Part shown: piece after piece, positions 1 to 20,000 of the stretch
Layout: each line of letters begins with the position of its first letter
Numbering within the stretch: the stretch's first letter is position 1
Assembly: GCA_026025075.1 (NCBI GenBank)
Contig: JAPEUI010000042.1
Coordinates: forward strand, 108,821 to 128,820
DNA length: 20,000 nucleotides
Direction of reading: 5' to 3'
Source of the DNA: Vezdaea acicularis
Taxonomy: Eukaryota
Notes under the pieces: model-generated
The model's database searches: none
What the model saw: the letters and a program-made list of their open reading frames with translations, nothing else
What the model was told of the DNA's origin: nothing
Made by a program: the position numbers and the translations under genes

Positions 1-332
1 GAAATTATTCTTTGTTATAAGAATACACGGGTGACATTTATTTTGAGACCAACTCTCAGCCATGTCCAACTGACTACCTGCTTACTGCTAGATGCACCAT
101 GCATGGGTGGAATACTGAGGCTTCTGGTATTCGATGGTGTTGATACGGTTCTACGGGACTTGAGATATAGCCGGAATGAGTGAAGGTGTAGACCAGTTTC
201 AATTATTTAAATTAGCTCCTATATATAGTATAAATCCATCTCTACTTAGTAATTGTCCTAAAATTGAATAGAATTGTGAATAGTGATATATATAAGAGAG
301 AAAAGCTATAATGGTGGGTGGAGGGGCTGGTA

Positions 333-2132
333 TCATCTCAGAGACCGATGAAAAGACTCTAGCAGCTTTACCACGGCCTTGTGCCCACCCGTAGCGGCCC
401 TGTCCAGCGCCGTCCTTCCAGACTCATCCTTCGCCTCGACGTTGGCCCCCTTCTCCAGCAGCAGCTTGACCATGGCCTCGTGCCCACCCGCAGCGGCCTC
501 GCCCAGCGCCGTCCTTCCAGAGAAACCCTTCGCCTCGAGGTCGGCCCCCTTCTCCAGCAGCAGCTTGACCACGGCCTCGTGCCCACCCGCAGCGGCCTCG
601 CCCAGCGCCGTCCCTCCGAAGAGACCCTTCGCCTCGAGGTCGGCCCCCTTCTCCAGCAGCAGCTTGGCCACGGCCTCGTGCCCACCCGTAGCGGCCCTGT
701 GCAGCGCCGTGCTTCCAGACTCATCCTTCGCCTCGACGTTGGCCCCCTTCTCCAGCAGCAGCTTGACCACGGCCTCGTGCCCACCCGTAGCGGCCCTGTG
801 CAGCGCCGTGCTTCCAGACTCATCCTTCGCCTCGAGGTCGGCCCCCTTCTCCAGCAGCAGCTTGACCACGGCCTCGTGCCCACCCGTAGCGGCCCTGTCC
901 AGCGCCGTCCTTCCAGACTCACCCTTCGCCTTGACGTCGGCCCCCTTCTCCTGCAGCAGCTTGACCACGGCCTCGTGCCCACCCGTAGCGGCCCTGTCCA
1001 GCGCCGTCCTTCCAGACTCATCCTTCGCCTCGACGTTGGCCCCCTTCTCCAGCAGCAGCTTGACCACGGCCTCGTGCCCACCCGCAGCGGCCTCGCCCAG
1101 CGCCGTCCTTCCAGACTTACCCTTCGCCTCGACGTCGGCCCCCTTCTCCAGCAGCAGCTTGACCACGGCCTCGTGCCCACTCGAAGCTGCCCATGATAGC
1201 AGTGATTGACCGTTATCATCCATCGTGTTGACTTTGGTATCCTTATCGACTTTGGCATTCTTATCGAGTAGTAGTTTTACGACGGTCATTAACCCTTTCT
1301 TGGTAGCCCACCAGAGTAGTATGTTTCCGTCGTCGCGGCATTTCTGTGCTAACACTTCTGCGCTTTCGACGTCCTCGTTTTCAAAGTCTTTATTCTGTAG
1401 CAGAAATATGGCGGTCCCTCGATGACCTCCATCAACCGCCAAGTGCAATACCGCAGCCTTGTCCGCCGCTGTAACACGGGCATCTTTAAAAAGCGTCTGT
1501 ACTATATTCTTGTGACCGTTTCGAGCTGCTCTGTTCAGCGCCTTGTCTTTGTTGTTATCTTCCTTCGAAACATCGGCACCTTTCTTGACCAGCAACTGCA
1601 CCACCTCTTCGTTCCCATTCTCGGCTGCCCAGTGAAGTGCCGTCCGTTTGCAGTTGTCCCCAGTGTTGATAAGTGCCGTCAGTTTGCAGTCATCCCGAGT
1701 GTTGGTATCATCACAGATCTTTTTCTTTTCAAGGAGCTCCTCCACAATATCCTTGTGCCCTCTAATTGCAGCCTCGTGAAGTGGAGTCCTCCCATCTGCA
1801 TCTGTGAGAGTACATTTCGGATCCGCAAATTCTATGAGACGCTTTACAAACTCCCCATATCCAAGAGTTGCCGCCCAGTGCAGCGCAGATCTCCCGAGTT
1901 CGTCCTGAGCGTTGACATCAAGCGCGGTCTCTCTCCTGGATATCGTGAGAGTGGACGTGCGCCTTTTGAGCAGAGATTTTTGTATTTCATCTGGTTGATT
2001 CTTAATTGCAGCAAAATGAAGCTTTGTTTTTCCACTACGTTTTCCGACAACAGTGTTTGTCCGTTTCAGCTTTGGCATCTGGAGACCTCCATCCAGTCTG
2101 TTGGTTGATACGACGGGAGATTGCTTCTCCAT
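333..2132 (-). CDS. Ankyrin-repeat protein (~599 aa): divergent N-terminal ANK repeats plus ~8.5 highly conserved C-terminal ANK repeats; no NACHT/NB-ARC seen
   Basis: Open frame 333..2294 starts at TTG; the first in-frame ATG is at 2132 (acagacATGG, MEKQ...). Repeated ANK motifs G(R/S)TAL(H/D/G)xAAxGGHEAVVKLLLEKGA, GRTPLHEAA, RTALHWAAENG. Confidence 0.9.
   Translation of the reverse strand: MEKQSPVVSTNRLDGGLQMPKLKRTNTVVGKRSGKTKLHFAAIKNQPDEIQKSLLKRRTSTLTISRRETALDVNAQDELGRSALHWAATLGYGEFVKRLIEFADPKCTLTDADGRTPLHEAAIRGHKDIVEELLEKKKICDDTNTRDDCKLTALINTGDNCKRTALHWAAENGNEEVVQLLVKKGADVSKEDNNKDKALNRAARNGHKNIVQTLFKDARVTAADKAAVLHLAVDGGHRGTAIFLLQNKDFENEDVESAEVLAQKCRDDGNILLWWATKKGLMTVVKLLLDKNAKVDKDTKVNTMDDNGQSLLSWAASSGHEAVVKLLLEKGADVEAKGKSGRTALGEAAAGGHEAVVKLLLEKGANVEAKDESGRTALDRAATGGHEAVVKLLQEKGADVKAKGESGRTALDRAATGGHEAVVKLLLEKGADLEAKDESGSTALHRAATGGHEAVVKLLLEKGANVEAKDESGSTALHRAATGGHEAVAKLLLEKGADLEAKGLFGGTALGEAAAGGHEAVVKLLLEKGADLEAKGFSGRTALGEAAAGGHEAMVKLLLEKGANVEAKDESGRTALDRAATGGHKAVVKLLESFHRSLR
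363..1180 (-). repeat. Tandem array of near-identical 99-bp units (33-aa ankyrin repeats), GC-rich
   Basis: Unit core 'cccttctccagcagcagcttgaccacggcctcgtgcccaccc' recurs every 99 bp. Alternate-frame ORFs show the same 33-aa periodicity. Confidence 0.95.
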
Positions 2133-2533
2133 GTCTGTTCGTTTCCGTACAAGATGTGGATATTCATAGCACAAGACAAAAATCAACCGAAAAGAGCCGT
2201 GATTCTTTATAAAAGAGAAACAAGGTCTAGCCTTTCCAAACGCCTTCAGCCTCGTCGCACCTGAAAAAATCGAGGATCCATTGATAGGAGCCAATCAACC
2301 TCCATAAGCCCGTGTCGATGCGCCAAGGTGGCAAAGATATTGCCCCGTTTGTTAGTATCCATTTAAAGATCACACACGGTGCGTATTTCCTGCGTATAGC
2401 CTTGGGAGTCAAGGAGCGGAGTAGTGGTGCTGCGAACCACAGTTTTTCTTCTCAAAAGACAGATTGAGAGACCGGATCAGAGCATTTATCTGGGTCTCAA
2501 TTGACATTTGCAACACCTTAAATCTCAATAATA

Positions 2534-4384
2534 ATGTCTACAGCTTGTCTCTGTCTAGCGCTTCTTCTTTTGTCCCCTGCCGCTCTTGCTAGCGACGCGG
2601 CCCGGCCCGAGGATCGTCCGGTCGGTTGGCAAGGGGCCAATCACCGGCGCGGCACTTGGGACATCATCATCAATTGTTTAACCACGTTCATCGCCTGCAC
2701 GTGGAGTGTTCAACATCTCAACGTTCCAGCAGAGGAAAACAGTCAAGAGAGTTCGGCAGAAGAACAAGGCGGACTCTTGGTTCATCTATGGCGGGCCTAT
2801 TTGGCGAATACTTGGCGGCGTATGTGGCGACAACTCAAGTGGATGATTATCACGACACTGTTCCCTGAGCTAATCGTCATTCATGCCTACCTCGAGCTCA
2901 CTATGGCCCTCAAGGCTCTCTGGCGTATGAAAGGAAAGGGTAAGTCCGTTGAATTACCGTGGTGGTCCGACTGGCGATCTCTGTCATGGCCGCGAGGCTG
3001 CTTCTCCACAAGGCAGGAAGAGACAGAGGTTGAGAAGCAGCTTAACACAAAAGTACAGGCTGAAGTTGACAAGAAGTGGACGTTGACTCATTGCTTCTTT
3101 GCCAACATGGGAGGCCTATACTACACCACAGAGAAAAGCCCGCCATCTATTTTGACAGCCGTGCAGCTTGCAGAAGAGTCGGAATTTGAGCAACCAGAGA
3201 TTTCCGAGGACGAGATTAAGGACAAGAGCAAGCAAGATCTGTTTGCAAAAATTTTTGCAGTTTTCCAGATTCTGTGGCTTGTTCTGTCCATCATCGTCCG
3301 AAAATTTCGAGGATTAGCCTACTCACAACTTGAGTTAATCACATTGGTTTTCGCAGTGTGTGGCGTGTGCATTTACTTTCTATACTTCTATAAGCCTCAG
3401 AACGTGGAAAGAAGGATACGCATTGGACAAAAGAAAGAATCTCTAAAAGAAGCATCGTCCCGGGGTGGTCTCCAGCAGACTAATTCAGAAAGAGATGCCT
3501 CTTCACAATCCCAGAAAATCAAGAAAACATACGATAGTCTCTGGGATGTGCTGATGAACAAATCACATTCTACGAGCGATTCTAGTCATTCGCCTCTCAT
3601 AAGGGTTCCTAATGACAACATTCCGCTTTCTAAGAGCCATGTTGCCCATTCAGCCGTGGTTTTCTTGGCCTTTGCGTCAGGTCTCTTCGGCGCCCTGCAC
3701 GCTTTTGCTTGGGATTTCGAGTTTCCTTCTCGAGTAGAAAGATATCTTTGGCGAACGGCTACTTGCGTTGCCGCCGGCAGCCCCTTTGTTGGGCTGATTA
3801 CGATACCGCTGGCGCAGCTGACACGCTCAGCCGGCGATCCCGAAATCTTCAAGGCAAAATGTCTGCGCTTAATGAGCGAGTATTCTTGGCATGTCTCTGA
3901 CAAAGGCCCAATCAACGCCGCCTATGAGAAACTCGAGCATACTATCGTTTTTCCCGAGAATGACCAGCAGCAACAGTATGTCTACATATTCTCAGAGGGG
4001 CCAGAATCGAACGATGCTCAAGCAAGACAACTTGCAGGGAATCTGCTCGACTTCTTAGAGCTGAAAGAAGACTTTTTGGGAAAAAAACCACAAGAGCTGC
4101 ACCACGATAAAGAATTGATTGGGCACTTCCAAACACTGGTTAGCATCATTGAAGGACATGAGTCTAAAAGACTTATCGATCAGGCTAGGACAGACATTTT
4201 TCCACAGAAGAATGTGTTTCACAAAAGTTTTAATCAAGGTATTGTTGTTGTGACGACAATTCTCTACTGCCTAGCCCGTCTTTCAATCCTTGCTGTCGGA
4301 TTCTCAAGCCTTCGCTCGATGCCAGATTCTGTATATGTGAGGACGCCTTGGACGACGTTCATTTCAGTGGCCGGATCAGGTTAG
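2534..4384 (+). CDS. Predicted multi-pass membrane protein of unknown function (616 aa) with N-terminal signal peptide
   Basis: Long intact ORF with hydrophobic leader MSTACLCLALLLLSPAALA and ~7 hydrophobic segments. Motifs RGTWDII..C..T...CTWSVQHLNVP, WTLTHCFFANMGG, EIKDKSK.D..AK, QLELITL, LH..AW.F.FPS..E..LWR, SLRSMP..VY resemble a widespread uncharacterised fungal family (recognised from memory, not by search). Confidence 0.85.
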   Translation: MSTACLCLALLLLSPAALASDAARPEDRPVGWQGANHRRGTWDIIINCLTTFIACTWSVQHLNVPAEENSQESSAEEQGGLLVHLWRAYLANTWRRMWRQLKWMIITTLFPELIVIHAYLELTMALKALWRMKGKGKSVELPWWSDWRSLSWPRGCFSTRQEETEVEKQLNTKVQAEVDKKWTLTHCFFANMGGLYYTTEKSPPSILTAVQLAEESEFEQPEISEDEIKDKSKQDLFAKIFAVFQILWLVLSIIVRKFRGLAYSQLELITLVFAVCGVCIYFLYFYKPQNVERRIRIGQKKESLKEASSRGGLQQTNSERDASSQSQKIKKTYDSLWDVLMNKSHSTSDSSHSPLIRVPNDNIPLSKSHVAHSAVVFLAFASGLFGALHAFAWDFEFPSRVERYLWRTATCVAAGSPFVGLITIPLAQLTRSAGDPEIFKAKCLRLMSEYSWHVSDKGPINAAYEKLEHTIVFPENDQQQQYVYIFSEGPESNDAQARQLAGNLLDFLELKEDFLGKKPQELHHDKELIGHFQTLVSIIEGHESKRLIDQARTDIFPQKNVFHKSFNQGIVVVTTILYCLARLSILAVGFSSLRSMPDSVYVRTPWTTFISVAGSG

Positions 4385-4677
4385 TCGGTACCGGCAGAGA
4401 CTGTTTGAAAAAGCAAGATCTGCTGGACAGGATTTTTCGTATGATCACTTGATTCTACATAAACGCTCATGTTGCTTCTTTTCAAAAAATATTTAAAGGC
4501 AAATGTCACAGGGTTGAGCTGGAAACCTGCAGAATGGAGTGTATGGCGTAAGGCATCTGGCAGAAGGCATGGAAGCAAATAAATCATCTGAAATCAAAGC
4601 GAATGGATTGCTCACAGCGTAGTATTAATAGATAGCTTTGTCCTTGCATTTGCTCCTTACAGAGTGTCTTGTAATTA

Positions 4678-5133
4678 CAGTGAAGCCTCGACATAAGGAT
4701 GGCCTCGGGACCGGCCAACCCATCCTTACAGCAGAGGTATTCCTATATCCAGGTATCACGTGAAGAAAATCAAGGTCATGTGCAGAGAATTAATCCAGTG
4801 AATATCTAGCACTACAATAGAATGCATGATGTGTAGAATAATTGCATCTTACAGCCTTATTTAGATTGCATGTGATCAGAACAATACAGTATTTCAGCAA
4901 TATGCTGGCTGTCTTGAGTGAAATATGTTATTTGATATCTGCTATCTGACTGGTCTATAACAGCTGTAAGGATATTTTGATGTAAAATTTAAGTGTGGGG
5001 ACCAAAGAAATTAAAAATATCCTTAAGGTGAAATAAATCCTTAATTACCACCAAAAAGTATTGGGACCAATGAACTCATCCTTACTGGTTGGGTATTCTT
5101 GTATTGAATCATTCTTATGTCAAGGTTTCACCG
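4678..5133. mobile_element. Non-autonomous Tc1/mariner-pogo-like MITE (~456 bp)
   Basis: TA|CAGTGAAGCCTCGACATAAGGAT at the left; ATTCTTATGTCAAGGTTTCACCG|TA at the right (reverse complement CGGTGAAACCTTGACATAAGAAT, 19/23 match, all mismatches transitions). TA on both sides; no coding capacity. Confidence 0.8.
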
Positions 5134-5665
5134 TAATAGCAATCACTTTCATCTTACCTGCAGTGCCTTCAGGGCTTCACTACCTGTATGTTTGTTTCGT
5201 GACAACAAATGAATAAAATGTATTTTAATTTGCAAAAATGAACTCTATAGTTTTTTTACCACCTAACCTAACAATCTAGAGTGGAGGGTCGTAAGGATTG
5301 TACATTTGCAAAATTGTGTCTTTTATTATTATCAACTTACCTTCCCGTGATCTAGCTTGCAGAACGACTGCGTTTAACAAATGCTAGGGATACATCATGT
5401 GATCACCGTTATATAAAAAAGCAGTGAAGCATTGTAAAATAGCTTCTTAGTATTCAATCGTATCAATCTTGAGAGATATTTATTGAATACTATCTACTAT
5501 TTACTATTGCCTGCAACTTGCATGCAATACGCATGCAACCATTTAAAATGAAGCTAATCTGTTGCCAGTCTATACACACGCGCCTTACACTTATTGTCAT
5601 AAATCTATCTTTCCTATAATTTAGCTTGCAGAACAATTGCGTTTAGCAAGCGTTGAGTATACATC

Positions 5666-6267
5666 TGTTGTGGAATAATAAGCAAGAGGCAGCGATGAGC
5701 CATAGGAGCAGGAAGCAAGTACGTAATATACCAACAGAAGCAGCCTCCTCATAGCGCCTGCCCATAAAAGCAGCGCTATAAGGCATGCGATTGCTCTGTA
5801 ATAGACAGCGCTTATTGCGCTGTCCTGACTGGGCAGTTGTGACCTGCATATATAGCATATCTTTATAGATAGAAACAATGCAACTCTTTGATCATAAACT
5901 TATATCAGAACTGTCAGGGCACGGGTGTCCTAACGCGTCAGGGCACTAGGCGTCCTGATATAGTATGGGGATCAAAGAGTTGTATTTCTTCTATCTAGGA
6001 GGATACGCTATATATACAAGTCGTCACGTGCCAGTCACGACTACCCGGTCAAGACAGCGCGGCAAGCGCTCTCTGTTGTAGGGCAGTTGCATACCGCATA
6101 GCGCTGCCCCTATAGGCAGGCGCTATACAAAGGCTGTTTATATTAGTATTGCTGCGTAGTTACTTCCTATCCCTGTATCCTGTCGCTACCCCCCTGCTCC
6201 CATATGCAGGTGTCCCACAAGAAGAACGCTTTGTCCTTAAAGTGTCTGGACATCTCGTGCCCTGACA
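5666..6267. mobile_element. Degenerate solo LTR (family C) interrupted by a nested LTR
   Basis: TGTTGTGG...CCCTGACA ends. Similar to the split LTR at 10134-10181/10565-10725/19312-19410. Flanks acatc/atatt differ by two C>T changes. Confidence 0.7.
5912..6222. mobile_element. Solo LTR (B/C-related), inverted relative to its host LTR
   Basis: Starts TGTCAGGGCAC (reverse complement of the ...GTGCCCTGACA end) and ends gtcccacaaga. Perfect 5-bp TSD AGAAC (5907-5911, 6223-6227). Confidence 0.8.
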
Positions 6268-6285
6268 ATATTTTATGATCATTAT

Positions 6286-6745
6286 TGTAAGAATGGACAC
6301 AAGCTCTGCTCCTTTTCTGAAAGCATGGCAGGCATATAACGTCTGTGTCCTGCTTTTGGCAAGGAAACATACGCTCAACAAGGTATACACAAGCTACAAT
6401 AGCTAGATATAATGATATGCGGCGGATATAATGATAATTGTTTAATTAAATAAGGCGATATAGAGATAATAGGGTCATATAAATATAATAATAATTGCCC
6501 AGTTAAATGAGGCAATATAGAGACAATAGGAACATAAAAATATAATGAAATCTTTTAGGATCTAGCTATAGCATATGGTAGGAAATTATTTGATGACAAG
6601 CCATCAGAGTGGCATCATTGAGCATATATAGATAAGGAGTTTGATCAGCGTTGTCTCTAGACTAGACTATAAGCAGCAATCATCTTATTTAATCCACCAT
6701 AGCTCTGCTAGCAAGCCATCAAAAAAATCACTACAGCGTCTTACA
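6286..6745. mobile_element. Solo LTR (family E) with a short internal tandem duplication
   Basis: TGTAAGA...TCTTACA ends; TSD ATTAT (6281-6285, 6746-6750). Inverted relatives at 8956-9374 and 9723-10133. Confidence 0.8.
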
Positions 6746-6798
6746 ATTATCATATACGTATAAGAATAAGCACAATAGATGCCTTTAAAGCTGAAAAT

Positions 6799-7176
6799 TG
6801 TAAGGACAAGCATGATAGCTGCCCTTGATTTTGAGAGCGTGGTAGGCCAGCGCCGTCTGCGGTCCGCCTACAGTGTTGCCGTGTGTTTAATAGGCTATAG
6901 AGGTAGGTGGGCCGCCAGCGGTAGCTAGCGGTGTCACAAGGCTATATAAATATAGCGATATAGCAATATAATGAATAGGCTGCGATTACATAAATAGATT
7001 CCAAGAACTAGCTATGAGTCAAGACTATTTAATGCCGCATCCCTAGCGGAATTGACTTGATATATATATAAAAGGCGCGCTGACTAAACGCCTCCTGAGC
7101 GCCACCGGCGTCCAAATAAGAACAGCTGTCTAGGGCACGCCGGCGCGCCCTAGGCGGATGCCATCGCGTTTTTATA
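6799..7176 (-). mobile_element. Solo LTR, family A (same family as the full-length element), 378 bp
   Basis: Colinear with 10726-11103 with many G>A/C>T changes. Flanks aaaat/agaac are compatible with a mutated TSD. Confidence 0.9.
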
Positions 7177-7307
7177 AGAACATAGTAAGATAATCCACAT
7201 TTGCATCCCGCCTGCAACGTCTCTGCATGTTTAATGGGCTATAGAAATAGATGGGCCGTCAACAATAGCTAGAATATCATTAAGCAGTGTAGGAATATAA
7301 ATATAAT

Positions 7308-7651
7308 TGTTATGGGACACGAGGTAGGGGGCGTCTAGGCAGGAGAAAGCATCGCCCGGACATAGGAGCTAAAGGGTAGTGGCATCTGGACGCAAGGATA
7401 AGGAGCGATCATATGGCGTCTACTAATAGGGGCAGCGCTTGTACGTCATGCGACTGCCCTAGGACAGACAGCGCCTGCCGCAACTAGCAGCGCTGTCTTG
7501 TCCAGGCAGCCACAACCGGATATCCTTTGCCCTATATATATAGATGAATCCCCTAGCTAGATGAATGGAACAACTTCTTCATAAACACCGTTTACTGACA
7601 GGACGCCCCGTGCCCTGACGTATTGATGCCAGGACGCCCCGTGTCCTGACA
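7308..7651. mobile_element. Solo LTR, family B (344 bp)
   Basis: TGTTATGGGAC...GTCCTGACA; perfect TSD ATAAT; highly similar to 12747-13088. Confidence 0.9.
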
Positions 7652-7933
7652 ATAATGATATAACAGATGATCTGCAGTTATGTGGATGGATTCTAATAAC
7701 TAGCTACAAGCCAAAATTATTTGATGTCAAAGTTTCTAACGGGCTTGATTTAGTATATATGTCAGTAATACGCTGAATAAACGTCTTTTACGCGCCGTAG
7801 GTGCGTAAACAAAAACAGTCCTCTAAAACGTGCTAGCATTTGTCATTGTGTTCTTACATTATTTAAGTTAATTCTTAAAGATTTATATCTATTTTTGTTA
7901 TAAGACAAAAGTTAATATTTATCTAAGCCATTA

Positions 7934-8343
7934 TATAATGACTGTACTAGCTCCTAGCTTCTATCCAGACTTTTGGGATAAATAAAGGGTAAAAGAACTA
8001 GCTTTGCTTCAGCTTTGCTTCTATTTTGCCTAGCTTCCTAGCACCTAACATAAAACCAAGTAGTTTTTATATCACTTGACCTAGACGAGCGTAGCTATTA
8101 GAGCTACCACGTTCTTTAAGATAGCTCTTCAGTAATCAACTCATCTATTCATCTGAATAACTAGTAGAAAGGCATCCTCGCTCTACTTTGTCTAATTTTT
8201 GCCTTGTCTCATCTTGCCTCCTTGCCTTGCCCTAGCTACTATCACTGCAATTAATTTTTGCCAGCAAGTCTTTGAGCCCTTGAGAATTAGCCCATACGCC
8301 TACAGACTCTCGCCTCCTGATGAAACACTGGCCTGTCCTTACA
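7934..8343 (+). mobile_element. Solo LTR, family D (410 bp)
   Basis: Colinear with 19419-19829; perfect TSD CATTA (7929-7933, 8344-8348). Confidence 0.9.
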
Positions 8344-8770
8344 CATTAACCCTTGAATTAAACTAATTAATGTTTTAATCTGTTAAATAGTAGATAGATA
8401 AAAAAAATTTAACATTTATTTATTTTATTTATATATATGTGCAAAAAACTTTATAAAACAACATCAATACTCTTTATAAATGTTTTTTTTTCCAAAATTT
8501 GACATGCATTCACTTATTTTCTGAAGTTTTTTGTAGAAAGCCACCAAAACTTTTGCTTAAGCTTATTGATGAAATTATGACCGCTAAATAAGATAAACCT
8601 TTGCTTAGAACATAGCTTAAGAAGAGTAATGATCAGCCTCTTTTAAATATATTGCTAATGGCGCTACATTATGGATTTGTAATTAAATAGTTTTTTACAC
8701 CCTGGCAGTATATATGATATCTCCTAACTCATATCATTATATTTATTTAAGATTATTATACTTATTATAT

Positions 8771-9575
8771 TGTAAAAACAGAAGCGGCATATGTTTAGAG
8801 CGCGCTAACGCGTCTTAAACAGCTATTTTTGCTTGAAAACCAGCAGTTCTTAGGAAATGCTTAGTTAACACACCTTAGATATATATATTGAGTTAATTCC
8901 GCTAGGAATTTGGCATTGAATAGTTTTAACTTATATTTAATTATTAGAATTTACCTGTTAAACGTTGTTATAACTTTCTCAAAAGCTTACCGGCGGAGCT
9001 ATGGCAAACTGAGCAAAATAAACGCCGCTTAAAGTTTAGCTTAAAGGAAGCGACTATTAAACCTTTTATCTATATATGTCCAATAGTGTTACCCCAATAG
9101 CTCATCATCAAGTAGTTTTATTTTTATATTATAGCTAGATTTTACAGAATTTTATAATAATTCTATTATATCCATATGAGCTCATTGTTTTCATATTACC
9201 CTATTCAATTGGGCAACTATTATTATATCCGCCGCATATCATTATATCCAGCTATTATAGCTTCATAGTCCGCGTACATTTTTCTAAATATATGCCTTCT
9301 TGCTGTAAACAGAACGCAGGTGTCATACATCTGCTACGCTCTTAATAAGGGCAGAATTTGTGTTTATCCTTACATTACCTACATAATTGCAGATCATCTA
9401 TTATATAGCTATAAATTATATTTTTATACTGCTCAATGATATTGTTAGCTATTGTTTGCGACTTATTGACTCTAATAATTCATTTAACATGCAATGACAT
9501 TGCAAGCAGGATGCAAACAATAATTGACCTATCACGCTCTCAGAATCAAAAGCAGCTATTGTGTTCATTCTTATA
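8771..9575 (+). mobile_element. Old AT-rich family-A-like LTR split by a family E solo LTR
   Basis: 8771-8955 plus 9380-9575 (~381 bp) follows the reverse complement of 10726-11103 with heavy transition damage. Confidence 0.65.
8956..9374. mobile_element. Solo LTR, family E (419 bp)
   Basis: TGTTAAAC...CCTTACA; perfect TSD TTACC; reverse-complement relative of 6286-6745. Confidence 0.8.
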
Positions 9576-9722
9576 ATTCTGTTTAATTTACCCTTAAAAA
9601 GAAAGCCTGATAGCCGTTGGCAGACATTAAATAAAAATACGCAGAGGTATAGAAATATCAAAATTATCTTTTACAACAAAAATAATTAATAAAAATAATA
9701 GCATCATGAAAAACAAGCTAAT

Positions 9723-10133
9723 TATAAGACACTGCTGTGACTTTTTTGGTGGCCTGTCAGCGGAGTTATAACAGACTAAACAAGATAAATGTTGCCTAAA
9801 ACCTAGCTCAAAAGAAACAATAATCAAGCCTTTTACCTATATATGCCGATAACGCTATTCCAATAGCTTGTTATCAATTAGTCTTCTATCATATGCTATA
9901 GTTTGATTCTACAAAACTTCATAGCAATTCTATTATATCTACATGAGCTCATTGTCTTTATATTATCCTATTTAATTAAGCAATTATCATTATATCCGCG
10001 GCATATTATTATATCTAGCTACCATAACCTCATAGCTTGCATACGCCTTGCTGAGCATATACTTTTTTGCCGCAAGCAGAACGCAGGCGTTGTACATCTG
10101 CCACGCTTTTAGAAAAAGAGCAGAACTTGTGCT
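9723..10133. mobile_element. Family E LTR, interrupted near its right end by the 10134-19410 nest
   Basis: Direct-repeat relative of 8956-9374. Stops at ...cagaacttgtgct where the other copy continues ttatccttaca; 'tat' resumes at 19416. Confidence 0.7.
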
Positions 10134-10181
10134 TGTTGTAGAACAACGGGATAAGAGCAGGGAGTAGCAACAGGCTATAGA

Positions 10182-10559
10182 TGTAAGAACGCGGTGGCAT
10201 CCGCCTAAGGCGCGTTGGCGTACCTTAGACGGCTGTTCTTGCTTAGATGCCGGTAGCGCTCAGGGGGTGCTTAGTTAACGCGCCCCTTATATATATATCG
10301 AGTTGGTCCCGCTAGGGATGCGGCATCAAATAGTCTTGACTCATAGTTAGTTCTTAGAATCTATTTATATAACCGTAGCCTATTCGTTATATCGTTATAT
10401 CGCTATATCTATATAGCCCTGTAACACCGCTAGCTACCGCCGGTGGCCCGCCTATTCCTATAGCCTATTAAACACACAGTGACACCGCAGGCGGACCGCA
10501 GACAGCGCTGGTCTACTACGCTCGCAGAATTAGAGGCAGTTATTATGCTTGTTCCTACA
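10182..10559 (+). mobile_element. Solo LTR, family A (378 bp), opposite orientation to the full-length element
   Basis: TGTAAGAAC...GTTCCTACA; reverse complement of 10726-11103 with transitions; perfect TSD ATAGA. Confidence 0.9.
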
Positions 10560-10725
10560 ATAGAGGCAAGGAACAGATACGTTATATACTAACAGAAGCA
10601 GTCTCCTTATAGTGCTTGCCTATAAGAGCAACGTTATGAGATATGCGACTGCCTTGCAACAGATAACGCTTACCGCATTGTGTTGACCAGGCAATTGTGA
10701 TCAAGCACATGATGACCTATATATA

Positions 10726-11103
10726 TGTAAGGACGGGCACGATAGCTGCCCCTGATTCTGAGAGCGTGGTAGGCCGGCGCCGTCTGCGGCCCGCCTGCGA
10801 TGTCACTGCGTATTTAATAGGCTATGGGGGTAGGCGGGCCACCGGCGATAGCTAGCAATGTCACAGGGCTATATAGATATAGCGGTATAGTGATATAATG
10901 AATAGATTGCGGTTATATGAATCAATTCCGAGAACTAGCTATAGATCAAGACTATTCGATGCCGCGTCCCTAGCGGACCCGACTCGATATATATATAAGG
11001 GGCGCGCTGACTAAGCGTCCTCTGAGCGCCGCCGGCGTCTAAGCAAGAGCAGCCGTCTAGGGCGCGCCGGCGCGCTCTAGGCGGATGCCGTCGCGTTCTT
11101 ACA
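10726..11103 (-). repeat. 3' LTR of the chromovirus
   Basis: TGTAAGGAC...GTTCTTACA; 8 differences from 18929-19306 by manual comparison, all transitions. Confidence 0.97.
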
Positions 11104-11116
11104 ACTGCCTCCCCCC
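11104..11116 (-). other. Polypurine tract
   Basis: Minus strand GGGGGGAGGCAGT directly abuts the TG of the 3' LTR. Confidence 0.85.
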
Positions 11117-11629
11117 ATACGAAGGCTCGTCCTCGAGCCTTGTTCCGACGTCTTGCCCTTACCCTAAGCTAGGGTCCTTCTAGGAGACATTTCTCCGTCG
11201 TCGGCTCGTCGTCCGCGGCGCTCCACTCTCCTAATTGCAGCGACGAAGTGAGGTGAGATATAGAAGTGAGGTGAGGCGACGTAGTGAGGTGAGTTGAGTG
11301 GCTATCCCTAGCTGATCTCACTGGACAAGGAGTTCTTCTCCTTCTAGTTATCGTTAGCTTACTCTTAGGAATAGATTCATACGCCGTAGGCGTCCTCGTT
11401 GGCCTGCGCCGTCTCTATAAGGCAAGATTCTTCCGCCTATTCAAACCATCCTTCCTACATATACGCTCCCCCACGTCTACGACGTCCTTCTTCTTGCCTT
11501 TGGCCCCGTCCCTTGCCCCCCGCGTCTAGTATACGTGTATCTAATACACGTATACCGTCTTCTTCTCTCCTCTCGGCGTGGCAAGAGCTCGCTCTTGTCA
11601 CTTCTCTTCTTCTCGCCGGCCTAGCAGCC

Positions 11630-13410
11630 ATGCCTGCGGACCATAACGTCTCTCGCCCCGCTGACGCTCAGCCGGCGCATCCCTATCGGCCTTTAAAGGA
11701 GACTGCGAAGATACTGGACCAGGCTGCCTCTCTTGGTGCCGTCGAGGGAGGCAAGAAGCCCTCAAAGAAACGGGCTCCGTCGTCTGCGGCCGCCCCCTGG
11801 GCTCGTTCGAGCAACCATCCGTCTCTTCGCGTCTCCGCTGAGCCTTCTTCTCGTGGTCCTTCTCTTTCGGCTGGTCAAGACACCGTGGTTCCCCCTGTCG
11901 TCGCTGCCTCTCCGTCGGCGGCTCTTGATCCTCCTACTCCCTCTGGTTTTGTTGTCCCGGCGTCCCCTGAGCTTGGCTTGAACTCTTTCGTGGACAGCGT
12001 AATGGATGAGCTGTATCCCGCCGACGAACAGTTGACGACTCTTGCTGCCCTGTCTCCCTCTGGTCCGTCTGCGTCTCTCCCTCAAGGGCAGACCAATGGC
12101 GATGATCTTGTCTCTACGGTTCAGCCTGGCTACTTCGACCCATCCTCGGATCTCTTGCGGCCTTGTTGTAAGCGCTGTGCGAAGCACTACTACGACGATC
12201 TGACTCAGATCTGCGCTCCGCCGGTGGGTTCTAGGTCTCGCTCCTGTACTCGCTGTGTGAATGGTCATAGACAATGCGAAGAGGTAAGATTCTATCTTCT
12301 TCTCCCCCAGAGTCCCGCTGACGGTCCTAGGTTCCCGACTTTCTTGTGCCCTGGCTGCGAGACATCCAGGTCCACGTCGATACTATGAAGAAGGATCACA
12401 GCGTGGCAGAGAGGCTCTTAGGCTGTCTCATGAATCGTTTTGAGAAGGCCTTGCTTGAATATGAAATATTCAACAAGAGAAATCCCCTGGATCAATGTGT
12501 TGGGCTCCTTCGCGACATCCGGGACTTCGCCGCTCAAAGTCTTGCCTTGAAGCGGAAGAAGGTGAGTGCTCCCCCCCTTTGACCCGCTAAGTCTGCGCTG
12601 ACGTCTCTTTCTTCTCGTATAGTTGGGCCTTGTGCCTTATCTGACGCCCCGTGAGCGGGCCATACGCCGTCACCTTACCAACCTGACTTTGACTATTATC
12701 CCCCAGTTCCATGACATGAAGGGTGTCCTTCATGTAGGTCGCGCCCTGTTATGGGACACAAGGTAGGGGGCGTCTGGGCAGGAGGAAGCATCGCCCGGAC
12801 ATAGGGGCTAAAGGGTAGTGGCATCTGGACGCAAGGATAAGGAGCGATTGTATGGCGTCTACTAATAGGGGCAGCGCTTGTACGTCATGCGACTGCCCTA
12901 GGACGGACAGCGCCTGCCGCGACTAGCAGTGCTGTCTTGTCCAGGCAGTCATGACCGGATGCCCTTTGCCCTATATATAGATGAATCCCCTAGCTAGATA
13001 AATAGAACAACTTCTTCATAAACACCGTTTACTGACAGGACGCCCCGTGCCCTGACGTATCGATGCCAGGACGCCCCGTGTCCTGACATGCCCCCCCTCG
13101 CAAGAAGAAGACTGTCGTCCGCGGCAAATGCTTGGAGCTTCCGGATGCCGAAGAAGATGATGGGCCCGCTGTCGCTCCTCCTGCGGTCAAGCGTCGCGCA
13201 AAAAAGGGTTCGGCGGTGCGTCCCGACACCTTCAGTCGCAAGACAGGTTCCGACATTCCCCATGCCCAGCTCCGGAAAGGTAAGGGTAAGGGTAAGGGTA
13301 AGGCCCCGCCAGCGCCACGCCGCCGTGCTGCCAGTCCCGCCTCTCCCGAGGTCAGCCATGGTTCCGCCGATGAGGATGAGGACAAGGCTGGGTGGGGGGA
13401 TAAGGATTAG
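11630..13410 (+). pseudogene. Antisense spliced accessory gene within the retrotransposon; Zn2Cys6-like Cys cluster, basic NLS-like patches; ~441 aa when reconstructed; exon 3 disrupted by a solo LTR
   Basis: Exons 11630-12283, 12331-12561 and 12623-12746+13094-13410. Introns 12284-12330 (GTAAGA..GCTGAC..TAG) and 12562-12622 (GTGAGT..GCTGAC..TAG), both phase 0. Start context gcagccATG; TATAA at 11416-11420; motif CX2CX11CX10CX2CX6C. Confidence 0.8.
12747..13088. mobile_element. Solo LTR, family B (342 bp), nested inside the antisense gene
   Basis: TGTTATGGGAC...GTCCTGACA; TSD cgccc/tgccc (one C>T); near copy of 7308-7651. Confidence 0.92.
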
Positions 13411-13709
13411 GGGTTCGTGGAAGAGTCGCCCGCGGGTAGGTGGTGGGGGTTATAAATTGACACGGATCGACTTGATCGGGGGTGTGCTGGATGGATAGCG
13501 TTGCTGCTTTGGAGCTTTAGCTCATTCTCAAAAACATTGTTTTCTTCTGCTCTTCGGAGCTTTAGCTCCGCCTTAATACGATTGCCTTTCCTCCTGCTCT
13601 TCTTTGTCTTGTCGCCAGTGACGTGTCGATGTCTTGCCTGAAGCTTCTTTGGGCTTGTTGTTGTCCCCTCTTCTTGGGGGATCCCCGCCGTCGTACCTCC
13701 TGCGGTGTG

Positions 13710-16700
13710 TCACCGTTGACGTTGTCTTCTCCTCTCCCTTTCATACGCCTCTAACGCCTCCTTCGCGTTATCCAGGTTGGCTTTAGGCTCCCACGTGTCT
13801 TCCGCCGGTGGGTAGCCTTCCCATCGTACTAGGTATTGCTTATCCCTACCGGATCCTCGCTCAGCGAGGATCTTCTCTACAACCCATTCTTCTTCCCCTT
13901 CCACTAGCTGGGCTGGCTGTCCCTGCGGTGCTCTGGCGGAGCCCTGGTAGGGCTCTAGGCAGGAGACGTGAAACACCGGGTGGATAGCCTTGTATGATGT
14001 TGGCAGCTTCAGTCGGTAGGCTTGCTTGCCTATGATTGCTTCTACCTCGAACGGCCCTAGCCAGCGGTGGTCCAGCTTCTTGTTGGGACGTCTTGTCTTT
14101 ATGTTTCGTGCCAATGGTAGGACGAGTTGTCCTATAGAGAACTCTTGTGGCTTATGGCGAGCGTTGTAGTAGGTCGCCTGCGCCTCTTTGGCGGCCTTCC
14201 ATTGGGCCGCCATCTCCCCCCTGATCTCTATGAGCCTCTCAATTCTCTCGCGTGCTGCCGGCGCCTCCCCCTTAGGGGCATCGTCCTCGATGTCCTGTGG
14301 TGCCAGTGGTAGGTATCCCATCAGGGCCTTGAACGGCGTCTCGCCCGTGGCTGAGTGCTTACTTCTATGTAGGCAAACTCTGCTGTGGCTAGAAGCGATA
14401 CCCAGTCATCCTGGTGGTAGTTGGCGTAACATTGCAAGTATTGCTCCAGCGTCTGGTTCTGTCTTTCCGTCTGGCCATCTGTCTGCGGATGGAATGCGGT
14501 GCTCAGCCGTCGTTTTACCTTCAGGTGGTAGTATAGGGTAGACCAGTATTGGCTGGTGAAGATGCTCCCTCTGTCCGTGACGATTGACGCAGGTGTGCCG
14601 TAGGTTCTGATTACCTTTTCAAAGATAATGTCAGCAAGGCCTATCGCGTCAAGAGTCTTACAGATAGGGATATATTTAGCCATCTTTGTATAGCGATCGA
14701 CTATCACAAGGATAGCGTCGTAAGCCCTTGGTCCCCCTTCGCCATCCGCTGCTTTGCCTGCGGGGGCTAGGCTGGGGGGCAGTCCCGTGATAAGATCCAT
14801 GGTGATCGATTCCCATGGCTCACTGGGTGGGGGCAACGCTTGCATCTCCCCGTAGGGCTTATGCCGTGGTGCCTTGGTTCGTTGACATATGTCACATTTG
14901 CGGACATAGTCGGCGACCTCCTTTCTGAGGGTCTGCCAATAGTATTTTCGACTAAGTAGAGCCGTTGTCCTGGCGGCTCCAAAGTGCCCCGCGTACGGGT
15001 TGTCGTGGTAGACCTTCATGATCTCTGCCTTTAGGGCTGCGTCTTTTGGTACGTATACCTTACCCTCAAATCGCAGTAGTCCCCTGTTGTCTACACGCCA
15101 CTTTTCAGGGTGCGATCCGGCTACGGTTTCCTCGCCATCTCTCAAGCTCTTCTTGATGTCTGCAGTCAGGGTGTCCCTGCGCTGCGTCTGTGATATCAGC
15201 TCGAGCAGGAAGGGGCTCGGGTCCCCATATGCCGTTTCAGTCCTGGCAGCAGTCACTGCCATAAACCGTGGTACGAGATGCGTCGGCGCACCAGTAACAG
15301 CCATCCGTATTCCCGGATGGCCTATCGAGATGGAGTCCCCGTCATGGGGGCTTCCACTTCTCTCCTCTGCGTCAGGGTTGCGGCCCTTCGGCGACTGGGG
15401 TGCGGCCCAGTCCTTAGTAGTGACTGCTACCGTGAGTTCTGATTGTCTTGGGTCAATGTCCATAGGGTCCCCCCTTAGGTGTTGCCTTTCATTATCCTGC
15501 TGATCCCGCAGGTTGTTCACAACACTCTCAGCAAGAGAGATTTCAAATTGGTACGTTGTACTGTCGGTGGTAGTCCCACGTACAATGCGTACGTAGGCCT
15601 CGATACCATCCTCGGCCTCAGCCAGATAGGCTAGTTTCCTTTGTAGGGTGGGTAGCATTGACGCTCCCAATTCCTTGTCTTCTACCCCGTAGTCGGGTCT
15701 TCTGCTAGGCCCACCGGCGGGGTTGTTCTTGCCCGGCCGATATTCAATTTCAAAGTCGTAGGCGGCCAGCATCTCGGCCCACCGGCCCTGCCGGTTGTTG
15801 AGCGACTTCGTGCTCATGAAGTATTTCAGATTGTTGTGGTCCGTCAGGACCCTGATCGTATGGAGGCTACCTTCTAAGTAGTGTCTCCAATGCTTAAATG
15901 CCTTGACTATGGCAAGGAGTTTGGCGTCGTGCGTTTCGTAGCGAGTCTCTGCGTCCTCCATCTTTTTCGACCAGAAGGCGACTGGATGCCAGTGGCGCTG
16001 CGTGCTATCCACTGGCGTGCCGTCCGCGGGCTAGGAGAGGATTTCCGCAATGGCAAAGCCGGAGGCGTCTGTTTCTACAAGGATCCTCTTCTTGGGGTCG
16101 AAGTGTTGTAGCACAGGGGCGGTAGTAAACGCCGTCTTCAGTTCTTCGAAGGACCGCAGCCCCTGAGCCGTCATTTCAAAAGGGCCGGTCTTCCTCCCGT
16201 TCTTGCTCCCCCGCAGCATCGTCGTGAGGCCGCTCGCGACCTTCGCATAGCCCTTCACAAATCGTCTGTAGAAGTTGGCAAAGCCTAGGAAAACCTGCAG
16301 CTCCCTGAAGCTCTTAGGAACGGGCCAGCTCCGGATAGACTCGACTCGGTCCTCTTCCATAGAGACGCCCGTAGGTGATACGACGTATCCCAGGAAGCCA
16401 ACCTTAGTCGTATGGAACTCGCACTTGGACAGCTTTGCAAATAAACTATATTTGCGCAGCCTGTAGAGCACGCTGGCGACGTCCTGGTGGTGCTGCTGGA
16501 GGTCGGTCGAATACACCAGTATATTGTCCATATAGACGACACAGCAGACGTCCAGAAGGTCCGACAGCGCCTCATTGATGTACGCTTGGAATGTCGCTGG
16601 AACATTCGCTAGGCCGAAGGGCATGACCTGGTATTCCCAGTATTCATACCGTGTGCGGAACGCCGTCTTCCACTCGTCTCCCTCCTTGATCCGTATCCTA

Positions 16701-17662
16701 TGGTATGCGTCTCGGAGGTCCAGTTTGGTGAATATCGTCGCCCCCGACAATCGGTCCAGGGTTTCGCTGATAAGGGGTAAGGGGTGTTGGTTTTTTACCG
16801 TCATCTTGTTCAACCTCCTGTAGTCGACGCAGAGCCGCAGGCTACCGTCCTTCTTTGAGACAAAGAGTATTGGAGCTCCAGCAGGGCTAGTGGATCTCCT
16901 AATCCACCCCTTTGCCTCTGCGTCCTGGAGGTAATCCCGTAGGACTTCTAGTTTCCTCTCGGAGAGGTTGTAGACGGGCATCCATGGTGGATCCCTCTGC
17001 GTTACGATGGCGTGTTTTTGGGCGTGGTGGAGGGGCAGCTCACCAGCCGCCCGCTCAGAGAAGACGTCTTCGTATTCTTCATACTCTTTGGGGACTCCTT
17101 CCCCTGCTTTCACGTTTCTCAGGCGCGCCCCCTGGGGGTTTGTCCATTCCCTCTGAAAGACAGCGTACGCTCGATCTCCTCGAGCTACCCGTACTGCCAG
17201 GGATTCTGGGCTGATGAGTTGGACCGACCCGGATCCGTTGGCGTACCGCCATGTGCCCCCCTACCAGTCGATCTTGGGATTGGCGTGCTCTAGCCATGGG
17301 TATCCTAGTATAAGCTCGTATTCCTCAATGTTGGAGGCCCAGAAGGTCTGTGTAGTCGTCCTCTTGGTTCCGTTCTTGTCGGTGACTCTGATCTCCACCT
17401 GAGGTTTGCCGTATACGGGGACTTTTGTTCCGTCGACTCCTTTTGCAGTCGTAGGGGGTTCGTTGGGGGTGTCCCATCCTGCCTCCTTGACCAGGAGCTG
17501 GGATGCAAGGTTCATTTCTGCCCCTGAGTTGATGAGGGCGGTTACCGTCTGCCACCCCTTTGCGGTCTTAACGTCTGCGTAGGTGGTGAGCTTTGATCTC
17601 ATGCCTCGTGTTCCTAGGCTCAGCGCGTTTGAGGCACTTGCTACTGAGCCCCCTTGTTTTTT
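13710..17662 (-). pseudogene. pol: pol polyprotein (protease, RT, RNase H, integrase, GPF, chromodomain), disrupted
   Basis: ALINSGA (protease, D>N), LRLCVDYR, LDLRDAYHRIRI, YMDN (YxDD>N), ETDASG, HDAKLLAIV, HHCC, ITMD/TDRGS/QTERQNQ, WLGPF, YLVRWEGYPPAEDTWEP. In-frame TAG stops at 17261-17263 and 16031-16033, and a 1-bp deletion near 14368. Confidence 0.95.
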
Positions 17663-17665
17663 GGG
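17602..17665 (-). promoter_or_regulatory. Predicted -1 ribosomal frameshift signal (slippery A AAA AAC plus stem/pseudoknot) at the gag-pol junction
   Basis: Minus strand CCC AAAAAAC AAGGG GGCTCAG TAGCAAG TGCCTC AAACGCG CTGAGCC TAGGAACAC GAGGCA; pol frame is -1 relative to gag. Confidence 0.8.
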
Positions 17666-18798
17666 CTGGATTCTCGTGGTCTGGTTGAACACTTGGGCGC
17701 GTAGTGTCCCTTCTTATTGCACAAGTAGCAGACCACATCCCTAAGGGGTCTGCGAGTCGTAGGTGGTCTTTTGGGTCCCCGTGGGGGACCTGCAGCTATG
17801 GGTCTCCCCTCTGGCAGCCCTCTCTGAGGCAAACCCTTGTTGAAACGGGGGCGTAGGCGGTCCTGAAGACCCTCTCTTGGTTTATACTTGTCGGCCTTTG
17901 CTTTCATATTCTCCTCAAACCGGCTCAGCCGCCTAATCAGTTCTGGCCTGTCGGTCATCGGAGACGGATACTCTGTGACCTTCTCGCGCAGTTCTGGTCG
18001 CACTTTTGCAAGGAGATGCTGCATCCTCTGTTTCTCGGTGTAGGATTTTAGTTTGCTCTCCAGCTGATCCATGTATGCTACAAACGACTGGACCGTCTGC
18101 GTAGCGCCCTGCTTTGCTTCTTCATACTTGAGAATCAAGGAGTGATATCGATTAGCTGGGCTCTGTATGAGGTCTAGTAGGAACGTCGCAAACTGGTCCC
18201 AGCTATACAACTTGCCGTCTTCGAACCGTAGGCATCGATTCCATGCGTCTCCTGCTTCACCCTTCATCGCCTTCGAGGCGTATGTGATGCGTACAAAGTC
18301 AGATCTGAAAGTCTTTGGATCTAGGTCGAATATTTGGTTGCACTCCCGGATGAAGTCCGTATGTTGACGCATAGTCTTTCCTAGATATTCAAGGGGCTTT
18401 GAGGGCGCCTTGACGTTAGTTTCTGCGTACTCGTCAACGTTTCTCCGCCGTCTCTTTGACGAGCTCGAGGCAGCGTCGTCGTCGTCTTCCGTATAGCTGG
18501 CGTCATCCTCAATGACCCCCCTGCGATACGCTCTGTCCGCCGCAGCTATGGCGGCTTTCTTTCTTTCCAGAGCGTCGAGGACCCTCTGTCTTTCTAGTAG
18601 AGCGTCTTGGCGCCTTATCTCTTCGATATCGTCTTATATCTCTTGATAGGTTAGCTGCTGGGGGTCAACGCTCCCCTGCCTCTGGCCTCAAGGGTTCCTC
18701 CTTTTGCGCCGTCGCCGCTCTGACGACGGAGCGATGGGGTCGTCCGAGCCTGATGACCCTCTGTCTTCAGGGGGTTGGTTGATCGGCTCGTCTCTCAT
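17641..18798 (-). pseudogene. gag: gag (capsid-like domain plus CCHC zinc knuckle), two premature stops
   Basis: ORFs 18688..18873 and 17641..18372 are in the same frame, separated by TGA (18688-18690) and TAA (18634-18636). Likely start caccATG at 18798; knuckle CYLCNKKGHYAPKC. Confidence 0.9.
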
Positions 18799-18916
18799 GG
18801 TGCTGTTGCTTCTATTGGTTGTCTCCATTGTAAGAGGTGATCTCGACGTTCGTGTGCCCCTGCGTGTTTTCATCTGATGTCCGTCGGCGGCTACCGGGCT
18901 CTCTCCCTGAGGGTAG

Positions 18917-18925
18917 ATCGAATAG
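18917..18925 (-). other. Primer-binding site of self-priming type
   Basis: Minus strand CTATTCGAT, 3 nt from the 5' LTR, is complementary to minus-strand ATCGAATAG in the LTR (19163-19155). Confidence 0.75.
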
Positions 18926-18928
18926 AAT

Positions 18929-19306
18929 TGTAAGGACGGGCACGATAGCTGCCCCTGATTCTGAGAGCGTGGTAGACCGGCGCCGTCTGCGGCCTGCCTG
19001 CGGTGTCACTGCGTGTTTAATAGGCTATGGGGGTAGGCGGGCCACCGGCAATAGCTAGCAATGTCACAGGGCTATATAGATATAGCGGTATAGTGATATA
19101 ATGAATAGATTGCGGTTATATGAATCAATTCCGAGAACTAGCTATAGATCAAGACTATTCGATGCCGCGTCCCTAGCGGACCCGACTCGATATATATATA
19201 AAGGGCGCGCTGACTAAGCGTCCTCTGAGCGCCGCCGGCGTCTAAGCGAGAGCAGCCGTCTAGGGCGCGCCGGCGCGCTCTAGGCGGATGCCGTTGCGTT
19301 CTTACA
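18929..19306 (-). repeat. 5' LTR of the chromovirus with TATA-like tract at 19190-19200
   Basis: 378-bp direct repeat of 10726-11103. Confidence 0.97.
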
Positions 19307-19418
19307 ATATATAGCGTATCCCCTTGGATAAAAACAATACAATTCTTTTATCATAAATTTATATCAAAACGCCTCGTCCTTGAAGTGTCTGGACACCTAG
19401 TGCCTTGACAGTGCTTAT

Positions 19419-20000
19419 TGTAATGACTGTATGAGCCCCTAGCTTCTATCAAGTCTTTTGGGATGAATAAGGAGTAAGGAGGCTAGCTTCGTTTCAGCTT
19501 TGCTTCTACTTCGCCTAGCTTCCTAGCACCTAGCATAAGGCCAGGTGGTTCTTAGATCACCTGACATAGACGAGCGTAGCTATTAGAGCTGCCGCTTCCC
19601 TTAGGATAGCTCTTTAGCAATCAACTCATCTATTCATCTGAATAACTAGTAGGAAGGCATCCTCGCTTTGCTTCGTCTGACCTTTCTCCTATCTTGCCTT
19701 GCCTCGTCTTGCCTCGTCCCAGTACTATCACTGCATCTAGTCTTCGTCTGCAAGTTTTTGAGTCCTTGGGAGTTAGCTCACACGCCTACAGACCCTCGCT
19801 TCCTGACAAAGCACTGGCCTGTCCTTACACTTTGATTGCTCCTCATACTGTACCTGTGTGAGCTATCTTCGTCTCACTATCATGGATCCTTCTTCTCAGC
19901 CTATTATGATCTCACAAGAGCAACTAGAGCATTTTTCAGCGATGTCTCATCAGCTTGAACAGATGCAGCAGGAACTGCAAGCTTTAAGACAACCAACACC
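19419..20000 (+). mobile_element. 5' end of a second LTR retrotransposon (family D): LTR 19419-19829, PBS 19832-19840, start of probable gag
   Basis: 411-bp TGTAATGAC...GTCCTTACA LTR homologous to 7934-8343; no right-hand TSD; PBS TTGATTGCT complementary to AGCAATCAA at 19616-19624. Confidence 0.8.
19882..20000 (+). CDS. Partial ORF, probable gag N-terminus (coiled-coil-like), runs off the window
   Basis: MDPSSQPIMISQEQLEHFSAMSHQLEQMQQELQALRQPT..., starting about 50 bp after the LTR. Confidence 0.6.
   Translation, partial: MDPSSQPIMISQEQLEHFSAMSHQLEQMQQELQALRQPT

Follow-up and report, generated by a model that had tools for sequence, protein, structure and literature searches.

Antisense open reading frames (ORFs) at the position termed aORF-3R occur in most family copies of the LTR retrotransposons Grande, RIRE2, Retand and PvRetro13 and of the fungal chromovirus Boty, as far as the accessible parts of two papers describe them (PMC7264820, PMC11963269). 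The same parts present the Grande gene23 product as nuclear, with expression driven by a promoter of its own, and propose that it acts as a regulator. The accessible passages of PMC7264820 also list gene transduction among the ways in which extra ORFs arise and discuss an RNA-level role for antisense transcripts. Both papers, in these portions, cite the analogy with HBZ of HTLV-1, which like the gene described here is antisense within a retroelement and which encodes a nuclear regulator of that element. HBZ differs in belonging to an animal deltaretrovirus, in having a bZIP domain and in being driven from a promoter in the 3′ LTR, and the likeness is architectural, with no sequence relationship. 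The HBZ mRNA is spliced.

We analysed a 20,000-nt stretch of contig JAPEUI010000042.1 of Vezdaea acicularis (the window), which contains an antisense gene that is read as a new member of this known class, whose extra ORFs sit in the interval from pol to the 3′ LTR, alongside Boty brtn and Grande gene23. The original prediction had cited these two as precedents, and both are indeed described in the accessible part of PMC7264820. Boty brtn and the Vezdaea gene share a filamentous ascomycete host, a Ty3/gypsy element with a chromodomain and an antisense location between pol and the 3′ LTR (PMC7264820, PMC8365987, PMC4227169, as partially available); the two are likened by description, and a phmmer search with the Vezdaea sister protein P0003 showed no relative outside Vezdaea. 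Grande gene23 and the genes of RIRE2, Retand and PvRetro13 are likewise antisense, in the interval between pol and the 3′ LTR and without database similarity, according to the same parts of PMC7264820 and PMC11963269. The plant genes differ in that their hosts are non-chromovirus Ty3/gypsy elements (Retand lineage, PMC11963269, available part), with no sequence similarity detected, and in that introns are not described for them in the accessible text of PMC7264820 and PMC11963269, whereas the Vezdaea gene has two. We consider it probable, at roughly 0.6, that this is an accessory gene carried by a Vezdaea chromovirus, of the aORF-3R class, with the expression, orphan product, regulatory role and dead copy proposed below.

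The host element is a chromovirus, that is a Ty3/gypsy element with a chromodomain, as had been claimed for it. It lies on the minus strand from the LTR at 10726–11103 to the LTR at 18929–19306, and a 5-bp ATATA duplication flanks it (10721–10725, identical to 19307–19311). Both ATATA flanks are TA-rich. The direct LTRs have TGT..ACA ends; the 3′ LTR (10726–11103, minus strand, 378 nt, TGTAAG..CTTACA) and the 5′ LTR (18929–19306, minus strand) align with 370 of 378 positions identical, all eight differences being transitions. Loose contig ends occur at 10726 and 11103/11104 in the sequencing runs X1–X3. A putative polypurine tract, ATGGGGGGAGGCAGT on the minus strand, adjoins the 3′ LTR at 11104–11118. 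All gag and pol domains lie on the minus strand (Pfam and ORF list), in the order gag, protease, reverse transcriptase, RNase H and integrase, with a C-terminal chromodomain. Gag occupies 17641–18633 and pol, which also includes an SH3 domain, occupies 13710–17713 with its stop codon at 13710–13712; the two frames overlap at 17641–17713. Pfam matches were strong for RVT_1 (3e-35), RT_RNaseH (1.5e-26), Integrase_H2C2 (5.7e-21), SH3_Tf2-1 (2.1e-18) and Chromo (1.6e-17), and weak for Retrotrans_gag, zf-CCHC and the protease. Pol is broken in the window copy by in-frame TAG codons at 17261–17263 and 16031–16033 and by a change of frame between 14321 and 14405; sister contigs of X1–X3 have one additional T behind 14367, in the pol region.

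The antisense gene looks real. Its coding sequence (11630–13410, plus strand) lies, as originally placed, between the pol stop codon and the LTR end at 11103; it is opposite in strand to gag-pol and within a single insertion bounded by target-site duplications. Joining 11630–12283, 12331–12561, 12623–12746 and 13094–13410 gives a stop-free product of 441 amino acids; two GT..AG introns, of 47 and 61 nt, are excised from the frame, as is a solo LTR of 342 nt together with one target-site copy (LTR plus 5 nt), leaving 1326 nt, or 441 codons and a stop. All coordinates of the originally described single frame, assembled from three ORF fragments across phase-0 introns, were confirmed. Exon 1 (11630–12283, 654 nt, 218 aa) encodes a conserved N-terminus, a low-complexity stretch rich in proline, serine and alanine, and a cysteine cluster at residues 179–216. 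It is followed by intron 1 (12284–12330, 47 nt, GTAAGA..GCTGAC..TAG, phase 0), read-through of which stops at 12386–12388; such an unspliced product is P0001 in a sister copy. Exon 2 (12331–12561, 231 nt, 77 aa) encodes a helical core with the motif LLGxLxNRFExAL..FNK, which is kept in a divergent paralogue; its GC content by codon position is 0.60/0.30/0.61. Intron 2 (12562–12622, 61 nt, GTGAGT..GCTGAC..TAG, phase 0) has a position common to that paralogue. The first part of exon 3 (12623–12746), reading GLVPYLTPRER..IPQFHDMKGVLHVGRA, is the best-conserved block after the N-terminus, and the second part (13094–13410) encodes a K/R-rich tail with a KG repeat and an acidic end before the TAG stop at 13408–13410. 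The product is basic (pI 9.3), and every motif listed for it beforehand was found: the cysteine pattern with the EEVP that follows, the runs KRKK, (P)RKKK, KRRAKK and KGKGKGKGK, and the acidic end.

The gene is interrupted by a solo LTR belonging to a second family of LTRs (12747–13088, plus strand, 342 nt, TGT..ACA), with an imperfect target duplication (CGCCC at 12742–12746, TGCCC at 13089–13093). Another copy of this family, at 7308–7651, is 94–97% identical, and its ATAAT duplication is perfect. The expected uninterrupted state was found in sister copies, in which the frame is kept. P0003, from another contig, runs through the insertion site with the predicted junction HVGRAPPRKKK, and in contigs from X1 (shorter side 118 nt) and X3 (36 nt) position 12742 is followed directly by 13090, so that exactly 347 nt are absent; the same skip is thus found in two unrelated runs, one a moss and one a soil metagenome. 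Several further contig joints, such as 11104→12747 and 13088→10726, are LTR-to-LTR junctions and were set aside. Since the later solo-LTR insertion disrupts the gene and pol is broken, the locus in the window is a dead copy of a once-active family.

The first intron has two candidate donors, at 12224 and 12284, and the predicted product is of about 420–441 aa. The NCBI models P0002 (window locus) and P0003 (sister copy) take the in-phase donor GTGGGT at 12224–12229 (plus strand) and read ..CAPPVPDFLV.., which would drop residues 199–218 (the GSRSRSCTRCVNGHRQCEE region). These 20 residues include CTRC-x6-C, half of the cysteine cluster. Automatic annotation appears to have mis-modelled both annotated copies: the donor used in both halves the cluster, and one annotated copy lacks exon 3a because of the solo LTR.

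Three copies are represented at the protein level, namely the window copy with P0002, P0003, and a third in which exon 1 and exon 2 are separate ORFs on one contig (P0001 and P0007), as the 47-nt intron predicts; contigs of X1, X2, X3 and X6 cover parts of the gene. None of the eight sequencing runs matched to the sequence is from RNA. The sole change in coding length found in three of the four runs (X1, X2 and X3) was a 6-nt in-frame difference in a GGTAAG repeat at 13279. One X3 contig has a 1-nt deletion at 11735. Loss of cysteine codons or splice sites in sisters had been named as grounds for rejecting the gene, and in the one fully listed sister segment (12148–12537) no cysteine codon and no splice dinucleotide is altered. 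The cysteines are kept in all three subfamily-A sequences that cover them (the window copy and P0001, and P0003 for the first half only) and in the X1 contig. The same sister segment holds five synonymous and seven non-synonymous differences, so the proposed check on selection gave a pN/pS below one (0.39) that was not significant (Fisher P = 0.15, one segment). Between copies, amino acid identity is about 91% at about 92–97% nucleotide identity, and their divergence appears close to neutral decay.

A divergent paralogue, subfamily B (P0006 and P0004), has 31% identity to the gene (BLASTP 1e-35). It keeps the N-terminus, the helical core, the exon-3 motif and the position of intron 2, and thus blocks from all three exons; at the point homologous to intron 2, P0006 is spliced, and the P0007 and P0004 ORFs continue through a GT-type donor ('VS..'). 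On the minus strand the conserved blocks are spread over several different short ORFs, so the coding strand is the plus strand. The paralogue has no intron 1, none of the K/R motifs of the tail and no part of the cysteine cluster. Its ORF in P0004 is contiguous from the N-terminus to the helices, and as a plain ORF it is open for at least 213 aa. The cysteine segment and the tail motifs therefore fall outside the conserved core, which by alignment would comprise a motif of 30 aa at the N-terminus, the small basic patch KKPSKKR, a segment of four helices and the block GLxPxxTxRER..IPRFHDxxGVLHVGRAP; the cysteine cluster and the tail appear to be subfamily-specific additions.

The paralogue also bears on whether the frame encodes a protein at all. 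Measured from stop to stop, the longest frame in the spacer spans 332 codons, a length reached by none of 500 dinucleotide shuffles (maximum 324), whereas 24 of the 500 reach 218 codons, so that ORF length by itself is just moderately beyond chance and the homologues are the stronger support. The locus might instead be a decaying relic or a by-product of base composition without a functional protein, its function lying in an antisense RNA, for example in dsRNA/siRNA control of the element. The plus strand is A-poor and stop codons are therefore rare, in keeping with the 24 shuffles that give ORFs of at least 218 aa; low-complexity sequence makes up most of exon 1, ESM gives a low 'recognition' value (1480), and an antisense RNA role is among the subjects of PMC7264820 in its accessible part. 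This explanation nevertheless seems very unlikely to us, given that no shuffle reaches 332 codons, that the three exons are in frame solely by way of canonical introns, and that blocks of protein sequence persist in the paralogue at 31% identity, with a reading frame open for at least 213 aa and an intron at the same position.

A phmmer search of P0003 against 1.84 billion representatives found no relatives outside Vezdaea at E ≤ 1e-3, and the databases searched held just three subfamily-A and two subfamily-B proteins. A new Vezdaea species has been brought into culture, according to the abstract of PMC13616976. P0005 (phmmer E = 2.7e-4) is a tandem-repeat protein that matches the low-complexity region and was dismissed. 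A metagenome scan with N-terminal peptide patterns matched 570 stretches, of which none was confirmed. A second scan, with the C-terminus of the integrase and chromodomain, recovered 18 distant chromovirus loci (32–56% identity), none of which matches P0003 or P0006 by tblastn at E ≤ 1. In six of the distant loci the antisense ORFs seemed conserved, but this reflected a longer ORF conserved on the sense strand, and a Pfam search of eight antisense ORFs from the distant loci returned only an unrelated dehydrogenase. The product thus appears to be an orphan family, matching no known family.

We also weighed whether a Vezdaea host gene like P0006 was captured, once and in antisense orientation, either directly as DNA or through read-through and recombination, and was then amplified passively with no role in transposition. 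P0006 itself could be a host gene; it lies on an 86-kb contig of the same MAG and has a quite different tail of S-rich repeats. A cellular origin would fit the introns and the host-like GC content by codon position, passive carriage would fit the near-neutral divergence between copies, and gene transduction is a known origin of extra ORFs (PMC7264820, accessible part). However, at least three separate copies and contigs of three further runs carry the gene, and with no cellular homologue outside Vezdaea among the 1.84 billion representatives the donor would itself be an orphan; later co-option is compatible with capture. We regard simple capture as a minor but appreciable possibility.

The product had been labelled Zn-cluster-like. 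Cysteines lie at residues 179, 180, 183, 195, 206, 209 and 216, in the pattern CKRC-x11-C-x10-CTRC-x6-C. The canonical Zn2Cys6 spacing is CX2CX6CX5-12CX2CX6-8C. The observed spacing is CX2CX11CX10CX2CX6C, with a first loop of 11 residues as against six. An element-encoded Gal4-like transcription factor that binds DNA through this segment would be consistent with the six cysteines, the exact CX2C-x6-C second half, the helices that follow (as in Gal4-type proteins, PF00172), one of them a candidate dimerisation helix, the basic protein with its NLS-like runs, and the retention of the cysteines in the subfamily-A sequences that cover them. Yet Pfam returned no family at E ≤ 10, and no Zn_clus, for the 53-aa cysteine segment, P0001 or P0003, and no family for any of the four exon pieces (exon 1 at E ≤ 1). 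The segment, moreover, is not conserved across the family, being missing in its entirety from the contiguous P0004 ORF, and half of it is spliced out in the annotators' models. AlphaFold2 gave a pLDDT of 39.9 for P0003 (4-row alignment), in a low-confidence model that shows the exon 2 helices, and 48.9 for the cysteine segment alone. Both predictions are of low confidence, uninformative on the fold and too poor to support a fold search. In the ESM Atlas there was no usable match for whole P0003, and matches to the cysteine segment scored at most 0.83, leads only (below 0.9), with no Zn_clus among them. DUF3716 (PF12511) was ninth in the Atlas (score 0.79, on 28% of cluster members) and had no Pfam match at E ≤ 10. 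One SixA match in a PDB sequence profile search with the family alignment (E = 0.11) and a sub-threshold SCO4226-like match on P0006 (18 bits, cut-off 28.5) were also dismissed. A Gal4-type factor is accordingly improbable. Of the original interpretation, the chromovirus, the antisense location, the sister frames and the precedent stand; the Zn-cluster label is unsupported, in view of the long first loop, the Pfam result and the paralogue, as is the DNA binding deduced from it.

For the element-borne accessory gene that we favour, plus-strand transcription would probably start from a promoter of its own in the stretch of roughly 0.5 kb that separates the ATG from the 3′ LTR. This 526-nt region (11104–11629, plus strand), a candidate promoter and 5′ UTR, has an 18-nt unit tandemly repeated three times at 11240–11293 and a hairpin at 11529–11555 with a perfect 12-bp stem (−15 kcal/mol, z = −5.7; none of 200 shuffles as stable). 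The two short spliceosomal introns would then be spliced out of the plus-strand transcript. Retrotransposition leaves them intact, as the genomic RNA, being of the minus strand, holds just their reverse complement. The product would be a basic, largely disordered protein of about 420–441 aa from an orphan family. Most likely it would work in the nucleus as a regulator or adaptor that affects how the element itself is expressed, silenced or integrated, a role of the kind suggested for Grande gene23; we infer nuclear localisation and a regulatory role solely from the basic motifs, most of which are missing in the paralogue, and from analogy.

A more far-reaching possibility, which we think rather unlikely, is that an orphan, intron-bearing antisense family has co-evolved with Vezdaea chromoviruses and that one of its subfamilies has gained a metal-binding cysteine module and a nuclear-targeting tail. 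If so, the gene would encode a DNA- or chromatin-directed regulator, such as a transactivator or an anti-silencing factor, and would be the counterpart, in a fungal retrotransposon, of antisense regulators of retroviruses such as HBZ, and the choice between the 12224 and 12284 donors would switch the cysteine module between half and whole.

Extra genes of LTR retrotransposons are the counterpart of retroviral accessory genes, and for no antisense one is the function known. Among fungi there is essentially one prior antisense case in the searchable literature, Boty brtn, and the Vezdaea gene is the second; keyword searches of open-access article text turned up no report of a fungal LTR element with an antisense gene that contains introns. 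The Vezdaea case has clear spliceosomal introns, a paralogue that marks the conserved core, and a lineage-specific cysteine module. Antisense placement allows an intron-containing gene to pass through reverse transcription, and the Vezdaea gene offers a compact system for asking what antisense genes do for the element.

The antisense gene lies within a single Ty3/gypsy chromovirus that occupies 10726-19306 on the minus strand. Its 378-nt LTRs (10726-11103 and 18929-19306, minus strand, TGT..ACA) differ at 8 of 378 positions, transitions throughout. The duplicated target site ATATA is present at both ends (10721-10725 and 19307-19311), so all sequence between the LTRs arrived as a single unit. 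Minus-strand ORFs run from 18633 down to 13713 in the order gag, zf-CCHC, protease, RVT_1, RT_RNaseH, integrase, SH3 and Chromo, with Pfam matches to RVT_1 (3e-35), RT_RNaseH (1.5e-26), Integrase_H2C2 (5.7e-21), rve, SH3_Tf2-1 (2.1e-18) and Chromo (1.6e-17), and weak ones to Retrotrans_gag, zf-CCHC and aspartyl protease. The window copy is dead: two TAG codons (17261-17263 and 16031-16033) interrupt pol in frame, and the reading frame changes between 14321 and 14405; sister contigs have one extra T behind 14367 relative to this pol. The DNA directly beyond the 5' LTR (19421-19833) has a second copy at 7936-8347 (83% identity), and thus the chromovirus is nested within another repeat.

The 2.6-kb spacer that separates the 3' LTR from the pol stop (13710-13712) contains plus-strand gene pieces. 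Joined as 11630-12283, 12331-12561, 12623-12746 and 13094-13410 they form 1326 nt, or 441 codons and a stop, in agreement with the stop-free spliced product of the original prediction. The two phase-0 plus-strand introns that it proposed, of 47 nt (GTAAGA...GCTGAC...TAG) and 61 nt (GTGAGT...GCTGAC...TAG), are present in the sequence, as is every protein motif it listed: CKRC-x11-C-x10-CTRC-x6-C-EEVP, KRKK, PRKKK, KRRAKK, KGKGKGKGK and the acidic end. The KGKGKGKGK run is encoded by a plus-strand (GGTAAG)x4.2 microsatellite at 13279-13303. A solo LTR of another family (12747-13088) interrupts the gene with an imperfect duplication, CGCCC/TGCCC; another copy of it, at 7308-7651, shares 94-97% identity and is flanked by a perfect ATAAT duplication. 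The stop-to-stop frame of exon 1 spans 332 codons, which 0/500 dinucleotide shuffles of the spacer reached (maximum 324), while 24/500 reached 218 codons; taken alone, ORF length is suggestive, short of decisive. The NCBI models of both subfamily A copies (the antisense gene and its close copies) use an in-phase donor, GTGGGT at 12224, not GTAAGA at 12284, a choice that deletes GSRSRSCTRCVNGHRQCEE from the product. For a fungus, both donors are plausible.

Three relatives emerged from a word-indexed search across 5.8 billion proteins. The best match, P0002 (376 aa), shows 100% identity across the region that aligns; its record describes it as a hypothetical protein from a MAG of Vezdaea acicularis, which is a lichen-forming ascomycete. 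It represents the annotators' gene model for the window locus and omits exon 3a (12623-12746) along with the solo LTR. P0003 (419 aa, 91% identical), on another contig (210 kb) of that MAG, reads ...GVLHVGRAPPRKKKTVVRG... across the solo-LTR site, the junction expected after excision of the solo LTR with one copy of the target site; the frame is kept in this independent copy, which lacks the insertion. P0001 (291 aa, 4.9-kb ENA contig) runs from exon 1 through intron 1 to the stop predicted by the 47-nt frame shift, and P0007, from that contig too, corresponds to exon 2 running into intron 2.

Contigs from four public DNA runs were aligned to 10700-14500. Two contigs joined position 12742 to 13090, skipping 347 nt (the 342-nt LTR plus 5 nt): one from run X1, a moss metagenome, with 118 nt on its shorter side, and one from run X3, a soil metagenome, with 36 nt. 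In contigs of X1, X2 (a further run) and X3 and in P0003, the GGTAAG repeat at 13279 was 6 nt shorter, in-frame, and one X3 contig had a 1-nt deletion at 11735. Over 12148-12537 an X1 contig differed at 13 positions in all, one of them inside intron 1, and none touched a Cys codon or splice dinucleotide. The 12 coding differences (5 synonymous, 7 non-synonymous) gave a pN/pS of 0.39 (Fisher p = 0.15). Transposon copies decay neutrally once inserted, so a weak signal is expected, and this answer to the proposed dN/dS comparison neither proves nor disproves selection. That the gene specifies no functional protein at all we regard as very improbable.

A phmmer search with P0003 against 1.84 billion cluster representatives (E ≤ 1e-3) gave four proteins, P0002, P0001, P0004 and P0005, the last dismissed as a repeat protein. 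P0004, a plain 213-aa ORF on a 2.2-kb contig, falls into one 90%-identity cluster with P0006 (508 aa), a protein of the V. acicularis MAG that is encoded on an 86-kb contig and is 31% identical to P0003 (BLASTP 1e-35); these two represent a divergent paralogue. Its alignment with subfamily A revealed a conserved N-terminus (MPADRxxSRPxxAxPAHPYRPSK..LDQ), a basic patch, WAxSxNHPSxR, FxDSV, a helical segment (LLGxLxNRFExAL..FNK..LxD..F) and an exon 3 block (GLxPxxTxRER...IPRFHDxxGVLHVGRAP). P0004 continues beyond the helical segment into 'VS...', which reads as a GT donor, and in P0006 splicing occurs at this very alignment column, so the intron 2 position is older than the subfamily split. Core and intron position are common to the antisense gene and its distant paralogue. 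The coding strand was tested specifically because apparent antisense conservation in distant chromovirus loci had turned out to reflect a longer sense ORF. Here the conserved blocks are scattered over separate short ORFs on the minus strand, and coding is therefore on the plus strand.

The paralogue lacks ~75 residues, including the entire Cys cluster and the intron 1 site, a gap that is not a modelling artefact, since P0004 is a contiguous ORF. Also missing are KRKK, PRKKK, KRRAKK and the KG repeat, with S-rich tandem repeats in their place. Because the whole cluster is absent there, the Cys segment lies outside the conserved core of the family. Its first loop has 11 residues, vs 6 in the Gal4 type, and Pfam returned zero families for every exon piece (E ≤ 1) and for the 53-aa Cys segment, P0001 and P0003 (E ≤ 10). 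By loop spacing and Pfam, the segment would thus fall outside Zn2Cys6, and with the cluster missing in the paralogue the label 'Zn-cluster-like' is not supported. A PDB profile search gave a single, meaningless match (E = 0.11). The ESM Atlas had no usable match to P0003 and offered leads of at most 0.83 for the Cys segment; one of these, DUF3716 (28% of the members of one cluster), was not confirmed by Pfam. AlphaFold2 modelled P0003 at pLDDT 39.9, with helices confined to ~204-297 plus a small hairpin (303-313), and the Cys segment at pLDDT 48.9. It may well be that the Cys segment binds metal. We consider a genuine Zn2Cys6-like DNA binder, which would be one particular form of a functional element-borne gene, a long shot.

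Protein database searches found no relatives outside Vezdaea-labelled or environmental records, and N-terminal patterns confirmed 0/570 candidates in JGI metagenome contigs. A metagenome scan with the integrase/chromodomain tail yielded 18 distant chromovirus loci (32-56% identity), none of which matched P0003 or P0006 by tblastn at E ≤ 1. With no relatives beyond Vezdaea or environmental records in these searches and the 0/18 result, the antisense gene is lineage-restricted, and no general chromovirus trait. A host gene captured and passively carried by the element is unlikely, though less so than either alternative considered so far. Five of the distant loci, from one metagenome, have a plus-strand sense ORF of 218-329 aa, 0.1-0.8 kb downstream of the chromodomain match (L004:4231-5169, L005:4782-5768, L009:2711-3388, L010:5718-6479, L011:1963-2616), at 41-86% amino acid identity and with a CxxC..H..C knuckle-like end in two loci. 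They could represent an additional sense ORF or belong to a neighbouring element as its gag, and they are unrelated to P0003.

Elsewhere in the window, ~5000-10700 is AT-rich (GC 0.31-0.47 vs 0.53-0.61 in the chromovirus). Both LTR families are represented there by degraded copies (6792-7174, 82%; 10179-10561, 83%, inverted; and the solo LTR at 7308-7651 with the ATAAT duplication). There is also an inverted fragment (9529-9718) matching the LTR-end and leader region, and the stretch resembles a nest of old insertions, possibly RIP-mutated. A 653-aa minus-strand ORF (336-2294) is nearly all ankyrin repeats (Ank_2, 1.5e-108); its DNA has repeats at 262-1353 (99-nt unit, 9 tandem copies, 84-92% identity), and this is probably a host gene whose repeats expanded recently. 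The 620-aa plus-strand open frame at 2522-4381 matched zero Pfam families at E ≤ 10.

A plus-strand, intron-containing gene therefore sits within a TSD-bounded minus-strand element, and we put the probability that it is a functional accessory gene borne by that element at roughly 0.6. The antisense, intron-containing and element-borne parts of the original prediction stand; the zinc-cluster DNA binder is not supported. Splice signals are strand-specific, so introns of an antisense gene stay in the genomic RNA and enter new insertions. Transcription would start from an internal promoter within 11104-11629, which contains three copies of an 18-nt unit and a strong hairpin with a 12-bp stem. The plus-strand repeats (GCGACGAAGTGAGGTGAG, x3, 11240-11298), between the 3' LTR and the gene, continue into GTGAG repeats and are possibly promoter elements. 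The perfect palindrome at 11529-11555 on the plus strand (12-bp stem, 3-nt loop, GTATACGTGTAT CTA ATACACGTATAC), ~75 nt upstream of the ATG, folds at -15 kcal/mol (z -5.7, equalled by 0/200 shuffles), and the N-terminal read-through of P0001 indicates that the sister copy encoding P0001 has it too.

The precedents named at the outset, Boty brtn and Grande, are borne out by a review (PMC7264820), where the 'aORF-3R' class has the same architecture and includes brtn, the antisense gene of the fungal chromovirus Boty. A limited keyword search of the open-access literature found no report of an antisense gene with introns in an LTR element of a fungus. On sequence grounds, the product of this two-intron gene constitutes a new protein family. 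Grande gene23 is described as nuclear and as having its own promoter (PMC7264820, PMC11963269). With a pI of 9.3 and its basic runs, the antisense product would likewise be expected in the nucleus and, by analogy with gene23, may serve the element in a regulatory or adaptor role.
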